A DNA stretch of 64,000 nt from Eubacteriales bacterium. Its GTDB lineage: Bacteria > Bacillota > Clostridia > Oscillospirales > CAG-382. The position numbers and the translations under genes are program-made. This document shows, piece by piece, positions 1-64,000 of the stretch. How positions within the stretch are numbered: the first letter of the stretch is position 1; every line of letters begins with the position of its first letter. The notes under the pieces were generated by a model, which had not been told where the DNA came from, did not search any database, and saw only the letters and a program-made list of their open reading frames with translations. The stretch spans positions 4,214 to 68,213 of the forward strand of contig JAZRTY010000039.1 in assembly GCA_045652245.1 (NCBI GenBank). Reading direction: 5' to 3'.

Positions 1-70
1 CTTTTTCAAGATGTACATCCTTAAATTTACGTACAGAGCATCTGTCTTTTGCTAACTTTAAAAAATCCAT
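1..70 (-). CDS. Nitroreductase family protein (N-terminal part, truncated by window edge)
   Basis: Minus-strand ATG at 70 reads MDFLKLAKDRCSVRKFKDVHLEK, the typical nitroreductase N-terminus (R-x-S-x-R-x-F). Confidence 0.75.
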   Translation of the reverse strand, partial: MDFLKLAKDRCSVRKFKDVHLEK

Positions 71-172
71 ATTATCCCCCTGTTTTTATTGGTATTTCTG
101 TTTTTTTCTTTACCATTATATACTAAAAATCACTGCTTGTCAATCGCTCTCGTGTAAAATTTAAAATTATAC

Positions 173-201
173 TTGACAATAATGTATATATGTGTTATAA
201 T
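173..201 (+). promoter_or_regulatory. Sigma-A promoter of the dap/lys operon
   Basis: TTGACA-17bp-TATAAT with extended -10 TG. Confidence 0.85.
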
Positions 202-216
202 GTGCTTGTCAAATAA

Positions 217-380
217 TTGGTAGAGGCGCATTTTGTAAAGAGTAGTAAGAGTGGATTGACTGTTCCGTAGGTTTTAGCTCTTATCGAAAGGTACGGATGC
301 CGAAGTTGAAAGAAACGGACTTTCTGCTGGTTTCAGGGAAAATATCTCTGCGACTGTCGCATAATGCGGAGGGCTATCGG
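217..380 (+). ncRNA. Lysine riboswitch (L-box)
   Basis: Conserved motifs in order GGTAGAGGCGC, AGTAG, GAAAGG, GCCGAA, CTGG..AATA, GACTGTC, GGAGGGCTATC; directly upstream of dapA-dapB-lysA. Confidence 0.92.
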
Positions 381-473
381 AATAAATGGTGCAGAAGGTG
401 TATTTTTGCACAACGATTTTCAGCTCTTACCTTTTTTTGGTAAGATTTTTTTATTTTTGAAAGGAACAGGACT

Positions 474-1358
474 ATGAAAAAAACAGTATTTGAAGGTGCT
501 GCAACAGCCCTTATCACACCCCTTACGGAAAACGGTATAGACTACGAGCTTTTCGGAAAACTTATTGACTGGCAGATAGACAAGGGAATTGACGCCCTTG
601 TAGTATGTGGAACAACAGGCGAGGCTTCTACCTTGTCTGATGACGAACACAGAGATGCAATTGCCTTTGCTTCAAAAAGAGCTGCCGGCAGAGTACCGAT
701 TATAGCAGGTACAGGCTCAAATGATACAGCCTACGCCCTTGACCTTACACGCTGTGCGTGCGAAGCAGGAGCTGATGCTATGCTTGTTGTTACCCCCTAT
801 TATAACAAGGCAACCCAGACAGGACTTATCAAGATGTTTACACAGATTGCAGATTTCAGCACAAAGCCTGTAATTCTCTACAATGTTCCGTCAAGAACAG
901 GTGTGAATATCGAGCCTGCAACCTATGAGGTGCTTGCAGACCACCCGAACATCGTGGGTATCAAGGAGGCTAACGGAAATCTGTCAAAAATCGTTGAAAC
1001 AATGGCAAGAGTCGGCGACAAGCTTGACCTTTATTCGGGAAATGATGACCAGATAGTGCCTCTCCTGTCTCTCGGCGGAAAGGGTGTTATTTCTGTTCTT
1101 TCAAATCTTTTGCCTTATGAAACCTCACAGATGTGTAAGAAATTTTTTGCAGGTGACATAAAGGGTGCCGCACAGATGCAGATGAAGTATCACACACTTA
1201 TCGATGCACTCTTCTGCGAGGTAAACCCGATACCCGTAAAGGCTGCTATGGCAAAGATGGGCTGGTGCGAAAACTATCTCAGACTCCCTCTGACACCTAT
1301 GGAGGAAGCAAATGCACAAAAGATGTTCGCTATTATGCGTGAACACGGTATAATCTGA
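474..1358 (+). CDS. dapA: 4-hydroxy-tetrahydrodipicolinate synthase
   Basis: GTTGEA, YNVPSRTG and GIKEA motifs. Confidence 0.97.
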   Translation: MKKTVFEGAATALITPLTENGIDYELFGKLIDWQIDKGIDALVVCGTTGEASTLSDDEHRDAIAFASKRAAGRVPIIAGTGSNDTAYALDLTRCACEAGADAMLVVTPYYNKATQTGLIKMFTQIADFSTKPVILYNVPSRTGVNIEPATYEVLADHPNIVGIKEANGNLSKIVETMARVGDKLDLYSGNDDQIVPLLSLGGKGVISVLSNLLPYETSQMCKKFFAGDIKGAAQMQMKYHTLIDALFCEVNPIPVKAAMAKMGWCENYLRLPLTPMEEANAQKMFAIMREHGII

Positions 1359-1382
1359 TAAAAAATAAAGGAAAGAAAAAAT

Positions 1383-2126
1383 ATGCCAGGTATTATTGTA
1401 AACGGTGCGTGCGGAAGAATGGGAAAAGAGCTTATCCGTTTAATCGGTGAGGATGAGACTTTGACGCTTGCGGCGTGCGTTGATAAATTTGCAAATGAAG
1501 AAGGAATATACAAAAATCTTTGTGATGTGAAGGAAAAAGGCGACATTATTATCGACTTTTCAAATCACGAGTCCTGTGCTGAGCTTTGCGAGTACGCAAA
1601 AAACAAAAAAATCCCAATTGTAATTGCTACAACCGGACACACAACTGAGGAAAAGGAGCTTATTTCAAGTACAGCGAAGGAAATTCCTGTTTTTTACAGC
1701 GCAAATATGTCGCTGGGAGTAGCACTCCTTGCGCTTCTTGCAAAGAAAACAGCAGCACTTTTCCCGAATGCTGATATTGAAATAATCGAAAAGCACCATA
1801 ACAGAAAGCTTGATGCTCCGAGTGGTACGGCACTTTTACTTGCAGAAAAAATAAAAACCGTTCGTGAGAATGCTCTCTTCAAGCTCGGCAGAAGTGGAAA
1901 TGCCAAAAGAGAGCCGAACGAAATCGGTATACACGCAGTACGTGCAGGAAATATCGTAGGTGAGCACGAAATTATCGTGTGTACCGACAGCCAGACAATA
2001 ACTCTCAAGCACGAGGCTCACACAAGAGCACTCTTTGCCGAGGGTGCAATTGCTGCTGCAAAGTTCTTAGTAAATGTAAAAGATGCAGGACTTTACGATA
2101 TGAGCGCAATGCTCGAAGAAAAATAA
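1383..2126 (+). CDS. dapB: 4-hydroxy-tetrahydrodipicolinate reductase
   Basis: GACGRMG and EKHHNRKLDAPSGTA motifs. Confidence 0.97.
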   Translation: MPGIIVNGACGRMGKELIRLIGEDETLTLAACVDKFANEEGIYKNLCDVKEKGDIIIDFSNHESCAELCEYAKNKKIPIVIATTGHTTEEKELISSTAKEIPVFYSANMSLGVALLALLAKKTAALFPNADIEIIEKHHNRKLDAPSGTALLLAEKIKTVRENALFKLGRSGNAKREPNEIGIHAVRAGNIVGEHEIIVCTDSQTITLKHEAHTRALFAEGAIAAAKFLVNVKDAGLYDMSAMLEEK

Positions 2127-2139
2127 AAGGAACATAAAT

Positions 2140-3435
2140 ATGCTTCATACAAATCTTGAAATCGGAAAAAACGGAAATCTTTACTTTGCGTCACATGACA
2201 CGGTAGAGCTTGCAAAGAAACACGGAACTCCCCTGATGCTCCTTGACGAACAGAGGATAAGAGACCGTATGCGTCTTTATAAGAATGCTATGCAAAAGCA
2301 TTTCGGTGCTTCTTCAATGCCACTTCTTGCAAGTAAGGCGCTGTGCTGCCGTGAAATTTACAGAATAGCCGCACAGGAGGGAATTTATACAGATATCGTT
2401 TCCCCCGGTGAGCTTTATACTGCAATAAGTGCGTCCTTTCCGGTTGAAAATGCCTTTTTCCACGGAAATAACAAAACCGATGCAGACATAGAATACGCAA
2501 TAGACTGTGGAATCGGTTATTTTATAGCAGACAATATTGAGGAAATTGACAAAATCTCGGAATATGCAGGCAAAAAGGGAATAACACAAAAAATTCTGCT
2601 AAGACTTTCCCCCGGAATTGACCCTCACACTCACGCAAAAATCAGTACCGGCAGTGTTGACTCGAAGTTCGGTGTTGCAATTGAGACAGGTCAGGCGACA
2701 CAGCTTATTTCCTATATTCTCACAAAAGAAAGCATAGAGCTTTGTGGCTTCCATTGTCATATCGGCTCTCAGATTTTCGATTCAGAGCCTTTCTGCGATG
2801 CTGCCGATATTATGATGAGCTTTATTTCGCAAATAAAGAATGAGCTCGGCTTCGAGGCAAAAACACTCAATCTCGGTGGTGGCTTCGGTGTAAGGTACAC
2901 AGAAAAAGACCCCGAAATTGATTATGAAGAAAAAATATCCGAGGTAGCCTCCCACATTAAAGCAAAGGCAACAGAGCTGGGTATTGATATTCCTCAGATT
3001 CTTATGGAGCCCGGTAGAAGTATGGTGGCAGATGCAGGGCTTACTCTGTATACTGTCGGAAGCGCTAAAACAATTACAGGCTATAAGAGTTATATTTCAA
3101 TTGACGGTGGTATGACAGACAATCCGAGATATGCACTTTATAATTCCGAATACACCTTCTGTATTGCAAATAAGGCGTCCCTTGCGAAAGATACAGTTGC
3201 TACAATCGCAGGCAGATGTTGCGAAAGTGGTGACCTGCTGGGAGAGGGAGTAGAAATACAGAGTGCTGTTCGTGGCGATATTCTTGCAGTATTCGTAACA
3301 GGTGCTTATAACTACTCTATGGCATCAAACTACAACAAAATTCCGCGACCGCCCCTTGTTATGCTAAAAGACGGCATAGACAGAGTTGTTGTACGTCGTG
3401 AAACCTACGCCGATATTTCAAGGCTTGATGTGTAA
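2140..3435 (+). CDS. lysA: Diaminopimelate decarboxylase
   Basis: ASKAL, HCHIGSQI, NLGGGFG, EPGRS, GRCCESGD and GAY motifs. Confidence 0.96.
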   Translation: MLHTNLEIGKNGNLYFASHDTVELAKKHGTPLMLLDEQRIRDRMRLYKNAMQKHFGASSMPLLASKALCCREIYRIAAQEGIYTDIVSPGELYTAISASFPVENAFFHGNNKTDADIEYAIDCGIGYFIADNIEEIDKISEYAGKKGITQKILLRLSPGIDPHTHAKISTGSVDSKFGVAIETGQATQLISYILTKESIELCGFHCHIGSQIFDSEPFCDAADIMMSFISQIKNELGFEAKTLNLGGGFGVRYTEKDPEIDYEEKISEVASHIKAKATELGIDIPQILMEPGRSMVADAGLTLYTVGSAKTITGYKSYISIDGGMTDNPRYALYNSEYTFCIANKASLAKDTVATIAGRCCESGDLLGEGVEIQSAVRGDILAVFVTGAYNYSMASNYNKIPRPPLVMLKDGIDRVVVRRETYADISRLDV

Positions 3436-3442
3436 CATCTTT

Positions 3443-3507
3443 GCAGGGACTCCGTCCCCTGCACCCCTGCGAGCTTTTTTGTAAAAAAGCTCGGCAAAAA
3501 ACTTTAA
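3443..3507 (+). repeat. REP-like repeat, family C, copy 1
   Basis: GGGAC-TCC-GTCCC hairpin + GCACCCCTGC + GAGCTTTTTT-GT-AAAAAAGCTC hairpin + GCAAAAAACTTTAA; homologous to 40611, 50509, 60128 and inverted 60282. Confidence 0.8.
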
Positions 3508-3512
3508 TATTC

Positions 3513-3549
3513 AAAAACTCGTATGCCAAACGCCGGCATACGAGTTTTT
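3513..3549. terminator. Bidirectional intrinsic terminator between lysA and the AI-2E transporter
   Basis: AAAACTCGTATGCC-loop-GGCATACGAGTTTTT inverted repeat between convergent genes. Confidence 0.7.
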
Positions 3550-3604
3550 CTGGCTTGGGGTTGTAGTGCTGCACGAGTAAGTTTGATTTTTGCGTTGTTT
3601 TTGT

Positions 3605-4942
3605 TTATTTTTCCTTTTTCTCCATAAAATCAAGGAACAGGCAGTAAAGCACCGAGCAGACCGGAACACCTAAAAGTATACCGAAGAAACCGAACAGATT
3701 TCCTCCGAGCGTTACCGCCGCAATTACAAGAATTCCGGGAAGTCCGATTGATTTACCCATCACCTTTGGGTAGATAAGGTGTGTTTCAAGCTGCTGCAAA
3801 AGCAGAATGAATATAAGGAACCAGACAGCCGACATAACGTCTACCGAAAGTATCAGAATTATACCGATACAGGTACCGAGGAAGGCACCGAAAATCGGGA
3901 TAATGGCAGTAACTCCGACAAGCACCGATATTACCAGAGCATACGGAAGTCTGAAAACAGACATTCCGATAAAGCACAGGCATCCGAGCACAAGCGCCTC
4001 GGTCAGCTGACCTGCAAGGAATTTTGTAAAGGTGTTTTTTGTAAGGATTGATACGCCAAGTACCCTGTCGGCAGTCTTCTTTTCAAAGATAACAAATAAC
4101 AGCTTCTTTGCAGCTGCACTTATTCTTTCCTTTTGTACAAGTGAGTAAATCGAAAATACAAAAGCAAGCACAACATTGAATACCGCACCGAAAACAGAGC
4201 TTGTTATGTTAAAGGTAGTATCAACAAACAGCGCCCATTTGTCCTTTACAACGTCGGTCACCGTCTTTACGATTTTTTCTGCATTAAGATCAAGCTCAGG
4301 AACCGAGATGTTATACCCCTCAAGGAACTTTGCAAGATTGGTTGTCCAGCCTTCAAGGTTTTTGATAAATGCAGGGAACTTGTCAATAAAGGTCTTTATC
4401 GCATTTTCCAGTTCGGGTATTACCATAAAGATAATCGCAAAAACAATTCCTAATAGAATTATTACCGACAGGACAAGACAAACTGCCCTTTTCAGGATTT
4501 TCTGATTTATCTTAAAGCGTGAAAACTTTTTTGAAAACGCCGCAAGCTTCTTGTTTTTATCTGCTTTTTTTGAAAGCTTATCCCAGAGCCTCTCAAGCGG
4601 GGACAAAATCATATTAAGTATGAAGGCAATTGCAAAACCGATTATAAAGGGAGAGAAAATCGAAAGAAGCTTATCTATGCCACGGCCTATCTGCGACATA
4701 TGGTTAATTCCCCAATATAGAAGAATTGCAAAGGAAACGATAATCAGAATACTTCTCAGATTAAAGCTTCCGATGTTTTTGCGAAGTTCTTTTTTATAGA
4801 CGTCCGGAGATATTTGTGCAGGGCGTTTTTCGTTTTTATCGGACTCAGCTTTTATTTCTGTTTCATTTTTTGTATTATTTAAAGCCTGTACTTCTTTTTC
4901 GTCGGTATTCTGTGGTTTTGTTGTTTTCTTTTTCATTCTCAC
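3605..4942 (-). CDS. AI-2E (PerM/TqsA) family transporter
   Basis: Multi-TM protein with IPIFGAFLG, QQLETHLIYPKVMG and GFFGILLGVP motifs. Confidence 0.9.
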   Translation of the reverse strand: MRMKKKTTKPQNTDEKEVQALNNTKNETEIKAESDKNEKRPAQISPDVYKKELRKNIGSFNLRSILIIVSFAILLYWGINHMSQIGRGIDKLLSIFSPFIIGFAIAFILNMILSPLERLWDKLSKKADKNKKLAAFSKKFSRFKINQKILKRAVCLVLSVIILLGIVFAIIFMVIPELENAIKTFIDKFPAFIKNLEGWTTNLAKFLEGYNISVPELDLNAEKIVKTVTDVVKDKWALFVDTTFNITSSVFGAVFNVVLAFVFSIYSLVQKERISAAAKKLLFVIFEKKTADRVLGVSILTKNTFTKFLAGQLTEALVLGCLCFIGMSVFRLPYALVISVLVGVTAIIPIFGAFLGTCIGIILILSVDVMSAVWFLIFILLLQQLETHLIYPKVMGKSIGLPGILVIAAVTLGGNLFGFFGILLGVPVCSVLYCLFLDFMEKKEK

Positions 4943-4965
4943 ACCTGCCTTTTTATGATTATTTT

Positions 4966-6246
4966 TTAGTTTTCGCTATTTTCCGGATTTTCCTCCTCGG
5001 TCACCTTCGGCTTTATAAGCACCGACACCGAGAGGATTCTTTGCTCCTCTGTCTGACTTATTGTAATAACTAAATTCTCGTATTCAAAGCTCTCACCCGT
5101 AACCGGTATTCTTTCCATTTTTTCCATAATCCAGCCACCGAGAGAAACGCTGTCTGTTTCAACCTTTTCAAGGCAGAAGAATTCGCAGAAGTCATCAAAA
5201 TTCACGGCACAGTCGACCTTATAGGTATCCTCCGAAATTTTGGTAAATTCCTCGACAACCTCGTCGTGCTCGTCCCAGATTTCGCCGACAAGCTCCTCTA
5301 AAATGTCCTCCATGGTTACGATTCCGAGAGTTCCGCCGTACTCGTCAAGCACTATTGCAAGATGGGTTTTGTTTTTTTGAAGAAGCTTTAACAGGTCATT
5401 GATTTTTTCCGACTGATGCACAAAAAGAGGTGGAACAATAAGCTCTTTTAGGTGCTTTCCGGTAATACCACTTCCGGAATAAAAATCCTTTCTGTGGATT
5501 GTTCCGATAATATTGTCGATAGTATCATCATAAACCAAAAGTCTTGAATAGCCCGACTCGGTAAAGACTCTGGCGATATCCTCCTTTGTACAGTTCTGTT
5601 CAACTGCCTCAAGGTCAACTCTGTGAGTGAGAATATCCTCTGCTTTTCTGTCATTGAATTCTATTGCGTTTTTCAGAAGATCCCCTTCGTCTTCCTCAAG
5701 GCTTCCCTCCTGCTGTACCTCGTCAACAAGCATCAAGAGCTCCTCTGAGGACATTTTACTGTCGTTTTCGGTTTTAACAAGGTTTGCTGAAAGCTTCTTT
5801 ATTCCCGAAAAGATGAAGGTTACGGGAGTAAGAATTATAATTACTACCGAAATAATAGGAGCCGAAAAGCAAGCGAATTTTTCCGGGAAATCGGTTGCAA
5901 GGCTCTTGGGGATAATTTCTCCGAAAACGAGTATAACAACTGTCAGCACAATTATTGAAAGAACAGCAGCCTTAACCGGGGCTTCATTTTCAAGAAGCCG
6001 TGCAAAAAGAAGAGTGCCGATTGATGCGACAATTACATTAAGCACGTTGTTGCCCACAAGAATTGTGAGAATTAATTTATCATATTTTTCCGTAAGCTTC
6101 ACAACAAGGGCTGCTTTTTTGTTTTCTTTTTCTGCCATTGTCCTGATTCTTGCCCTGTTATAGGAAAGGAAGGCAGTTTCGGTTGCGGAAAAATATGCCG
6201 AAAGTACAAGACAAACAAGTATTATCAATATATAAGGTAAGTACAT
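4966..6246 (-). CDS. HlyC/CorC (CNNM/DUF21-CBS-CorC) family transporter, putative Mg2+ efflux
   Basis: [28 protein letters not shown] and [28 protein letters not shown] motifs. Confidence 0.93.
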
Positions 6247-6336
6247 TTTCTTCTCCGTTCCGTTCGCCGCTTTTTCTTACGACGATACAAATATTTCGTG
6301 AAATTTATAGGTTTTCTGTCGGATTTTCCCGAAATA

Positions 6337-6468
6337 TCAACTCAAAAAGCAGAAAATATGCAAAAAGACATACCTGCGCCACAAAATGCGGCGAAGATAT
6401 GTCATATATATTTGTTTATTGAACGAATTACAGGTAGTGTTGTCCTCATCGCTACTATCGCTGTCCAT
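6337..6468 (-). CDS. Putative acidic leader peptide (uORF, 43 aa) MDSDSSDEDNTTCNSFNKQIYMTYLRRILWRRYVFLHIFCFLS
   Basis: GGAGG at 6485-6481, 12 nt before the ATG at 6468; lies between the promoter and the CorC-family gene and runs through a terminator hairpin. Confidence 0.55.
   Translation of the reverse strand: MDSDSSDEDNTTCNSFNKQIYMTYLRRILWRRYVFLHIFCFLS
6362..6403 (-). terminator. Attenuator terminator in the leader of the CorC-family gene
   Basis: Minus strand GACATATCT-T-CGCCGC-ATTTT-GTGGCG-C-AGGTATGTC followed by TTTTT. Confidence 0.7.
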
Positions 6469-6538
6469 CAGTGATATTGTCCTCCGAAGCTAAAAATTTA
6501 TTGTAAAAAAACAGAATAATTCTGTATTCCTTTAGTGA

Positions 6539-6567
6539 ATTATATCAAAATGCCCAATAAAAGTCAA
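6539..6567 (-). promoter_or_regulatory. Sigma-A promoter for the CorC/AI-2E unit
   Basis: Minus strand TTGACT-17bp-TATAAT. Confidence 0.75.
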
Positions 6568-6755
6568 GGCTTGTACTTTCTCTTTAATGATGTGTTCACA
6601 AAAGGTTTACATTCACGACATTCAGACAGGCTTTGAATTTCGGCAAAAGGAAAGGCGTCTTTTTTTATTGCCGTGTGCATAGAGATATATATGTAAATAT
6701 ATACTCGTGTACAAGAATATATGCAAAACACTAAAAAGCAAAAAGGGGAAAACAG

Positions 6756-8297
6756 ATGTCGGAAAGCCGTGGCAGAACAAGAACAGCAGCTTCGAGTAAA
6801 AATTTCCGTGCAGCACTGCTCGGACAGCTTCTTACAACAAGTGTGAATTTTATTTCAAGAAGAATTTTTATAAGAGCCCTCGGCAGTGAATTTATGGGGC
6901 TTTCGGGCTTGTGTGGGCATCTGCTGTCTTTTCTGTCGCTTATAGAGCCGGGCTTTGATGCTGCCTGTGCTTTTTATCTTTACAGCCCTCTTGCACAGGG
7001 AAACAGAATTCTCACAAGCCAGATTATGTGCTACCTTAAAAAAATATATCGTCGCTGCTCACTTCTTGCCGTTCTTGTGGGACTTTTTATGATACCGGCT
7101 TTACACAGTCTTTCGGGAGAGGGACTTGACAGGGGCTATGTCACGGTCGTCTGGCTTTTGTATCTTTTTGACCTCTCGCTTTCCTTTCGGATATCCTACA
7201 GAAAAGTTCTTCCTGTATCCGACCAGAGGGCATATATTGTAACTACAAACAGCTACATATTTTTCGTAACAGGTACGATTGCAAGAATTTTATCCCTGCG
7301 TTTTTCCGGAGCCTTTATTCCGTTTCTTGTGACCGGGATAGCAACAGGTCTTATTGAGGAGCTGTTTTTGTATTTCAGAATCGGCAAAAATTATCCTTAT
7401 ATTGAGAATGAGCCTTGTCCCATTTCAAAGGAGGATAAGGAGGGTATTAAATATCAGGTAAAATCCTTGTTTTTCCATAAGCTGGGTGCTGTAGCACAGG
7501 GGTCTGTGGATAATATGTCGATTTTTGCGTATCTCGGCCTTTCCTCGGGGGCGATTTACTCGAATTACACAATGCTTTCGGGGATTTGTCTGTCGCTTGT
7601 TTCGGTTATGACAGGCTCAATAGGTGCAAGTGTCGGAAATCTCGGGGTACAGAGGGATAAAAGAAGAATGGAAAGAGTTTTTGCAAATACCTTTTTTGCA
7701 GTTTTTCTCGTAGGGGGTATTCTTGCAATTTCGCTTTTTTTCATTTATCCGTCGGTAATTTTGCTGTGGCTGGGAGAGGGGTATGTGCTTGGAAGCCTTG
7801 AAAGTGCTTTTTTCTGCATAAATCTGTTTATTTTTTCGCTTCGCCGAATTATAGGAGTCTTTCTTGACGGCTGTGGTCTGTTTGACAAAGAAAAATATAA
7901 GGCTCTGATAGAAGCGTTCCTGTGCGCAGTTATGACTCTTTACCTTGTTCCGAAAATTGGAATCTGCGGTGCGATTTTCGGCCAGATTTTTGCAAGTATT
8001 TCATTTTCGCTGTGGTTTGAGCCGTATATTTTATATAAGTATGGCTTTAAAATGAAGATTTTTCCCTTTTTAAAGGATAATTCAAAGTATCTGACAGCGC
8101 TTGTTCTCTCGTTTTTTCTGTCGGGAATCCTTTGCAATTTCCTCAAAGGCGTAAGTGTGACGGCAATTATTCTGAAAATTGTGTTCTGTACCCTTTCTAC
8201 CCTTTCGGTTTTTGCAATGCTCTTTTTTGATACACCCGTGTTTAAAGCCTTTCTGCACTATTTTCGTGCAGTACTTTCCGGAAAAGGCATTTCTTGA
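6756..8297 (+). CDS. Oligosaccharide flippase (Wzx/MOP superfamily) membrane protein
   Basis: Highly hydrophobic; RxxFxxxLGxExxGL start, YLYSPLA, DQRAYI and SIGASVGNL motifs typical of clostridial flippases. Confidence 0.75.
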   Translation: MSESRGRTRTAASSKNFRAALLGQLLTTSVNFISRRIFIRALGSEFMGLSGLCGHLLSFLSLIEPGFDAACAFYLYSPLAQGNRILTSQIMCYLKKIYRRCSLLAVLVGLFMIPALHSLSGEGLDRGYVTVVWLLYLFDLSLSFRISYRKVLPVSDQRAYIVTTNSYIFFVTGTIARILSLRFSGAFIPFLVTGIATGLIEELFLYFRIGKNYPYIENEPCPISKEDKEGIKYQVKSLFFHKLGAVAQGSVDNMSIFAYLGLSSGAIYSNYTMLSGICLSLVSVMTGSIGASVGNLGVQRDKRRMERVFANTFFAVFLVGGILAISLFFIYPSVILLWLGEGYVLGSLESAFFCINLFIFSLRRIIGVFLDGCGLFDKEKYKALIEAFLCAVMTLYLVPKIGICGAIFGQIFASISFSLWFEPYILYKYGFKMKIFPFLKDNSKYLTALVLSFFLSGILCNFLKGVSVTAIILKIVFCTLSTLSVFAMLFFDTPVFKAFLHYFRAVLSGKGIS

Positions 8298-8343
8298 GTA
8301 AGTACAGTCGGGAAGTACCCGGACATCACAACTAAAAGAGAAT

Positions 8344-10689
8344 TTATTTCACCTTAACAAGCACGCAGGACATATCGTCGTCGTGAGTTGAAGCGGACAC
8401 GGCAAGGTCGAGAATTTTAGATGCAACTGTCTCACAGGAGGCGCCTGCGTTTTCCGACATAACACGGCAAAGCGAAGTTCCACAATCAATAGACGAGCTT
8501 ATTCCGTCGGACAGCATTATGATTGTATCCCCCGAGAAAACATCAAAGGAGGTATTTTCTGCCGAAAAGCCCTCAATGATCCCACAGGGTGGTGTATCCG
8601 AGGAAACCTTGAAAAGTTTGGCACTCCTCATAAGGTAGGCAGGGGCGGCACCTGCTTTAATAAAGGAAGCCTTTTTTGAAAGCAGGTCAAGCTCAAGCAG
8701 GTCTACACTTGAAAAGCATTCCTTGTTTTTTGACATTAAGAGACTATTCAGCAGCTCTATTGTAACTCCTTTTCCTGCACCGCCGCAAAGGAGCTTTTCA
8801 ATAAATACCGATGTAATTTTCGAGGTCATCGCAGCATCCCTGCCGCTGCCCATTCCGTCGGCAATAAGAGCATAAAAGAAACTGTCGTCACTTTTGAAAA
8901 AGGATATTGTATCGCCGCTTATAACCTCGCCGCTTTTTGTGTGCGAGGCTTTTACATATTCAACCGTTATTACCTCTTTTGAGACGAAACGGATGGTAAA
9001 GGTTCCGTTTTCTTCAAAGATAAATTCGGGAATGGCAAAAATTACGCCACATTCTGAGCTATAGTAGGCTGCCATATTCTCTGACGGCTTTGTGACTGAG
9101 GAAACCGGGACTCCACAGATATCAAAAGTTTTCTTTCTGGTACCGTAGACGCTGACGCTTTTAAAGGGCAGTCCGAGCTTCTTTGTGGCTGAATACGCAA
9201 GATTTGTCATCTTCCTGTCGAAGGTTGTGTCCTCGCCCGAAAGGCGAGAGGTATATTTCAGAATTTTTGCAACCGTACTGTACTCACGGGCAAGGATTTC
9301 GGTTTTATTGTTACGGAATCTGTCGGAAAGAGTTTTTCTGTATTCTCCGTTTATCCCCTCGCAGATGGCGTTCGGGTGTCGGCACAGGCTTTTGAGCTTT
9401 TCGGGAAGTGCGGCGCTTGTGAGCTTTCCCGACAGAAGCTTTGATGTGATTTCGTGCCCTGAATACAGGTGCTTGAGCTTGCACATTTTGGATACCTCGC
9501 ACGTACTGCAATGCTTTGCGCTCACAACAGAGCAGATTACCGTCGCCTCCTCCTGTGTTACAAATTTCATTCTACCCGAATAGCCATAACAGAGCTTTGA
9601 AACCGAATTAAAAGCACCCGACAGCGAGGAGATTCTCCTGGTGTATGCTTCCCCGACCACCTCTGCGCTTTTTGGAGTATCAAGGCTTGCCTGTGATTGG
9701 TGCTTACGGATGTAACAGGCAACCGGAAGAAAAAGGAGAGAGGAAAGAAGAACGGCGCCGATTGTCGAATAACCGATTACCGGCAGATTGCAGGTAAAAA
9801 GCATAAGAGCCGAACAGGTAAGTGAAAAACCTATGTGTGCAAAAGGGATATTTCTTGAAAAAAGCCGGATATACACGAATGCAGCAACGCACAAGGGGGC
9901 ACAAAAGGAGTATTGCAGCGTTGCAAAGCCTAAAATGACACAGGATAAAAGCGCAAAGCCCTCGTCAAAGCACAGGGAAAAGAAAAGTGCCGTAAGGCAA
10001 GCAAAAAGCACCGAGCCGAAAAGTCCGGGCAGTACAAAATTCAGCGACATTGTAAGACACGCACAAAAGAACAACACAGATACCTTTGAAAGCTTGGTAT
10101 AACAGATTGTGGGATAGAGAAGATAAGAACAGACCGGCAGAGTTATAATATAGGAAATGCCACGCAAGAGGGTGTCGGAGGAAAGAGAACTCTTCCCTGC
10201 AAGAGTTCCTTCGCAAAGGAGCGCTCCGAAGATAAAAATGCCTGTAAAACAGGCAAGAACGGTTCGTACATTTTTTGATTCCGAGAAGGTATCCGACAGT
10301 AAAAGCTTCCTTATTATATATATAAGGGTATTTATACCGAAAAAGGCAAAACCGTTTTTATCGTATGTAAGACAGGCTATAGCACTTCCCATATACGAGA
10401 AAAAGGAAAGCTCGCCTGAGGAAATAAGAAGCGAAAGCCCGAGAGGGTATACCCCGAAGCCGAGGTTTGCCTTTCCGAAGACGAAGCCGCAAAGGGCAAG
10501 GGCGATACATCTGATTGCAAGGTATGCAAAGGAAAGATTTTTTTCCGAAAAGAGAACTTTCACAAGTCTTGAACGGGTAATGGCGACAAAGGCGTTTGAA
10601 ATCTGCGATTTCAGCTTTCTTTTTGCTGTACTTAGCCCGGTTTTTATTCTTTCTGTATATGAGCGTTCGGTTTTTTCTGTCTTATTCAT
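8344..10689 (-). CDS. spoIIE: Stage II sporulation protein E (membrane PP2C phosphatase)
   Basis: N-terminal TM region, CxxC..C regulatory segment, C-terminal PP2C motifs SGD, ADGMGSG, KAGAAP, LSDG and DDMS. Confidence 0.85.
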   Translation of the reverse strand: MNKTEKTERSYTERIKTGLSTAKRKLKSQISNAFVAITRSRLVKVLFSEKNLSFAYLAIRCIALALCGFVFGKANLGFGVYPLGLSLLISSGELSFFSYMGSAIACLTYDKNGFAFFGINTLIYIIRKLLLSDTFSESKNVRTVLACFTGIFIFGALLCEGTLAGKSSLSSDTLLRGISYIITLPVCSYLLYPTICYTKLSKVSVLFFCACLTMSLNFVLPGLFGSVLFACLTALFFSLCFDEGFALLSCVILGFATLQYSFCAPLCVAAFVYIRLFSRNIPFAHIGFSLTCSALMLFTCNLPVIGYSTIGAVLLSSLLFLPVACYIRKHQSQASLDTPKSAEVVGEAYTRRISSLSGAFNSVSKLCYGYSGRMKFVTQEEATVICSVVSAKHCSTCEVSKMCKLKHLYSGHEITSKLLSGKLTSAALPEKLKSLCRHPNAICEGINGEYRKTLSDRFRNNKTEILAREYSTVAKILKYTSRLSGEDTTFDRKMTNLAYSATKKLGLPFKSVSVYGTRKKTFDICGVPVSSVTKPSENMAAYYSSECGVIFAIPEFIFEENGTFTIRFVSKEVITVEYVKASHTKSGEVISGDTISFFKSDDSFFYALIADGMGSGRDAAMTSKITSVFIEKLLCGGAGKGVTIELLNSLLMSKNKECFSSVDLLELDLLSKKASFIKAGAAPAYLMRSAKLFKVSSDTPPCGIIEGFSAENTSFDVFSGDTIIMLSDGISSSIDCGTSLCRVMSENAGASCETVASKILDLAVSASTHDDDMSCVLVKVK

Positions 10690-10771
10690 TGCTTTTTCGA
10701 CGTCCTTTCGTTGGATATGAGGTCATTTGTGTTGTTTTTTCTAATAGTACTACAATATGTAGGTAGATTAT

Positions 10772-10778
10772 TGTCGAA
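10772..10778 (+). promoter_or_regulatory. Spo0A box upstream of spoIIE
   Basis: Perfect TGTCGAA ~85 bp upstream of the spoIIE start; spoIIE is an established Spo0A target. Confidence 0.55.
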
Positions 10779-10834
10779 GTTGAGAAAGCTTGTATAATTT
10801 ACAAATTGGTAACAAAATATCCTATGAATGTTTA

Positions 10835-10863
10835 TTGAAAAAAGCGATAGTATAATGTATAAT
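10835..10863 (+). promoter_or_regulatory. Sigma-A promoter of the S10 operon
   Basis: TTGAAA-17bp-TATAAT. Confidence 0.7.
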
Positions 10864-10874
10864 ATCAAAGCTTG

Positions 10875-10970
10875 ATGTGCGATGAAGCGGGAGGTTGCGA
10901 GGATTGCGAGAGCAAAAACTCGGTAATTTCCGTGGAGTATGTCCGACAACCGGGCGACAGCAAATACTGA
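10875..10970 (+). ncRNA. rpsJ (S10 operon) ribosomal leader, Firmicutes type
   Basis: GATGAAGCGGGAGGTTGC...TTTCCGTGGAG-TATGTCCG...CGGGCGA resembles the conserved Bacillus/Clostridia rpsJ leader. Confidence 0.65.
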
Positions 10971-11340
10971 ACCAAGCGTAAAATTATCTCCGATTAAACA
11001 ATCTTGTCAAGCAGAGAAGTGTCTTCGGAAGGTGGTTTTGCAAGGTTTTATATTCTTTCCGAACAATCCAGCGTGGAACGGCTCGAAGTTTCGTGTACGC
11101 CACAAGGTTTGTGCCGATTTTGTATCTTGCGTATGCAAAGACGGTTTGGGTGAAAGGATGAAGGCTTCCCGGATTTTTCCCCACGTGCGTGGTTCTGGAA
11201 AAATTCGGTTTTTATTTGGGCGAACAATGAAACGCCCGGATAAGTGTTCAGAAATTTCTGTCTCACATTTAATCTTTCAAGTCGCGTGCCTACATTCTAT
11301 TATATGTGCGTGACGCAAAATTTTAAAGGAGGCAAAGAAA

Positions 11341-11652
11341 ATGGCAAAAAACGAGAAAATCAGAATCAGACTCAAGGCGTATGATCACACTCTTATCGAC
11401 CAGGCTGCTGAAAAGATAGTTGAGGCTGCTAAGAGAAACGACGCAAAGGTATCCGGTCCTATTCCGCTGCCTACAGAGAAGGAAATCGTTACTATTCTCC
11501 GTGCTGTTCACAAGTACAAGGACGCAAGAGAACAGTTCGAATTCCGTACTCACAAGAGACTTATTGATATCTTGAAGCCCACACAGAAGACAGTAGATGC
11601 TCTTATGAGCCTCGAACTCCCTGCAGGTGTTGAGATTGAAATAAAGCTTTAA
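11341..11652 (+). CDS. rpsJ: 30S ribosomal protein S10
   Basis: [11 protein letters not shown] and GPIPLPT motifs. Confidence 0.99.
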
Positions 11653-11822
11653 TTCCCTATAACTTATAGGAAGTTAGAAAAACCGAAGAATGTGTGATTT
11701 ACCGACGCACAGACTTCATTCCCTTAATTTTCTTAAGGGGGTCACGTTGGTGGGTTGTCCGGAGGAAAACCTCAATGGATAATTTAAGGCCCGCTAACCA
11801 ATAACCTAAGGAGGAAAAGAAA

Positions 11823-12452
11823 ATGAAAAAAGCAATCATTGGCAAAAAACTCGGTATGACTCAGATTTTCGACGAAGTTGGAAACGTAATCCCGGTAACT
11901 GTAATCGAAGCAGGTCCCTGCGCTGTTGTTCAGAAGAAGACAGTTGAAAACGACGGCTACGATGCAGTTCAGCTCGGCTTTATGGACATCGCCGAAAGAA
12001 AGCTCACAAAGCCCGCAAAGGGTCACTTCGCAAAAGCAGGTGTTTCTCTTAAGAAGCATCTCAAGGAATTCAAGCTTGACGACGCAGCTAACATGAACGT
12101 TGGCGACGAAATCAAGGCTGATATCTTTGAGGCAGGCGAAAGAGTTGACATCACAGGCATCACAAGAGGTCACGGTTTTTCAGGTGTTATCAAGAGATGG
12201 AACCAGAGCACTCAGGAAGCATCTCACGGTATCGGCCCGATTCACCGTCACATCGGTTCTGTAGGAGCTAACTCTACTCCTTCAAGAATCTTCAAGAACA
12301 AGCATATGCCTGGTCAGTACGGTAACGAAAAAGTTACTATGCTCAATCTTGACATAGTAAAAATCGATGCGGAAAAGAATCTTATCGCTGTTAAGGGCGC
12401 AGTTCCCGGAAGAAGTGGCGGTATCGTATTTATCCGTTCGACAGTAAAGTAA
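11823..12452 (+). CDS. rplC: 50S ribosomal protein L3
   Basis: [10 protein letters not shown] motif and operon position. Confidence 0.98.
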
Positions 12453-12469
12453 GCGAAGGAGGATAAACA

Positions 12470-13090
12470 ATGCCAAATGTAAAGATGTTCGATATGGCAG
12501 GTAACGAAAAGGGCGAAATTACTCTTGCTGAAGGCGTTTTCGGCGTAGAAGTTAACGTTCCCGTTCTTCATTCGGTTATCCGCGCGTATCTTTTAAATCA
12601 GAGACAGGGTACTCAGAGTACCAAGACCCGTGCAGAAGTTTCCGGCGGCGGTATCAAGCCCTGGAAGCAGAAAGGCACAGGTAGAGCAAGACAGGGTTCA
12701 ACACGTTCACCTCAGTGGACACACGGTGGTATCGCATTCGGACCTAAGCCCCGTGACTGGAGAGTTTCTATCAACAAGAAGGTTAAGAGAGTTGCTATGC
12801 AGTCTGCTCTTTCTTCTAAGGTTGCTGACGGTGACCTTATCGTTGTTGACACTCTTGCAATGACAGAATACAAGACAAAGACTATCGCAGGAATGCTTAA
12901 GGCTCTCGGCGCTAAGAAAGCACTCATCGTGCTTCCTGAAGTTGACAAGATGGTTGTAGCTTCTGCTGCAAACATTCCCGGAGTAAAGACAGCAATCCCC
13001 GGAACACTTAACGCATACGACATCCTCAAGTACGACAAGTTCATCGTAGCTAAGGATGCTGTAGCAAAGATCGAGGAGGTATACGCATAA
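12470..13090 (+). CDS. rplD: 50S ribosomal protein L4
   Basis: [15 protein letters not shown] motif. Confidence 0.98.
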
Positions 13091-13383
13091 TGAAAACAAT
13101 GCATGACGTAATCATCCGCCCGATAATCACAGAGGCAAGCATGGACAGAATTGCCGACAAGAAGTACACCTTTGAAGTAGCTAAGAATTCTAACAAGGTT
13201 GAAATCGCAAAGGCTTGTGAAGAGCTCTTCGGCGTAAAGGTTGAAAAGGTAACTGTTATAGCAATGAAGTCAAAGAACAAGAGAGTTGGATATCACCTCG
13301 GCAAGACTTCCGAATGGAAGAAAGCAATCGTAAAGCTTACAGCTGATTCCAAGACAATCGAGTTCTTCGATGAAATGATGTAA
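13090..13383 (+). CDS. rplW: 50S ribosomal protein L23
   Basis: PIITE and WKKAIVKL motifs. Confidence 0.97.
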
Positions 13384-13518
13384 TTTACAAAAGAAGACGG
13401 AAAAAACCAAATTCTTTGGATGGCAGATGTGTGAATGTCGCAAACGGCAGATGTGCGACAGGCTGACAGTTCAGAACACTTATCTGCACAAAAAAACTGC
13501 CGAGAAATGGAGTAAACA

Positions 13519-14352
13519 ATGGCTAATAAGACATATAAACCTACTACTCCGGCCAGAAGAAATATGACTGTTCCGGGCTTTGAGGAAATTACAAAGAAGA
13601 CTCCCGAAAAAAGCCTTATTACAGTTCTTAAGAAGAACGCCGGACGTAATAATACAGGTAAAATCACCGTTCGTCATCAGGGCGGCGGCAACAGAAAGAA
13701 ATACAGAATTATCGACTTCAAGAAGAACATTCAGGATGTTCCTGCAAAGGTTATCGGAATTGAGTACGATCCTAACAGAACAGCTTACATCGCTCTTCTT
13801 CAGTATGAAAACGGTACAAAGACATACAGCATCGCTCCTGTGGGACTCACAGCAGGCGACACTGTAATCAACAGTGCTAATGCTGATATTAAGGTTGGTA
13901 ACGTTCTTCCTATCGCTAATATTCCGGTAGGTACATTTATCCACAACATCGAACTTTATCCCGGTAAGGGCGGTCAGCTTGTACGTAGTGCAGGTGCTGC
14001 AGCTCAGCTTATGGCTAAGGAAAACGGTGTAGCACAGGTAAGACTTCCTTCAGGTGAAGTTAGAATCGTAAGACTCGACTGCAAGGCTACAATCGGTCAG
14101 GTTGGCAATCTTGAACACGAAAATATCAAGATTGGTAAAGCCGGTAAGAAGCGTCACATGGGTATCCGCCCGACAGTACGTGGTTCTGTAATGAACCCCT
14201 GCGACCATCCTCACGGTGGTGGTGAAGGTCGTGCTCCTATCGGTAGACCCTCCCCTGTTACACCCTGGGGTAAGCCTACTATGGGTTATAAGACCAGAAA
14301 CAAGAAGGCAAGAACTAATAAGTTCATTGTTAAGAGAAGAAACGATAAGTAA
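13519..14352 (+). CDS. rplB: 50S ribosomal protein L2
   Basis: EYDPNRTA and [13 protein letters not shown] motifs. Confidence 0.99.
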
Positions 14353-14406
14353 TATAGCGATATAAACGTTATAAACTCCAAAGTTTTTTAGAAGGAGGCA
14401 AACAGA

Positions 14407-14685
14407 ATGAGCAGAAGTATCAAAAAGGGACCATATGTAGAAGCTAAGCTCTTTACAAGAATCGAAGCTATGAACGCTGCCGGTGAAAAGAGAGTTCTTA
14501 AGACTTGGTCCAGAGCTTCAACAATATTCCCTCAGTTCGTAGGACACACAATTGCAGTTCATGATGGCAGAAAGCACGTGCCGGTTTATGTTACCGAAGA
14601 TATGGTAGGTCACAAGCTCGGTGAGTTCGCACCCACAAGAACTTTTAAGGGTCATGCGGGCACTAAGACATCAAACAACGGTTGA
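14407..14685 (+). CDS. rpsS: 30S ribosomal protein S19
   Basis: KTWSRAS and [11 protein letters not shown] motifs. Confidence 0.99.
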
Positions 14686-14757
14686 TAATTGTTAAAGCAT
14701 AGATATACGCAAATCCGATATACTCGGTAAGATTTGCGAAAGGAGGAAATGACAAAG

Positions 14758-15093
14758 ATGGAAGCAAAGGCTTATTTAAAAGATTTAAGAATTTCTCCCA
14801 GAAAAGTTAAAATTGTTCTTGATTTAATAAGAGGAAAAGACGCTGCAACTGCTGCAGGTATCCTTATGAATACAAGAAAGGCAGCTTCAGAACCTGTACT
14901 TAAGCTTCTGAAGAGTGCTATGGCAAATGCTGAAAACAATATGAGCATGGACGTAAGCAAGCTCTATGTTTCTCAGTGCTTCGTAACAGAAGGCAGAACA
15001 GCTAAAAGAATTATGCCCCGTGCACAGGGTAGAGCTTTCAGAATATTTAAGAGAAGCTCACACATTACTCTTGCAGTGGCTGAAAAAGAATAA
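14758..15093 (+). CDS. rplV: 50S ribosomal protein L22
   Basis: RISPRK and PRAQGRA motifs; start placed at ATG 14758 after AGGAGG (alternative 14749). Confidence 0.96.
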   Translation: MEAKAYLKDLRISPRKVKIVLDLIRGKDAATAAGILMNTRKAASEPVLKLLKSAMANAENNMSMDVSKLYVSQCFVTEGRTAKRIMPRAQGRAFRIFKRSSHITLAVAEKE

Positions 15094-15144
15094 TCCTAAG
15101 AACGCGTAAAAGCGTAAATCTAACAAGGAGGCAAATTACGAAAT

Positions 15145-15858
15145 ATGGGACAAAAGGTTAATCCCCACGGACTTCGTGTGGGCGTAATAAAAAATTGGGA
15201 TTCCAGATGGTTCGTAAAGGACGAAGTATTCGGCGACACACTCGTAGCTGACTACAAGCTCAGAACTTGGCTTAAGAACAAGCTCAAGAAAAACGGAGTT
15301 CCGAAAATTGAAATTGAAAGAGACGGCAAGGGTAAACTCAAGGTAGTTATCCATTGCGCAAAGCCCGGTACCATTATCGGTAAGGGTGGTGCAGACCTTC
15401 AGGTTCTCAAGGACGAAATCGAAGCGTTTGCAAAGCAGCCTGTTGCTATTAAGGTTGAAGAAGTTAAGTTCATTGACCTTGACGCACAGCTCGTTGCTGA
15501 AAATGTTGCTTCACAGCTTGAAAACAGAATTGCTTTCAGACGTGCTATGAAGCAGGCAATCGGCAGAACTATGAAGCTCGGCGCAAGAGGTATCAAAATC
15601 GCTTGCTCCGGAAGACTCAACGGTGCTGAAATTGCAAGAACCGAGCATTACCACGAAGGTACTATTCCGCTTCAGACAATCAGAGCTGACATTGACTACG
15701 GCTTTGCAGAAGCAGATACAACCTACGGTAAAATCGGTATCAAGGTTTGGATTTACCAGGGTGAGGTTCTCCCCACAGTAAAGAGAGAAAACCGCGGACC
15801 CCGTCGTGACAGACGTGACGACAGACGCGCAGAACGCAAGGAAGGGGGAGCTAACTAA
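15145..15858 (+). CDS. rpsC: 30S ribosomal protein S3
   Basis: [13 protein letters not shown] and [10 protein letters not shown] motifs. Confidence 0.99.
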
Positions 15859-16283
15859 TGTTAATGCCAAAGAGAGTAAAATACAGAAGAGTTCACAGAG
15901 GCAGAATGAAGGGTGTAGCTACAAGAGGTAACAAGGTTACCAACGGTACCTTCGGTCTTCAGGCAACTGAACCCGGCTGGATTACAAGCAATCAGATAGA
16001 GGCTGCCCGTATCGCTATGACAAGATACATCAAGCGTGGTGGTCAGGTTTGGATTAAGATATTCCCCGATAAGCCGGTAACAGAAAAGCCTGCTGAAACT
16101 CGAATGGGTTCAGGTAAGGGTTCACCTGAGTACTGGGTATCGGTAGTTAAGCCCGGCAGAGTAATGTTCGAGATGGACGGCATCTCGGAAGAGGTTGCTC
16201 GTGAGGCTATGCGTCTTGCTTCACACAAGCTTCCGATTAAGTGTAAGTTTGTTAAGAAGGAAGAAACAGTAGAGGAGGCATAA
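15858..16283 (+). CDS. rplP: 50S ribosomal protein L16
   Basis: [10 protein letters not shown] and RMGSGKG motifs. Confidence 0.99.
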
Positions 16284-16289
16284 GGCTTT

Positions 16290-16484
16290 ATGAAAATAAC
16301 GGAAATAAGAGAAAAGACTTCCGCTGAGCTTATGGAGCTTTTAAAGGAACAGAAAGCACAGCTGTTCAATCTCCGTTTTCAGCACGCAATAAATCAGCTC
16401 GACAATCCTGCGAAGATTGTTGAAACAAAGAAGACTATCGCCAAAATTCTTACAGTAATCACTGAAAAAGAAAAACAGGCATAA
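16290..16484 (+). CDS. rpmC: 50S ribosomal protein L29
   Basis: LFNLRFQ motif. Confidence 0.97.
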   Translation: MKITEIREKTSAELMELLKEQKAQLFNLRFQHAINQLDNPAKIVETKKTIAKILTVITEKEKQA

Positions 16485-16504
16485 GCGGGAAGGAGTAAGT
16501 TAAG

Positions 16505-16759
16505 ATGGAAAGAAATCTCAGAAAAACAAGAGTTGGACGCGTTGTTAGCAATAAGATGCAGAAGACAATAGTTGTTGCCATCGAGGATAACGTTAAGCAC
16601 CCGCTTTACAAGAAGGTTATCAAGAGAACCGTAAAGTTCAAGGCTCATGACGAGGAGAATGTTTGCGGAATCGGCGACAAGGTAGAAATTATGGAGACAA
16701 GACCTCTTTCTAAGGATAAGAACTGGAGACTTGTCAGAATAATTGAAAAAGCTAAGTAA
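16505..16759 (+). CDS. rpsQ: 30S ribosomal protein S17
   Basis: VVSNKMQKT and ETRPLSK motifs. Confidence 0.98.
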
Positions 16760-16822
16760 TTTCCACAATAATAGAAGCTGTGCGTGCAAAGACACGCACG
16801 GATATACAGGAGGACACAAGAA

Positions 16823-17191
16823 ATGTTACAACAGCAGTCTATGATGAAGGTTGCCGATAACACCGGCGCCAAGGAAATCATGTGCATTCGTGTGCTCGGC
16901 GGAACAGGCAGAAGATACGCAAGAATCGGCGACGTTGTCGTTGCGGCAGTCAAGAAAGCAACTCCCGGTGGTGTTGTTAAAAAGGGTGACGTAGTTAAGG
17001 CAGTAGTCGTAAGAACAGTACAGCCCCTTCGCCGTGCAGATGGCAGCTACATCAGATTTGATGAAAATGCAGCTGTTATTATAAAGGAAGACAAGAACCC
17101 CAGAGGTACTCGTATATTTGGACCGATTGCCAGAGAGCTTCGTGAAAAGGATTATTTAAAGATTCTTTCACTTGCTCCGGAAGTACTTTAA
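16823..17191 (+). CDS. rplN: 50S ribosomal protein L14
   Basis: VADNTGAK and SLAPEVL motifs; ATG 16823 after AGGAGG. Confidence 0.98.
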
Positions 17192-17203
17192 GGAGGTCGC
17201 AAA

Positions 17204-17545
17204 ATGGCTAAAATTCTTACAAAATATCAGAAGAAACTCAATGTTCGTACAGGCGACACTGTAGTTATAATTTCAGGTGATGATAAGGGCAAGACCGGTA
17301 AGGTTCTTGAAGTGTCACCGGCTGAAGGCAAAATTATCGTTGAAGGCGTTAACATGATTACAAAGCATGTAAAGCCCAGACGTGAAGGCGAAGAAGGCGG
17401 CAGAATTCAGGCTGAAGGTGCTTTCTACGCATGTAAAGCAATGGTTGTATGCTCTAAGTGTAATAAGGGCGTAAGAGTTGCTCACAAAATTCTCGAAGAT
17501 GGCTCAAAGATCCGTGTTTGTGCAAAATGCGGCGAAAGCCTTTAA
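17204..17545 (+). CDS. rplX: 50S ribosomal protein L24
   Basis: GDTVVIISGDDKGKTG KOW motif. Confidence 0.97.
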   Translation: MAKILTKYQKKLNVRTGDTVVIISGDDKGKTGKVLEVSPAEGKIIVEGVNMITKHVKPRREGEEGGRIQAEGAFYACKAMVVCSKCNKGVRVAHKILEDGSKIRVCAKCGESL

Positions 17546-17565
17546 TTTAAGGGAGGTAAAGCAAA

Positions 17566-18105
17566 ATGGCAAGACTTACAGAAATGTATAAAAATGAAGT
17601 TGCACCTGCCCTTATGAAAAAGTTCGAGTACAAGAGTCCTATGCAGATTCCGAAGATCGACAAGGTTGTTATCAACGTTGGTGCAGGTGAAGCTAAGGAT
17701 AACTCAAAGGTAATCGATAACATTATCAATGACCTTGGTATTATCACAGGTCAGAAGGCAGTTGCGACAATCGCAAAGAAATCTGTTGCTAACTTCAAAA
17801 TCCGTCAGGGTATGAAGCTTGGCGCTAAGGTTACTCTCAGAGGCGAAAAGATGTATGAGTTCCTCGACAGACTCTTCAATCTCTCTCTTCCCAGAGTTCG
17901 TGACTTCAAGGGTATCAATCCCAACTCCTTCGACGGCAGAGGTAACTACTCTCTCGGTCTTAAGGAACAGCTCATATTCCCTGAAATCGAATATGACAAG
18001 ATTGATGCTATCCGTGGTATGGATATTGCAATCGTAACAACAGCTACAAACGATGAGCATGCAAGAGAGCTTCTTGCTCTTATGGGCGCTCCGTTTGCAA
18101 AGTAA
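17566..18105 (+). CDS. rplE: 50S ribosomal protein L5
   Basis: LPRVRDFKG and FDGRGNY motifs. Confidence 0.99.
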
Positions 18106-18125
18106 TAGAGGGGTAGGAAAAGATT

Positions 18126-18311
18126 ATGGCAAAGAAATCAATGATTTTAAAGCAGCAGAGAAAGCAGAAGTTCTCTACTCGCGAATACAACAGATGTAAA
18201 ATTTGTGGCCGCCCCCATGCTTATATGAGAAAGTACGGTATCTGCCGTATCTGTTTCAGAGAGCTTGCATACAAAGGCCAGATTCCGGGCGTTAGAAAGG
18301 CAAGCTGGTAA
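18126..18311 (+). CDS. rpsN: 30S ribosomal protein S14 type Z (Zn-binding)
   Basis: 61 aa with CKIC and CRICFRE motifs. Confidence 0.98.
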
Positions 18312-18361
18312 TACGCCAAGAGCGAAATACCAAAAAAATTAGCATTTAAGGAGGCAATAAA

Positions 18362-18757
18362 ATGCAGATAACAGACGTTATTGCGGATATGCTTACTCGT
18401 ATTCGTAACGCAAGCAGCGCAAAGCACGAAACAGTAGACATTCCTGCATCAGGTGTTAAGAAAGCAATCGCTGACATCCTCTGCGAGGAAGGCTACGTAA
18501 GTGGCTATCAGATAATTGAAGACGGCAAGCAGGGTATCATCAGAGTTACTCTTAAGTACAATGCAAAGAAGCCTGTAATTCAGGGTCTTCGCAGAGTATC
18601 AAAGCCGGGTCTTAGAATTTACTCAGGCTGTGAAGATATGCCGGTAGTTATGAAGGGTCTTGGTACTGCTATCATTTCTACTTCTAAGGGCATTATGACA
18701 GACAAGAAGGCAAGACGTGAACACGTTGGTGGCGAAGTTCTTGCATTCATCTGGTAA
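18362..18757 (+). CDS. rpsH: 30S ribosomal protein S8
   Basis: [11 protein letters not shown] and SKPGLRIY motifs. Confidence 0.99.
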
Positions 18758-18852
18758 TTTATCAAAAATAATCGGTGTATAATCACCCGTTTGCGTTTCA
18801 ATAGACAGAAAAGACGCAGGCGTACTCTAAAATCATTTTAAGGAGAAAATTT

Positions 18853-19386
18853 ATGTCAAGAATCGGAAGAATGCCGATAACTGTTCCCGCCGGAGTTGAA
18901 GTAAAACTCGACGGTGCAACACTTACGGTTAAGGGTAAGAACGGTACTCTTACACAGACTTTCCACCCTGATATGATTATCAAGGTTGAAGCTGGTGTAA
19001 TTACTGTTGAAAGACCTACAGAAAACAAAAATCACAAGGCTCTTCACGGTCTTACAAGAACACTTATCTCAAATATGGTAGTAGGTGTTACAGAAGGCTA
19101 CAAGAAGGAGCTTGAAATCAACGGCGTTGGTTACAGAGCACAGAAGAACGGCAAGAAGCTCGTTATGACACTCGGTTACTCACACCCTGTTGAAATGGAA
19201 GAACCTGCAGGCATCACATTCGATGTTCAGGAAAACAAGATTACAGTAAGCGGCGCTGACAAACAGCAGGTTGGTCAGGTTGCAGCTGAAATAAGAAGCA
19301 AGAGACCTCCGGAACCCTACCTTGGTAAGGGCGTTAAGTATGTTGAAGAACATATCAGACGTAAATCCGGTAAGGCCGGCAAATAA
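18853..19386 (+). CDS. rplF: 50S ribosomal protein L6
   Basis: MSRIG and PEPYLGKG motifs. Confidence 0.99.
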   Translation: MSRIGRMPITVPAGVEVKLDGATLTVKGKNGTLTQTFHPDMIIKVEAGVITVERPTENKNHKALHGLTRTLISNMVVGVTEGYKKELEINGVGYRAQKNGKKLVMTLGYSHPVEMEEPAGITFDVQENKITVSGADKQQVGQVAAEIRSKRPPEPYLGKGVKYVEEHIRRKSGKAGK

Positions 19387-19407
19387 CGGGAAGGAGAGAC
19401 AAGTACA

Positions 19408-19767
19408 ATGGTATCAAGAAAAGATGCAAATGCACAGAGAAAAAAGAGACACATCAGAGTACGTGCTAAAATTTCCGGCACAGCAGCTCGCCCCCGTCTT
19501 TGCGTATATCGTTCACTCAATAACATCTATGTTCAGATTATTGATGACACCTGTGGTAAGACACTTGTAAGCGCTTCTTCTGTTGAAAAAGAGTTCGGCA
19601 AGAACGGTGGTAACAAGGAAGATGCAAAGAAGGTTGGAGAACTCGCAGCAAAGCGTGCTCTCGAAAAGGGTATTACAGAAGTCGTTTTCGACAGAGGCGG
19701 CTATCTCTTCCACGGACGTGTAGCAGCACTCGCTGAAGGCGCCCGCGCGGCAGGACTTAAATTCTAA
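19408..19767 (+). CDS. rplR: 50S ribosomal protein L18
   Basis: RPRLCVYRS and [13 protein letters not shown] motifs. Confidence 0.98.
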
Positions 19768-19779
19768 GGAGGTTTACCA

Positions 19780-20283
19780 ATGGCTAAGAACATAGATACA
19801 GCAACAAACGAACTTGAAGAAACAGTCGTTGTCACAAGACGTGTTTCCAAGACTGTAAAGGGTGGACGTATTATGCGTTTCGCTGCAGTAGTTGTTGTTG
19901 GTGACAGAAACGGTCACATCGGCTACGGTACAGGTAAATCAGCCGAAGTACCCGAAGCTATTAAGAAAGCAATCGAAGATGCAAAGAAGAATATGATTAC
20001 AGTATCCCTCAAGGGTACATCTATTCCTCACGAAGTAATCGGTGAATTTGGTGCAGCAAGAGTACTTATAAAGCCTGCTGCAGAAGGTACCGGTATCATC
20101 GCCGGAGGTACTTGCCGTGCAGTTCTTGAACTTGCAGGTATCAGAGACATCCGTGCAAAATCACTTCGTTCAAACAACAAAATCAATGTAGTTAAGGCTA
20201 CATTTGCAGGTCTTGCAAGCCTTAGAACAGCACAGGAAGTTGCTGCTCTCAGAGGTAAGAATGCACAGGACCTTACAAAGTAA
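19780..20283 (+). CDS. rpsE: 30S ribosomal protein S5
   Basis: KTVKGGR and GTGIIAGG motifs. Confidence 0.99.
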
Positions 20284-20299
20284 TAGGAGGACGCAGATA

Positions 20300-20485
20300 A
20301 TGGCACAGATTAAGGTAACTCTAAAAAAGAGTCTTATTGGCCGTAAGGCTAATCACATTGCTACTGCGAATTCCATGGGACTTCGCAAGATCGGCGATAC
20401 AAGCATTCAGACAAAGAATGCAGCTACAGAAGGTAAAATCGCCCTCATCAGCTATCTTGTTGATGCTGAAGAAGTAAATGGCTAA
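20300..20485 (+). CDS. rpmD: 50S ribosomal protein L30
   Basis: MAQIKVTLKKSLIGR after AGGAGG, between rpsE and rplO. Confidence 0.95.
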   Translation: MAQIKVTLKKSLIGRKANHIATANSMGLRKIGDTSIQTKNAATEGKIALISYLVDAEEVNG

Positions 20486-20536
20486 TTAAGATAGCACCAA
20501 TTCGGACATTCGTGTCCAGAGAAAGGATGAATTAAA

Positions 20537-20980
20537 ATGAAGCTTCATGAACTTACACCTGCTGCAGGTTCAGCGCAGAAGGCTTGGAGAAAGGGACGTG
20601 GTCCCGGCTCAGGTAACGGCAAGACTGCAGGTAAAGGTCACAAGGGTCAGAACGCAAGAAGCGGCGGCGGTGTACGTCCCGGCTTTGAAGGCGGTCAGAT
20701 TCCTATGTACAGAAGACTCCCTAAGAGAGGCTTTACAAACGATATGTTCAAGAAGGAATACGCTATTATTAACGTAGGAGCTCTTGATAAATTTGAAGAT
20801 GGCGCAACTGTTACAGTTGAAACACTTGTAGCTGAGGGCATGATAAGAAACATCAAGAGTGGTGTTAAGGTTCTCGGTACAGGCGACATCACAAAGAAGC
20901 TCACAGTACAGGCAAACCTCTTCTCTGCATCAGCTAAAGAGAAAATCGAGGCTGCCGGAGGAAAGGCTGAGGTGATTTGA
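20537..20980 (+). CDS. rplO: 50S ribosomal protein L15
   Basis: [11 protein letters not shown] and GFEGGQ motifs. Confidence 0.99.
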
Positions 20981-20981
20981 A

Positions 20982-22292
20982 TTGTTGCAGACACTTAAAA
21001 ATGCGTGGAAGGTAGAAGAGACCAGAAAAGCACTCCTTTTTAATCTGCTGATTATTTTTATATTCCGTCTCGGTACAGCAATTCCGGTTCCGTACGTTGA
21101 TTCTGCAGCTCTCCATGATTTTTTCAACATGGGTGACGGTGTAGCATCGCTTTTCCAGTATTTTAACCTACTTTCAGGTGACGCTTTTGCTAAAGCTACC
21201 CTGTTTGCACTTTCAATCACACCTTATATTAACGCTTCAATTATTATGCAGCTTTTAACTATCGCAATTCCTGCTCTTGAAAGACTTTCAAAGCAGGGTG
21301 ATGAAGGTAGAAAGAAGATTGCTCAGATTACAAGATACGCAACAGTAGTTCTCGCAGTTCTCACAGCTTTTGGTTACTACACATTCCTCAGAAACCAGCC
21401 GTGGACAGATATTAACGGTGCTCAGCATTACGGCTTCCTCTTTGACAAGGGCGTTTTCGCTGCAATCGTTATTATCGTAGCTTACTGTGCGGGTGCATCC
21501 ATCATTATGTGGCTCGGTGAGCAGATTAACGAAAAGGGTATCGGTAACGGTATTTCAATAATCCTTTTCGCTAACATCGTAGCAAGCCTTCCGTCGCAGA
21601 TTATGGGTGGCTTCGGTATCTACACACAGGTTATCGGTATTATCGCAGTAGCACTTATACTTCTTCTGTATATTGCTACAATGTGGTTCGTAGTTTATAT
21701 CAGCGATGCAGAACACAGAATCCCCGTTCAGTATGCTAAGCGTCAGGTTGGCAGAAAAATGTACGGCGGTCAAAACTCCTTCCTTCCCTTGAAGGTCAAT
21801 ATGACAGGTGTTATGCCGATGATTTTCGCATCTGCTATCGTTTCTATCCCGGATACAATTGCGATGTTCTCAGCTAAGTTCGCAAACAGCGCACTTTATA
21901 CACGTTGGCTCTCTTCAAGAGGCCCCGTTTATATAGTATTTTTCTTCCTGCTTATAGTTGCTTTTGCGTACTTCTATGTTGCTATCTCCTTCAATCCTAC
22001 TGAAGTTGCTAACAACTTAAAGAAGAACAGTGGTACAATCCCGGGTATCCGTCCCGGTAAGCCTACAGTTGATTATATTACAAGAATACTCAACAGAGTA
22101 ACTCTTATCGGCGCTTTTGCAATCGGTATTATCGCTATAATTCCTTTTGTTCTGGCTGCTGTTAACCCGAACTTTGCATTCCTTCAGTTTGGTGGTTCTT
22201 CAATAATCATTGTTGTAGGTGTTGTACTTGAAGTATGGCGTGCTCTTGAAGCTAAACTTTCAATGCGCCACTACAAGGGCTTCCTCGATTAA
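20982..22292 (+). CDS. secY: Preprotein translocase subunit SecY
   Basis: LSITPYINASII, GIGNGIS and IPGIRPG motifs; TTG start. Confidence 0.98.
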   Translation: MLQTLKNAWKVEETRKALLFNLLIIFIFRLGTAIPVPYVDSAALHDFFNMGDGVASLFQYFNLLSGDAFAKATLFALSITPYINASIIMQLLTIAIPALERLSKQGDEGRKKIAQITRYATVVLAVLTAFGYYTFLRNQPWTDINGAQHYGFLFDKGVFAAIVIIVAYCAGASIIMWLGEQINEKGIGNGISIILFANIVASLPSQIMGGFGIYTQVIGIIAVALILLLYIATMWFVVYISDAEHRIPVQYAKRQVGRKMYGGQNSFLPLKVNMTGVMPMIFASAIVSIPDTIAMFSAKFANSALYTRWLSSRGPVYIVFFFLLIVAFAYFYVAISFNPTEVANNLKKNSGTIPGIRPGKPTVDYITRILNRVTLIGAFAIGIIAIIPFVLAAVNPNFAFLQFGGSSIIIVVGVVLEVWRALEAKLSMRHYKGFLD

Positions 22293-22324
22293 TTGCGTTT
22301 TTTGACCGAGAAAGGAAAATTCTG

Positions 22325-22960
22325 ATGAAGATTATATTTTTCGGTGCCCCCGGTGCAGGTAAGGGTACACAGGCTGAAATCGTCAGCGAAAAGCTTGGTG
22401 TTCCGACAATATCCACCGGTGCGATTATCAGAAGTGCCATAAAAGAAGGCACTGAAATGGGCAAGGCTGCCAAGGCTCAGATTGAGAAGGGTGGACTTGT
22501 TCCGGATGAAGTTGTTATAGGTATAATTAAGGAAAGACTCAGCAAGGACGACTGCAAAAACGGTTTTATCCTTGACGGTTTTCCAAGAACAGTTCCACAG
22601 GCAAAGGCTCTTGACGAAATGGGAATTTCAGTTGACGTAGTTCTTGACCTTGAAGTTGAGGACGAGGCAATAGTTAAGAGAATGAGTGGCAGACGGGTAT
22701 GTCTTTCATGTGGTGCTTCTTATCACACAGATTATAAGAAGCCGAAGACAGAAGGTGTCTGCGATGCTTGTGGTGAAGCACTCACTTGCCGTGCAGATGA
22801 TGCTCCGGAGGTAGTGCAGTCAAGACTCAAGGTTTACCATGAGGAAACCGAACCTCTCAAGGACTATTATTCCGAAAAGGGAAATCTCAAGATTGTCTAT
22901 GGACAAGAGGAGCTTTCCGAAACTACAAGACTTACTCTTGAAGCACTTGGAATAAAGTAA
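22325..22960 (+). CDS. adk: Adenylate kinase
   Basis: GAPGAGKGT and LDGFPRT motifs with Zn-binding LID. Confidence 0.98.
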   Translation: MKIIFFGAPGAGKGTQAEIVSEKLGVPTISTGAIIRSAIKEGTEMGKAAKAQIEKGGLVPDEVVIGIIKERLSKDDCKNGFILDGFPRTVPQAKALDEMGISVDVVLDLEVEDEAIVKRMSGRRVCLSCGASYHTDYKKPKTEGVCDACGEALTCRADDAPEVVQSRLKVYHEETEPLKDYYSEKGNLKIVYGQEELSETTRLTLEALGIK

Positions 22961-22975
22961 GATACAGGAATTGCT

Positions 22976-23722
22976 ATGATTAAACTCAAAAACAAAGAAC
23001 AGCTCGAAAAAATGCGTATAGCAGGCAGAATTACTGCAACGGCTCTTGAGGTTGCCCGTGAGCATATAAAGCCGGGTGCTACCCCTCTTGCCGTTGACAG
23101 GGCAATTCGCCATTATATCGAAAAAGAAGGTGCAAAGCCTTCCTTCCTCGGTTATGGTGGATTCCCTGCAAGTGCCTGCATCAGCATAAACGACGAAGTA
23201 ATCCACGGCATACCCAACGATACACCGTTTTCCGACGGTGACCTTGTAAAGGTTGATGTCGGAGCATATATAGGCGGTTTTCACGGTGACAGCGCAAGAA
23301 CTTTCTTTTGTGGTAACGTTTCGGAAGAAGCAATACGACTTGAAAAAGTTACAAGAGAAGCCTTCTTTGCAGGAATGGAAAGAGCGCTTATCGGCGCAAG
23401 ACTCGGAGATATATCTTCTGCCGTGCAGAGGGTTGTCGAGGAAGCAGGCTTTTCGGTTGTTCGGGAATATGTCGGACACGGAATAGGCAGTTCACTTCAT
23501 GAAGACCCGGAAGTTCCGAATTTCGGAAGAGAAGGTCGTGGAATGAGGCTTATGGAAGGTATGGTGCTTGCTCTGGAGCCTATGGTTAACGCAGGCGATT
23601 TCAGGGTAAAGGTACTTCCTAACGACTGGACTGTCGTAACTGTCGATGGTAGTCTTTCGGCACACTTCGAGAACACCATAGCTATTACCGGAAACGGTCC
23701 GGAAATACTCACAAAGATTTAA
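22976..23722 (+). CDS. map: Methionine aminopeptidase type I
   Basis: IHGIP, GHGIG, EPM and SAHFE motifs. Confidence 0.97.
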   Translation: MIKLKNKEQLEKMRIAGRITATALEVAREHIKPGATPLAVDRAIRHYIEKEGAKPSFLGYGGFPASACISINDEVIHGIPNDTPFSDGDLVKVDVGAYIGGFHGDSARTFFCGNVSEEAIRLEKVTREAFFAGMERALIGARLGDISSAVQRVVEEAGFSVVREYVGHGIGSSLHEDPEVPNFGREGRGMRLMEGMVLALEPMVNAGDFRVKVLPNDWTVVTVDGSLSAHFENTIAITGNGPEILTKI

Positions 23723-23913
23723 GGACTTAAAAATTAAAATATTCTTGCCCGAGATAGTATTCAGGCTGGATTCTGTGATATACCGAAGGAGCAGGTATGC
23801 TGAACCTGGGTATTCGGTGAAAAAAGAGCTTACCTTCACAGACCTTGCCGCGGCAGAATTTATTGCAGGGCAAAAAATTATAATCCTAAAAATTTTAGTT
23901 TGGAGGGATTGTC

Positions 23914-24132
23914 CTGGCTAAGGATGACGTAATAGAGTTTGAAGGCGTAGTGCTTGAAGCACTCCCGAATGCTCAGTTTAAAGTCAAGCTCCCGAATGAG
24001 CACGTGATTACAGCTCACATCTCGGGAAAACTCAGAATGAATTTCATCAAAATTCTTCCGGGCGATAAGGTTACAGTCGAGGTATCGGTTTATGACCTTT
24101 CTAAAGGAAGAATAACTTGGAGAGCAAAGTAA
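23914..24132 (+). CDS. infA: Translation initiation factor IF-1 (CTG start)
   Basis: GGAGGG (23902-23907), 6 nt, then CTG-GCT-AAG-GAT-GAC = (M)[10 protein letters not shown]; gives the canonical 72 aa. Confidence 0.93.
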
Positions 24133-24167
24133 GCTCAAACATTTAGTATAACAGGAGGTAAAAGAAA

Positions 24168-24281
24168 ATGAAAGTTAGACCTTCAGTGAAAAAAATCTGC
24201 GAAAAGTGCAAAATAATCAAGAGACACGGTATTATTATGGTTATTTGCGAAAATCCGAAACATAAGCAGAAACAAGGTTGA
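24168..24281 (+). CDS. rpmJ: 50S ribosomal protein L36
   Basis: [37 protein letters not shown]; below the ORF-track length cut-off. Confidence 0.97.
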
Positions 24282-24391
24282 GAAACAATTGCCGTAGGCA
24301 ATGTTTGGCAGTAAAAGGATTTTCGAATCACTTTCGTAACCGGAAATAAAATTGAATTTCCGTAATTTTTTGGAAAGAGGTGCATTAAAAA

Positions 24392-24760
24392 ATGGCTCGT
24401 ATAGCAGGTGTAGATTTGCCAAGAGAAAAGCGTGTTGAAATCGGTTTGACATACGTTTTCGGAATTGGCTTGACCAGCTCAAAAAAGATTCTTGAAAAAA
24501 CAGGAATCAACCCCGATACAAGAGTTAAGGACCTTACAGAAGACGACGTAGCAAAGCTCCGTGAGGTTATCGAGCACGAATACACAGTAGAAGGTGACCT
24601 TCGCCGTGATGTTGCGCTCAACATTAAGCGTCTTGTAGAAATTGATTGTTACAGAGGAAAGAGACACCGTAAGGGTCTTCCCGTTAGAGGTCAGCGTACA
24701 AAGACTAATGCTAGAACTCGTAAGGGTCCGGCTAAGACAATCGCTAACAAGAAGAAATAA
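24392..24760 (+). CDS. rpsM: 30S ribosomal protein S13
   Basis: [10 protein letters not shown] and [14 protein letters not shown] motifs. Confidence 0.99.
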
Positions 24761-24800
24761 ATTTGTGTAAGTTCTCTTACGCAGGAAGGAGTATCGGAAA

Positions 24801-25202
24801 ATGGCTAAAGCAGTAGCTAAGAAAGGCGTATCAAGAAAGCGCCGCGAACGCAAAAATATCGAAAAAGGTGCAGCACATATCAGCTCAACCTTTAACAATA
24901 CTATCGTTACCATTTCTGATGTAAACGGTAACACCATTTCTTGGGCAAGTGCCGGTGAAATGGGCTTCAGAGGCTCAAGAAAGTCAACTCCGTTCGCTGC
25001 ACAGTCTGCAGCTGAAACAGCAGCAAAGGCTGCTATGGAGCACGGTCTTAAGACTGTTGAAGTATACGTAAAGGGACCCGGTCAGGGAAGAGAATCTGCA
25101 ATCAGAGCTCTCCAGACAGCAGGTCTTGACATCACTCTTATTAAGGATGTAACCCCGATTCCTCACAACGGATGCCGTCCCCCCAAGCGTAGACGTGTAT
25201 AA
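24801..25202 (+). CDS. rpsK: 30S ribosomal protein S11
   Basis: STFNNT and [13 protein letters not shown] motifs. Confidence 0.99.
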
Positions 25203-25242
25203 TCGTTTTGTGAAAAGATACATTTAAAGGAGGAATATCAAA

Positions 25243-25869
25243 ATGGCTAAATATACAGGCCCTGCGTGCAGACTTTGCCGCAGAGAAGGCGTAAAGCTTT
25301 TCGGTAAGGGCGAACGTTGCTTTACAGAAAAGTGCGCTATGAGCAGACGCGGACAGGCTCCCGGACAGCACGGTGCAGCCCGCAAGAAAATAGGCGAATA
25401 CGGACTCCAGCTTCGTGAAAAGCAGAAAACAAAGAGATACTACGGTATCCAGGAAAAGCAGTTCAGAAACTACTTTGCAATTGCTGACGCAAAGGAAGGT
25501 ATGACAGGTGAAAACCTTCTCACACTTATCGAACGCAGACTTGATAACATAGTTTACAAGATGGGTATGGGTGAATCAAGAAGAGACGCAAGACAGCTCG
25601 TTGTACACGGACACTTCCTTGTAAACGGCAAGAAGGCAGACATCCCTTCAATGCTTCTTCGTGCAGGCGACGTTGTATCTGTTAAGGATACAAGCAAGAA
25701 GTCTGAAAAAATCAAATCTCTTATTGACAATCTCGACAACAGAAAAGCACCCGCTTGGCTGGTTGTTGACAAGGAAAATGTTACAGCTAAGGTTGAAGCA
25801 CTTCCCAAGAGAGAAGATATCGACTTCCCGATTGAGGAGCACCTCATCGTCGAATTGTATTCAAAATAA
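25243..25869 (+). CDS. rpsD: 30S ribosomal protein S4
   Basis: [15 protein letters not shown] and ERRLDN motifs. Confidence 0.99.
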
Positions 25870-26004
25870 ATCCTCGCCGGAAAACTGCATTATATGCACC
25901 TTTCCGGTGCAGGCAGTATTTTTTCGAGTATCAGCTTTAAAAGCGACATAGTAACACCCGCATAAGGTAAAGTTGCCATGCGGTCAGGATTGGAGGGTTT
26001 TGTA

Positions 26005-26952
26005 ATGATTCAAAGACCGAATATAATGCAAGAAGACACCAGCGCAGACGGTTCATATGGCAGATTTGTCGTTGAACCTCTTGAAAGAGGCTACGGCGTT
26101 ACTCTCGGAAACTCACTTCGCAGAGTACTTCTCAGTTCTCTTCCGGGTACAGCCGTAACTAACGTAAAAATTGACGGAGTCCTTCACGAAATTTCAACGG
26201 TACAGGGAGTAAAGGAAGACGTTCCGGAAATTATCCTTAATGTAAAGGGTATAACCGCGAAGCTCTATTCCGATACACCCAAGACTGTGACAATAGAGGC
26301 TCACGGAGAGTGTGTAGTAACTGCAGGCGACATCAATGGCGATGCAGACATCGAAATACTTAACAAGGAGCATCATATTGCAACTGTCGCAGAAGGCGAA
26401 AGCTTCAGAATGGAGCTGACGTTTGACCACGGCAGAGGTTATGTATCAAGTGAAAAGAACAAGCAGAACGCAGGAAGCAGCGAGATCGGCAGAATATACA
26501 CCGACTCAATCTACACACCTGTGTATCACGCATCTTACACAGTTGAAAACACCCGTGTAGGAAACATTACAGACTACGATAAGCTAACTCTCGAGGTAAG
26601 AACAGACGGAACAACGACTGCAAAGGAAGCAATTTCCCTTGCCGCCAAGATTCTCAATGAACACCTCAGTCTCTTTGTGGATTTGTCGGATGACGCAAAG
26701 ACCAAGGAGATAATGGTTGACAGAACCGAAACCGTAAAGGAAAAAATATTGGAGATGACCATTGAGGAGCTTGACATGTCGGTACGATCATTCAATTGCT
26801 TGAAGCGTGCCGGTATAGATACAGTTGAAGACCTTGTAAATAAGTCGGAAGACGATATGATAAAGGTTAGAAACCTCGGAAAGAAATCCCTTGACGAAGT
26901 TATAAAGAAGCTGCACGATTTAGGTTTAAAGCTTAAATCCGAAGAAGACTAA
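26005..26952 (+). CDS. rpoA: RNA polymerase subunit alpha
   Basis: [17 protein letters not shown] and [13 protein letters not shown] motifs; ATG 26005 follows GGAGG. Confidence 0.98.
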
Positions 26953-26987
26953 TAACTTTTGAAAAATAAGATAAGGAGGCAAAGAAG

Positions 26988-27332
26988 ATGCCAGGAACAA
27001 GAAAGCTTGGACGCCCGACAGCGCATAGAATGTCTATGCTCAGAGGTCTTGTAACAGCGCTTTTCGAGAACGGAAAGCTTGAAACAACAGTTACAAGAGC
27101 AAAAGAAGTCAGTGCGCTTGCAGATAAAATGATAACACTTGGCAAGAGTGGAACTCTTGCAGACAGAAGACAGGCACTTTCCTTTATCACAAAGGAAGAT
27201 GTAGTAACAAAGCTCTTTGCTGAAATCGCCCCCAGCTATGCTGAAAGAAACGGCGGTTACACAAGAGTACTCAAGACAGGACCTCGCCGTGGCGACGGTG
27301 CTGAAATGGCTATAATCGAGCTTGTAAAGTAA
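26988..27332 (+). CDS. rplQ: 50S ribosomal protein L17
   Basis: RKLGR and [14 protein letters not shown] motifs. Confidence 0.99.
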
Positions 27333-27345
27333 TATGTGTTTATAG

Positions 27346-27372
27346 GAACCCCCTGATTTTTCAGGGGGTTTG
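27346..27372 (+). terminator. Terminator of the S10-spc-alpha cluster
   Basis: AACCCCCTGA-TTTT-TCAGGGGGTT followed by a T-rich tail. Confidence 0.8.
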
Positions 27373-27391
27373 TCTTTCTTGAAAGATTGAG

Positions 27392-27466
27392 ACTCCCTCA
27401 GTCTCGCTGCGTTCGACAGCTCCCTCGGCGAGGGAGGTGGCAAGGCGCAGCCTTGACGGAAGGAGT
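27392..27466. repeat. REP-like double-hairpin element, family A, upstream of DUF559
   Basis: ACTCCCTCAGTC..GACAGCTCCCTC-GGC-GAGGGAG fused to GTGGC..GACGGAAGGAGT. Confidence 0.85.
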
Positions 27467-27486
27467 AACATTATAAAAGGGGAAAA

Positions 27487-27834
27487 ATGTCATTAAAATA
27501 CAACGGAAAACTGATAGAATATGCAAAAAGCCTTCGTAAAGAAATGACAACACAGGAAAAGCATCTTTGGTACGATTTTTTAAGAATATCTCCTGTGAGA
27601 TTTCAAAGACAGAAGGCAATAGGAAATTATATTGTTGATTTTTATTGTCACCAGGCAAAACTTGTAATAGAACTTGACGGTTCACAGCATTGTGAAGATA
27701 AACAACATGAATATGACAATAAAAGAAGTAGAGAATTAGAGGAAATGGGTATCAGGGTAGTAAGATTTACTAATCTTGAAATAGATACTCAATTTGACGA
27801 GGTCTGTGAAATAATAGCTTCCCTTATTGAGTAA
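27487..27834 (+). CDS. DUF559 / Vsr-like PD-(D/E)XK endonuclease domain protein
   Basis: AKSLRKEMT.QE..LW, FQRQ..IG.YIVDFYC, LVIELDGSQH, D..R...L...G..V.RF.N signature. Confidence 0.9.
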   Translation: MSLKYNGKLIEYAKSLRKEMTTQEKHLWYDFLRISPVRFQRQKAIGNYIVDFYCHQAKLVIELDGSQHCEDKQHEYDNKRSRELEEMGIRVVRFTNLEIDTQFDEVCEIIASLIE

Positions 27835-27989
27835 ACTCCCTCAGTCTCACTGCGTTCGACAGCTCCCTCGGAGAGGGAGCCTTTTAGCCTTCCTCTGTGA
27901 GGAAGGTGGATTTGCCGAAGGCAAAGACGGAAGGAGTAAACTCCCTCAGTCAAAAACAAGTTTTTGACAGCTCCCTCGGCGAGGGAGCC
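27835..27989. repeat. Three alternating family A REP-like units downstream of DUF559
   Basis: Forward unit 27835-27881, inverted-type unit 27887-27937, forward unit 27940-27989. Confidence 0.88.
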
Positions 27990-28512
27990 TTAATTACAAT
28001 ATATGGTATGCTGTGAAAAACGGCACCACAAGAAAAGAGTATGTTTACAATCAAGCCCATGGTTGTTTGCAGATTGTTTATCTATTTTTTTAAAATTATG
28101 ATATAATGATTATGTGCAAGGATTGGATAAAATTTGCAAAATGCACAAAATTAGGTGTTGGTTTTGTTGAAGTTCAACAAAAGTTGTCGAACAACACCCG
28201 GTGAATGTCATTTTTGCGATTTTTGTTCAATTCACAATTTATCCAAATTGCAAAGAGTCGTGAATTTTTTTCCGGCTCGGATAATACTTTGTATTGTGGG
28301 CAAAGAAAAAAGTACAATTTATTATTATTCAAGATTAAAAATATGTATTTAGGAGGCGATATTGGCGCAAAAACACCCCTTTCCTGTTTTTCGTTGCGAC
28401 GGAAAGGGCAAAATGTGCAACGGGACTGTGACCACTGCAGAGACAGTGGCGGGGGCATTTAAAATATTTATTAAATGCGAAAAAATCGTTATTTTTGAAA
28501 GGAGAAAATACG

Positions 28513-31500
28513 ATGAAATTTAAAAGAATTTTGTCTGCTGTGCTTTGCGTACTGATGCTTACTTCAAGCTTCGTGTTTACTGCAAATGCGGCAGGTGAAA
28601 CAGGAACAGTTCTGACAACATTGTATTCTTCAGCTAAGGGTACAACCACCAACATATATGTTGAAGGACTCAATTATGATAACATCCAGTTGTCAGAAAG
28701 TGGAGAATATACCTATTCCAAGATACTTTACAAAGACGCAAGTGCAACGAGAGTTCAAATATCTCCAACCCTCTCTAATGGTGTTTATAATCCGGCGGTA
28801 CCATCGACTAATGGTTTTACCGTTGCAGTTCTGCTTAAGAGGAACGAGAGTTTTGCAGAATATCTTAAAGAAAAAGGCATCAGCGAAACCAACCTTTATT
28901 TTGTTGCCTACGACAAGGATTCCGCTCCTGTTTTGCATACTAAGAATGACTCTGCTAATAACCCTTTGCAAACATATGAGTTTGACGATGGTTATACACT
29001 TTATGTGGCGAGCGAGTCTGATAATGTAGATTATTTGTCATCTCTTTCAGTTTTCCCATATTCCAATACTCACTACAACCAAGGTACCACTCATATGACA
29101 AATTACTTTACAGATGCGGAACATTCCGATGAGTCTGTAGTTGATGTAATCGGATGGGCTGTTTATGATGGTACTGTAACCGATATGGAGGCTATGGCGG
29201 CTGATATCAAGACTATGTCTTTGGGAACTAACATCTATGTATCACCCACAGGTGTTAATACCTATTCAGGTTTTTCACCCAGTGCACCTGTAAAGACACT
29301 TTCTCAGGCAAATACACTTATCCAAAATTGTCTTAAAGCTGATATTTATGATGAAAATACAACAGTTACAATTCACGTAATGGATGGCTTTGATGCAACT
29401 CATGTTGTTTTCAAAAGCGATACTGGCTCTGTTACACTTCCGATAGAAGACGGAAAAGTCACTATAAACAGTAACTTAGTTAGAGATATTTCAGAATATG
29501 ATGTTACCTTTGCAAAGATGTATAATGTAACAGTTACAGGTGGTAAAGCAGAGCCTGCAACAGTAGAGCATGGCGCAAACGTTGTAATCACAATTAATGA
29601 CTACGATGCAAATGCTAAGACTTATACAGTTACTGTAAACAATGTAGCAACAGATGTTGTTATTGACGAAAATGGTAAGTTTACTCTTACAAATATCACA
29701 GAAGTAACTAATGTTGTTATTTCTTCAACTGCTCAGACACGTACAGTTAGTGTAGTTGCTGACCCGACAGAGGGTGGTACAGTTTCAGGTCTCGAAAACG
29801 AGGGCGTATACAACGTTGGCGCAACCGTAACTCTTACAGCCGTACCTGAAGAAGGCTACAAGTTCCTTTACTGGACAGAGAGCGACGAAGAAGTTTTAAG
29901 AGACGCAACAATCAGCTTTACAGCAACTGCAAACAGAAACCTTGTAGCTGTTTTCGAAGAAATTACCTACACAGTAACAGTTATTGCCGGAGACGGTGGA
30001 GAAGTTGAAGAACTTGCTTCTGCAACTGTTCGTGTGGGAACAGAAGTAACTATCAATGCAACACCTGATGAAGCTTATAGCTTTGACGGTTGGTATGATG
30101 GTGATGAAAAGGTTTCTTCTGATGCTGAATATACATTTACAGTTAATGATGATGTATCACTCACAGCTAAGTTTACAAAGAAGACTTGTACAGTAAGTGT
30201 TACTGGTGGTACACCTGCAGAGTCAACAGTAGAATATGGTGATGATCTTGAAATCACAATTCCTGACTATGATGCAAACGCTAACACATACACAATTACT
30301 GTAAACAACGAACCTGCAGAAGTTACAGTTTCTGCTGAAGGTAAGTTCACTCTTACAAATATCACAGAAACAACTACTGTTGTTATTTCAACAGCTACCC
30401 AGACTCGTACAGTTACAGTAAATGTTGACCCGACAGAGGGTGGTACAGTTGATGGTGCTGGTGTATACAACTACGGTGCAGATGTAACTGTTACAGCTAC
30501 AGCAAACGAAGGTTACGATTTTGTTAGCTGGACAAAAGATGGCGAAGAAGTTTCAACATCTGCAGAATTCACATTTACAGCAAATGCTAATGTTACTCTT
30601 ACAGCTAACTTCAAACCTCTGACATTTAGTGTAATATTCTATGCAAACGGTGGCAGTGGAGCTCCGGATAGTATTGAAGTGAAATACGGAGAAGAGGTTG
30701 ATCTTTCTGAGTATATTCCTACTCTTGAAGGAAGCGACTTCGCAGGCTGGGAAGATCTAGAATCAGAGAATCCAATCACAATTACCGATAACAAGTTCAC
30801 AATGCCCGCAAAAAATGTAACACTTACAGCTAAGTTTACAAAGAAGACTTATACTGTAACATTCGATGCAGGCGAAGGTAAGTTTGCAAATGGTGAGTCA
30901 ACATATGTAGTAGAAAATGTTGAACACGGAAAAGATATTTCAACTCTCGTTCCGACAGAAACCCCTGAAAAGGCTTCTAACGAAACAACCAACTTTAAAT
31001 TTGACGGTTGGGATTATGAAATAGGTGCAACGGTTGTTGGTGAAACTGTTATCAGTGCGAAGTATGAAGAAACAACCAGAACATACGGTGTTACATTCTA
31101 CCCGAACTACGATGGTGGTGTAGAAAACGTAGAAAACTTCTATGCTTACAATGCTATAATCGATAATGCTCCTGAATTTACAAGAACAGGTTACACATTC
31201 GCAGGTTGGGCAACAGATGCAAATGGTAGTAAGCTTGAAACACTCCCTGCAGTAACAGGTGAGGCAGTATACTATGCACTCTGGACAATCAACCAGTATG
31301 AAGTAAAATTTGTAGCTGAAGACCAAGAGGTTATTACTAAGACGGTTGATCACGGAAAGACAGTTGATGTTCTTCCGGAAGCTCCTGAATATGACCACAA
31401 GACATTCTCTAAGTGGATGTATGCAGGTGCAGAATTTACAACAGATATAGAGATTACAGAATCTATTACAGTTGAGGCTCTTTATATAAGTGAAGAACTG

Positions 31501-34413
31501 CTTACAGTTTCATTTGAAACTCTTTATGGTGGTCCTCTTGTAGATGTAGAAGATTATGCAGGTGAAACTATTGAGCTTGCTACTCTTGAACATGAAGGCT
31601 ATACATTTGAAGGTTGGTTTGATGGTGGAACTAAGGTATCGTCACCTTACACTATTACAAAAACTGTAACACTTACAGCTAAGTTCTTTGAAAATATCGC
31701 TAAGATTGGTGATACAAACTATCCTTCTCTCGAAGCAGCAGTTGCAGCTGCAGATCCTGATGCTGAAGTTGTTCTTCTTAAGGATGCTTCCGGCAACGGT
31801 ATTGTAATTAATAAGGACATTACAATTAACCTCGGTGGAAACACATACACAATCGACGGTGAAACAGTTGGTTCAGCAGGAACTGAGACACTTGGCTTCC
31901 AGCTCCTCAAGAACAACAATATCAAAATTGAGAACGGTACAATCAAATCTTCTATAGCAAAGATGCTCGTTCAGAACTATTCAAATCTTACACTTGACGG
32001 TGTAACACTTGACGGTTCAGAGCTTGTTCAAAGTGAAATAGGCTACTACACACTTTCAAACTGCAACGGAAATGTTGTAATTAAGAATTCTACAATTATA
32101 GCACACGAGAATGGAGTTGCATTTGACGTAGATTATCAGAGTAGCTATCCGAGCGGCGTAAAGGTAACTCTTACAGGAACTACAGAAATCATAGGCGCAA
32201 TTGAGTATGAAGCTAACGAAAAGAACTCTCTTGCAAAAGAAGAATCAGTTGTTCTTGAAGCTCCCGAAGGCTACGAATGGAACGACGAAGGAGTTCTTGT
32301 AGTAGTTAAGGTTATTGAAGGCGAAACTAATATTGGCGAAGTTGAAATTTCAAAGCCTGAAGCACCTGACGAAAATATTAAAATCGAAGTTACAACACCT
32401 GGTGAAGAAGGCGAGGATGCAAAACCCGAAATCAGCATTACTCTTCCTGCAAATACTGTTGTAACAGATAAGATTGAAAAAGTTACAGTTAATGATGTAA
32501 CAGAAGATGAAAGCAAATATCCTGATAGCATTTCAGATCCTCTGGATGTAAAGAAGGTATTTGAAATTGAAATTAAGGATGAAGACGGTGAAGCTGTTTA
32601 CGATGCTACTAACAATGAAGCAATCGTAGTAACAATTCCTTACGAGCAGCAGAATTCTGACAGACGTATTGTTATCTATCACGATGATGTAAGACTTACA
32701 CAGGTAGATTCGCTTGCTGACTTGGAAATCGGATACTTCTATTACGATGCGGAAGCTAAAGAAGTAACAATTAATGTTGCACATTTCTCAATAATCACAA
32801 TTGTTGAGGAAGATAAAAACGATTATATCCTTACAATTGATGCTACAACAGCGTATGACAAGGATGACACAGTTTACGTTATAGGTGACACTGTTACAGT
32901 AACTATTGGTGTTAAGTCTGATAAAGAAAAGACTCAGTATGCGGGAATATCTTATGAACTTAAATATGATGCAAGTGTTCTTAAGTATACCGGAACTAAT
33001 AGCGCATCTAATGGAGTTGTTTACAAAAAGAACATTTCAGGAGAAGATGTAGTTATTGGTACAGAATATACTGAAACATTTAAGGTTATTGGTACTTTTG
33101 ACAGTAAGGCATTTACAGTAATCGGTTCTGTTCTTGAAAACTTTGATGCATCATGGGAACCTCAGATGAACGCTCCTGTTGAAGGTCCTGCAACAATCTA
33201 CTTCCTTGAACCTTACACAATCACATATGAAAATATGGATGGCGCAACACATGAAGAAGGATATCCTACAAAGCATACTTACGGTACAGCAACAGTACTT
33301 AAGGATGCAACAAAGACAGGATATACATTCGATGGCTGGTATGCAGATGCTGGATTCACAGGTAACGAAGTAACAGAACTTGCAGCAGATGGTTATACAG
33401 CAGCTATTACTCTCTATGCTAAGTGGACAGTAAACAAGTACAATGTAACATTTAACGCAGACGGTGGAACCACAGTTGACGATATGACTGATGTTCCATA
33501 CGGAACAGAAGTTGATGTATCTAGACTTATACCTACAAAGACAGGCTACACATTCGCAGGATGGGTAGATACAGCAACAGATGATGCAGTTACAGTTACA
33601 GAAGGCAAGTTCGCAATGCCCGACAGAGCAGTAGCACTTAAGGCAACATGGGATCTCGTAGAATATTCAGTAAGCTATACACATACTAGCGGTTCAACAG
33701 GTGATATAGCTGATATAATCTTTGCTAATGCTCCCGATGAAGCAAATATCGAAAACGCACTTGAAATTACCCCGGTAATGGATACAACTAAGTATAGCTA
33801 CGCATTCCAGTATAAGATTGGTGATGGCGACTTTACTGATATTCCTCTGACAGACGGAAAACTCGTATTTGAAGTTGGTTCAGTTGTTGCAGATGTTTAT
33901 GTAGATGTTGTTCGTACACCTCTGTTCCAGGTTAAGGTTTATAATGAATTTGTAAATGGTTATGCTCTTGTTATCGCTTATGGTAACGAAACTGGTGCAT
34001 ATACATTCGATATGAACTCTGTTGAATACGGTATGTATAGAACAGCTCATTATGATGACAATGAAGAAATAACTTGTGCTCATGCATTTGTACTCAGAGC
34101 AGCTGCAGACTTCGACGAAGAGGATGCATTTGAGCTCATTTCCTACGATGCGAATGCAACAGCAGATGCTATTGAAATTAAGACAGCAGAGCCTGACCTT
34201 AATGAAGATGAACTTGTTGGTATAAATGATGTTGGTGCAGTTTACTACTCATGGACGGCTGACGAAACAAGGGAAGTGGATTGTCCAGATTATGCTACTT
34301 ATGTTGAAAGATTGTTGAATTCTGACCTCGATCCTGACAAGGAAATCGATGGAGGCGACGTAACAGTTGTAACAGATTACACAGGTTTTCAATATAGCGT
34401 ACCTCAGTCATAA
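28513..34413 (+). CDS. Large secreted surface protein with InlB-B/Listeria-Bacteroides repeats, a cohesin-like module and a C-terminal dockerin-like module
   Basis: Signal peptide MKFKRILSAVLC..ANA; many GYxFxGW..L.A.(F/W) repeats; GDTVTVTIGV..YAGISYELKYDASVL; DLNEDELVGIND..DLDPDKEIDGGD at the C-terminus. Confidence 0.85.
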   Translation: MKFKRILSAVLCVLMLTSSFVFTANAAGETGTVLTTLYSSAKGTTTNIYVEGLNYDNIQLSESGEYTYSKILYKDASATRVQISPTLSNGVYNPAVPSTNGFTVAVLLKRNESFAEYLKEKGISETNLYFVAYDKDSAPVLHTKNDSANNPLQTYEFDDGYTLYVASESDNVDYLSSLSVFPYSNTHYNQGTTHMTNYFTDAEHSDESVVDVIGWAVYDGTVTDMEAMAADIKTMSLGTNIYVSPTGVNTYSGFSPSAPVKTLSQANTLIQNCLKADIYDENTTVTIHVMDGFDATHVVFKSDTGSVTLPIEDGKVTINSNLVRDISEYDVTFAKMYNVTVTGGKAEPATVEHGANVVITINDYDANAKTYTVTVNNVATDVVIDENGKFTLTNITEVTNVVISSTAQTRTVSVVADPTEGGTVSGLENEGVYNVGATVTLTAVPEEGYKFLYWTESDEEVLRDATISFTATANRNLVAVFEEITYTVTVIAGDGGEVEELASATVRVGTEVTINATPDEAYSFDGWYDGDEKVSSDAEYTFTVNDDVSLTAKFTKKTCTVSVTGGTPAESTVEYGDDLEITIPDYDANANTYTITVNNEPAEVTVSAEGKFTLTNITETTTVVISTATQTRTVTVNVDPTEGGTVDGAGVYNYGADVTVTATANEGYDFVSWTKDGEEVSTSAEFTFTANANVTLTANFKPLTFSVIFYANGGSGAPDSIEVKYGEEVDLSEYIPTLEGSDFAGWEDLESENPITITDNKFTMPAKNVTLTAKFTKKTYTVTFDAGEGKFANGESTYVVENVEHGKDISTLVPTETPEKASNETTNFKFDGWDYEIGATVVGETVISAKYEETTRTYGVTFYPNYDGGVENVENFYAYNAIIDNAPEFTRTGYTFAGWATDANGSKLETLPAVTGEAVYYALWTINQYEVKFVAEDQEVITKTVDHGKTVDVLPEAPEYDHKTFSKWMYAGAEFTTDIEITESITVEALYISEELLTVSFETLYGGPLVDVEDYAGETIELATLEHEGYTFEGWFDGGTKVSSPYTITKTVTLTAKFFENIAKIGDTNYPSLEAAVAAADPDAEVVLLKDASGNGIVINKDITINLGGNTYTIDGETVGSAGTETLGFQLLKNNNIKIENGTIKSSIAKMLVQNYSNLTLDGVTLDGSELVQSEIGYYTLSNCNGNVVIKNSTIIAHENGVAFDVDYQSSYPSGVKVTLTGTTEIIGAIEYEANEKNSLAKEESVVLEAPEGYEWNDEGVLVVVKVIEGETNIGEVEISKPEAPDENIKIEVTTPGEEGEDAKPEISITLPANTVVTDKIEKVTVNDVTEDESKYPDSISDPLDVKKVFEIEIKDEDGEAVYDATNNEAIVVTIPYEQQNSDRRIVIYHDDVRLTQVDSLADLEIGYFYYDAEAKEVTINVAHFSIITIVEEDKNDYILTIDATTAYDKDDTVYVIGDTVTVTIGVKSDKEKTQYAGISYELKYDASVLKYTGTNSASNGVVYKKNISGEDVVIGTEYTETFKVIGTFDSKAFTVIGSVLENFDASWEPQMNAPVEGPATIYFLEPYTITYENMDGATHEEGYPTKHTYGTATVLKDATKTGYTFDGWYADAGFTGNEVTELAADGYTAAITLYAKWTVNKYNVTFNADGGTTVDDMTDVPYGTEVDVSRLIPTKTGYTFAGWVDTATDDAVTVTEGKFAMPDRAVALKATWDLVEYSVSYTHTSGSTGDIADIIFANAPDEANIENALEITPVMDTTKYSYAFQYKIGDGDFTDIPLTDGKLVFEVGSVVADVYVDVVRTPLFQVKVYNEFVNGYALVIAYGNETGAYTFDMNSVEYGMYRTAHYDDNEEITCAHAFVLRAAADFDEEDAFELISYDANATADAIEIKTAEPDLNEDELVGINDVGAVYYSWTADETREVDCPDYATYVERLLNSDLDPDKEIDGGDVTVVTDYTGFQYSVPQS

Positions 34414-34440
34414 TTAAGTTATAATACCAGCAAAATGACG

Positions 34441-34475
34441 TTTGCCTCCGTGCTATTCGTTAGCACGGAGGCAAA
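34441..34475 (+). terminator. Stem-loop between the two surface-protein genes
   Basis: TTTGCCTCCGTGCTA-TTCGT-TAGCACGGAGGCAAA; no U-tract, so possibly an mRNA-stabilising stem. Confidence 0.55.
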
Positions 34476-34502
34476 TAAAACCCCTATATGTTAATTTAAA
34501 GG

Positions 34503-36821
34503 ATGAATAGAATGATAAAAAAAATAATTTCATCAATACTATCTGTAGTTATTCTGCTTTCAACAGTTGCTTTTACTGCAAGTGCTGATGGAGAAACTAT
34601 AAAGTTTATTTTATCTTCGGACGGAGAAAGCAGTGTAACTGTTCCTGGAACCGTTGGTGCTACTTTCGAAGTCGACTTTATTATCGTAAATACTGAAAGC
34701 AATGACTACGAAGCTATTGTAACAAATGCTATAAAGTATAATCCGGAATTGCTTGAGCTTGTAAGTTGCACTCCTACAAATAGATGTACCGTTCTTGGAA
34801 ATAACTCCGGTGATAAATTTGTTAAAACCGGAACCGGCGGGGATGAAGCTATAGATTCTTCAGAATATACTTATTGTACGTTAACATTTAAAACTCTTGT
34901 AGCTTCGGGTCTCGGCACTATTACATCAAGGCCGAAGGATGCTTCTATTAGCATTTATAACAGCAATACAAACCGATACGACGATATTTATAAAGGTGAT
35001 GATGGTACAATTGCTCTTGAAAGCCTAGATGTCACCATCGGTACCGGATATAGTCCTGTTACACAGGTTAGTTTGAATCCGACAAATGCTACTATTGACA
35101 TTGAAGAAACAATAGATGTTACTGTTTCTATTAATGCTGATGCCTCCAATAAAAACTTTACAGTTGTATCTCAAGATACCAACGTTGCAAGTGTTGAAAA
35201 AATCTCTGATAACACCTTTAGAGTTACAGGTGTAAACAAAGATCTCTTGCCAAATGGATGCACAACAAAAATAATTGTTTCTGCGGCTGATAACCAAAAG
35301 GCTGAGTTTACTGTTAATGTAAATGCTCCTAAGGTTACACTTATTCCTGCCAGTGCTGAGCTCTATTCTGAAGATACACTGCAAATGCAGGCTACTATTC
35401 TTCCAAGCAACAGAATAATTACATTTAAGTCACATAATAAGGATAATGAGAGTGTTAATGATATTGTCCGTATATCACCCGAAGGTCTTGTTGTAGCCCT
35501 AAAGGCGGGTGAGGCTATAGTTACTGCACAAGATAATTTCAATCCCAATATTAACAAGACAAGCAACATAATTGTTAAACCCGACGGATTAGTGCTCGCA
35601 GATGCTTCTGTAAATGTTGGTAAAACTGTAACACCTACATTTACTAAGAATATGTCAGAGGCGAGAAAGAATAAGTATACCTTTACTTTTGCAAGTGGTA
35701 ATGAAGCGGTTGCAACAGTTAATGCTACAACAGGCGTTGTTACCGGTGTTAGCGCAGGTACTGCAGAAATTACCGTTACAGGTACAGCTGCAGGACTTAG
35801 TACACTTACTGCTACTTGCACCATCACCGTAAGTCCCGGTGGCGGCGGCGGTGGTGGCGGCGGAGGCGGAGGCGGTGTCTCCAGCTATAAGCTGACAATC
35901 TGCACTCCTGACGGTGAAGAACTGAAAGTCGAAACAAAGACATCAGGTACAACTATTAAGGTTGCGGATTATACCTTTACTAAGGACGGCTACACTTTTG
36001 AAGGTCTCTTTACAGATAAGGAGCTTACAAAGAAGGCAGAGGACTTTAAGATAACCAAGGCTACAACTCTTTATGCAAAGTTTGTAGAAGCTCAAGTAAA
36101 GCCCGACAGACCTGCTTCTATTCCATCTGCACTTACAGATGTGCACGTTGCATATATCGTAGGTCGTGGTGAGGGTAAGGTACAGCCTGAGGCGAGCATC
36201 ACAAGAGCAGAAGTTGCAACAATTTTCTTCAGACTTCTTGAAGATGAAATCAGAGACGCAAATTACACTAAAGAAAACAACTTTACTGATGTAAATCAGG
36301 GCGATTGGTTCAACACAGCTGTTTCCACACTTGCAAAGCTTGAAATTCTTAACGGATACAAGGAAGCTGACGGAACATACAGCTTCAGACCTAACAACCC
36401 GATAACACGTGGCGAGTATGCAACAATTGTTTCAAGACTTGCATCTGTAGAAGGAAGTGAAAGTGTTCCTCTCAGCGATATCTCTGAACACTGGGCTTAT
36501 GAAAATATTCTTAAGGCAACTTCGCTCGGCTGGATAAAGGGTTATGAGGATGGTACCTTCAGACCTACTAACGATATAACAAGAGCAGAAGCAATGACTC
36601 TTACCAACAGAGTTCTTTGCAGAGAGCCTGAAACAGTTGAGGATATTCTTTCTGAACAGATGATAACCTTTACAGATAATGCAGACACAAGTATGTGGTA
36701 TTATCTTGCAATCCAGGAAGCAACAAACAGCCACGAATACAAGATGAAGGCTGACGGAAAGCATGAAACATGGACAAAGCTTACCGAAACTCCTGACTGG
36801 ACAAAGCTTGAAAAGGAATAA
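34503..36821 (+). CDS. SLH-anchored protein with an N-terminal cohesin-like domain, Ig-like (Big_2) domains and a poly-Gly linker
   Basis: Signal peptide; IKYNPELLEL..TLTFK cohesin-like segment; SGNEAVATV..G.VTGV..GTA.IT Big_2 segment; three SLH repeats (ITRAE, FRPNNPITRGE, GYEDGTFRP..ITRAE). Confidence 0.85.
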   Translation: MNRMIKKIISSILSVVILLSTVAFTASADGETIKFILSSDGESSVTVPGTVGATFEVDFIIVNTESNDYEAIVTNAIKYNPELLELVSCTPTNRCTVLGNNSGDKFVKTGTGGDEAIDSSEYTYCTLTFKTLVASGLGTITSRPKDASISIYNSNTNRYDDIYKGDDGTIALESLDVTIGTGYSPVTQVSLNPTNATIDIEETIDVTVSINADASNKNFTVVSQDTNVASVEKISDNTFRVTGVNKDLLPNGCTTKIIVSAADNQKAEFTVNVNAPKVTLIPASAELYSEDTLQMQATILPSNRIITFKSHNKDNESVNDIVRISPEGLVVALKAGEAIVTAQDNFNPNINKTSNIIVKPDGLVLADASVNVGKTVTPTFTKNMSEARKNKYTFTFASGNEAVATVNATTGVVTGVSAGTAEITVTGTAAGLSTLTATCTITVSPGGGGGGGGGGGGGVSSYKLTICTPDGEELKVETKTSGTTIKVADYTFTKDGYTFEGLFTDKELTKKAEDFKITKATTLYAKFVEAQVKPDRPASIPSALTDVHVAYIVGRGEGKVQPEASITRAEVATIFFRLLEDEIRDANYTKENNFTDVNQGDWFNTAVSTLAKLEILNGYKEADGTYSFRPNNPITRGEYATIVSRLASVEGSESVPLSDISEHWAYENILKATSLGWIKGYEDGTFRPTNDITRAEAMTLTNRVLCREPETVEDILSEQMITFTDNADTSMWYYLAIQEATNSHEYKMKADGKHETWTKLTETPDWTKLEKE

Positions 36822-36850
36822 TTTTCTCTTGTAAATATCTGAATATATTG

Positions 36851-36890
36851 GTCAAGTCCGACGTTTGTCGGGCTTGACTTTTGCTTTTTT
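36851..36890 (+). terminator. Intrinsic terminator
   Basis: GTCAAGTCCGAC-GTTT-GTCGGGCTTGAC followed by TTTTGCTTTTTT. Confidence 0.8.
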
Positions 36891-36997
36891 ACCAAAAACA
36901 ATATAGTTTAATAAAAATTTTTCTTCTGTCTATTGACGAAAACCGTATAATGTAGTAAAATATAAAGTAAGGGATTTTATCAAAAGGGGGAAAACAG

Positions 36998-37750
36998 ATG
37001 CGAAAAAAATGCGGACTGTTTGATTTTCTTTTCCGGAAGAAAACTGACCGTGAAATTTTGAAATTACGTGACGAACAGAACGCCTTTCTTGGCATCGTAG
37101 CACACGATTTGCGCACTCCCATGACAAGTATTGCAGGCTTTGTTGATGCAATTCTTGACGGAACAATTCCACCCGAAAAGCAGGAGCATTATCTGAAAAT
37201 TGTCTCCTCTGAGTCTCACAGGCTTTCAAGACTTGTAAGCAACCTGTTGAATATTTCGAGAATACAGTCCGGGCAAGGAAGTCTTAACATTACAGACTTC
37301 GATGTTTGTGAAAATGCCCGTCTTGCTCTTATATCCCTGGAGCAGCAGATAAATGCTAAAAATATTGAAATTGATTTTTCACCCTGTGCAGATAACTGTT
37401 ATGTGAGTGCCGACAGCGAAGCAATACATCAGGTTTTATATAATTTACTTCACAATGCAATAAAGTTTTCCGATGACGGTGGGAAAATCAAGATAAGTAT
37501 TGAAGAACACGAAAAGAATAAGTATCTGGTTTGCGTTTCCAACACCGGTGACGGAATACCCGAAGACGAGCTGCCGCATATTTTTGACAGATTCCACAAA
37601 TCCGGTGCGTCAGGTGGTGCAGGACTCGGACTTTATATATGTAAGACAGTAATAGACCTTCACGGTGAGGACATATGGGCAGAGTCAAAGGAAAACGAAT
37701 ATACTTCCTTTAAGTTTACATTGACTGCAAAGAAAGCCCGGAACGACTAA
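36998..37750 (+). CDS. Orphan sensor-less histidine kinase (HisKA + HATPase_c)
   Basis: VAHDLRTPMTSI H-box, NLLHNAIKF N-box, NTGDGI, IFDRF and GAGLGL motifs; only ~25 aa before the DHp domain. Confidence 0.88.
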   Translation: MRKKCGLFDFLFRKKTDREILKLRDEQNAFLGIVAHDLRTPMTSIAGFVDAILDGTIPPEKQEHYLKIVSSESHRLSRLVSNLLNISRIQSGQGSLNITDFDVCENARLALISLEQQINAKNIEIDFSPCADNCYVSADSEAIHQVLYNLLHNAIKFSDDGGKIKISIEEHEKNKYLVCVSNTGDGIPEDELPHIFDRFHKSGASGGAGLGLYICKTVIDLHGEDIWAESKENEYTSFKFTLTAKKARND

Positions 37751-37785
37751 TATCTTCGTAAAGAAAGCGAAAGGAACAATAAAAA

Positions 37786-38805
37786 ATGATAAATGATATC
37801 GGAATTGACCTTGGCACATCTACTGTTCTTGTGTATGTTAAGGGCAAGGGCGTAATACTTGAGGAGCCCTCGGTTGTAGTTGTGGATAAGAACACCGGCA
37901 AGGTAATAACAGTCGGCAGGGAAGCAGAAAAGATGCTTGGCAGAACGCCTGCCGGACTTGTGGCAATTCATCCTATGCGTGACGGTGTTATCAATCACTA
38001 CGACATGGCACTTCAGATGATAAAATACTTCATGAAGAAGGCAATTGGAAACACCTTCTTTAAACCCAGAGTTATCGTTGCAGTTCCGAGTGGCATTACC
38101 GAGGTTGAGGAAAGAGCTGTTTGCGAGGCTACAATGAGAGCAGGTGCCAAGCGTGTATATCTTATCGAGGAGCCTGTTGCAGCCGCAATCGGTGCCGGAC
38201 TTGATATTTCAAAGCCTGTGGGAAATATGGTAATAGACATTGGTGGTGGAACTACCGATATTGCAGTTATGTCGCTCGGAGATGTTGTTTGCTCGGAGTC
38301 TATAAAGGTCGCAGGCAACAGACTTGACGAGTCGATTGTAAAATATATAAGAAGAAAGCACAGTATGCTTATTGGTGAAACTACTGCCGAGCAGCTCAAA
38401 ATTCAAATCGGTACTGCGTGGCCCTTTTCCGAGCCTCACTCAAGAGAAGTAAAGGGCAGATGCCTTATTGAGGGACTTCCGAAAAAGGTTACAATCACTA
38501 CAAAGGAGTTAATTGAAGCGATGGACGAGCCGTTTACGCAGATTGTTGATGCAGTTTGCCGTATAATCGAGATGACCTCGCCCGAGCTTGTCGGGGATAT
38601 TGCTTCTTCGGGAATTGTTCTGACCGGTGGCGGAAGCAAGCTTCGTGGTATAGACAAGCTGATTGAAAAGGCAACCGGTATTAAGACTCACATTCCGGAG
38701 AATCCTTCAAACAGCGTGGTTATCGGCGCAGGTCGTTCGCTTGAAAACATCTCTCTTATGCCGGAGGGCGTTCGCAATATTTCAAGAAGAAGATTTACAG
38801 AATAA
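37786..38805 (+). CDS. mreB: Rod shape-determining protein MreB/Mbl family
   Basis: IGIDLGT, EEPVAAAIGAG, DIGGGTTD and LTGGG motifs. Confidence 0.93.
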   Translation: MINDIGIDLGTSTVLVYVKGKGVILEEPSVVVVDKNTGKVITVGREAEKMLGRTPAGLVAIHPMRDGVINHYDMALQMIKYFMKKAIGNTFFKPRVIVAVPSGITEVEERAVCEATMRAGAKRVYLIEEPVAAAIGAGLDISKPVGNMVIDIGGGTTDIAVMSLGDVVCSESIKVAGNRLDESIVKYIRRKHSMLIGETTAEQLKIQIGTAWPFSEPHSREVKGRCLIEGLPKKVTITTKELIEAMDEPFTQIVDAVCRIIEMTSPELVGDIASSGIVLTGGGSKLRGIDKLIEKATGIKTHIPENPSNSVVIGAGRSLENISLMPEGVRNISRRRFTE

Positions 38806-38846
38806 TTATATTGGTGGCATCGAAAGGTGCCACTGTTTTTGTCATA

Positions 38847-38964
38847 GCCTTCTCCTTGAGGAGAAGGTGGGTTTTGCGAAGCAAAACTCGGATGAGGCGG
38901 AACATTAAAGGTGAAATAACCCCTCATCAGTCACTCCGTGACAGCTTCCCCCAAAGGGGAAGCC
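38847..38964. repeat. REP-like doublet, family B, copy 1
   Basis: GCCTTCTCCTTGAGGAGAAGGTGG..CGGATGAGG, spacer, CCTCATCAGTC..GACAGCTTCCCC..GGGGAAGCC. Confidence 0.88.
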
Positions 38965-39029
38965 TGCAAAAAACGACCTGTTATACGGGTGGGCATTTAC
39001 GGTTTTTAGAAAAATATTTTCAAAACATC

Positions 39030-39058
39030 TTTACTTCTTTAAAAAAGTGTGTTATAAT
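39030..39058 (+). promoter_or_regulatory. Sigma-A promoter of guaB
   Basis: TTTACT-17bp-TATAAT with extended -10 TG. Confidence 0.6.
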
Positions 39059-39100
39059 TATGATGTATAACAATATTTTAATAATCAAGGAGAACAGAAA

Positions 39101-40603
39101 ATGGCTTACTACTATCCAGAACCGTCAAGAACCTTTAGTGAATATCTTTTAATACCCGGATATTCAGATGCAAATTGTATTCCTGCAAATGTCAGCCTGA
39201 AAACACCACTTGTTAAATTCCGTAAGGGCGAAGAGCCGGAATTGTCAATGAATATTCCGCTTGTTTCAGCTATCATGCAGTCGGTTTCGGATGACAAGAT
39301 GGCTATTGCACTTGCTAAAGAGGGTGGCGTTTCCTTTATATATGGCTCGCAGACAATTGAACAGGAAGCTGAAATGGTAAGACGTGTTAAGAATTATAAA
39401 GCAGGCTTTGTTACTTCCGATTCAAATATAGCTCCCGATGCAACTTTAGCAGATGTAATTGAGCTTAAAGAGCGCCTTGGTCACTCAACAATTGCAGTAA
39501 CTGAGGACGGAACGCCTAACGGAAAGCTTCTCGGTATCGTTACCGGACGTGATTACAGAATCAGCCGTATGTCAATGGACGAAAAGGTACATACCTTTAT
39601 GACTCCCCTTAGTAAGCTCATCACAGCTCCCGAGGGAACAACCCTTAAGGAGTGTAACAACATAATCTGGGATAACAAATTAAATTCCCTTCCGATTGTT
39701 GATGCAAATGGAAAGCTCCTTTACTTCGTTTTCCGTAAGGACTACGACCAGCACAAGGAAAATCCTCACGAATTACTTGACAAAGATAAGAGATATGTTG
39801 TTGGTGCAGGTGTAAATACCCGTGACTATGAAGAAAGAATCCCTGCTCTTATAGAGGCAGGCGCAGATGTTCTTTGTATTGACTCAAGCGAAGGCTTTAC
39901 CGAGTGGCAGGCGAGAACTATTGCATTTGTTCGTGAAAAATACGGTGATACAGTAAAAATCGGTGCAGGCAACGTTGTTGACGCAGAGGGCTTCAGATTC
40001 TTAGCTGATGCAGGTGCTGACTTTATTAAAATCGGTATCGGTGGTGGCTCTATCTGTATTACCCGTGAAACAAAGGGCATAGGCAGAGGACAGGCAACTG
40101 CAGTAATTGACGTAGCACAGGCAAGAGACGAATACTTCAAGGAAACAGGAGTTTATATTCCGATTTGTTCCGACGGTGGAATCGTTCACGACTATCATAT
40201 CACACTTGCACTTGCTATGGGCTGTGATTTCTGTATGCTCGGCAGATACTTCTCACGTTTTGATGAGTCTCCTACAAATAAGATTATGATTAACGGAAAT
40301 TATATGAAGGAATACTGGGGCGAAGGAAGTGCAAGAGCACGTAACTGGCAGAGATACGACCTCGGGGGTGCAGCAAAGCTCTCCTTTGTTGAGGGTGTTG
40401 ACTGCTACGTTCCGTATGCAGGTCCGCTTCATGATAACCTTGCAATTACTCTTGCAAAGGTGCGTTCGACTATGTGTAACTGTGGCGCACTTTCAATTGA
40501 AGAGCTCCAGAAGAAAGCAAAGCTCACACTTGTAAGCTCTGTTTCGATTGTCGAGGGCGGTGCTCACGACGTACTCGTAAAAGACCAGACTCAAGGACGA
40601 TAA
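39101..40603 (+). CDS. guaB: IMP dehydrogenase
   Basis: SAIMQSV, CBS pair and [14 protein letters not shown] catalytic motif. Confidence 0.96.
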
Positions 40604-40610
40604 TATTATG

Positions 40611-40740
40611 GGGGCTTCTCGCCCCATACCCCTTTTCGCAGGGCTCCTCGCCCTGCACCTCGGTCGCTTTTTGAAAAATGCGACGCAAAAACTTTAACAC
40701 TTTACGCCGAACTGTTCTGCTTCGCAAAACAGTCCGGCGG
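40611..40740 (+). repeat. REP-like repeat, family C, copy 2 (with extension hairpin)
   Basis: GGGGCTTCTCGCCCC..GTCGCTTTTTGAAAAATGCGAC-GCAAAAACTTTAACACTTT..CGCCGAACTG..CAGTCCGGCG. Confidence 0.8.
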
Positions 40741-40751
40741 GAATACAAAAA

Positions 40752-40866
40752 GCCTTCCCCCTCGGGGGAAGGTGGGTTTGCGTAAGCAAACTCGGATGAG
40801 GGGACATTAACGGCGAAATAACCCCTCATCAGTCACTCCGTGACAGCTTCCCCCCAAGGGGAAGCC
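40752..40866. repeat. REP-like doublet, family B, copy 2
   Basis: Near-identical to 38847-38964, including the spacer ACATTAA..GAAATAACCCCTCATCAGTCACTCCGTGACAGC. Confidence 0.88.
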
Positions 40867-40879
40867 TTCAAAAATCCTT

Positions 40880-41010
40880 TCCCTTGACTTGGGCTCTTTT
40901 TGATTACTTTTTCCAGCTCTAAGGTGGGAAAAAGTAATTAGGGGTTTCAGGGGGTGAAACCCCATGAATTCTCGTAAAAAGTGGGATTCTAGGGGGATGA
41001 AATCCTCTGG
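40880..41010. repeat. REP-like repeat, family D (CCCTTGAC..TTTTTGnnTACTTTTT..AAAAAG..GGGGT..GGGG-loop-CCCC)
   Basis: Same organisation as 50741-50843. Confidence 0.6.
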
Positions 41011-41036
41011 TAATAAACGATTTGTTATTTCAAAAC

Positions 41037-41060
41037 GGGCGACTAATAGTCGCCCCTACG
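41037..41060 (-). repeat. GTAG-type REP palindrome
   Basis: Minus strand CGTAG-GGGCGACTA-T-TAGTCGCCC: GTAG foot plus palindrome, as in RAYT-associated REPs. Confidence 0.6.
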
Positions 41061-41198
41061 AATACGAACCGGACAGATGTGAAATCTGTTTGTATGTTTC
41101 GGGAAATTTCTTATAAAAAATAAAAACACATTAAATCTCAGGGCTTAACGAAATAAAGTTGAGCCCTGAAAAAATAAATAAAGAGAGGAGGCTCGTTT

Positions 41199-43415
41199 TT
41201 GGCAGAAAAATTTGATACTGTAAAGGGCGAAGTACAGGACGTTACCTACACTAACGAAATAAACGGCTATACCGTCTGTGTTATAGATTACGAGGATGAG
41301 CTTCTGACTCTTGTTGGTACTATGCCGTTTATAAATGTCGGCGAAACTATAAATGCCGTCGGGAAATTTACCATTCACCCTACCTTTGGACGTCAATTTC
41401 GTGTTGAGCATTATGAAAAAGAGCTTCCGACAAGCGAGGAATCAATTATTGCGTATCTTTCTTCGGGGGCTATAAAGGGCATAGGTCCTGTTATTGCAAG
41501 AAGAATTGTTGCAAAATATGGGAGTGATTCGCTGGACGTTCTTGAAAACCACAGCGAATATCTTTCAGATATAAACGGAATATCAAAAAAGAAAGCCCGT
41601 GAAATCGGGGAATCTTACGCCGGTCAGTTCGGCATGCGGAATGTTATGATGTACTTTAACGGAATTTTGACTACAAGTGTTGCAATGAAGGTTTATAAAA
41701 GATACGGAGATGCAGCAGTTGATATAGTTAAGAGAAATCCGTATGTTCTGTGCGAGAATATAAGTGGAGTCGGCTTTGAAAGAGCAGATGCCGTAGCACG
41801 CAAGCTCGGTGTTGACGAGCATTCGCATTTCCGTATTGAATCGGGAATGAAATATATACTTAAAATGAATCTTTTACGCAACGGAAACTGCTATATGCCA
41901 CAGGAGTTGCTCCTTTCCGAGACGACCACCCTGCTCGGCGTTACACACGAGGAAGCACAGAACGCACTTCGTGCGATTATCTCTCTCGGACAGGCTATTG
42001 CGGTAAAGTACGGTGATACACTTGCAATTTATATAGACTACGCATATAATGCCGAGAAATTCTGCGCCGAAAGACTCAAAATGCTCTCGGATGTTTCGGT
42101 AAATATACCCGTAAAACGGGCGAACGATTATATAGATACAGCACAAGCAGAAATGGACCTTGTTTTTGCGCCACTTCAGCGCAAGGCGATAAAGGCTGCA
42201 GTAGATAACGGTATGCTGATAATTACGGGTGGCCCCGGCACCGGAAAAACTACAGTTATCCGTGCAATTCTCAAAATTTTTGATGCCTTTGGGATTGACA
42301 CACTTCTGGCAGCCCCCACAGGCAGAGCTGCCAAGAGAATGACACACGCTACCGGCAGAGAAGCACGTACAATTCACAGGCTTCTTGAGAGCGGCTACGG
42401 TGATGACGATAATCCAAGTATTACAACCTTTGCAAAGGACGAGGATAATCCACTTGACTGTCAAGCACTGATAGTAGATGAAATCTCAATGTGTGATATT
42501 TTTCTGCTGTCGTCGCTTCTTTCTGCCATAAGGCCCGGAACAAAGCTCATCTTTATCGGGGACAGCGACCAGCTGCCACCTGTGGGAGCCGGAGATACAC
42601 TTCGTGATATGATAAAAAGCGAAGTGATACCAACCGTTCGTCTTGATGAGGTTTTCCGTCAGAGTGAGGGAAGTGGAATTGTTATTGCCGCACACAAAAT
42701 AAATAAGGGAGAAATCCCGGCTACCGACAACAAAAGCGACGATTTCTTTTTCATGAAAAGAACGTCTCCGAAGGATGTAACAGAGCTTATTTGTTCTCTT
42801 GCGTCCGACAGACTCGTAAACGCATATAATTACAATCCGGTCGAGGATATTCAGATTATAACTCCGTCAAGAAAAGGAATTACAGGAACGGTAAATCTCA
42901 ACGCAATACTTCAGAGTGTTCTCAATCCACAGAGCCTTTCAAAAACCGAACGCAAAGTCGGCGAAATTATATACCGTGAGGGAGATAAGGTAATGCAGAT
43001 AAAAAACAATTACCTGCAGGAATGGAAGTATGACGACGGACGAAGCGGCGACGGAGTCTTTAACGGCGAAATAGGGACTATTGAGAGTATAAACAATTAC
43101 GAAGAAAAGTTCAGTGTAAATTTTGACGGACGGCACGTCATATACGATATGGCGCAATTTGATGAGATAGAGCACGCATATGCCGTAACGGTACACAAAA
43201 GCCAGGGAAGCGAATATCCGTGTGTTATAATTCCTCTTTTTGACGCACCTCCCGGACTTCTTACGAGAAATATGCTCTATACTGCCGTAACACGTGCGCA
43301 AAGACAGGTAATTCTTGTAGGCAAAACCGAGGTTATGACAGAGATGATAAACAACAACCGTCAGATAAAGAGACACACAGGACTTTGTTCAATGCTCAAA
43401 AAAGAAGATAACTGA
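41199..43415 (+). CDS. recD2: ATP-dependent RecD2-like DNA helicase
   Basis: IKGIGP HhH, TGGPGTGKTT, APTGRAAKR, GDSDQLP and AYAVTVHKSQGSEY motifs. Confidence 0.95.
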   Translation: MAEKFDTVKGEVQDVTYTNEINGYTVCVIDYEDELLTLVGTMPFINVGETINAVGKFTIHPTFGRQFRVEHYEKELPTSEESIIAYLSSGAIKGIGPVIARRIVAKYGSDSLDVLENHSEYLSDINGISKKKAREIGESYAGQFGMRNVMMYFNGILTTSVAMKVYKRYGDAAVDIVKRNPYVLCENISGVGFERADAVARKLGVDEHSHFRIESGMKYILKMNLLRNGNCYMPQELLLSETTTLLGVTHEEAQNALRAIISLGQAIAVKYGDTLAIYIDYAYNAEKFCAERLKMLSDVSVNIPVKRANDYIDTAQAEMDLVFAPLQRKAIKAAVDNGMLIITGGPGTGKTTVIRAILKIFDAFGIDTLLAAPTGRAAKRMTHATGREARTIHRLLESGYGDDDNPSITTFAKDEDNPLDCQALIVDEISMCDIFLLSSLLSAIRPGTKLIFIGDSDQLPPVGAGDTLRDMIKSEVIPTVRLDEVFRQSEGSGIVIAAHKINKGEIPATDNKSDDFFFMKRTSPKDVTELICSLASDRLVNAYNYNPVEDIQIITPSRKGITGTVNLNAILQSVLNPQSLSKTERKVGEIIYREGDKVMQIKNNYLQEWKYDDGRSGDGVFNGEIGTIESINNYEEKFSVNFDGRHVIYDMAQFDEIEHAYAVTVHKSQGSEYPCVIIPLFDAPPGLLTRNMLYTAVTRAQRQVILVGKTEVMTEMINNNRQIKRHTGLCSMLKKEDN

Positions 43416-43428
43416 AAGGAGATAAATT

Positions 43429-43869
43429 ATGAAAATCGAAATTACAAAGCTATGTGAAAACGCAATTATTCCAAAAAGAGGCTCGGACAAAGCAGCAGGC
43501 TATGACCTTTATGCTTGCCTTGAATGTGATAGTGTAGAAATCGCACCTCACACTACCGTAAAAATCGGAACAGGACTTGCAATTGCTGTTCCCGACGGAT
43601 ATTTCGGTGCAGTTTTTGCAAGAAGCGGACTTGCAGCAAAGGAAGGACTCAGACCTGCAAACTGCGTAGGCGTTTGCGACAGCGACTACCGTGGTGAGTA
43701 TATTGTGGCACTTCACAACGATAGCGACGAGATAAGAACTGTAAAGAACGGTGACAGAATTGCTCAGCTTGTTGTTATGCCTTTTCTTGAGGTTGAATTT
43801 TCCGAGGTTAATGCCCTTTCCGAAACAGAACGTGGCGCCGGTGGGTTTGGAAGTACAGGAAAACAATAA
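43429..43869 (+). CDS. dut: dUTP diphosphatase
   Basis: AAGYDL, ARSGLA, DSDYRGE and RGAGGFGSTG motifs. Confidence 0.97.
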   Translation: MKIEITKLCENAIIPKRGSDKAAGYDLYACLECDSVEIAPHTTVKIGTGLAIAVPDGYFGAVFARSGLAAKEGLRPANCVGVCDSDYRGEYIVALHNDSDEIRTVKNGDRIAQLVVMPFLEVEFSEVNALSETERGAGGFGSTGKQ

Positions 43870-43873
43870 AAAA

Positions 43874-44083
43874 GCCTTCCCCTTGAGGGGTAACGAAGTG
43901 GCGACGAGGTAGTGAATGACAGCCCGGTGCGGCTGTCAGAGCCGAGTCGGACCGAGCCGCAGCGAGACAGGTGGGTTTTGCGAAGCAAAACTCGGATGAG
44001 GTGGAAATTGTGTTGTGTGAAATATTAGAATAAACACCTCATCAGTCTCGCCTTGCTCGACAGCTTCCCCTCAAGGGGAAGCC
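43874..44083. repeat. REP-like doublet, family B, copy 3, with a nested ~78-nt insertion
   Basis: GCCTTCCCCTTGAGGGG|insert|AGGTGGGTTTTGCGAAGCAAAACTCGGATGAGG .. CCTCATCAGTC..GACAGCTTCCCCTCAAGGGGAAGCC. Confidence 0.85.
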
Positions 44084-45345
44084 TTTTTATTTTTCTTCTT
44101 CACAACCGAAAATACAACAAGTGTCACAATCATAAGAATCGGAAAGGCTGCCGCAGCCATAAGACCACACTTGAGGCAAACGAGATTTACGTCAAGTCCG
44201 GAGAATATCGGATATGCAGAAACACTTTCAATGTTTACGGCATTTGATACAATTCCCGTGAAATACGGTCCGAGCGAACAGCCAAGGTCACCGAATATCG
44301 CAAGAAGCCCGAAAAGTGCCGTACCACCAAGAGGAAATTCACGTGCAGACAGGCTAAGTACTCCCGGCCACATAAGACTTACCGAAAAGCCACAGAGCGA
44401 ACAGCCCATAAGAGCTACAACAGGACTTTTTGAGATGGTTATCATAGCATATGAGACAAGGCAGAGTACAGCACATACCAGAAGTCCGTGTGCTATTTTG
44501 AAACGAGAGCCGAAAACTCCGTAAAGTATTCTTCCGATTCCCATAAAGAAGGCAAAAGCACACGGACCGAGCAGGTCTCCTGCGACCTTTGAAATTCCGA
44601 GTCCTTTTTCTGCAAGCATTGATGCCCATTGAGCTACTGCAAGCTCTGCTGCTCCTCCACAGACCATAAGTATTGCTCCGAGAAGGAAGAATTTTGAAAA
44701 GACTATTTTTTTAATAGGTGTTCTTCTTTCCCCACTTACAAAGACAGGGAACGGAACCTTTAAAAAGAGCAGAGCGTTAATAAGTGGCACGAGCGACCAC
44801 AAAACCGGGATAAGATACCATATACTGTTGCCTATAAAATATAAAAGGAGAGTTGACAGAAGAACTACCGACACCTGCCCCCAGCAGTAAAAGGAATGCA
44901 GAAAAATCATAGCTGCAGCCTTGGCGCCATTCTTTGAGCTTTCTGATTCTTCAATCGGTATTGCATCTATAATCGGGCTTATTACTACTTCGACAAGTCC
45001 ACCGCCTACCGAGTAAAAGAAGGTTGCAATAATGAGTGCTGCATATGTATTCGGAATTACCATCGGAAGAAGTCCTAAAAAAGCAAGTCCCGTGAAGGAA
45101 AAAAGCTGCGACAGAATAGCACAACTCTTAACACTCAGCCTTGTCAGAAGCTTTACCGAAACCATATCTGTAAAAATCTGTATTATAAAGTTCAATAGCA
45201 CCAGCGTTCCGAGCTTTGCATTGTCAATGCCGTATGCATCACTGAAGATTACAAAAAATATCGGGGCAATATTTATTACGATTGCCTGTACGACATAGCC
45301 GATATAGCAGGCAATTTTTGTGTGTTTAAAGGATGGCTTTAACAT
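44071..45345 (-). CDS. MFS transporter (fucose permease-like)
   Basis: About 12 TM segments; GGGLVEV, LHSFYCWGQ and GDLGCSLGP motifs; start placed at ATG 45345 to avoid overlap with prmC. Confidence 0.85.
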   Translation of the reverse strand: MLKPSFKHTKIACYIGYVVQAIVINIAPIFFVIFSDAYGIDNAKLGTLVLLNFIIQIFTDMVSVKLLTRLSVKSCAILSQLFSFTGLAFLGLLPMVIPNTYAALIIATFFYSVGGGLVEVVISPIIDAIPIEESESSKNGAKAAAMIFLHSFYCWGQVSVVLLSTLLLYFIGNSIWYLIPVLWSLVPLINALLFLKVPFPVFVSGERRTPIKKIVFSKFFLLGAILMVCGGAAELAVAQWASMLAEKGLGISKVAGDLLGPCAFAFFMGIGRILYGVFGSRFKIAHGLLVCAVLCLVSYAMITISKSPVVALMGCSLCGFSVSLMWPGVLSLSAREFPLGGTALFGLLAIFGDLGCSLGPYFTGIVSNAVNIESVSAYPIFSGLDVNLVCLKCGLMAAAAFPILMIVTLVVFSVVKKKNKKASP

Positions 45346-45352
45346 TTTTATC

Positions 45353-46198
45353 TCACTTTTCTTTTTTTCTTCCGAGAACAACTCTCTCGACACCGAAGAT
45401 GTCTGTCAGCACCTCGGTTTCCATTTTGCGATATTTCAAGATTGCTTCAACCTGGCGTACCGTATCGTAGCCTGCTTCAAGAAGCAAAATGCCATCGTCC
45501 TCAAGAAATCTTGAGGAATAACGCTGTGCTATCATTTTATAGAATTCAAGTCCGTCGAAGCCTCCGTCAAAGGCAATTCTCGGCTCATACTTCATTGTTT
45601 CCGAAAAATTATCCACATCCTTCGTTTTGACATAAGGGGGATTGGAAAGGATACAGTCGGGTATTTTTATCGGGATAAAGTCTTCAAGAGAGCAGTTTAT
45701 AAGCTCAAGTCTTTTTTCTACCTTGTGATATTTTGCATTCTTTTCGGCGTAAGCAAGGGCGTCCTTTGAAATGTCAACTGCAGTTCCCGTCACGTCACTT
45801 CGGTTGTTGAGAATCGCAACAGAAATACAACCACTTCCCGTACACAAATCTATAAAATGCCCACCCTCGGGGATAAGGTTTATTGCTTTTTCAACAAGCA
45901 ATTCTGTTTCGGGCCTCGGAATAAGGCACCCACTTCCACAGAACATACGAAGTCCGAAGAACTCCCATTCTCCGATAATATATTGAAGTGGCTCACACCT
46001 TTCACGACGTGCGATTGCTTCAGTTAACTTTTCAAGAGTTTCCTGTGGGATTATTTCGTGCCGTATTGCAAGTAAATGAGCCTTTGTGATTTTTGCAAAG
46101 TGGCAGATTAAAATTGATATTTCAAATTCGGGATTTTCTACATCCTTTATTGCCGATAATCTTTTCTTCGCTTCTGTTTTAAATTCGCTGTAAGTCAT
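45353..46198 (-). CDS. prmC: Release factor glutamine N5-methyltransferase
   Basis: EPLQYIIG, LIPRPETE, DLCTGSGCI and SNPPY motifs. Confidence 0.95.
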   Translation of the reverse strand: MTYSEFKTEAKKRLSAIKDVENPEFEISILICHFAKITKAHLLAIRHEIIPQETLEKLTEAIARRERCEPLQYIIGEWEFFGLRMFCGSGCLIPRPETELLVEKAINLIPEGGHFIDLCTGSGCISVAILNNRSDVTGTAVDISKDALAYAEKNAKYHKVEKRLELINCSLEDFIPIKIPDCILSNPPYVKTKDVDNFSETMKYEPRIAFDGGFDGLEFYKMIAQRYSSRFLEDDGILLLEAGYDTVRQVEAILKYRKMETEVLTDIFGVERVVLGRKKEK

Positions 46199-46223
46199 TT
46201 TTCACCTGTGTAGTATTGCTGTG

Positions 46224-47228
46224 TCAGTTATCGCTGTTTTCTTCCGGTTTTGTTTCTTCTGAAATTTCTTCTTCCTTATAGATATCGGGAAGTGAAGCCT
46301 TAAGGGATGCTATTGCTACCTCTATCATATCGTCTGTCGGCTCCTTTGTGGTAATTCTCTGTACCCAAAGTCCCGGAGCTGAAATAAGTCTTACAAAGGC
46401 ATTGTCGTGTTTGCCTGCATATCTTATAAATTCATAGCCGAGTCCTACGACAATCGGAAGTGTCAGAAACTTCATTACGACATAAATTCCGTCCTTGAAG
46501 TTTGCAAAGGGAATTGAAATAAGAATACCGAGCACCATCATAACAACAAGGAAACTTGTTCCACATCTCGGGTGGAATCTTGATTGCTTTTTTACGTTTT
46601 CAACCGTCAATTCTTCATACGCCTCGTGGCAGAAAATAGACTTGTGTTCAGCACCGTGATACATAAAGGTGCGCTTCATATCGGGGATAAGAGAAACAAG
46701 CTCTATATATAAAAGGAAAATAACAATTCGGAGTACTCCCTGAATGAAGCTTTTGAGAACTGCAAAGCCGTAGTTTGCCTCTACCAAAGCTGAGGAAACG
46801 AATATATTTGAAATGAGCTTCGGCAGGTACATAAACAGAAATACCGAAAGCACAACCCCCAGAATTGTTCCGATAAAGGAGGCAACCGTTGCAATACTCT
46901 TGCCGAATTTCTCAGTCAGCCACTTTTCAAACTTTGACTCCTCTTCCTCCTCAAGTCCGAGCATATCAACTGAACGATTGATTGTATCAAAGCTCAATAT
47001 CATAGAATCTATAAAGCCGACAATTCCACGAATAAAGGGGATTCTGAAAAACTTACTTTTTGCTGTCAAGGATTTGCTGTTTCTTACGTCGGTTTTTATG
47101 TTTCCTTTTGTGTCACGGACAGAAATTGCAATTTTGTCCTTTGACTTCATCATAACGCCCTCAAGGACTGCCTGACCACCTGTTGTACCGAGTCTTTCGT
47201 TTGGGCAAAGTTTATTTTTACAAGACAT
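46224..47228 (-). CDS. DUF1385 membrane protein
   Basis: GGQAVLEGVMM, YHGAEHK, HPRCGTSF and TTKEP motifs; usual neighbour of prmC. Confidence 0.9.
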   Translation of the reverse strand: MSCKNKLCPNERLGTTGGQAVLEGVMMKSKDKIAISVRDTKGNIKTDVRNSKSLTAKSKFFRIPFIRGIVGFIDSMILSFDTINRSVDMLGLEEEEESKFEKWLTEKFGKSIATVASFIGTILGVVLSVFLFMYLPKLISNIFVSSALVEANYGFAVLKSFIQGVLRIVIFLLYIELVSLIPDMKRTFMYHGAEHKSIFCHEAYEELTVENVKKQSRFHPRCGTSFLVVMMVLGILISIPFANFKDGIYVVMKFLTLPIVVGLGYEFIRYAGKHDNAFVRLISAPGLWVQRITTKEPTDDMIEVAIASLKASLPDIYKEEEISEETKPEENSDN

Positions 47229-47370
47229 AATTTTTTCCTTTCAGATAAATGGGTGAAACTACATATATATTATAATTATATTTTCCGACTATTTCAACAA
47301 CAAAGTATGAATTATCTATGTTTTTACACTTTTGAAACAACCTTTTCGGTAATGGGCAAAAAATCCCCCC

Positions 47371-47399
47371 TTGACAAAAGGTAAATGTGGTGCTATAAT
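47371..47399 (+). promoter_or_regulatory. Sigma-A promoter of the T-box/thrS unit
   Basis: TTGACA-17bp-TATAAT with extended -10 TG. Confidence 0.85.
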
Positions 47400-47414
47400 A
47401 TATGTAGATTTTAA

Positions 47415-47650
47415 AAGGCTATGAGAAAGACACGAAAATACAAGGGCGCTTTACAGAGAGTATGCTATTTCGGTGTAAGGTATACAGGCAGTCGGTATTT
47501 TTACCACTTTTGAGCTTTCGGGGGTAGCAACCCGAACGCAGATGCTGCGTTATGGCAAAATGAGGTATATTCTTTCGTGAATATATGAACTCGGGTGGAA
47601 ACACGGTTAATACTGTCCCGTCGGTGAGAAATCTCCGACGGGATATTTTT
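47415..47650 (+). ncRNA. T-box riboswitch, threonine (ACC specifier)
   Basis: Stem I with AGAGAG and GGTGTAA motifs, ACC at 47503-47505, T-box AACTCGGGTGGAAACACGG, terminator TGTCCCGTCGG..CCGACGGGATA-TTTTT. Confidence 0.88.
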
Positions 47651-47664
47651 ATATAGGTGACAAA

Positions 47665-48540
47665 ATGAAAAAAAGAATACTTCTCGTTTCGGATATGCAC
47701 TACACAACCCAGGAAACATACGAAGAGCTTGAAAAAATACATCCCGGAGCGAATACCTGCCCTGCATCCGGAACGGTGCTCGGAAAGACACAGCAACAAA
47801 AGCTTGAAAAACTGATGAACGATATTTTCAAAGAGCACGAAAAAGAACCTCTTGATATGGTACTTATTCTCGGTGACCTTTCGGTTGATGATTATGATTT
47901 CAGGAGGCTTCCGGATAATTATTGCCGTAAGTTTAAAGAAGAGGTTATGGATAAGCTCCCCTGTCCTGTATATGCTCTGCCGGGAAACCACGACAGTCAC
48001 TCGGAAGAAGTATGGCGACAAATCTTCGGGTATCCTCGAGAATATTCGGTAAAGCTCGGCAATAACATTTTCCTTATGCTTGATACCTTTAACAATCTTC
48101 CTGCAAAGGCAGGCTGTGGTGCAAGGTATAGCGGTATTGACCGGGAGTTTATAAAAAATGAGCTTTCAAAGTACGACGGTGACGAAAATGTATTTGTCTG
48201 CGCTCACTACATAAGACCTGACGAGGAAGAACTTTCGGAAATAAAAAATCTCAGGTGCCTTTTCAGGGGACACACGCACGAGAGTGAGCTTCTTGATTTT
48301 CACGGAAAGCCTCTTTTCGATATTGGCGGCTACGGCTATAACGGTGTGCGGCTTGAAAGTGGAAAATATACTTTTAATATTTTCTTTGAAAACTGTGCGT
48401 GGGGCTACAATATGCTGGAGATTGAAGAAGACAGTATAAGCGTATATCACAGGCGAGTTGATATGACCTACAACGCCGAAAACGGAGTGTTTGATATTGC
48501 CGAAGAAATAAGCGACAGAAAAACAATAGACATAAAATAA
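47665..48540 (+). CDS. Calcineurin-like metallophosphoesterase
   Basis: SDMH, LGDL, PGNHD, AH and GHTH motifs. Confidence 0.88.
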   Translation: MKKRILLVSDMHYTTQETYEELEKIHPGANTCPASGTVLGKTQQQKLEKLMNDIFKEHEKEPLDMVLILGDLSVDDYDFRRLPDNYCRKFKEEVMDKLPCPVYALPGNHDSHSEEVWRQIFGYPREYSVKLGNNIFLMLDTFNNLPAKAGCGARYSGIDREFIKNELSKYDGDENVFVCAHYIRPDEEELSEIKNLRCLFRGHTHESELLDFHGKPLFDIGGYGYNGVRLESGKYTFNIFFENCAWGYNMLEIEEDSISVYHRRVDMTYNAENGVFDIAEEISDRKTIDIK

Positions 48541-48567
48541 AGGAAGAAAAAAGAAAGGAAATAAAAA

Positions 48568-50502
48568 ATGATTACAATTACACTAAAAGACGGAAGCACA
48601 AAACAAATTGAAAAAATGAGTGCATTCTCTCTTGCGCAGGAAATCAGCGCAGGTCTTGCAAGAGTAGCACTTGCAGTAAAGCTTGATGACAAGGTATGTG
48701 ACCTTGCAACAGAGATTGACTCTGACTGCACAGTTGAATTTCTCACTTTCGACTCGGACGAGGGCAAAAAGGTTTACAGACACACAACAAGCCACATTTT
48801 AGCGCAAGCAGTAAAAAGACTTTACCCGAATGCAAAGCTTGCAATAGGTCCTGCTATTGACAACGGTTTCTATTATGACTTTGATTCTGACATCTCTTTC
48901 TCTCCCGAAATCCTCGAAAAGATAGAAGCCGAGATGAAGAAGATTATAAAAGAGGACATTCCGCTGAGAAGATATGTTCTTCCAAGAGCTGAAGCAATAA
49001 AAATGATGAAGGAAAAGAATGAACCGTACAAGGTAGAGCTGATAGAAGACCTGCCCGAGGGCGAAGAGGTTTCCTTCTATGAGCAGGGCGACTTTACCGA
49101 CCTTTGTGCAGGTGCGCATCTTTCTTCAACAGGTAAAGTAAAGGCAATAAAGCTCACTTCCTGCACAGGTGCATACTGGAGAGGGGACTCTTCAAAGAAG
49201 ATGCTTCAGAGAATTTACGGAACAGCTTTCCCGAAGCAGTCTGAGCTTGATGAGCATTTAGCACAGATTGAAGAAGCAAAGAAGCGTGACCACAACAAGC
49301 TCGGCCGTGAGCTTGAAATCTTCACAACAGTAGATTATATCGGTCAGGGACTTCCGATTATGCTCCCGAAGGGTACAAAGATTCTTCAGACACTTCAGAG
49401 ATGGGTTGAAGATACCGAAGAAGCAAACGGCTGGGAGAGAACAAAAACTCCCCTCATGGCAAAGAGTGACCTTTATAAAATCTCAGGTCACTGGGATCAC
49501 TACAAAGAAGGTATGTTCGTAATGGGAAGCGAGGAGGACGGAAAAGAGTGCTTTGCACTTCGTCCTATGACTTGTCCTTTCCAGTATCAGGCATATCTTA
49601 ACAGAGCACGTTCCTACAGAGACCTGCCTATGCGTCTTGGTGAGACTTCAACACTTTTCAGAAACGAAGACTCAGGTGAGATGCACGGTCTTATCAGAGT
49701 TCGTCAGTTTACAATTTCCGAAGGACATCTTATGTGTACTCCCGAACAGCTTGAGGACGAATTCAAGAAATGTCTTGAGCTTACAAATTATATGATGGAA
49801 ACTCTCGGACTTCGTGAAGATTTGTCCTACAGATTCTCACAGTGGGACCCCGAAGATAAAGAAAAGTATATCGGAACACCTGAGCAATGGGAAGAAGCAC
49901 AGGGCGTTATGAAGAACATCCTTGACGATATCGGAATTGAATACAAGGTAGGTGTCGGAGAAGCTGCGTTCTATGGTCCGAAGCTCGATATTCAGATAAA
50001 GAACGTACACGGCAAAGAGGACACCCTCGTTACAATCCAGATTGACCAGATGTTAGCTCAGAAGTTCGGAATGGAATATGTAGATAAGGACGGCACAAAG
50101 AAGAACCCCTACATTATTCACAGAACTTCAATTGGTTGTTATGAGAGAACACTTGCACTTCTTATCGAAAAGTACGCAGGTGCGTTCCCGACATGGCTTG
50201 CTCCTCTTCAGGTTAAAATTCTTCCTATCAGCGACAGTCAGCTTCCGTATGCTACAGAGCTTCTTGCAAAGCTCAAGAATGCAGGCGTACTCGTAGAGCT
50301 TGACGACAGAAACGAAAAAATCGGTTACAAGATTCGTGAAGCACAGCTCGAAAAAGTTCCTTATATGCTCGTTGTGGGCGACAAGGAAGTCGAAGCAGGT
50401 GCAGTTGCTGTCCGTTCAAGAAAGAACGGCGATATGGGTGCTATGCCGGCTGACGAATTTATCTCGAAGCTCCTTCTCGAAATTGCCAACAAGGAAAGGT
50501 AA
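48568..50502 (+). CDS. thrS: Threonine--tRNA ligase
   Basis: HTTSHILA editing domain, DLCAGAH, RPMTCP, LIRVRQF and KIGYKIREAQ motifs. Confidence 0.98.
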   Translation: MITITLKDGSTKQIEKMSAFSLAQEISAGLARVALAVKLDDKVCDLATEIDSDCTVEFLTFDSDEGKKVYRHTTSHILAQAVKRLYPNAKLAIGPAIDNGFYYDFDSDISFSPEILEKIEAEMKKIIKEDIPLRRYVLPRAEAIKMMKEKNEPYKVELIEDLPEGEEVSFYEQGDFTDLCAGAHLSSTGKVKAIKLTSCTGAYWRGDSSKKMLQRIYGTAFPKQSELDEHLAQIEEAKKRDHNKLGRELEIFTTVDYIGQGLPIMLPKGTKILQTLQRWVEDTEEANGWERTKTPLMAKSDLYKISGHWDHYKEGMFVMGSEEDGKECFALRPMTCPFQYQAYLNRARSYRDLPMRLGETSTLFRNEDSGEMHGLIRVRQFTISEGHLMCTPEQLEDEFKKCLELTNYMMETLGLREDLSYRFSQWDPEDKEKYIGTPEQWEEAQGVMKNILDDIGIEYKVGVGEAAFYGPKLDIQIKNVHGKEDTLVTIQIDQMLAQKFGMEYVDKDGTKKNPYIIHRTSIGCYERTLALLIEKYAGAFPTWLAPLQVKILPISDSQLPYATELLAKLKNAGVLVELDDRNEKIGYKIREAQLEKVPYMLVVGDKEVEAGAVAVRSRKNGDMGAMPADEFISKLLLEIANKER

Positions 50503-50508
50503 TATTAC

Positions 50509-50610
50509 GTGGGCTGCCGCCCACACCTGCCAAGCTTTTTGAAAAAAGCTTGACCAAAAACTTTAACACTTTGCGCCGTACTATTCCACTTCGTGAAACA
50601 GTACGGCGTG
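50509..50610 (+). repeat. REP-like repeat, family C, copy 3
   Basis: GTGGGCTGCCGCCCACACCTGCC-AAGCTTTTTGAAAAAAGCTT-GACCAAAAACTTTAACACTTT plus CGCCGTACT..AGTACGGCG. Confidence 0.82.
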
Positions 50611-50740
50611 TATTTTTTGCAAAAACAACTTGGTGTTTTTTTCTACACTGCGAGGTGTCAATTCGGAGAATTGACCGAGCCAAGGTTTGTTGCGAGAACA
50701 AAAGATATTAAATTTTTGGGAGAATGTCTTACGGCGAAAG

Positions 50741-50843
50741 GGTTTGTCAAGGGAAAAACCTTTCCCTTGACGAGTGCATTTTTGCATACTTTTTTTGCAC
50801 GAATGTGAAAAAAGCATGTAGGGGTAGTAGGGGGCAACGCCCC
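50741..50843. repeat. REP-like repeat, family D, copy 2
   Basis: GTCAAGGGAAA..TTTCCCTTGAC..TTTTTGCATACTTTTTTT..AAAAAAGCATG..GGGGT..GGGGC-AAC-GCCCC. Confidence 0.6.
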
Positions 50844-50900
50844 ATACAAAACAGTATAAAGTTGGAATTATGGGGGATATAACAAATTCTTGCGAATTTC

Positions 50901-50953
50901 CCCCTCATCCGAGTTTTGTTACGCAAAACCCACCTTCCCCCGAGGGGGAAGGC
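50901..50953. repeat. REP-like single unit, family B, copy 4 (inverted)
   Basis: CCCCTCATCCGAGTTTTG..CAAAACCCACCTTCCCCCGAGGGGGAAGGC, the reverse complement of the unit at 40752. Confidence 0.85.
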
Positions 50954-51021
50954 TATTAATGAATTGCCAACTGCGTTGTCATTGATAACCCCCACCCCCT
51001 ACTGTTACAAAAGTTACTTAA

Positions 51022-51082
51022 GTTACAGTTAAGTTACAATACCTCAAAAGGTATTGCAATTTTTTCTAAGTTGTAGTACAAT
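51022..51082 (+). promoter_or_regulatory. S-layer gene promoter with an upstream WalR/OmpR-type direct repeat
   Basis: GTTACA-N5-GTTACA (TGTAAC-N5-TGTAAC on the minus strand) at 51022-51038; TTGCAA-17bp-TACAAT at 51054-51082. Confidence 0.55.
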
Positions 51083-51141
51083 ACAGTCAAGCAAATAGAA
51101 TGTTTGCTAATTCAAATTTATTTTTTTAGGAGGAACACACG

Positions 51142-54063
51142 ATGATGAAGAAACTTCTTTCACTCGTAGTAGCAGCTCTTCTTACAGTTAGCGCTGTAGC
51201 TACAAGTGCATCGGCAGCAAAGTTCACTGACGTTGACGCTACAAACGAAGCACTCAACGATGCAGTAGAACTTCTCGTAGCTCTTAATGTTACAACAGGT
51301 ACTTCCGACACAACATACGGAACATCTGAAAACGTAACAAGAGCACAGATGGCTACTTTCATCTACAGAATGATGAAGGCTGGCAAGCACGCACCCACAG
51401 GCGGCACAAACACAACAAAGTTTACCGACCTTGACGACCCGTTCTATTACTTCACAATTGCATGGGCTAATGAAACAGGCATTATCAAGGGAAGAAACGA
51501 CACAACATTTGACCCTAAGGGCGGTATCATCCTTCAGGATGCTTACACAATGATCGTTCGTGCACTCGGCTATGACGACGGCACACTTTCATACCCGATC
51601 GGTTACATCACAAAGGCTGAAGAACTCGGTCTTGACGCTAACCTTGATTCTAAGGTTAACTACGACACAACTCTTACAAGAGGCGACGTAGCTATCGTTC
51701 TTGCTAACATGTTCTATGCTGAAACAGCTGAAGCATACGTTCAGTATGTTGAAGTTGCTGAAGGTGTTACAAGACCTGAAGAATTCCACTATACTCTCGC
51801 TGAAGAAGTGTTTGGTGTTGAGAAGGTTTCTCAGAGAGTAGTTGCTACACCTAGCTATGGATTTGGCACTAATGCTCCTATCAAGCTCGATGTTGAAATG
51901 ATTCAGCTTGAAAAGGCACCTGTAGATGCCAACGAAGGCACAACAATTGGTGATATCGATGTTATAGAATTCGCAGAACTCGGTCTTGAAGGTAAGGCTG
52001 ATGATTACTTCCTTACTGATATCCTTATGTTCGTTAAGGAAAACAAGGGCAAATATGAAATCCTTGGTGCAACAGCACAGGGTACAAAGAAGACAGTTGA
52101 CTTTGCTGATATCGAATTTGGCAAGACAAACAACAAATTCAATGGTATTCTCACAATAGATGGCGTTAAGACATACCTCGGAGAGGCTCCTTACTCTTAC
52201 ACAAAGGATTCTAAAAATCCAACTAAGTACAACCCTATGTTCATTGAACCCGGCACTGGCTTTAAGTTCGCAGATGCTGGTGTTGACGTGTCGACTTCTG
52301 CAAAAATTGAAGCCCTCGTTGCTGGAAGTAAGGACATTGACTTTGGATACCTTGCTAGAATCTACAACGATGGTCTTGGCGAAATGGATTGTATTGACTC
52401 TAACGGCGACGGCAAGTATGACTACCTCTTCAAGAAGGAATACTCTGTAGCTAAAGCTAACACATCGGCGACTGGTGTCCTTGCTGCGACTCCAAATTAT
52501 GATTCACCTCTTTACACAGGCAAAGCTATCGTTGCAGGTGTAAGCTTCTCAAATAATGACATTGTTCTTGCATACGTTAACACAAATGCTAACTATGTAA
52601 AGGTTGCTGAAGTTATTAACCCTGTTAAGGGGTCTATGGTACTTAAGACAGATACTTATTTTGAACTTGACTCCGGCAAGAAGATTTATACTAATAGTCC
52701 AGTTAAGGTTGCTGCTGCTGTTGCTAATAACGACAGCATGACTGCTGAAAATCTTGCTCCAGCTAATTTTACTACAGCAGTAAATTGGTACTTTACAGCT
52801 AACGGCACTCTCGTAGCGAAAGCTACCGTACCTTCAGCTCCTGCTGCACAGTTCAACACAAATGAAAACTGGGCAATCGTTCTTGAAAGTGAAGCTGTAC
52901 TGGCAACAACCATGATTGACGGTGATGTTGTACAAGAGTACTACCTCAAAGTTTACAATGATGGTGCTATCAAGTCTGTCAAGGTTGCTACAAAGGATTT
53001 CAGCAGTGTTGTTGATCAGCTTTCTATAGCTAAGGCTGAAAAGGATGGCTACTACACATTTGAACTTCTTACAGGTGGACAGTCTGACAAGGCGAACTAT
53101 GGTCCTATCCTCAAGGGTACTAATACAGGTGTTTCAGCCGAATACAAGGTAATTGGTCAGGATGATGTTAACTTCTATCAGCAGTCTGGTAACCTCTTTA
53201 CCCTTGTAGATGATACACATCTCACTAGTGATCTTAAGGGTGTTAGATTAACTGCTAATACTAAGATTCTTATTAGAACTAAAGATGCGAACCAGAAGCC
53301 TGTTGTAACACTTTACACTCTCGACAAACTTCCTGATATCAAAGTAAGCGAAGTGTTTGACAATGTTACTTACGTTCTCACAAACAACAAGAACAGTACA
53401 ATGTATGAAAATATTGAAATGTTCTACGGTGAAGTTAAAGACGGCACGCTCAATGGTAAGGACGCTGAACTCGCAGAGATTAGAATCGTTAAGAGTGTTG
53501 CTACTTCTGAAACTGCTAAAGGAACAACATACACTTTCACACTTTACAACCCCTTCACAGGTGCTGAAGAAACAGCTAATGGCGTAGATGGTATGACTAA
53601 GGCTCAGAAGGATGCACTCGTTGCTAATAGCATCGTATGTCTTGATTCTGATTCGCTCGTTGCTGTTGGAACTGCTGGTAGCGTTAACATCGCTAAGAAT
53701 GGTACTACTTACACTGCAAGCATGGGTGATATGTACGACATGGATGGCGATAAGTCATTCGCTGATATCATAGCTGGAAGCGATAAGCTCGGTCTTGTAA
53801 GCATCGATTATTTCGATAAGGAAAGTGGAATACTTGAAATTGCTGCTGAAGAGCCTATCGTAGTTACTGCTGATACAAAGATTTCTATGCTTGACATCTC
53901 TGACAAGAAGATTTCTGCTATCACTGATGCTTCAGTTCTCAGTTCTACTACTGCCACATACAGCTGGACCGGTGCAGCTAGTGCTGGCATTAAGGCATTC
54001 ATCTGCACTGAAGACGGTGAAGATTTTGCAAATGCACTCCTCGTTATGATTGTTAAGTATTAA
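51142..54063 (+). CDS. S-layer homology domain protein (probable major S-layer protein)
   Basis: Signal peptide; N-terminal SLH repeats (FTDV, VTRAQMA, IIKGR...FDP, LTRGDVA); codon usage like the ribosomal protein genes. Confidence 0.85.
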   Translation: MMKKLLSLVVAALLTVSAVATSASAAKFTDVDATNEALNDAVELLVALNVTTGTSDTTYGTSENVTRAQMATFIYRMMKAGKHAPTGGTNTTKFTDLDDPFYYFTIAWANETGIIKGRNDTTFDPKGGIILQDAYTMIVRALGYDDGTLSYPIGYITKAEELGLDANLDSKVNYDTTLTRGDVAIVLANMFYAETAEAYVQYVEVAEGVTRPEEFHYTLAEEVFGVEKVSQRVVATPSYGFGTNAPIKLDVEMIQLEKAPVDANEGTTIGDIDVIEFAELGLEGKADDYFLTDILMFVKENKGKYEILGATAQGTKKTVDFADIEFGKTNNKFNGILTIDGVKTYLGEAPYSYTKDSKNPTKYNPMFIEPGTGFKFADAGVDVSTSAKIEALVAGSKDIDFGYLARIYNDGLGEMDCIDSNGDGKYDYLFKKEYSVAKANTSATGVLAATPNYDSPLYTGKAIVAGVSFSNNDIVLAYVNTNANYVKVAEVINPVKGSMVLKTDTYFELDSGKKIYTNSPVKVAAAVANNDSMTAENLAPANFTTAVNWYFTANGTLVAKATVPSAPAAQFNTNENWAIVLESEAVLATTMIDGDVVQEYYLKVYNDGAIKSVKVATKDFSSVVDQLSIAKAEKDGYYTFELLTGGQSDKANYGPILKGTNTGVSAEYKVIGQDDVNFYQQSGNLFTLVDDTHLTSDLKGVRLTANTKILIRTKDANQKPVVTLYTLDKLPDIKVSEVFDNVTYVLTNNKNSTMYENIEMFYGEVKDGTLNGKDAELAEIRIVKSVATSETAKGTTYTFTLYNPFTGAEETANGVDGMTKAQKDALVANSIVCLDSDSLVAVGTAGSVNIAKNGTTYTASMGDMYDMDGDKSFADIIAGSDKLGLVSIDYFDKESGILEIAAEEPIVVTADTKISMLDISDKKISAITDASVLSSTTATYSWTGAASAGIKAFICTEDGEDFANALLVMIVKY

Positions 54064-54109
54064 TCTCTTAAATAAGTAGATTTGAAAAACAATAATTGAA
54101 CGCAAGTTC

Positions 54110-54145
54110 AACCCCCGTGATTTTTGTCACGGGGGTTCTTTCTTT
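54110..54145 (+). terminator. Intrinsic terminator after the S-layer gene
   Basis: AACCCCCGTGA-loop-TCACGGGGGTT followed by CTTTCTTTTTT. Confidence 0.8.
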
Positions 54146-54186
54146 TTTACACCCGACTTTTCGGGGGCGAGTAGTCCCATGAGTTT

Positions 54187-55080
54187 TTATTCAAAAAGCT
54201 GAAACCTCTTACGGTAATTAGACGGCGTCTCACCTTCATATTGCTTGAAGAGCCTTGAATACGCACTCATATCGACAAAACCACACAGCTTTGCAATTTC
54301 CGAAACTGCAAGTTCGCTTGAACGAAGCATCTCCATGCTCTTGGCAATTCTGTAACGGCGAAGATACTCCGACGGGGAAATCGACAGCTCGTTTTTGAAC
54401 TGCTTGAGAATATGCTCGGTGGTAACACCGCTGATTTTCGCAAGCTCAGCGCCCGTTACATTCGAGCTGAAGTTTGCTTCAAGATACTTTATAATTGCCT
54501 CAATCGTAGCTTTCACGGTGTCGGTTTCCTTTTCGGCGCGTTTTGCCGTGATATCGAGCCTTGAATAGAAAACAAGAATCTCACAAAGATAACTGCGAAG
54601 CAAGGTCTGCCAGCCACGATTTTTGTTTATTCTTTCAAAATTTATCCTTTCGCAAAGACGCATAAACTCCTGCCGTTCGGCAAAGTCCAGGCGGATGCTC
54701 TCGTATGAGGAGGTTTTCGTCTGCCTGCTTTGTGATTTTGCTCTGAGGGAAAGCTCAATAAAGCCGGGGAGTGAAAAAATCTCATCCTTCATATTGCCAA
54801 GCTCACTGTCGGAAAACAGACAACAGTAAAGCTCAGTATCTACCGAGGCTATCAGAGAATGTTCTTCGCCGGGTGCAATTACTGCAAAATCCCCCGTACA
54901 CAGCAGCACCGAATTTCCGAGTCCTCCACACAACGCAAAACCCCGTTTTACATATATAAATTCCCAGAAAATCTGTGAGTGATAAAAATATTCTGTTTCG
55001 TGTGGCGCATTTGTGCAGGCAATCTTTGAAAGCCCTGCGTCAAATACCGTACTTCCGTCAAGCATCACGCTTGTATTCAA
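54187..55080 (-). CDS. AraC family transcriptional regulator
   Basis: Cupin-like N-terminus and C-terminal double HTH (EIAKLCGF.D.SAYSRLFKQ..G.TPS.YR); TTG 55080 follows AAAGGAG. Confidence 0.88.
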   Translation of the reverse strand: MNTSVMLDGSTVFDAGLSKIACTNAPHETEYFYHSQIFWEFIYVKRGFALCGGLGNSVLLCTGDFAVIAPGEEHSLIASVDTELYCCLFSDSELGNMKDEIFSLPGFIELSLRAKSQSRQTKTSSYESIRLDFAERQEFMRLCERINFERINKNRGWQTLLRSYLCEILVFYSRLDITAKRAEKETDTVKATIEAIIKYLEANFSSNVTGAELAKISGVTTEHILKQFKNELSISPSEYLRRYRIAKSMEMLRSSELAVSEIAKLCGFVDMSAYSRLFKQYEGETPSNYRKRFQLFE

Positions 55081-55320
55081 AATAACACTCCCTTTCGCAA
55101 TTATAAGCTTATATATAATTATACATACTTTTCTTTTTTGTTTTAATAGGGAAACTGTTACTATTTTTCTAAATTTGTGTGAATTTTGCAAAAAACGGTG
55201 TTGTTTTTGCATTATTTCAAATATTCCACTCTGATTTTACCTAAAATGGTATCATTACGCATAATTTTTGCCCTAAAGATTAATAATAAAGTAGCAAATT
55301 GTGAAATAAATAAAAAATGC

Positions 55321-55349
55321 TTGACAAATCAAAATAAATGGTGTATAAT
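55321..55349 (+). promoter_or_regulatory. Sigma-A promoter of the str operon
   Basis: TTGACA-17bp-TATAAT. Confidence 0.85.
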
Positions 55350-55424
55350 TATAGAGTCGTATTATATGCGTTTTTGATATTGTCGCGTATAATCGCGTAA
55401 AATACTAAAGTTAGGAGGTACGAT

Positions 55425-55841
55425 ATGCCAACACTTAATCAGCTCGTTAGAAACGGACGTGCGCAGGTAACTTACAAGTCAAAGTCTCCTGCTCTTCAGA
55501 AGGGTCTGAACTCAATTAAGAAGGTTGCAACCGATGCTTCCTCTCCCCAAAAGAGAGGCGTTTGCACAAAGGTAGCTACCAAGACCCCGAAGAAACCTAA
55601 CTCTGCTATCCGTAAGATTGCCAGAGTTCGTCTTACCAACGGAATCGAAGTTACAGCTTATATTCCCGGTATTGGCCACAACCTTCAGGAACACTCTGTT
55701 GTTCTTGTAAGAGGTGGTAGAGTTAAGGACCTTCCCGGTGTGCGTTATCACATCGTAAGAGGTACACTTGATACTCAGGGCGTTGCAAAACGTAATCAGT
55801 CCCGTTCCAAGTACGGTGCAAAGCGCGAAAAGAAGAAATAA
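55425..55841 (+). CDS. rpsL: 30S ribosomal protein S12
   Basis: TPKKPNSA and [10 protein letters not shown] motifs. Confidence 0.99.
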
Positions 55842-56016
55842 TCCCGCTTTGAAAGGTGTATTTTTACACTAATTTGGAAATCTATAAGTGCTAAGGCTAT
55901 ATCGTATCAACTTAGGGACTGTCCCTATAAAATTATGTATATCCCCTTGGCTCTGACGAAAAGGTATTTTTCGAGTACCTGTGAATTCATTTTAAATTGT
56001 GAAGGAGGGAAACACA

Positions 56017-56484
56017 GTGCCGAGACGTGGTTCTGTACCAAAGAGAGACGTTCTTCCGGACCCTATGTACAATTCTAAGCTCGTTACTAAGCTTATCAAC
56101 AATATCATGTACGACGGTAAAAAGGGAGTCGCTCAGAAAATAGTTTATGACGCTTTCGCAATCATCGAAGCTAAGGGTGAAGCACCCATCGATGCATTCC
56201 AGAAGGCGCTTGAGAACATTATGCCTGTTCTCGAAGTTAAGGCTCGTAGAGTAGGTGGTTCTACCTACCAGGTGCCGATTGAAGTAAGACCCGAAAGAAG
56301 ACAGACTTTAGGTCTTAGATGGCTTACAACTTATTCTAGAGCCAGAGGCGAAAAGACTATGGCTGAAAGACTTGCAGGCGAGATCCTCGATGCTATCGCA
56401 GGAACAGGTTCTGCAGTTAAGAAGAGAGAAGATACACACAAAATGGCGGAAGCAAACAAAGCATTCGCACATTACAGATATTAA
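56017..56484 (+). CDS. rpsG: 30S ribosomal protein S7
   Basis: GTG start after AAGGAGG, reading (M)PRRG; [11 protein letters not shown] motif. Confidence 0.98.
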
Positions 56485-56502
56485 TTTTAAGAGGAGTTTC
56501 AA

Positions 56503-58620
56503 ATGCCGAGACAAATTTCACTTGAGCGTACCAGAAATATTGGTATCATGGCTCATATCGACGCCGGTAAGACTACTACAACAGAACGTATACTTTACTA
56601 TACCGGTAAGACACACAAAATAGGTGAGACCCACGAAGGCTCGGCTACAATGGACTGGATGGAGCAGGAACAGGAAAGAGGTATTACAATTACCTCTGCT
56701 GCAACAACTTGTTTCTGGGAAGGTTCTGAGGCAGGAAAGTATCCCAAGCACAGAATCAATATCATCGATACCCCCGGTCACGTTGACTTCACAGTTGAAG
56801 TACAGCGTTCACTGAAGGTTCTCGACGGTTCTATCACAGTACTTTGTGCCAAGGGTGGCGTTGAACCCCAGTCGGAAACAGTATGGCGTCAGGCTGACGA
56901 ATACAAGGTTCCGAGAATGGCATATGTAAACAAGATGGACATCATGGGAGCTAACTTCTACAGAGTTGTTGACATGATGAAGGAACGTCTTAAGGCTAAT
57001 GCCGTTCCGATTCAGCTTCCTATCGGAAAGGAAGAAACATTCAAAGGTATTATTGACCTTGTACTCATGAGAGCGTTCATCTATACCAATGACTTAGGTA
57101 CAGATATTCTCGAGCAGGATATTCCTGAAGATATGAAGGAACTTGCAGAGGAATACAGAGCGAACCTCATTGAGCATATTGCAGAAACAGACGAAGCACT
57201 CCTTGAAAAGTATATGGAAGGCGAAGAGTTTACCGTAGAAGAAATCAAGGCGGCTATCCGTAAGTCTACTATCGACAATACTATGGTTCCCGTAGTTTGC
57301 GGTACATCCTACAAGAATAAGGGTGTTCAGAAATTGCTTGACGCAGTTATCGACTATATGCCCTCACCTCTTGATATTCCTGCAATTAAGGGTTATGACC
57401 CTGCTCTTCCCGAGGATGACGAAAACAACGTTGTTGAAAGACACTCAAGCGACGAAGAGCCTTTCTCAGCTCTTGCATTCAAGATTGCAACAGACCCCTT
57501 CGTTGGTCGTTTGTGCTTTGTAAGAGTATATTCAGGACACATCACATCAGGTTCTACTGTTTATAACACAAACAAGAGAACTCGTGAAAGATTCGGAAGA
57601 ATCGTGCTTATGCACGCAAACAGCCGTGAAGATGTTGATGAAATCTACGCAGGTGATATCGCAGCAATTATCGGTATCAAGAATTCTACTACCGGTGATA
57701 CACTGTGTGATGAAAACCACCCTGTTGTTCTTGAATCAATGAACTTCCCGGAACCCGTTATCCGTGTTGCTATTGAGCCTAAAACTAAGGCAGGACAGGA
57801 AAAGATGGGTATTGCACTCTCAAAGCTTGCTGAAGAAGACCCGACCTTCAAGCAGTATACTGATGAAGAAACAGGTCAGACAATTATCGCAGGTATGGGT
57901 GAGCTTCACCTTGAAATTATCGTTGACAGACTTCTTCGTGAATTTAAGGTTGAAGCAAATGTTGGTGCTCCTCAGGTTGCATACAAGGAAACAATCAGAA
58001 AGAGCGCAGACGTTGACCACAAGTATGCTCGTCAGTCCGGTGGTAAAGGTCAGTACGGTCATGTTAAGATTATCGTTGAACCTAACGAACCCGGTAAGGG
58101 CTACGAATTCATCAACAAGGTTGTTGGTGGTGCTATTCCGAAGGAATACATCCCGGCTGTTGACGCAGGTATCCAGTCAGCTATGACAAGTGGTGTACTT
58201 GCAGGTTACCCGGTTGTTGACCTTAAGGTTACACTTTATGATGGTTCTTACCACGAAGTTGACTCATCTGAAATGGCATTTAAGATTGCAGGTTCTATGG
58301 CTCTTAAGGAAGCTCTCCGCAAGGCTGATCCTGTTCTTACAGAACCGATGATGAAGGTTGTTGTTGTAGTTCCGGATGATTATATGGGCGACGTAATCGG
58401 TGACCTTAACTCCCGTCGTGGTCAGATTGAAGGTATGGATCCTGTATCGGGTGCCCAGCAGATAAGATCTGTTGTTCCGCTTGCTAATATGTTTGGATAT
58501 GCTACAGACCTTCGTTCAAAGACTCAGGGCCGTGGTCAGTACGTAATGGAACCCAGCCACTACGCTGAAGCACCTAAGTCTATCCAGGATGAAATCATTG
58601 CAAAAAGAGGCAAAAACTAA
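56503..58620 (+). CDS. fusA: Elongation factor G
   Basis: [14 protein letters not shown] and DTPGHVDF motifs. Confidence 0.99.
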
Positions 58621-58700
58621 TTTAAGTTAAATTTGGCGCAGTGGGAAATCCACTGCCGCCACAAAATAAAAAATAATTTATTTTAAGGAGGAAATTCAAA

Positions 58701-59903
58701 ATGGCAAAGGCTAAGTTTGAAAGAACAAAACCCCACGTTAATATTGGTACAATCGGTCACGTTGACCACGGTAAGACAACTCTTACAGCAGCTATCACAA
58801 AGACACTCTCCCTCGTAAACGGAAACAATGAGGCTCTCGCTTACGACCAGATCGATAACGCTCCGGAAGAAAAGGCAAGAGGTATTACAATCAACACATG
58901 ACACGTTGAGTACGAAACAGAAAACAGACACTACGCTCACGTTGACTGCCCCGGCCATGCTGACTACGTTAAGAACATGATCACCGGTGCTGCTCAGATG
59001 GACGGTGCTATCCTCGTTGTTGCTGGTACTGACGGTCCTCTCCAGCAGACTCGTGAACACATCCTTCTTGCTCGTCAGGTTGGTGTTCCTGCTATCGTTG
59101 TATTTATGAACAAGTGCGACATGGTTGACGACGACGAACTCCTCGACCTTGTTGAAATGGAAACAAGAGACCTTCTCTCTTCTTACGACTTCCCCGGCGA
59201 TGATCTCCCGATCATCAGAGGTAGCGCTCGTGAAGCTCTCCTTTCTGAAAACACAGACATCAACGCTCCTGAATACGCTTGTATTCTCGAACTCATGAAG
59301 AACGTTGACGAGTACATTCCTACTCCTGACAGAGCTGCTGACCAGCCCTTCCTTATGCCTGTCGAAGACGTATTCTCTATCTCCGGCCGTGGTACTGTTG
59401 CTACTGGTAGAGTTGAAAGAGGTACTCTTAAGATGAACGACGTTGTTGAAATCGTTGGTATTACTGAAACAAAGCAGACTGTTATTACAGGTATCGAAAT
59501 GTTCCACAAGCTCATGGACAGCGCTGAAGCTGGTGACAACGTAGGATGTCTGCTCAGAGGTGTTGATAAGAAGGGTATTGAAAGAGGACAGGTTCTCGCA
59601 AAGCCCGGCACAATCAAGCCTTACACAAAGTTCGTAGCTCAGGTTTACGTTCTTACAGAAAAAGAAGGTGGCCGTCATAAGCCTTTCTTCTCTAACTACA
59701 GACCTCAGTTCTACTTCAGAACAACTGACGTTACAGGCGTTATCACTCTTCCCGAAGGTACAGAAATGTGCAACCCCGGTGACCACGTTGATATGACTGT
59801 TGAACTCATCACTCCTATCGCTATCGAAAAGGGACTTCGTCTCGCTATTCGTGAAGGCGGTAGAACTGTTGGTTCAGGCGTTGTTGCTGAAATCATCGCG
59901 TAA
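58701..59903 (+). pseudogene. tuf: Elongation factor Tu, full-length frame interrupted by one in-frame TGA (58899-58901)
   Basis: [50 protein letters not shown]..; the frame is otherwise continuous for 400 codons. Identity as tuf is certain; pseudogene status is not. Confidence 0.6.
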
Positions 59904-60010
59904 AAAACGTTTTTGAACTACGTTCAAAAAAGTTTATGAAGTAAATCACTTCGTGATTTCTTCGCTATGATATATCTATCATAAAATATAGCTGCTTTAT
60001 GCGGCTTCAG

Positions 60011-60044
60011 TATCGGGGAGCGGCAACGCTTCCCGATATTTTTA
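60011..60044 (+). terminator. Terminator after tuf
   Basis: TATCGGGGAGCG-GCAA-CGCTTCCCGATA followed by TTTTT. Confidence 0.8.
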
Positions 60045-60052
60045 ATATTTAC

Positions 60053-60420
60053 ATCTTTTCAGGGCGGGGTGAAATTCCCCACCGGCGGTAATGCGACGTA
60101 TGTTCGACAAGTCCGAGAAAGCTATTTGTGGGCTGCCGCCCACACCTGCCGACCTTTTTGAAAAAAGCTCGACCAAAAAAGCATAAACACTTCGTGTTTA
60201 TTTCCCGGAAGAAATTGCTTCGCAATTTTTCCCTATATTTAGAAGTTTGCAGAAATATAGACTTCATGAAATAATCTTCGCAAAGTGTTAAAGTTTTTTG
60301 CCCCTCTTTTTTTCAAAAAAGAGGGCGATGGGGTTCGGGGGCGAGAAGCCCCTGAATACAATAAGCTTTGATACGGTGAGATTCCGTAACCGACGGTATA
60401 GTCCGGATAAAGTAAAAGAT
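60053..60420 (+). ncRNA. FMN riboswitch (RFN) with a ~230-nt insertion in the P4 loop
   Basis: 5' half AGGGCGGGGTGAAATTCCCCACCGGCGGT..AAGTCCG; 3' half GATACGGTGAGATTCCGTAACCGACGGTATAGTCCGGAT; P1 ATCTTTT/AAAAGAT; upstream of ribU. Confidence 0.88.
60128..60356. repeat. Inverted pair of family C REP-like units inside the FMN aptamer
   Basis: 60128-60180 matches 50509-50560; the reverse complement of 60282-60355 matches the family C pattern at 40611. Confidence 0.85.
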
Positions 60421-60469
60421 ACCGTATCTTTTGGCTAATAAATATTAGCTGCAGATTATAGTATTTTCG

Positions 60470-60500
60470 TCCGAGGAAAGTGTTTTCCCTCGGATTTTTT
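60470..60500 (+). terminator. Expression-platform terminator of the FMN riboswitch
   Basis: TCCGAGGAAA..TTCCCTCGGA followed by TTTTT. Confidence 0.7.
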
Positions 60501-60550
60501 ACTTTACATTTTAAAGAAAGCCAAATTTTAAAATGAAAGTGAGTTAATCT

Positions 60551-61129
60551 ATGAAAAACGAAAATAAAATCTCAAAATTACTTGATATTAAGACAATTGT
60601 ACTTATCGGAGTGTTGTCAGCGCTCTCGTATGTACTGATGATATTTCCTAAAATCCCCGGAATTATACCTGCGTTTCCTTTTTTGGATATCGATTTTTCT
60701 GACGTACCGGCGCTTCTTGCATCTGTTGCTGCAACTCCGGTAGCAGGCGTGATTGTGGTACTTATTAAGAACATTCTGCATCTTACCGTTACAAGCACAG
60801 GTGGCGTAGGTGAACTGTCAAACTTCATTTGCGGTGCAGCCCTCGTGTTTACCTGCGGTATTACAACTAAGTATATGTTCCGTAAAATGCGTTATAAATA
60901 TAAATTGCCGATAACACTCGTTATTGCAACTATTGCACAGCTCATAGCTGCAGTTCTCGGAAATTATTTTCTTATGATTCCACTCTATAACATCCAGGCT
61001 ATAGCGAAGGTGTATATTTTTACAGGTGTAATTCCGTTTAATCTGATTAAGGATGCCCTTGTTTGTGTAGTTTTTTACTTTCTTTATATACTTATCTATC
61101 CGAAAATTCAGAAAAGAATGTACTACTAA
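60551..61129 (+). CDS. ribU: ECF transporter S component, riboflavin
   Basis: FPFLDIDFSDVPAL, GGVGELSNF and PFNLIK motifs; downstream of the FMN riboswitch. Confidence 0.88.
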   Translation: MKNENKISKLLDIKTIVLIGVLSALSYVLMIFPKIPGIIPAFPFLDIDFSDVPALLASVAATPVAGVIVVLIKNILHLTVTSTGGVGELSNFICGAALVFTCGITTKYMFRKMRYKYKLPITLVIATIAQLIAAVLGNYFLMIPLYNIQAIAKVYIFTGVIPFNLIKDALVCVVFYFLYILIYPKIQKRMYY

Positions 61130-61138
61130 TATTATTAG

Positions 61139-62065
61139 GTGAAAGTTGTGACTAAAGAAGAGACATTTACACTTACTGCCTCGCTGACGTCAGCAATATC
61201 GCAGACCAACCCGATTTATGATTACAGCTACAAGCAGGTAAAATCAGAAATGAAACGTTACACCGAGCAGGAACTTGATACACTTCGAAAAATGGGGTGG
61301 CTTTCAGATGACTTTGAGCTGTTTATGGTTGTACTCGGTTTCCTTGAGGAAAACGAGGTGTTCGACAGAGCAAACGATGAGTATATAGCGCAAATTTTTA
61401 AGAATGCAAAAAAGTTCAGTGTAGCTGAGTTCTACAATGATGAATATATAAAAAACGTAAAATTCCCCGATGTTCAGATGGGTGATATTTTCCTGACAAA
61501 TGCCTCTTACGAGCGTGGCGAGCTGTTCCTGTATGATGCTCCCGATTTGAATTCCGATATCGTCGTTCCTAAAATCGGATTTTTTACAGGCAAGGTGTCC
61601 TTTCCGACGATATACCAAGGTGTAGTACCCTGGATGAGTGTTTGTCCGTCTGAAATAAATTCAATGCGTGAGCAGACCGGGAAGGCTCACGGCAGAGTCC
61701 TTGTTCTCGGTATGGGGCTTGGATATTATCAATACTGTATTGCGCAAAAGACTGAGGTTTCATCTGTGACGGTGGTTGAGCTCAATCCTACTATTATCGA
61801 GATTTTCGAAAAACATCTGCTGCCGAATTTCCCGAATAAAGAAAAAATCAGCATTGTTTGTTCTGACGCTATTGAATATCTCAAAAATACCGAACTTGGA
61901 CAGTATGATTTCGTTTTTGCCGACATCTGGGAGGGAATTATAGACGGAGCAAAGTGGTATCCACTTATAAAGGAGCAGGAGAAGAGACTTACATCGACCG
62001 AATTCACCTATTGGATAGGTGATCAGATTGAATACTACCTGAAAGGAAATTCAGACGGTATTTAA
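61139..62065 (+). CDS. Hypothetical SAM-dependent methyltransferase-fold protein (spermidine-synthase-like)
   Basis: WMS..P.E, VLVLGMGLGY, VTVVE, DA and YDFVFADIW motifs. Confidence 0.7.
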   Translation: MKVVTKEETFTLTASLTSAISQTNPIYDYSYKQVKSEMKRYTEQELDTLRKMGWLSDDFELFMVVLGFLEENEVFDRANDEYIAQIFKNAKKFSVAEFYNDEYIKNVKFPDVQMGDIFLTNASYERGELFLYDAPDLNSDIVVPKIGFFTGKVSFPTIYQGVVPWMSVCPSEINSMREQTGKAHGRVLVLGMGLGYYQYCIAQKTEVSSVTVVELNPTIIEIFEKHLLPNFPNKEKISIVCSDAIEYLKNTELGQYDFVFADIWEGIIDGAKWYPLIKEQEKRLTSTEFTYWIGDQIEYYLKGNSDGI

Positions 62066-62082
62066 AAATCGCTTTGAAGACT

Positions 62083-62124
62083 AAAAAGGGACTGTAACAA
62101 TTCATTTTGCTACAGTCCCTTTTT
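62083..62124. terminator. Bidirectional terminator
   Basis: AAAAAGGGACTGTA..TACAGTCCCTTTTT between convergent genes. Confidence 0.8.
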
Positions 62125-62139
62125 GATTTATATTTTTGA

Positions 62140-63735
62140 TTATTCCACAGGTATTGTCTCGTCGGTTTGTTCGGTGGTAGTGTCGGTTTTTGGTAGTTCA
62201 GACGAGCTTTCCCCGACTTGCTCAATTGTCTCAGCAGGAGTTTCTTCTGAAATATCTGACGGTACTTCCCCGGTAACAGCAGGTGGTATTTCTTCGGTAG
62301 TATCAGAGGGGATTTCTTCAATTCCGGGTGGGAATTCCTCAAATATTTCAAGCTCACCGAGGCTTCCGAGAAGACCGAGCGCTCCGAGCGTTGTAAGGTA
62401 GGTTCCGGGATAATAGATTGCAAGAATTTCGTCATACAGCTTGCCATTCTTCGCAAGTGTCATGGCGCCAAACTGACTAAGACCTACTCCGTGGCCGTAG
62501 CCGATGCCGTCAAAGGTATAGTAAAGCGGGATATAGTTTTCGTACAGTGGCAAAGGGTCTGCACTGCTGCCACGAAGCACATATCCACCGTATTTTATCG
62601 GCTCTCTTTTTTCTTCACCTTTACCGGTAAGAACGGTAATAGTCGAATTTTCTTCAAAATAATGGGGTGTCAGGGTAAATCTTGCACTTTTCAGATATTT
62701 AAAGAGCAAGTCCCGGACTCCGTTTGAGGTGTTGACCTCAAGAGTGTTGCCGCGGTCGTCTTTTATTGTCATTTTGCGTGCATATCCCGAATCGGAATAT
62801 TCGCACTCGATTGAAATAATGTCTCCTTTAAGCTTTCCCGAATGTGGAGTACTTGAATTTATGTAGCTTAAAATCTCGTTGGGTGTAAGCTTTACACTCC
62901 AGATTCCATTAGGATATTCTCCGGGTGTTTCAAAGGGGGTATTAACACTTATGAGATAGGGGTACCTTGACTCGTCACCACCCCAGGCGCCTGCTGCACT
63001 TTCGGTATAATCGCCGCAGGAGGAGGTATATACTGTCAGCGCTACATCCTCGCCGTAGGCAACGACAATATTTCTTGTAGCATCTACAGCTGCATTTGTT
63101 GTGGGATACTCGTTATTTCCGTTGCCGCCGAAAACCTGACAGCAGGTAGTATTGCACACGTCGAAGCCGTAAACATTGTGTTTTTTGCCGAGGGAATGAA
63201 CAGCAAAGGTACGGGCGATTACTGCAGCAGATTTCAGGGATTCTTCGGGCCAGGAGGGATAAACCTCTCGTGGGAGAACGCCTTTTATATAGCTTTCAAG
63301 GGATAAAAGATTTATTGCAAAAAGCTTTCCCTCAAAGCAGGAGAACTTCATTATTTCAATATATATTTTAGAGTCGAGCTTTAAGGAATTATTGTTTCCT
63401 CGAAGATAAAGCTGTGCGTCACCGGCATAAATCTGATTGCCGTTTCCGGAATATACGACAGCCTTGCCACCTTGATTTCTGACAGTCAAGGTGGTATCCG
63501 GAGTCTGAAGCACAGGTGTATATTCCCCTGTTTCCTCGTTAACACTCACTATCATAAAGCCCTGTGAGCAATTTACCGTAATTGCGCTCGGTGCTGAATT
63601 TCCGTATATTATACCAACACGGAGCTTCATATTATCCGAGTAATTTACGGCAGAAGCTGAAAATGTACCGATAACACAGGTCAGAAGAATACAGAGTGTA
63701 AGAACTATACAGAGTAGCTTTTTACCTGATTTCAT
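62140..63735 (-). CDS. SpoIID/LytB domain protein (peptidoglycan lytic transglycosylase)
   Basis: LESYIKGVLPRE..WP.E.LK.AAV.ARTF, DVCNTTCCQV and GYGHGVGLSQFGA motifs; signal peptide and acidic tail. Confidence 0.9.
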   Translation of the reverse strand: MKSGKKLLCIVLTLCILLTCVIGTFSASAVNYSDNMKLRVGIIYGNSAPSAITVNCSQGFMIVSVNEETGEYTPVLQTPDTTLTVRNQGGKAVVYSGNGNQIYAGDAQLYLRGNNNSLKLDSKIYIEIMKFSCFEGKLFAINLLSLESYIKGVLPREVYPSWPEESLKSAAVIARTFAVHSLGKKHNVYGFDVCNTTCCQVFGGNGNNEYPTTNAAVDATRNIVVAYGEDVALTVYTSSCGDYTESAAGAWGGDESRYPYLISVNTPFETPGEYPNGIWSVKLTPNEILSYINSSTPHSGKLKGDIISIECEYSDSGYARKMTIKDDRGNTLEVNTSNGVRDLLFKYLKSARFTLTPHYFEENSTITVLTGKGEEKREPIKYGGYVLRGSSADPLPLYENYIPLYYTFDGIGYGHGVGLSQFGAMTLAKNGKLYDEILAIYYPGTYLTTLGALGLLGSLGELEIFEEFPPGIEEIPSDTTEEIPPAVTGEVPSDISEETPAETIEQVGESSSELPKTDTTTEQTDETIPVE

Positions 63736-64000
63736 ACTGACCTCTTACCATAACATAAGCGACATCTGATGTACAGACAATACCTCTGCCATCAGCTCTC
63801 GGCACAAGCAGACACGCATTAATCGGTACCTCGGCACTGTTAAGAAGCTCGTTTCCGCTTGTCAGGTCTGCAAGTCCGTTGTCTTCGATTTCCGAATAAA
63901 TTGTAGCAGTACCACCCGGACGGAGAATAAGCTCTATTGAGCCTTCACGGGAAACAAGCTTCTGCCCGTTTTGCATTGTTATAACCTCATAGGTGGAGGA
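63722..64000 (-). CDS. Conserved hypothetical protein upstream of the SpoIID gene (C-terminal part, truncated by window edge)
   Basis: Open frame to the window edge ending ..GLADLTSG..LLVPRADGRG..VMVRGQYEIR; overlaps the next gene's start. Confidence 0.65.
   Translation of the reverse strand, partial: SSTYEVITMQNGQKLVSREGSIELILRPGGTATIYSEIEDNGLADLTSGNELLNSAEVPINACLLVPRADGRGIVCTSDVAYVMVRGQYEIR

Follow-up and report, generated by a model that had tools for sequence, protein, structure and literature searches.

Leader ORF and terminator upstream of a CNNM-type gene

The window, that is, the whole stretch of 64,000 nucleotides analysed, carries on its minus strand a gene for a CNNM/CorB-type transporter of 426 aa (4966–6246), with its own Shine-Dalgarno (SD) sequence GGAG at 6256–6253. 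Its product possesses the DUF21/CNNM transmembrane domain, the CBS pair and the CorC_HlyC domain characteristic of the CNNM/CorB-CorC family (Pfam: CNNM 3.6e-48, CBS 7.9e-16, CorC_HlyC 1e-14). Among solved structures the nearest is 7m1t (E 1.5e-56), which was deposited under the name 'Hemolysin, contains CBS domains', and the NCBIfam models GldE, PaeA and CorC all match below their cut-offs. CNNM/CorC proteins are described in the literature as Mg2+ exporters, in line with the earlier note; the protein of the window may export Mg2+ as well.

The series of elements that the earlier note had read from this locus (promoter, GGAGG, leader ORF, terminator and CNNM/CorC gene) was recovered in full, at the same positions. 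All lie on the minus strand. The sigma-70-type promoter TTGACT-17 nt-TATAAT (6539–6567) has 11 of 12 matches and a TG before its -10 box (extended -10), and is the top-scoring one in the 3-kb region scanned; pairs equivalent to it, TTGACA/TATAAT, can be seen before the leaders of relatives (L002–L009). Transcription is predicted to start near 6532. Directly after this predicted start there is a weak hairpin with a U7 tract (6531–6504, −6.1 kcal/mol), not conserved in relatives.

The SD sequence GGAGG (6481–6485) precedes by 12 nt the ATG of a short upstream ORF (uORF) of 43 codons plus stop (6337–6468; MDSDSSDEDNTTCNSFNKQIYMTYLRRILWRRYVFLHIFCFLS). The peptide starts with MDSDSSDEDNTTCNSF, i.e. 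MDSDSSDED, and five of its first nine residues are D or E, exactly the acidic start remarked on before. Codons 2–9 (DSDSSDED, 6442–6465) make up a conserved run of Asp/Glu and small residues, which we propose as the sensing part.

The terminator hairpin takes up 37 nt (6367–6403): 9 bp, a 1x1 mismatch, 7 bp and a 3-nt loop. It folds with a free energy of −23.3 kcal/mol (z −5.4), matched by none of 200 shuffled sequences, and is followed by the U-run UUUUU (6362–6366) and then GCAU. A simple terminator scan missed it because the stem is interrupted; folding reveals it. The U-run ends before the stop codon of the uORF at 6339–6337, placing the intrinsic terminator inside the uORF as the earlier note had it. 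No promoter-like site was found by promoter scan between the U-run (6362) and the CorC start (6246), the neighbouring gene upstream is divergent, and no minus-strand gene lies upstream of the leader; the hairpin therefore belongs to the CorC transcription unit. The locus is thus built like a leader-peptide attenuator: a short ORF with SD and start codon close behind the promoter and upstream of the gene, then an intrinsic terminator before the structural gene, with no promoter after it.

Conservation and coding pattern of the leader

Alignment of the leaders of CorC orthologues, the check that the earlier note had proposed, gave a clearly positive answer on the conservation of the MD-acidic uORF and its terminator. 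Our search rule comprised an SD sequence, a start codon with a D/E codon directly behind it, a hairpin with T-run beginning 35–85 nt from the start, and a uORF that stops at most 10 nt short of the hairpin. Anchored on the CorC protein, the rule was passed by the upstream regions of 54 of 104 orthologues from the same order (2 of the 54 are doubtful), against 0–2 of 104 in ten dinucleotide shuffles; the arrangement is therefore not due to chance. About half of the CorC orthologues examined are without the device, and it is also present in other orders of the class Clostridia.

Two further anchors were used. The terminator sequence alone, searched in the genomes of all species, gave 33 matches, 21 of them from clostridial MAG records: an M-D/E uORF is present in 21/21 of these versus 0/12 of the others, and in all 21 the next gene downstream is a CNNM gene. 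The N-terminal codons alone, searched in metagenomes, gave 44 matches; 32 have CorC downstream, 31 of those with a terminator. Three independent anchors (CorC protein, terminator, N-terminal codons) thus find the same device. In the genome of the window itself (1.94 Mb, both strands) a relaxed rule matches 24 times, and only the CorC leader has at least four D/E in residues 2–10, all others having at most three.

We compared 55 non-redundant leaders. An SD sequence is present in all 55, though this was a selection rule for most. Its distance to the start codon has a median of 13 nt, so that the spacing of 12 nt in the window, already called somewhat long in the earlier note, is long throughout the family. 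Such long spacing should weaken initiation, which counts against the attenuator proposed below. The start codon is ATG in 46 leaders, GTG in 6 and TTG in 3, with no other; codon 2 is GAC in 42, GAT in 11 and GAA in 2; codon 4 is GAY in 41. Across the 55 aligned leaders, the third codon position is the least conserved. Among 37 leaders found without using the ORF as a criterion, the frame is open from start to hairpin in 37/37, with zero in-frame stops; the other two frames have zero stops in 20/37 and 0/37, respectively, the +2 frame being closed in all 37. The pattern of conservation looks like that of coding sequence, an indirect sign that the leader is translated. Codons 5 and 6 are nearly always AGT and AGC rather than any Ser codon, a preference left unexplained by a peptide model. 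The C-terminal two thirds of the uORF are not conserved, and its length ranges from 11 to 47 aa.

Nor does a peptide model explain that the lower stem of the terminator (GGCATATCTG/CAGGTATGCC) is kept regardless of the reading frame: the uORF reads it in frame 2 in 22 leaders, in frame 1 in 3 and in frame 0 in 2, while in 12 the stop precedes the stem. The RNAalifold consensus of 36 leaders contains the terminator helix only, with compensatory changes in 11 of its 13 pairs, and TTTTTG(C/T)G is kept 3' of the hairpin in the same alignment. That consensus holds no alternative antiterminator pairing of the trp/his type, selected by ribosome position. By eye, codons 10–13 can form 6–7 pairs with the 3' arm in the window and in same-genus relatives; this antiterminator is not conserved in other clades, is absent from the consensus and was rejected as a conserved feature.

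Conservation at the nucleotide level, both of GACAGTAGCGA and of the lower terminator stem whatever the frame, could also be expected if the 5' part of the leader were an RNA element (a riboswitch or a protein-binding site) controlling the terminator, the ORF being incidental. By eye, several leaders allow a weak 5-bp hairpin, ACAGU...ACUGU, and in three leaders of the Pro-rich class described below the SD could pair with CCUCC Pro codons. Against such an element, no conserved helix 5' of the terminator emerges when RNAalifold is run on the 36 leaders, and Rfam 15 has no match over 6100–6800 (E up to 10), the best chance-level matches there (CRISPR repeat, mir-297, SL1) having E 0.87–1, far below gathering. 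Only A, G and T occur at the first base of the start codon, changes in codon 2 are limited to its third base or to Glu, and the open frame together with the closed +2 frame in all 37 leaders points the same way. Moreover, very different nucleotide sequences, encoding DSDSSD, DEDGYPAE or DEPPP, occupy the same place, and lineages that have no terminator retain the uORF, its stop overlapping the CorC start. We consider an RNA element very improbable.

Position of the uORF stop and proposed mechanism

The distance from start codon to hairpin is 41–75 nt, with a median of 59 (n = 52). In these 52 leaders the uORF stop codon falls downstream of the hairpin in 30 cases and within it in 15; in the other 7 it precedes the hairpin by no more than 8 nt. 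In every case, therefore, a ribosome finishing the uORF would cover the 5' arm. Five leaders (L201, L202, L205, L010 and L114) have no terminator, and their uORF stop overlaps the start of CorC (ATGA, TAATG or TGATG). L008 and L097 have both a terminator and a stop/start overlap. In both layouts completed translation of the uORF should switch CorC on. The direction put forward in the earlier note, in which the exporter is made when the uORF is translated to its end, draws support from this stop geometry and from the exchange of terminator for overlap; Mg2+ as the signal is a further step, suggested by the composition of the peptide and the family of the transporter.

The unit combines a strong promoter and an SD with an ORF and a strong terminator. 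Formally, this is all that a small gene requires, and the uORF might be an independent small-protein gene or its roughly 170-nt terminated transcript an sRNA, CorC being expressed separately. Such independence sits badly with the gap between terminator and CorC, which is devoid of promoter-like sites in the window and shrinks to about 30 nt in relatives, and with a peptide unconserved over its C-terminal two thirds, variable in length and ending before, inside or after the hairpin. The unit is, in addition, always linked to a CNNM gene. Of the explanations weighed here we give this one the least credence, and very little of it.

The composition of the N-terminus suggests what the uORF could sense. 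N-termini of Asp/Glu/Pro and small residues are described as causing ribosome destabilisation in E. coli, enhanced by low Mg2+, and acidic residues adjacent or one apart early in the chain as causing pausing or drop-off; the earlier note's account of this effect agrees with these descriptions, in which MgtL acts as a Mg2+ sensor. The demonstrations found in the literature come from E. coli and eukaryotes, none of them from Clostridia. The destabilising composition, as published, is more than three D/E/P per 10 residues at the very N-terminus, with small rather than bulky neighbours; translation of such peptides is described as aborting on the motif with release of peptidyl-tRNA, and as doing so more at low Mg2+ or without bL31. 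Residues 2–11 of the 55 leaders have medians of 5 D/E/P, 4 small and 1 bulky residue, and 47 leaders exceed three D/E/P. The leader of the window, with five D/E in residues 2–10, has the composition expected for intrinsic ribosome destabilisation. The remaining 8 leaders have only 2–3 D/E/P (e.g. MDSCGDAGRP and MDGDSSGGKR). A second class, MD(E/Q/I)PP(P/L), is Pro-rich and comprises 6 of the 55. Behind the acidic run, Cys residues are common (21 within residues 2–11 of the 55 leaders), a separate observation that brings to mind a metal-binding nascent chain.

We propose that the leader is a ribosome-mediated attenuator of transcription in which translation of the first ~10 codons acts as the sensor, turned ON by high Mg2+ or other cations, a reading to which we give somewhat better than even chances. 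Transcription would start at the strong promoter and, by default, the leader RNA would fold into the intrinsic terminator, ending about 115 nt short of the CorC/CNNM gene. A ribosome initiating on the uORF would have to clear the N-terminal run of Asp/Glu and small residues (Pro-rich in some lineages), where ribosomes with a very short nascent chain would pause or drop off, the more so when ribosome-stabilising cations are low. A ribosome that clears the run and trails RNA polymerase would occupy the 5' arm of the hairpin and block it, leading to read-through into the exporter gene. Where free Mg2+ is high, or total Mg2+ plus polyamines, the uORF would thus be translated in full and the exporter turned ON; low Mg2+ would lead to abortive translation, termination and the exporter OFF.

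In Bacillus subtilis, RNA polymerase outruns the ribosome. A race in which the ribosome blocks the hairpin would therefore need a pause of the polymerase, which counts against the model. In the 5' arm, GGCATATCTGCG fits G-10/Y-1/G+1, the polymerase pause consensus as published, in several relatives, a fit not separable from plain homology among them; the corresponding GACATATCTTCG of the window does not fit. Compared by eye, the hairpin loops of the leaders show no conserved TTNTTT (NusG-type) motif.

The same architecture, a uORF overriding a terminator, could answer to a signal other than Mg2+. It might respond to polyamines or to the total load of cations, to how far tRNA-Asp or tRNA-Ser is charged, to an antibiotic that targets the ribosome, or to how active a rescue factor is, this factor being either an EttA-like ABCF protein reporting ATP/ADP or, for the Pro-rich leaders, EF-P. 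Codons 4–7 use only two or three tRNA species (GAY, AGY). The MD(E/Q/I)PP(P/L) class may depend on EF-P through its poly-proline run. EF-P is reported to enhance translation of polyproline-containing proteins, and the published effect of Mg2+ on MgtL also acts via proline codons. EttA is described as relieving pausing or drop-off at early acidic residues, MgtL included. PaeA, described as a polyamine exporter, is of the same protein family and matches the protein of the window at 1e-45, below the cut-off. The Firmicutes devices of leader peptide plus terminator found in the literature (tlrB, vmlR) are, as described, antibiotic sensors.

The device, however, is tied only to CNNM genes (21/21, and in the genome of the window the CorC gene only), whereas a sensor of antibiotics or amino acids would be expected before resistance or biosynthesis genes. 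Attenuation of the starvation type needs an antiterminator, and none is conserved in the 36 leaders submitted to RNAalifold. Since Mg2+ and polyamines both stabilise ribosomes, a different signal would overlap with the attenuator proposed above rather than exclude it. Altogether we find a signal other than Mg2+ unlikely, with a chance that still deserves attention. A link to queuosine tRNA, considered for the frequent D, N, Y and H of the leaders, was dropped, as it has no connection to CNNM function.

Relation to known systems and meaning for Mg2+ homeostasis

The leader of pyrBI in E. coli extends through an intrinsic attenuator, and a ribosome close behind the polymerase prevents the hairpin; no antiterminator hairpin is needed, and the variable is polymerase speed, set by UTP-sensitive pausing. 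The leader of the window resembles this type more than the trp type, with the ribosome itself as the obstacle to the hairpin. Unlike in pyrBI, its variable would be how far the ribosome gets through a difficult N-terminal sequence.

MgtL, the leader peptide of mgtA in E. coli and Salmonella, is as described likewise short, with an N-terminal acidic/proline motif (EPDP); its ribosome falls off more easily when Mg2+ is low, and how its translation turns out determines whether transcription goes on into a Mg2+ transporter gene. According to the same descriptions, MgtL controls an importer, ON at low Mg2+, via alternative RNA structures and a Rho-dependent terminator. The leader of the window, in contrast, precedes a CNNM gene, of a family described as exporters, has an intrinsic terminator and no conserved alternative RNA structure, and is predicted to follow the inverse logic, being ON when translation succeeds; the comparison implies no sequence homology.

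The product of ybeX (corC) of E. coli belongs to the same protein family, and its N-terminus, MSDDNSHSSDT, shares the composition of Asp and small residues; YbeX is described with CBS and CorC domains only. Its authors report loss of ribosomes after codon 11 and propose that high Mg2+ raises corC expression. There, as described, the motif forms the beginning of the coding sequence (codons 1–11) and affects translation alone. In the leaders described here it lies in a uORF of its own, linked to a terminator or, in certain lineages, to the start codon of CorC, and the N-terminus of the window's CorC (MYLPYILI) has no acidic residue. The idea of corC responding to high Mg2+ has thus been published already and is less new than the earlier note implied, but the device of uORF plus terminator is new: literature searches found no published description of an acidic uORF with terminator before CorC.

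In Salmonella, the YoaL uORF is described as overlapping the upstream region of mgpA (yoaE), whose product is a putative Mg2+ exporter with a CorC domain. When the uORF loses its start codon, less MgpA is translated, and the authors suggest a role at high Mg2+ while calling the mechanism unclear. Compared by description only, this system differs in the TerC-type membrane domain of MgpA and in that no terminator is described for it. The tlrB and vmlR leaders of Firmicutes share a short leader ORF and transcription attenuation, with polymerase pausing giving the ribosome time; they differ, as published, in relying on drug-stalled ribosomes and alternative RNA structures and in preceding resistance genes. 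The M-box (ykoK, RF00380), too, attenuates transcription in response to Mg2+ and is found in Firmicutes before genes for Mg2+ transporters. These are importers, however, and the M-box senses through a structured RNA aptamer that high Mg2+ turns OFF. RF00380 has no match at the leader nor anywhere in the genome of the window (92% complete), an absence with no bearing on the leader itself.

In the same order, an MD(S/G)xS N-terminus is encoded within many CNNM genes that have no leader, and the leader may have originated by copying of this N-terminus. The two platforms for the M-D-x-D/P sensor may be override of an intrinsic terminator and stop/start coupling to the CorC start codon. More broadly, and tentatively, with chances that we put somewhat under even, the ribosome and the very short nascent chain of the M-D-x-D/P leader could together form a modular, protein-free cation sensor, with two output platforms turning CNNM ON at high Mg2+ (or Mg2+ plus polyamines).

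How bacteria sense excess Mg2+ and control their CNNM/CorC exporters is described as unclear in a recent paper, and CNNM proteins are conserved up to humans. Judged from its sequence and conservation, the leader is a strong candidate for a ribosome-based switch that would turn an exporter ON when Mg2+ or cations are plentiful. As a compact conserved device of about 170 nt, it offers an answer that can be put directly to the test, and this for a large group of gut Clostridia, lineages of the human gut among them. If the model is true, it would be the first genetic switch ON at high Mg2+ and the first ribosome-destabilisation sensor outside Enterobacteria, a functional mirror image of both MgtL and the M-box, with one peptide sensor wired to two outputs. 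It would then also provide a simple part for building cation-responsive switches, and ribosome destabilisation by the nascent chain would go from a curiosity of E. coli to a widely used sensing principle.

Architecture of the leader

The leader of the CorC gene opens, on the minus strand, with a TTGACT-17-TATAAT promoter (6567-6539; 11 of 12 consensus matches, with a TG extension) and a GGAGG Shine-Dalgarno (SD) sequence (6485-6481). The ATG of the upstream reading frame (uORF), MDSDSSDEDNTTCNSFNKQIYMTYLRRILWRRYVFLHIFCFLS, follows after a 12-nt spacing (6468), and its 43 codons run to a stop at 6339-6337. Inside the uORF lies a 37-nt hairpin (6403-6367; dG -23.3 kcal/mol, z -5.4), matched in stability by none of 200 shuffles and followed directly 3' by the U-run UUUUU (6366-6362). 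The gene itself (6246-4966, minus) encodes 426 aa that carry the Pfam domains CNNM, CBS and CorC_HlyC; it starts 115 nt beyond the U-run and has its own GGAG, well spaced at 6 nt from its ATG. All the elements named in the earlier note, from the promoter to the acidic uORF with its internal terminator and the CorC gene, were confirmed in place, as was the 12-nt spacing.

The gene on the far side of the leader is divergent, which means that the hairpin does not terminate a gene lying upstream, and a promoter scan found no promoter-like site between the U-run and the CorC start. In a permissive Rfam scan of 6100-6800 the best match reached only E 0.87, and the Mg2+ riboswitch model had no match in the window's genome (92% complete); by the Rfam scan, the leader is no known RNA. 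A weak hairpin with U7 just past the predicted transcription start (6504-6531, minus; -6.1 kcal/mol) showed no conservation among relatives. The divergent ORF (6756-8297, plus; 513 aa) has a sequence suggestive of a multi-pass membrane protein and no match in Pfam or NCBIfam. Further on, at 8344-10689 (minus), lies an ORF whose N-terminal half is long and hydrophobic; it resembles SpoIIE.

Conservation among CNNM genes

The nine best orthologues among 60 relatives (67-55% identity), which span the same genus and other families, all possess, upstream, GGAGG, an acidic uORF that opens with ATG-GAC, and a hairpin with U-run. With CorC as anchor, we searched 401 genomes of the order and took 520 nt upstream of the 80 best new places, giving 104 upstream regions together with 24 loci from relatives (L001-L024). 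They were judged by one rule: the start had to be ATG, GTG or TTG, preceded at 4-20 nt by an SD core and followed by a D/E codon; 35-85 nt past it there had to be the 5' base of a hairpin that folds at -9 kcal/mol or lower and ends at a T-run; and the uORF could stop no earlier than 10 nt ahead of the hairpin. The earlier note called for an alignment of leaders of CorC orthologues to look for an MD-acidic uORF plus terminator, and this arrangement is indeed conserved: 54 of the 104 regions comply (two of them, L104 and L109, doubtful), against 0-2 of 104 in each of ten dinucleotide shuffles of the same regions. The positives come from 14 of the order's family codes and mostly belong to orthologues above ~50% identity.

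The rule accepts GTG- and TTG-start leaders overlooked by an earlier ATG-only screen. It excludes the locus L003 solely through a degenerate T-run, and several negative regions are variants by eye, such as the less acidic MDSSSSPSGDD or a proline class, MD(E/Q/I)PP(P/L). On both strands of the whole 1.94-Mb window genome there are 24 matches, among which the CorC leader is the only one with at least 4 acidic residues at positions 2-10. Beyond the order, 301 genomes of the class were searched; 8 of the 40 best places from other orders comply, seven convincingly, and four further variants are visible by eye (MQSDEDTC, MDSDECD twice and GTG-MKNDSSDD).

Two further anchors do not start from CorC. 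The terminator anchor, TATCTG-N8-34-AGGTATGCCTTTTTG, contains no uORF sequence and found 33 loci in all species genomes. Twenty-one comply with the rule, with peptides starting MD or ME (six identical to those of already collected loci), in records titled Clostridia, Oscillospiraceae, Eubacteriales, Clostridiales or Avoscillospira. The other 12 fail the rule and are from Psychrobacter, Acinetobacter, Bacteroidota and similar, two Ruminococcus and one Roseburia. A CNNM-domain gene is the next ORF in 21/21 positives and in none of the three chance loci having any downstream ORF. The N-terminal codon anchor, GGAG-N6-16-ATGGAYNNNGAYAGTAGCGA, gave 44 loci in a metagenome scan, many of the positive contigs being labelled human gut metagenome. 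CorC matches lie downstream in 32, and 31 of these have a terminator by the rule; among the remaining 12, two are short of downstream sequence and the others have unrelated long ORFs or ambiguous context. By comparative sequence evidence, the arrangement is genuine and conserved, and it is tied specifically to CNNM genes.

Coding constraint and peptide composition

In 55 non-redundant leaders, the start codon is ATG (46), GTG (6) or TTG (3), with no others, and codon 2 is GAC (42), GAT (11) or GAA (2). At codon 4, 41 leaders have GAY. Codon 3 is free to vary, with AGY as well as TCG used where it encodes serine. Averaged over codons 2-12, the information at positions 1, 2 and 3 is 0.57, 0.67 and 0.47, the third being lowest. 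Two of the anchors make no use of ORF length; in the 37 distinct leaders that they supplied, the stretch between the start and a point 10 nt short of the hairpin is stop-free in the uORF frame in all 37, in the +1 frame in 20 and in the +2 frame in none. RNAalifold on 36 of 43 reference leaders (L084 and six of the proline class left out) predicted the terminator helix alone, with compensatory changes at 11 of 13 pairs; its consensus contains no conserved aptamer or antiterminator. Because of the codon pattern, the open frame and this terminator-only consensus, we conclude that the 5' part of the leader is conserved as a putatively translated sequence.

Codons 5-6 (6451-6456) are nearly always AGT then AGC (28 and 21 of 55), and TCN is absent from the commonest codons listed there. 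Such a preference points to a nucleotide-level or tRNA-specific constraint beyond simple serine selection. The lower terminator stem (GGCATATCTG / CAGGTATGCC; 6367-6403 and relatives) is conserved in sequence and the upper stem covaries freely. This lower stem is kept in any uORF reading frame or with the uORF ending ahead of it: 22 leaders read its 3' arm in frame 2, three in frame 1 and two in frame 0, and 12 do not extend that far.

The median make-up of residues 2-11 in the 55 leaders is 5 D/E/P, 1 bulky residue and 4 small ones (G, A, S, T, C), and 47 leaders have more than 3 D/E/P. The C-terminal part is without conservation, and lengths range over 11-47 aa. The SD core lies a median of 13 nt from the start (range 6-16; 6469-6485 in the window), a conserved long spacing that may reflect deliberate tuning of initiation.

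Proline-class leaders (L121, L126, L130, L138-L140, L010, L114, L117, L118, L132), often with GTG or TTG starts, precede more distant CorC orthologues (45-48% identity) and are reminiscent of the proline codons of MgtL. At L121, L126 and L140, the SD AGGAG could pair with CCUCC of the proline codons. Among the CorC ORFs of L011-L024 and L107-L144 (ORF starts chosen by heuristic), many that lack a leader open, ahead of their first membrane helix, with MD(S/G/P)xS, for instance MDSHSIG, MDGDSLQ, MDSDSIGS and MDIDSHS. These N-termini resemble the leader's first residues and the N-terminus of E. coli YbeX; a copy of the 5' end of the CorC gene may have given rise to the leader, or both may share one purpose.

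Proposed sign of regulation, signal and operon

Across 52 leaders, the distance from start codon to hairpin is 41-75 nt (median 59). The uORF stops beyond the hairpin in 30 of them, within it in 15 and no more than 8 nt short of it in the other 7; a ribosome finishing the uORF would therefore always cover the hairpin's 5' arm. One stalled or lost within the first ten codons would fall short of that arm. The E. coli pyrBI leader is a mechanical analogue, the ribosome itself blocking the attenuator. Bacillus subtilis does not couple translation to transcription, and under such uncoupling the attenuator would need a polymerase pause. The 5' arm fits the elemental pause consensus, in its published form G-10/Y-1/G+1, in several relatives but not in the window.

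In some lineages, a uORF of the same kind lacks the terminator, and its stop codon and the start of CorC overlap, as ATGA in L201 and L202, as TAATG in L205 and as TGATG in L010 and L114. At L008 and L097 terminator and overlap are both present. A terminator-independent criterion (SD, start then D/E, at least 4 D/E/P in residues 2-11, 10-75 codons) found 73 uORFs in all 144 upstream regions: 56 with terminator, 8 flagged for terminator and overlap, 3 with overlap only and 6 with neither (2/720 in shuffles). Since both platforms tie CorC expression to completed uORF translation, the sign would be fixed whatever the signal. The proposal that the exporter is made once the uORF has been translated in full is thus well supported by comparative evidence: a putative attenuator with the predicted exporter ON.

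Parts of the preprint of Chadani et al. describe ribosome destabilisation by D/E/P-rich N-terminal segments with small residues, enhanced by low Mg2+ or bL31 loss (10.1101/2021.02.02.429294), so that the low-Mg2+ premise was already in print for E. coli. There, for ybeX (corC), whose product begins MSDDNSHSSDT, ribosome footprints are lost beyond codon 11 and peptidyl-tRNA accumulation is Asp-dependent, and high Mg2+ is suggested to give more ybeX expression and Mg2+ efflux (10.1101/2021.02.02.429294). Passages of a Salmonella CorC/MgpA paper repeat this proposal, call the regulation of corC and mgpA unclear, report both induced at 10 mM Mg2+ and mention the YoaL uORF upstream of mgpA (PMC12421838). 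Excerpts of an EttA paper describe drop-off at the MgtL EPDP motif and pausing at acidic residues, adjacent or one apart, in the first 30 residues (PMC11282234). The destabilisation principle, even its use on CorC, is already published for Enterobacteria. Full-text searches, judged by titles, abstract starts and passages and mostly outside subscription journals, yielded neither a separate uORF coupled to an intrinsic terminator or a CNNM start codon nor such a device in Gram-positive bacteria.

Mg2+ or another cation would be the most plausible signal. Total cation load or polyamines are a realistic alternative. In NCBIfam the protein falls under the cut-offs for CorC and for the polyamine exporter PaeA alike, and its closest solved structure, 7m1t, is deposited as 'Hemolysin, contains CBS domains'.

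The CorC stop is followed after 23 nt by the gene of an AI-2E family transporter (3605-4942, minus; Pfam 8.2e-46, weak YtvI-like NCBIfam match), with no terminator-like site between the two genes in our scan; this gene is probably in the CorC operon, hence under the same leader. A direct-repeat box, TGTAAA-CCTTT-TGTGAA (6595-6611, minus), lies upstream of the -35 hexamer at a distance of about 28 nt and is kept at the same position in the same-genus loci L002-L006 as TGTAAA(C/G)CTTTT(G/A)T(G/T)AA and more loosely in L008. We take it to resemble the sites, likewise direct repeats, of OmpR/WalR-type response regulators; if it is one, the leader's promoter would receive a second, transcriptional input.

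What the first reader, a model, noticed from the sequence alone, without database searches (positions are those of the whole stretch)
27392..27989. DUF559 endonuclease embedded in REP-like double hairpins that are dispersed across the window: a REPtron-like system without a RAYT
Seen: a lone 115-aa DUF559 gene right after the ribosomal operon terminator is flanked by one fused element upstream and three alternating units downstream, the first starting at the base after its stop codon. Each unit has a pyrimidine leader (CTCCCTCA/CTCCTTCC), a variable hairpin 1, a single A, and hairpin 2 with a short loop. The same architecture with leader CCTCATC(A/C) recurs without any gene at 38847, 40752, 43874 and 50901, mostly as inverted doublets. 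Hairpin 2 covaries (TCCCTC/GAGGGA, TTCCTC/GAGGAA, TTCTCC/GGAGAA, TTCCCC/GGGGAA). In family A the leader CTCCCTC equals the 5' arm of hairpin 2, allowing an alternative fold. Established: REP/BIME families are usually tied to HUH RAYT transposases flanked by their REPs, whereas DUF559 is a Vsr-like PD-(D/E)XK fold. Inference: DUF559 may be the cognate nuclease that recognises or spreads this repeat family, forming an autonomous/non-autonomous pair.
Basis: partly seen in the sequence, partly recalled or inferred. Interest (0 to 1): 0.85.

Follow-up and report, generated by a model that had tools for sequence, protein, structure and literature searches.

The report
DUF559 nuclease nested in triplex repeats
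A small DUF559 nuclease gene sits inside copies of a dispersed double-hairpin DNA repeat, and the same pairing recurs in many bacteria, which suggests that this unexplained nuclease family is the partner enzyme of the equally unexplained BoxC/triplex-motif repeats.

Summary
ORF 27487-27834 is a DUF559 (PF04480) protein. A covariance model finds five repeat units around it and six more in the window.

The units are not classical REPs. The leader is a mirror repeat of the hairpin-2 pyrimidine arm. That is the design of BoxC/PIT/TM intrastrand-triplex motifs (Holder 2015), here with an extra hairpin in the connecting loop.

The gene-repeat link is general:
- The genome's second DUF559 copy has the same layout.
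- 85 of 96 homolog loci carry units.
- Unit density is 5.4/kb beside the gene and 0.22/kb further out.
- 16 of 18 DUF559 loci from other phyla, E. coli ycjD included, carry such hairpins.

Across 151 genomes of the order, 37 of 39 with DUF559 have units, against 27 of 112 without it. Y1 transposases do not track the repeats.

Repeat subtype follows the protein clade. The catalytic-type residues are invariant.

Best reading: a REPtron-like module with DUF559 as cognate nuclease. Activity on the repeats is inferred, not shown. I found no paper making this link.

The parts
26988..27332 (+). Upstream neighbour, an rplQ-like ORF at the end of the ribosomal operon. Context only.
   Evidence: ORF list. 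The homology of relatives stops at its stop codon.
27346..27371 (+). Terminator-like hairpin followed by a T-rich tail.
   Evidence: Consensus scan.
27391..27437 (+). Repeat unit in direct orientation (leader ACTCCCTCAG, imperfect hairpin 1, hairpin 2 GCTCCCTC/GAGGGAG). It is fused to the next unit through a shared hairpin 2.
   Evidence: R1 match, 24.1 bits, E 3.8e-5. Fold z -4.4 for 27385-27475.
27419..27465 (-). Repeat unit in inverted orientation. Its leader complement GACGGAAGGAG faces the gene.
   Evidence: R1 match, 27.9 bits. Also found by the parser.
27487..27834 (+). DUF559 gene, 115 aa, with a Vsr-like PD-(D/E)XK fold.
   Evidence: PF04480 at E 6.6e-33. PDB 3HRL at E 8.2e-16. R17 T21 E24 W28 Q42 D51 E62 D64 G65 H68 R80 N96 are invariant in 43 aligned relatives.
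27834..27880 (+). Repeat unit in direct orientation. It begins at the last base of the stop codon.
   Evidence: R1 match, 33.9 bits.
27888..27936 (-). Repeat unit in inverted orientation (leader TCCTTCCGTC, hairpin 1 TTTGCC/GGCAAA, tail TCCA, hairpin 2 CCTTCCTC/GAGGAAGG).
   Evidence: R1 match, 28.8 bits. Fold z -3.5.
27939..27988 (+). Repeat unit in direct orientation with a perfect hairpin 1.
   Evidence: R1 match, 37.7 bits. Fold z -5.4.
38848..38963 (.). Gene-less head-to-head doublet of the abundant CCTCATC family: inverted unit, about 20 nt of spacer, direct unit.
   Evidence: R1 matches at 38848-38897(-) and 38917-38963(+). Fold z -5.9.
40753..40865 (.). Second gene-less head-to-head doublet.
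   Evidence: R1 matches at 40753-40801(-) and 40819-40865(+).
43874..44082 (.). Third doublet. The inverted unit is split in its hairpin-2 3' arm by a 78-nt insert at 43891-43968. The direct unit lies at 44037-44082.
   Evidence: Sequence. R1 match at 44037-44082.
50898..50952 (+). Single unit of the CCTCATCCGAG type.
   Evidence: R1 match, 19.9 bits, E 6e-4.

Best explanation
The DUF559 gene and its flanking double-hairpin units form one REPtron-like module.

Layout. A small Vsr-like PD-(D/E)XK nuclease gene lies in the spacer of a head-to-head pair of intrastrand-triplex-type repeats. These are relatives of BoxC/PIT/TM motifs with an added hairpin in the connecting loop. The upstream inverted unit supplies the Shine-Dalgarno-like sequence. 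The downstream unit abuts or overlaps the stop codon.

Shown here. The module recurs across genomes and phyla. Its repeat subtype follows the protein clade. It is present or absent at otherwise conserved sites in congeneric genomes. Unit-rich genomes are those that carry DUF559, not those that carry Y1 transposases.

Inferred. DUF559 is the cognate nuclease of the repeats. It would recognise the pyrimidine/purine motif or the folded (hairpin or triplex) form and nick it. The nicks would drive copying or recombination. That would spread the units, gene-less doublets and the gene itself, and would make such loci unstable.

Whether the enzyme mobilises the units or homes into them is not resolved.
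For: 1. Second copy in this genome. C3:48-365 has an inverted unit whose leader complement GGATGAGGTGG ends 2 nt before the ATG, and a direct unit right after the stop.

2. Homolog loci. In the 96 loci examined, 81 of 98 genes have a pyrimidine-arm hairpin within 100 nt on at least one side, and 38 have one on both sides. Hairpins per 50-nt bin are 0.40 (upstream) and 0.56 (downstream) next to the gene, against about 0.01 beyond 300 nt.

3. Strict unit parser.
- 85 of 96 loci hold at least one unit.
- 42 of 96 genes have an inverted unit within 60 nt upstream. In 33 of those 42 it ends 1-8 nt before the ATG.
- 53 of 96 have a direct unit starting within 60 nt of the stop, and 29 have both.

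4. Density. 154 units in 28.4 kb beside the gene, against 51 in 228.5 kb of the remaining locus sequence. The whole genome G000 has 53 units. Relatives' rplQ loci have 0 in 41 kb. Y1_Tnp loci: 0 of 10 with a unit.

5. Thirty-one relatives. All 11 genomes with DUF559 have 8-89 units. Of the 20 without, 13 have none, four have 1-3, and three have 17-58.

6. Order sample of 151 genomes. At least one unit in 37 of 39 DUF559+ genomes against 27 of 112 DUF559- genomes. At least five units in 28 of 39 against 10 of 112. Fisher p is 1.5e-15 and 1.3e-13, and kin are not independent. In genomes with only 2-4 units, one of them lies beside the gene (G058, G143 and G122).

7. Subtype follows the protein. 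The only four rows with CTTCYYC-type units form one clade with 99% SH-aLRT support, and it includes this genome's C3 copy. The window copy sits elsewhere with CTCCCT-type units. Label changes on the tree are 21, against a shuffled mean of 29.8, and 0 of 500 shuffles reach 21.

8. Presence/absence. In G005 and G001, DUF559 plus units lie between genes that are 24-40 nt apart, with no repeat, in G000. None of 11 relatives has it after rplQ.

9. Other phyla. 16 of 18 DUF559 loci have such hairpins within 350 nt: 33 hairpins against 0.46 in shuffles, maximum 3. E. coli K-12 ycjD has a strict TMECO-consensus match 168 nt from its stop. Strain KE47 has an inverted pair starting 25 nt after the homology.

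10. The enzyme looks intact. D51, E62, D64 and H68 are invariant.

11. Literature. Holder 2015 found no mobility gene near TM motifs but more rearrangement at those loci. Milman 2023 lists DUF559 among the annotations enriched in predicted inversion targets, odds ratio 14.3.
Against: - No biochemical or genetic result links the protein to the units.
- Units exist without a detectable DUF559: 27 of 112 genomes in the order sample (10 of them with at least 5 units) and G013, G014 and G015 among the relatives. Assemblies do break at units, so a short gene flanked by repeats may simply be lost from a MAG.
- 11 of 96 loci, and 2 of 18 loci in other phyla, show no unit.
- Two DUF559+ genomes (G048, G112) show no unit.
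- The two filled sites in G005 and G001 have units only downstream of the gene.
- Model R1 was trained on units taken from DUF559 loci. It may detect best the variants that travel with the gene, which would inflate the genome-level correlation.
- The 80 loci are one clade, 50-64% identical to the window protein.
- Related genomes are not independent samples.
- In E. coli K-12 only one of the 23 reported TMECOs lies next to ycjD.
- A Caulobacter DUF559 protein has been tied functionally to cytosine methylation rather than to repeats.
Confidence: 0.55

Rival explanations
1. DUF559 is a free-standing homing-type selfish gene that parasitises pre-existing triplex-type repeats. It would cut the spacer of gene-less head-to-head doublets and be copied in by repair. 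The repeats themselves would spread by some other, unknown means.
For: - The gene always lies in the spacer between inward-facing leaders, the same place that holds 20-40 nt in gene-less doublets.
- Units persist in genomes without DUF559.
- The Vsr/DUF559 clade includes a group I intron homing endonuclease (table row in Steczkiewicz 2012).
- The gene's position differs between congeners.
Against: - The empty sites seen in G000 hold no doublet at all.
- Genomes with only 2-4 units have one of them at the gene. This fits units arriving with the gene better than a gene seeking abundant targets.
- Spacer alignments gave no clear split target.
Confidence: 0.2
2. DUF559 here is a solitary Vsr-like mismatch-repair nuclease working with an unlinked cytosine methyltransferase. 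The flanking units would be incidental: repeats collecting in dispensable intergenic DNA, or hitch-hiking with a horizontally moving gene.
For: - Matthey 2026 (passages read) reports that a DUF559-domain protein of Caulobacter (VsrA) causes an SOS response when a solitary cytosine methyltransferase is deleted.
- DUF559 is homologous to Vsr.
Against: - The unit-to-ATG spacing is fixed: 33 of 42 within 1-8 nt.
- Units abut the stop codon.
- Repeat subtype follows the protein clade.
- The association holds across phyla.
- Density is about 24-fold higher than in the rest of the same loci.
- The genome already holds a weaker PF04480 hit on C33. Reading its sequence, I take it for a true Vsr beside a methylase gene. 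No tool tested this.
Confidence: 0.12
3. The units are cis-acting expression elements of the gene. They would sequester the SD and act as terminator-like insulators. The dispersed copies would be relics of decayed DUF559 insertions, with no nuclease action on them.
For: - The leader complement is SD-like and sits at SD distance from the ATG.
- Hairpin 2 is often followed by T-runs on its outer side.
- A DUF559 pseudogene with units exists in G001.
Against: - There are tens of near-identical gene-less units per genome: 43 or more in G000, up to 89 among relatives.
- Units also flank housekeeping genes.
- Maher's group found no promoter or terminator activity for PIT motifs, as cited in Holder 2015.
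Confidence: 0.08
4. The units are mobilised by a Y1 (RAYT/IS200-type) or other transposase encoded elsewhere. DUF559 would be a passenger.
For: - G000 has a Y1_Tnp fragment at a contig edge, C5:2-175.
- A 78-nt hairpin element is inserted at one fixed position of hairpin 2 in 5 of 5 copies. So some site-specific insertion activity does act on the units.
Against: - Y1_Tnp occurs in 5 of 14 unit-rich and 7 of 17 unit-poor relatives (Fisher p 1.0).
- Among the relatives, G005, G009, G021, G023 and G014 hold 48-89 units and have no Y1 match.
- 0 of 10 Y1 loci have units.
Confidence: 0.05

Closest known systems
BoxC / PIT / TM (TMECO) intrastrand-triplex motifs. Source: Holder et al. 2015, NAR, PMC4666352. 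I read the abstract, section 18 and found passages.
   Same: - Three blocks: pyrimidine block, short connector, mirror-related pyrimidine block, loop, purine block.
- Intergenic and dispersed in tens of copies.
- Often in inverted pairs that join two subtypes. E. coli pairs always combine type A with type B. Here the doublets join the CAGTC and CCGAG/CCGTC types.
- The E. coli consensus itself lies next to ycjD.
   Different: - In the Clostridial units a 13-19-nt hairpin replaces the N3 connector.
- The block sequences differ (CTCCCTC, CTTCCCC, CTCTCC).
- The paper reports no associated mobility gene and no common function of the flanking genes. The DUF559 link is not in it: the term is absent from the text.
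- Its supplementary tables of flanking genes could not be read.
REP/BIME or REPIN elements with RAYT (the 'REPtron'). Sources: Nunvar 2010, Ton-Hoang 2012, Bertels & Rainey 2011. Seen as search listings and abstracts only.
   Same: - A single- or low-copy nuclease gene flanked by inverted copies of a dispersed palindromic repeat.
- Gene-less inverted doublets.
- Repeat subtype matched to the enzyme.
   Different: - The enzyme is a PD-(D/E)XK Vsr-like protein, not an HUH Y1 transposase.
- No GTAG head is seen in the unit sequences listed.
- Y1 genes are unlinked to the units.
- The gene changes position between congeners, whereas RAYTs are described as mostly vertically inherited at one locus (abstract of the RAREFAN preprint).
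CGTC-tagged REPs. Source: Di Nocera et al. 2013, PMC3733652. Passages read.
   Same: - The paper states they 'apparently lack a dedicated transposase'.
- Hairpin 1 of the CCGTC-type units has a CGTC head, an A/T-starting stem and a (T)CCA tail, for example at 27888-27936.
   Different: - That paper lists no Firmicutes.
- Its elements are single hairpins without the triplex-type hairpin 2.
- Its figure with the consensus sequences is not held, so homology could not be tested.
Vsr and Vsr-like DUF559 proteins. Sources: E. coli Vsr; Caulobacter VsrA in Matthey 2026, PMC12907096 (passages read); PDB 3HRL.
   Same: The fold and the catalytic-type residues. 3HRL matches at E 8.2e-16. Steczkiewicz 2012 groups VSR, DUF559 and DUF2726 together.
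   Different: - No Vsr family appears among the Pfam matches at E <= 0.01.
- The window gene's neighbours are rplQ and a 1972-aa ORF, not a methyltransferase.
- It is flanked by repeats.

Membership tests
DUF559 (Pfam PF04480) | Profile score above the curated cut-off | tested here: met
   113.3 bits against 20.6, E 6.6e-33, covering residues 9-113.
DUF559 (Pfam PF04480) | Acidic and histidine residues of the PD-(D/E)XK/Vsr-like core are conserved | tested here: met
   D51, E62, D64 and H68 are invariant in 43 aligned relatives and at least 99% conserved in 94. Assigning them to catalysis rests on homology and recall, not on a call.
BoxC/PIT/TM intrastrand-triplex motif | Third block is a mirror repeat of the hairpin's pyrimidine arm, giving three consecutive triplex-forming blocks | tested here: met
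   Mirror score 5.90 of 7 against 4.98 +/- 0.04 when swapped between loci. 42% of 243 units are perfect.
BoxC/PIT/TM intrastrand-triplex motif | Short (N3) second loop and the consensus CCCTCNCCC-N3-6-GGGNGAGGG-N3-GGGNGAGGG | tested here: not met
   In the Clostridial units hairpin 1 (11-25 nt in the parsed units, most often 13-19) replaces N3. The strict consensus matched only the E. coli loci L113 and L172, out of 19 loci scanned. The window itself was not scanned with it.
BoxC/PIT/TM intrastrand-triplex motif | Forms a stable intramolecular triplex in vitro | not testable with these tools
   Only hairpin folding could be computed.
REP/BIME-RAYT REPtron | The associated gene is a Y1 HUH transposase flanked by the repeats | tested here: not met
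   0 of 10 Y1_Tnp loci have units. Genome counts show no correlation.
REP/BIME-RAYT REPtron | Dispersed palindromic units, often in inverted pairs, with a low-copy nuclease gene between inverted copies | tested here: met
Vsr (very short patch repair) | Match to the Vsr family and linkage to a cytosine-5 methyltransferase gene | tested here: not met
   Pfam lists DUF559, MTES_1575 and DUF2726 only. The neighbours are rplQ and a 1972-aa ORF.
CGTC-tagged REPs | CGTC head, 8-9-bp stem starting with A/T pairs, 4-5-nt loop, CCA tail | tested here: inconclusive
   Hairpin 1 of many CCGTC-type units shows the head and the CCA tail. The stems are 4-9 bp, and the published consensus figure is not held.

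The most novel reading that the evidence does not exclude
DUF559 proteins, including E. coli YcjD, are the missing dedicated enzymes of the BoxC/PIT/TM intrastrand-triplex repeats found in hundreds of bacterial genomes. On this reading they are structure- or sequence-specific PD-(D/E)XK nickases that create, spread and recombine these repeats. That would be a second, RAYT-independent REPtron-type system, and the cause of the genome instability reported at such loci.
Probability: 0.35. Interest if true: 0.9.

Novelty: new variant of a known kind. Interest (0 to 1): 0.8.

Why it matters
Two long-standing unknowns would explain each other.

- BoxC/PIT/TM motifs have been known in E. coli since the 1990s and occur in more than 260 genomes. 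They are linked to locus rearrangement. They have no known origin, function or mobilising enzyme (Holder 2015).
- DUF559 is a widespread nuclease-fold family. It has a solved structure (3HRL) but no established role. In the searched library 25 papers mention it, none in a title or abstract.

A cognate pair would add a non-HUH class to the REP/REPIN-RAYT paradigm. It would give a mechanism for repeat-linked genome plasticity. It is also directly testable in E. coli K-12 with ycjD and its neighbouring TMECO.

A practical point: these units break short-read assemblies, so they bias MAG gene content.

Tried and rejected
- Rfam. No family matched the units, either at gathering thresholds over the whole window or at E <= 5 over 27300-28100.
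- MAFFT alignments A1 and A2 of mixed-length units misplaced the 3' arm and were not used. A3, made of equal-length units, was used for R1.
- Homodimer prediction gave no support. It is not used as evidence either way.
- The look-up of sequencing runs listed no RNA holder and only small shares, at most 0.14.
- Read laying on 4 contig-type runs:
  - Contigs stop inside units.
  - A 435-nt contig in one run covers just the gene.
  - Two joints skip the gene, but with sides under 30 nt at 88% likeness. They are too weak to count.
- Spacer alignments were meant to tell whether gene-less doublets are deletion derivatives or target sites. They gave only scattered short matches and the question stays open.
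- rplQ-downstream 'empty site'. All 11 relatives lack the gene there, but what follows rplQ differs in each, so no exact junction could be read.
- Small contigs of G014 were checked for another enzyme between units. They hold ORFs of 595, 602 and 871 aa. I read them by eye as housekeeping genes, and no tool named them.
- A lenient DUF559 search in G013-G015, G027 and G030 found only weak hits inside large ORFs.
- The RefSeq table for E. coli K-12 lists no repeat features near ycjD. The TMECO there was found by pattern instead.
- The CGTC-REP link remains an untested lead.
- My relaxed three-block regular expression performed poorly and is not used.
- Papers' supplementary files were not consulted. 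Holder's Supplementary Table S2, on flanking genes, may bear on the ycjD point.
- Not found in print in the searched library: any link between DUF559 or YcjD and these repeats.
Full report
**What is there.**
The window ORF 27487-27834 encodes a 115-aa protein. It matches Pfam DUF559 at E 6.6e-33. It also matches the solved 'endonuclease-like protein' 3HRL at E 8.2e-16; Steczkiewicz 2012 gives Neisseria gonorrhoeae as its source. The ORF lies after the rplQ-like ORF and a terminator-like hairpin.

I built covariance model R1 from 19 equal-length units of other genomes. It finds 11 full units in the window. Five surround the gene. The first two share hairpin 2, and the third starts at the last base of the stop codon. 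Six lie elsewhere, mostly as inverted doublets. On 150 aligned matches, 98.5% of cells pair and 11 of 13 pairs show changes on both sides. Shuffles give 77.8% paired and slid partners 47-64%. That alignment was fitted to the model.

**What the repeat is.**
Each unit reads: leader, hairpin 1, 1-4 nt, hairpin 2 with a pure pyrimidine 5' arm. Across 243 non-duplicate units, the leader is the mirror image of that arm. The score is 5.90 of 7 matches, against 4.98 +/- 0.04 when leaders and arms are swapped between loci. A direct-copy reading scores 5.16 against 4.81 (one search gave the first hint).

A pyrimidine block, a connector, its mirror block, a loop and the complementary purine block make up the published design of BoxC/PIT/TM intrastrand-triplex motifs. 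The E. coli consensus is CCCTCNCCC-N3-6-GGGNGAGGG-N3-GGGNGAGGG. That motif has 23 copies in K-12, occurs in more than 260 genomes, is intergenic, and sits at loci that are more rearranged than controls. The authors 'never found' transposase or integrase remnants near it. Inverted pairs always combine type A with type B (Holder 2015; abstract, section 18 and passages). The Clostridial units are this design with a hairpin in place of the N3 connector. Their doublets likewise join two subtypes. Rfam has nothing on them.

**The gene-repeat link within this genome.**
G000 is 1.94 Mb in 47 contigs and 92% complete. It holds at least 43 units by R1, with only 150 of 664 candidates scored. My strict parser finds 53. 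It holds two full DUF559 genes.

The second gene, at C3:48-365, has the same layout with the abundant CCTCATC/CTTCCCC subtype. The inverted unit's leader complement GGATGAGGTGG ends 2 nt before the ATG. A direct unit starts right after the stop. The contig ends inside that unit.

The window copy carries a rarer subtype. The two leader words CTCCCTCAGTC and ACTCCTTCCGTC match 7 times in the genome, and 5 of those are at this gene. That subtype is common in a congener, G005. The third, weak PF04480 hit on C33 I read, from its sequence alone, as a true Vsr beside a methylase gene. No tool tested that.

**Across genomes.**
The search for related loci gave 80 loci, 50-64% identical to the window protein. 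Most are Oscillospirales. Pectinatus, Schwartzia, a Melainabacteria genome, a Dehalococcoidia MAG and a Desulfovibrionaceae MAG also appear. Relatives added 16 more loci.
- Of 98 genes, 81 have a pyrimidine-arm hairpin within 100 nt on at least one side.
- 85 of 96 loci hold a full unit by the strict parser.
- 42 of 96 genes have an inverted unit within 60 nt upstream. In 33 of those 42 it ends 1-8 nt from the ATG, so the leader complement (GGAGG-like) sits at Shine-Dalgarno distance.
- 53 of 96 have a direct unit starting within 60 nt of the stop, often overlapping the ORF end.
- Unit density is 5.4/kb within 150 nt of the gene. It is 0.22/kb in the rest of the same loci and 0.027/kb in G000 overall. 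Relatives' rplQ loci hold none in 41 kb.
- As a control family, none of 10 Y1_Tnp loci has a unit.

**Genome-level co-occurrence.**
Among 31 relatives, all 11 with DUF559 have 8-89 units. Of the 20 without, 13 have none, four have 1-3, and three have 17-58. Y1_Tnp is present in 5 of 14 unit-rich and 7 of 17 unit-poor genomes (Fisher p 1.0).

In an evenly drawn order sample of 151 genomes (94 genera), units occur in 37 of 39 DUF559+ genomes and 27 of 112 DUF559- genomes. At least five units occur in 28 of 39 against 10 of 112.

Caveats:
- Kin are not independent, and the two samples overlap.
- R1 was trained on units taken from DUF559 loci.
- At most 41-150 candidates were scored per genome.
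- Assemblies break at units. This can both hide the gene and lower the counts.

**Co-variation and mobility.**
On a tree of 96 proteins, the four rows with CTTCYYC-type units form one clade with 99% SH-aLRT support, and it includes the C3 copy. CTCTCC-type units cluster elsewhere. Label changes are 21 against a shuffled mean of 29.8, and 0 of 500 shuffles reach 21. The two paralogs of G000 thus each carry the subtype of their own clade.

In G005 and G001, DUF559 (a pseudogene in G001) plus downstream units lie between two conserved genes. In G000 those genes are separated by 24 and about 40 nt with no repeat. No relative has the gene after rplQ.

**Beyond Clostridia.**
tblastn against the plasmid collection gave 39 records, several of which are whole chromosomes or chromids. 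I examined 18 loci. Sixteen have pyrimidine-arm hairpins within 350 nt of the gene: 33 hairpins, against 0.46 in mononucleotide shuffles (maximum 3).
- With hairpins: N. gonorrhoeae, two Azospirillum, S. meliloti, another Sinorhizobium, Shinella, Sphingomonas, Sphingobium, Methylobacterium, Qipengyuania, Photobacterium, E. coli, Deinococcus, Synechocystis, Picosynechococcus, Pseudanabaena.
- Without: Novosphingobium, Thermoactinomyces.

In S. meliloti the gene lies between two inverted copies of a doublet. E. coli K-12 ycjD has a strict TMECO match 168 nt from its stop. Strain KE47 has an inverted TMECO pair starting 25 nt after the homology.

Milman 2023 lists 'DUF559 domain-containing protein' among the annotations enriched in predicted inversion targets, odds ratio 14.3. 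The section I read does not comment on it.

**How it most likely works.**
- Shown: a conserved module, an intact-looking nuclease (D51, E62, D64 and H68 invariant), subtype matching, presence/absence between congeners, and genome-level co-occurrence.
- Inferred: the protein recognises the motif or its folded form and nicks it, as Vsr nicks at a distorted site. Repair or recombination at the nick would copy units, doublets and the gene, and would destabilise such loci.

I put 0.55 on this cognate-nuclease reading. I put 0.2 on the narrower homing-into-repeats variant and 0.12 on an unrelated Vsr-like repair role, as proposed for Caulobacter VsrA. The rest goes to cis-regulatory or transposase-passenger readings.

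**Novelty.**
The motif class and the protein family are each known. The Clostridial double-hairpin form and, above all, the DUF559 link were not found in print in the searches. DUF559 occurs in 25 papers of the library, never in a title or abstract. The idea is directly testable in E. coli K-12.

Noticed in passing
window 43891-43968; also G000 C42:167615-167692, C37:39591-39668, C29:6571-6725, C12:13359-13513: A 78-nt hairpin-bearing element, about 155 nt in two copies, is inserted at exactly the same position in the hairpin-2 3' arm (GGGG^AAGG) of a unit in 5 of 5 copies. So hairpin 2 is a site-specific insertion target. It could be an IS200-type miniature element, or it could mark a cut site.
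   Followed up: partly
G000 C29:7075-7494 and C31:19825-20226: Two head-to-head unit pairs enclose 300-320 nt of related non-coding sequence instead of a gene. This is a larger MITE-like cargo of the same ends.
   Followed up: no
G000 C16:22740-22820, C31:19735-19820, C12:3595-3690, C4:2250-2315: Tandem arrays of 'CAATTCATG + short hairpin' abut the outer side of many units. The word CAATTCAT[GT] occurs 63 times in the genome, counting both strands.
   Followed up: no
G014 contigs C41-C47 (loci L156-L164); window 27393-27403 and 27431-27846 in public runs: Short-read assemblies break at the units. Small contigs carrying long ORFs (which I read by eye as housekeeping genes) end in units, and the DUF559 gene assembles as a 435-nt contig. 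MAGs may therefore lose repeat-flanked genes.
   Followed up: partly
G000 C33:71848-72260: A weak PF04480 hit (E 1.6e-6) lies just upstream of a gene that I read, from sequence and recall only, as a cytosine-5 methyltransferase. It is probably a genuine Vsr and has no units nearby.
   Followed up: no
G000 C5:2-175: A Y1_Tnp fragment sits at a contig edge, with no units in the next 1.6 kb.
   Followed up: partly
L100 (G001:C47:29351-29617): A DUF559 pseudogene with 3 in-frame stops is still followed by units, at a site that is empty in G000.
   Followed up: partly
window 213-384 and 10873-10957: A lysine riboswitch and an S10-Clostridia ribosomal-protein leader, both above Rfam gathering scores.
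   Followed up: no
window 28495-34413: A 1972-aa ORF with many repeated domains lies directly downstream. Each relative has different DNA after rplQ.
   Followed up: no
L106 (G004) downstream of rplQ: A tandem array of a roughly 60-nt GC-rich unit (…GGGGCTGCTCGCCCC…CGTCAGCCTTACGAAAGCGTG…) follows rplQ in a congener. It is a different repeat family.
   Followed up: no

What the first reader, a model, noticed from the sequence alone, without database searches (positions are those of the whole stretch)
60053..60420. FMN riboswitch aptamer split by a ~230-nt REP doublet inserted in the P4 loop
Seen: both conserved halves of the RFN element are intact but ~230 nt apart. The P4 stem is retained (AAAGCTATTTGT / ACAATAAGCTTT). 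Its loop holds a family C unit (first 23 nt identical to 50509), several UUCG-type hairpins and an inverted family C unit. Established: P4 is the variable peripheral arm of FMN aptamers, which are normally about 120-150 nt. Inference: a mobile repeat landed at a tolerant position, giving a ~370-nt aptamer that covariance searches could miss. The insert may change co-transcriptional folding kinetics or add pausing at its U-runs, and it is direct evidence that family C is mobile.
Basis: partly seen in the sequence, partly recalled or inferred. Interest (0 to 1): 0.75.

Follow-up and report, generated by a model that had tools for sequence, protein, structure and literature searches.

The report
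FMN riboswitch carrying a repeat insert
The vitamin-B2 (FMN) sensing RNA switch in front of a riboflavin transporter gene is intact but has a roughly 230-base hairpin-rich repeat element sitting in one dispensable outer loop, which hides it from standard annotation and shows how far such sensors can be stretched.

Summary
Window 60053-60420 is an FMN riboswitch aptamer (RF00050) in the tuf-ribU spacer, split by about 230 nt lying in the P4 loop.

- **Rfam:** there is no FMN match at the gathering score. A permissive scan gives two half matches of 34.0 and 46.6 bits, against a cut-off of 66.2.
- **Excision test:** removing the insert in silico restores one full-length match. It scores 87 bits against an HMM built from 21 relatives; the intact stretch gives 41 + 39 bits. 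This HMM stands in for the Rfam model.
- **Aptamer core:** all 35 invariant columns and 29 of 31 consensus pairs are kept.
- **The insert:** it is built from hairpin modules that recur in this genome, with 9 and 8 copies of its two ends. The ends are imperfect inverted repeats, 48 of 61 positions.
- **Relatives:** some have an empty P4, one has the same site and orientation, and one has the insert inverted. A closer metagenomic relative has an empty P4.
- **Tolerance:** published two-piece crystal constructs are joined only by P4 pairing and still bind FMN (PMC3201879, passages).

The switch probably still works, but this is untested. The "REP" label is not established; "MITE-like composite repeat" fits better. 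I class it as a new variant of a known kind, of moderate interest.

The parts
60009..60040 (+). Terminator hairpin after tuf, followed by a T-run. It ends only 12 nt before the aptamer.
   Evidence: 14 pairs, 7 of them G-C, then a T-run. tuf ends at 59903.
60053..60127 (+). 5' half of the FMN aptamer. P1-5' is 60053-60060, P2 is 60066-60080, the junction pair is 60083-60084, P3 is 60085-60116 and P4-5' is 60119-60123.
   Evidence: 34.0-bit RF00050 match. (invariant columns and pair map). (profile positions 4-64).
60128..60185 (+). Left end module of the insert: two hairpins followed by an A-rich tail.
   Evidence: D14: 94% to 50509-50560. (9 copies in G000 with at most 3 mismatches, 0 in the control)..
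60186..60278 (+). Variable middle of the insert. Two TTCG-type hairpins and one AT-rich hairpin. Its first half recurs 3 times elsewhere in the genome.
   Evidence: module M, positions 1-49, at 98% in C29, C31 and C42. (a relative carries 91 other letters in place of 60180-60290). (G005 has a different middle).
60279..60356 (+). Right end module of the insert, an imperfect inverted copy of the left end.
   Evidence: 48 of 61 identical, score 62 against shuffles 26 +/- 4.6. (8 copies in G000)..
60358..60420 (+). 3' half of the FMN aptamer. P4-3' is 60364-60368, P5 is 60372-60388, the junction pair is 60391-60392, P6 is 60394-60405 and P1-3' is 60413-60420.
   Evidence: 46.6-bit match, model positions about 84-138.. 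(profile positions 42-117).
60470..60500 (+). Candidate expression-platform terminator: a TCCGAGG/CCTCGGA stem, then a run of six T.
   Evidence: the hairpin forms in every fold..
60551..61129 (+). The regulated gene: ribU, the S component of an ECF riboflavin transporter (192 aa).
   Evidence: PF12822 E 1.6e-27; PF07155 E 3.9e-8. (found in 7 of 7 genus genomes; searches place it downstream of the FMN element there).

Best explanation
This is the FMN riboswitch of the ribU leader. It appears to be of the transcription-terminator type. The loop of its P4 hairpin holds a composite repeat of about 230 nt. The repeat has two inverted end modules of about 60 nt, each with two hairpins, around a variable hairpin middle.

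**Shown.**
- The aptamer core is complete on both sides of the insert.
- The insert belongs to a dispersed modular repeat family of this genome.
- Relatives have the same site empty, filled in the same orientation, or filled in the inverted orientation.
- The insert folds into local hairpins closed by the base of P4.

**Inferred.**
- The P4 loop makes no tertiary contact and can even be cut open without loss of FMN binding. The insert therefore behaves as an inert outgrowth, and the switch still senses FMN and terminates before ribU.
- The insert only adds about 230 nt of transcription between the two halves of the sensor.
- It arrived by transposition or recombination of a mobile hairpin repeat. 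It survives in P4 because that is one of the few places in the aptamer where it does no harm.

The confidence of 0.6 is for the whole statement, including a working switch. The structural part alone (intact aptamer plus a repeat in P4) I put at about 0.9.
For: **Core intact.** All 35 invariant columns of a 24-sequence alignment are present in the window. 29 of 31 consensus pairs are standard pairs. One of the two exceptions, G.A at the base of P3, is shared by 10 of 24 sequences. The structure itself is supported: 87.2% of cells are paired, and the covariation score is 0.315 against 0.136 in shuffles, reached by 0 of 500.

**Excision restores a match.** The excised sequence scores 87.0 bits full length, against 41.0 + 39.3 bits intact.

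**Context.** ribU lies downstream, as in 7 of 7 genus genomes. A hairpin with a T-run follows the aptamer.

**Insert folds on its own.** 60119-60370 folds with the AAGCU/AGCUU base closed, at -83.6 kcal/mol and z -5.98. The inserts of G001 and G005 are as structured, at z -8.5 and -7.3. No terminator-like site lies inside the insert.

**P4 loop is dispensable.** Passages of PMC3201879 describe the F. nucleatum aptamer as a two-piece RNA. The two strands meet only through Watson-Crick pairing in P4. [quoted passage not shown] L4 becomes solvent-exposed on folding.

**Tolerated over evolutionary time.**
- Insert-bearing G001 and G005 keep 107 of 115 core columns identical. Their inserts are 81.6% identical and their ribU DNA about 67%.
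- In another genus, P4 and P6 expansions of about 90 nt are single-copy and shared by two species at 79% and 87%.

**Mobility.**
- There are 9 and 8 copies of the end modules in G000.
- P4 is empty in G003, G004 and G006.
- A 2163-nt contig of run X2 matches 60060-60126 with 3 differences, then 60374-60888 with 65 differences in 515, with only 20 letters in between.
Against: **Function is not shown.** No binding, termination or expression data exist. RNA run X16 covered only the generic conserved parts.

**The insertion may be recent.**
- The closest relative seen has an empty site.
- The modules are 94-100% identical to other copies in the genome.
- An intact core in G000 may therefore only mean there has been no time to decay.

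**P1 is weakened.** Its top pair is a C.U mismatch (60060 with 60413). The four other genus aptamers with an AAAGUAAAAGAU 3' strand have A there, which pairs A-U.

**Folding predictions are unhelpful.**
- Minimum-free-energy folding of the whole 368 nt does not recover the consensus junction.
- No clear antiterminator was predicted; the terminator formed in every fold.
- A T-rich arm of an insert hairpin (about 60303-60313) resembles the P1-5' strand and was used as a false P1 by Infernal. It could compete with the true P1.

**The key score is a surrogate.** The excised sequence could not be scored with the Rfam covariance model itself.

**Copy number in relatives.** In G001, G002 and G005 the riboswitch copy is the only close copy of the element in the assembly. 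This sits awkwardly with recent transposition there, although MAGs lose repeats.
Confidence: 0.6

Rival explanations
1. The switch is dead. The repeat landed recently and broke the riboswitch, either kinetically (the 5' half misfolds during the extra 230 nt) or through the weakened P1. ribU is now constitutively on or off, and the conserved halves simply have not had time to decay.
For: - The closest relative seen has an empty P4.
- The modules are 94-100% identical to other copies.
- The top pair of P1 is C.U.
- No antiterminator was predicted.
- The whole-aptamer fold does not give the consensus junction.
- This is the only FMN element found in the assembly (assembly 92% complete).
Against: - G001 and G005 carry homologous inserts that have diverged to 81.6%, yet they keep 107 of 115 aptamer core columns.
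- The paired changes A-U/G-C in P5 and in distal P3 separate G000 from G001 and G005 while keeping the helices.
- Two-piece aptamers opened at P4 bind FMN (PMC3201879).
- The genus g7 expansions are conserved between species.
Confidence: 0.25
2. The insert is a domesticated domain. The P4 outgrowth is kept because it does something for the switch, such as a pause or folding delay, a protein or sRNA binding platform, or protection of the leader. It was inherited from one ancestral insertion, was later flipped in place between the P4 arms, and was exchanged between species together with the riboswitch.
For: - In G001, G002 and G005 the riboswitch copy is the only close copy in the assembly.
- The inserts of G001 and G005 are 81.6% identical while ribU DNA is about 67%.
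- The insert-bearing aptamers are 88-93% identical to one another in the core, and 83-87% to G003 and G006.
- The insert plus 3' half of G002 is 98.7% identical to G005 within 68% flanks.
Against: - The orientation differs between G001 and G005, so no single RNA sequence is conserved, only hairpin potential.
- The middle is replaced in G000 and in the X1 contig.
- Close relatives do without the insert.
- The same modules occur in ordinary intergenic spacers of G000.
- The G002 contig may be a chimeric assembly.
Confidence: 0.08
3. Assembly artefact. The MAG assembler joined two aptamer halves through a repeat, and the real organism has an ordinary aptamer.
For: - G000 is a 47-contig assembly whose repeats often sit at contig ends.
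- G002 shows a probable chimera at this very locus.
- No public run held the window's own middle part.
Against: - The two halves are in order, on one strand, and exactly complementary in P1 and P4.
- Independent assemblies G001 and G005 carry inserts in the same loop.
- A contig of run X1 spans the 5' half, both end modules and the 3' half (record 7).
- No second copy of either half exists in the genome.
Confidence: 0.02

Closest known systems
FMN riboswitch / RFN element (Rfam RF00050), ribU-type leaders of Firmicutes
   Same: It has the six-helix junction and all the invariant core nucleotides. A riboflavin transporter gene lies downstream, and a hairpin with a T-run follows the aptamer.
   Different: The aptamer spans 368 nt. 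Matches over the cut-off in 120 family genomes span 114-227 nt by the coordinates. It fails the Rfam gathering score because P4 holds about 230 nt of repeat DNA.
Two-piece F. nucleatum FMN aptamer used for crystallography (PMC3201879 and its reference 19; passages read)
   Same: The 5' and 3' halves are held together only through P4 pairing and P1, with no native L4. The RNA still folds and binds FMN.
   Different: That construct is an engineered break in trans. Here the halves stay linked by a long structured tether, and folding must happen during transcription.
Bacterial MITEs and mosaic hairpin repeats (BOX, RUP, Correia, BIME/REP clusters), as reviewed in PMC3184786 (passages read)
   Same: It is a short, non-coding, multi-copy, hairpin-rich element of modular build with terminal inverted repeats, found in intergenic spacers.
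   Different: No target-site duplication could be read, and no parent IS or RAYT was tied to it. The one Y1_Tnp fragment, at C5:2-175, has no such modules beside it. Copy number is low (about 9). The passages of that review that mention riboswitches do not describe a repeat inside an aptamer.
Lineage-specific peripheral expansions of FMN aptamers in the same bacterial family (genus g7: G012, G061)
   Same: There are large extra segments in peripheral loops (P4 and P6, about 90 nt each) with an intact core, and the matches fall below the Rfam cut-off.
   Different: Those segments are single-copy and conserved between two species. They are not members of a dispersed repeat family.

Membership tests
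FMN riboswitch (RF00050) | Conserved core nucleotides of the junction and loops | tested here: met
   All 35 invariant and 18 nearly invariant columns of the 24-sequence alignment are listed with the window's own residues.
FMN riboswitch (RF00050) | Helices P1-P6 around one junction | tested here: met
   29 of 31 mapped pairs are standard in the window. Across the alignment 87.2% of cells are paired, and 0 of 500 shuffles reach the observed covariation.
FMN riboswitch (RF00050) | Score at or above Rfam's gathering threshold (66.2 bits) | tested here: not met
   The intact sequence gives 46.6 and 34.0 bits as two half matches. The excised sequence could only be scored with an nhmmer surrogate, at 87.0 bits.
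FMN riboswitch (RF00050) | Lies in the leader of a riboflavin synthesis or transport gene, with an expression platform | tested here: met
   RibU lies 130 nt downstream. A hairpin with a T-run lies at 60470-60500. No antiterminator was identified.
FMN riboswitch (RF00050) | Binds FMN and changes gene expression | not testable with these tools
   This needs in-line probing, ITC and termination assays.
MITE | Terminal inverted repeats | tested here: met
   The left end against the reverse complement of the right end gives 48 of 61 identical, score 62 against 26 +/- 4.6 in 500 shuffles.
MITE | Multiple dispersed copies of similar size | tested here: inconclusive
   G000 has 9 and 8 copies of the end modules. 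Only about 3 copies have both ends (window P4, C16, C12), many lie at contig ends, and the middles differ. G001, G002 and G005 each have a single close copy.
MITE | Target-site duplication and a related autonomous IS | tested here: inconclusive
   No direct repeat could be read at the junctions when the filled site was compared with empty sites. No transposase with these ends was found, though only PF01797 was searched.
REP/BIME with RAYT | Short imperfect palindromes in hundreds of copies, plus a RAYT (Y1 transposase) flanked by them | tested here: not met
   There are about 9 copies. The only Y1_Tnp match is an 81-aa fragment at a contig end, with unrelated hairpins beside it.

The most novel reading that the evidence does not exclude
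The P4 loop of this riboswitch lineage is a preferred landing or flipping site for a hairpin-loop-seeking mobile repeat. On this reading it was hit or turned over at least three times: forward in G000, forward with another cargo in G005 and the X1 contig, and inverted in G001. An excision footprint would remain in the closest empty relative. The aptamer keeps working with 200-250 nt in its middle. That would make it a natural case of a metabolite sensor assembled from two halves transcribed seconds apart, and a natural insertion port for riboswitch engineering.
Probability: 0.15. Interest if true: 0.75.

Novelty: new variant of a known kind. Interest (0 to 1): 0.55.

Why it matters
**Annotation.** A standard Rfam pass leaves this genome with no FMN riboswitch at all. 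In a sample of 151 family genomes, 9 of the 129 with a match fell below the cut-off. Of those 9, I inspected 5: four (G000, G001, G005, G012) have large loop inserts, and G002 keeps only the insert and the 3' half. Regulon reconstructions from MAGs will therefore miss such switches.

**RNA biology.** If the switch works, it shows in nature what crystallographers did by design: the two halves of the FMN sensor need only P1 and the base of P4 to find each other. It also gives matched natural pairs (empty, filled and inverted P4) for testing how much intervening transcription a kinetically driven riboswitch tolerates.

**Genome evolution.** It is a clean case of small hairpin repeats remodelling a regulatory RNA, with gain, inversion, swapping of the middle part and possibly loss at one site among close relatives.

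**Literature.** My four searches found no described natural riboswitch aptamer with a mobile repeat inside it. The library is limited to open-access papers and preprints.

Tried and rejected
- **Rfam model on the excised sequence.** This was not possible. The Rfam tool reads only the window or loci, and no Infernal is on the script machine. An nhmmer profile was used instead.
- **Metagenome contig scans.** A 34-nt 3'-half word and a 36-nt 5'-half word each found 0 stretches.
- **Public runs.** No run held half or more of the words; the best share was 0.12. After laying four runs, none covered the window's own middle part. RNA run X16 covered only the generic conserved aptamer parts, so it says nothing about expression.
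- **Antiterminator.** Constrained and free folds of 60372-60505 always formed the terminator and gave no alternative pairing that I would trust. A resemblance between 60111-60121 and the terminator's 5' arm is not conserved in G005, by my reading, so I dropped it.
- **Hairpin-loop targeting by the element.** Only the C16 copy has flanks that pair, AAAGCA...TGCTTT. There are too few complete copies to test the idea.
- **Species tree.** EF-G is too conserved, at 90-95%. A ribU plus neighbour-gene tree has weak support of 64-86%. It conflicts with the distribution of the P2 extension, so the number of independent insertions stays open.
- **G002.** I did not use it as evidence for an insertion event, because its contig looks chimeric.
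- **ORF 60049-60267 (minus strand, 72 aa).** It overlaps the aptamer and insert. I treated it as spurious and did not search it.

Full report
**What is there.** The spacer between tuf (ends 59903) and a 192-aa ORF at 60551-61129 contains the two halves of an FMN riboswitch aptamer. The ORF is an ECF-transporter S component of the riboflavin type (PF12822 E 1.6e-27; PF07155 E 3.9e-8).

A whole-window Rfam scan at gathering scores reports only a lysine riboswitch and an S10 leader. A permissive scan of 59950-60560 reports RF00050 twice, at 60051-60171 (34.0 bits) and 60305-60421 (46.6 bits). Both are under the 66.2-bit cut-off. The printed alignments show that the first match is genuine for P1-5', P2 and P3. 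The second is genuine for P5, P6 and P1-3'. Each fills the missing half with gaps or with a borrowed hairpin of the insert. These are the only RF00050 matches in the 1.94-Mb assembly.

**Is the aptamer whole?** I aligned the window (60051-60422) with 23 relatives' aptamers. All 35 invariant and 18 nearly invariant columns carry the window's residues. I mapped 31 consensus pairs onto the window. Of these, 29 are standard pairs.
- One exception is C.U at the top of P1 (60060 with 60413).
- The other is G.A at the base of P3, which 10 of the 24 sequences share.

On the alignment the structure is 87.2% paired, and 19 pairs change on both sides. The covariation score is 0.315, against 0.136 in shuffles (reached by 0 of 500) and at most 0.119 for slid partners.

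An nhmmer profile built from the 21 relatives that pass the Rfam cut-off gives the intact region two half matches of 41.0 and 39.3 bits. It gives the region with 60128-60356 removed in silico a single match of 87.0 bits over profile positions 4-117. Two other deletion boundaries give 86.9 and 86.5 bits. The training sequences score 68-102. This is a surrogate; I could not run the Rfam covariance model on an edited sequence.

**What is the insert?** It has three parts.
- *Left end (60128-60185).* Two hairpins and an A-rich tail. The first 23 nt are identical to 50509-50531, and 52 nt match at 94%.
- *Right end (60279-60356).* An imperfect inverted copy of the left end: 48 of 61 positions, score 62 against 26 +/- 4.6 in 500 shuffles.
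- *Middle (60186-60278).* Three more hairpins. Its first 49 nt recur at 98% in three other contigs.

With at most 3 mismatches the left-end 23-mer occurs 9 times in this genome and the reversed control 0 times. A 22-mer of the right end occurs 8 times. Several copies sit at contig ends, so the true number is probably higher.

A copy on contig C16 has both ends about 250 nt apart around a different middle. It is flanked by a short inverted repeat. The exact left-end word occurs in only three other species-level genomes of the public set, all uncultured Clostridia MAGs.

The one Y1-transposase match in the genome is an 81-aa fragment at a contig end with unrelated hairpins beside it. I therefore call the element MITE-like or BIME-like rather than REP.

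**Relatives.** All 7 genomes of the genus have ribU, and it lies downstream of an FMN element.

| Genome | State of P4 | Evidence |
|---|---|---|
| G006, G003, G004 | Unsplit aptamers of 147, 181 and 168 nt (72.3, 70.0 and 87.9 bits). No member of this repeat in P4. G006 has a plain 4-nt-loop hairpin. | |
| G005 | 226-nt insert at the same place and orientation. Near-identical end modules, another middle, and a further insert in the P2 loop. | |
| G001 | 205-nt insert at the same place in the opposite orientation. It is 81.6% identical to G005's over 234 nt. | |
| G002 | Only the insert and the 3' half, 98.7% identical to G005 over 307 nt while the flanks are 68%. The 5' half is found nowhere in that assembly. 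I treat the contig as a chimera or a recent exchange and do not count it. | |

In G001, G002 and G005 the riboswitch copy is the only close copy of the element. More diverged modules lie just downstream in G001, by my reading.

Laying Logan contigs of four public runs on 59700-60900 added two alleles from closer relatives.
- *Run X2.* A 2163-nt contig matches 60060-60126 (3 differences) and 60374-60888 (65 differences in 515) with only 20 letters between. This is an empty P4 in an organism whose ribU DNA is about 87% identical to the window's. The genus genomes are 65-69% identical.
- *Run X1.* A 319-nt contig matches 60062-60179 and 60291-60396, with 91 letters replacing the 111-nt middle.

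**How many events?** This is open.
- The aptamer cores of the three insert-bearing species are 88-93% identical to one another. This fits one old insertion followed by an in-place flip and a swap of the middle.
- A two-gene tree places G001 with empty-site G006 (86% support) and G000 with G005 (74%). The closest relative is empty. These fit several hits, or losses.

Either way the site is dynamic, and the repeat has moved.

**Does the switch still work?** This is inferred, not shown.

*For:*
- The core is complete.
- The P4 segment with the insert folds as a chain of local hairpins closed by the P4 base (-83.6 kcal/mol, z -5.98). The same holds for G001 and G005.
- No terminator-like site lies inside the insert.
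- A hairpin with a T-run follows the aptamer.
- Passages of PMC3201879 describe a two-piece F. nucleatum aptamer whose strands meet only by pairing in P4. It crystallises with FMN and binds it. L4 is solvent-exposed, and the tertiary contacts are L2-L6 and L3-L5.
- If the G001 and G005 inserts are orthologous, their aptamers stayed 107 of 115 identical while the insert drifted to 81.6% and ribU DNA to 67%.
- In genus g7, P4 and P6 expansions of about 90 nt are single-copy and shared by two species.

*Against:*
- The G000 insertion may be recent.
- P1 has lost its top pair.
- The full-length fold does not recover the junction.
- I could not find an antiterminator.
- A T-rich insert arm mimics the P1-5' strand.

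I put the intact-and-working reading at about 0.6, a dead switch at 0.25, a domesticated domain at 0.08 and an artefact at 0.02.

**How unusual is it?** In 151 sampled genomes of the family, 129 had a match and 120 passed the cut-off.
- Matches over the cut-off span 114-227 nt.
- The 9 below it are G040, G053, G037, G061, G012 and the four of this genus.
- Only G000, G001, G002, G005 and G012 fall under 47 bits, and G061 scores 49.9 bits.

Four literature searches and one passage reading found no description of a natural riboswitch aptamer carrying a mobile repeat. Subscription journals are outside that library.

**Verdict.** The "REP" label and the functional claims remain untested. This is a known riboswitch in an unusual, annotation-evading form.

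Noticed in passing
window 58899-58901: tuf (EF-Tu, 58701-59903) carries an in-frame TGA after ...GITINT, where the reading frame otherwise continues for the full 400 residues. It may be an assembly or sequencing error, a mix of two tuf copies, or a real nonsense or recoded codon.
   Followed up: partly
L024 (G005), minus strand, oriented positions about 1165-1275: The same riboswitch in G005 also has an insert of about 95 nt in the P2 loop. It includes a hairpin-plus-GACC-tail module like the repeat family and a short TTCACT-type tandem run. G003 and G006 have a shorter extra helix at the same point of L2. L2 normally docks on L6, so this is a less obviously tolerant place.
   Followed up: no
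L025 (G012) 1503-1804; G061:C71:5824-6086: In another genus of the family the FMN aptamer has expansions of about 91 nt in P4 and about 97 nt in the P6 loop. They are single-copy in the genome and conserved between two species at 79% and 87%. The Rfam scores are 36.1 and 49.9 bits.
   Followed up: partly
L026/L031 (G002:C90:1-830): G002 has only the insert and the 3' aptamer half in front of ribU. This segment is 98.7% identical to G005 over 307 nt although the flanks are 68% identical, and an unrelated divergent gene stands where the 5' half should be. The 5' half is not found anywhere in that assembly. This is either a chimeric contig or a recent exchange between species.
   Followed up: partly
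window 60407-60420 and 60494-60505: The J6/1 plus P1-3' strand (AAAGTAAAAGAT) is complementary over 12 positions to the terminator's T-run and the ACTTT behind it. By eye, the TTTTTACTTTACATTTT stretch after the terminator is shared by G000, G003 and G005. It may be part of the expression platform.
   Followed up: no
window 60041-60052: Only 12 nt separate the tuf terminator hairpin from the start of P1, and the scan found no promoter-like site there. The ribU leader may be transcribed by read-through from tuf. By eye, G003 has a spacer of about 90 nt with a TTGACG-17-TATAAA site.
   Followed up: no
window 60125 / 60374 (run X3): One contig (depth 3.9, 55 letters on the shorter side) joins 60125 to 60374 on opposite strands. 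It could be an inverted-insert allele or a fold-back assembly artefact at the P4 palindrome.
   Followed up: no
window 27392-27987, 38865-38972, 40769-40912, 43969-44080, 50509-50960: The window holds several other families of modular hairpin repeats in intergenic spacers (families D3, D5, D8, D9, D11). The genome as a whole is rich in them.
   Followed up: partly
window 213-384 and 10873-10957: A lysine riboswitch (83.2 bits) and an S10-Clostridia ribosomal leader (38.5 bits) pass their Rfam cut-offs.
   Followed up: no
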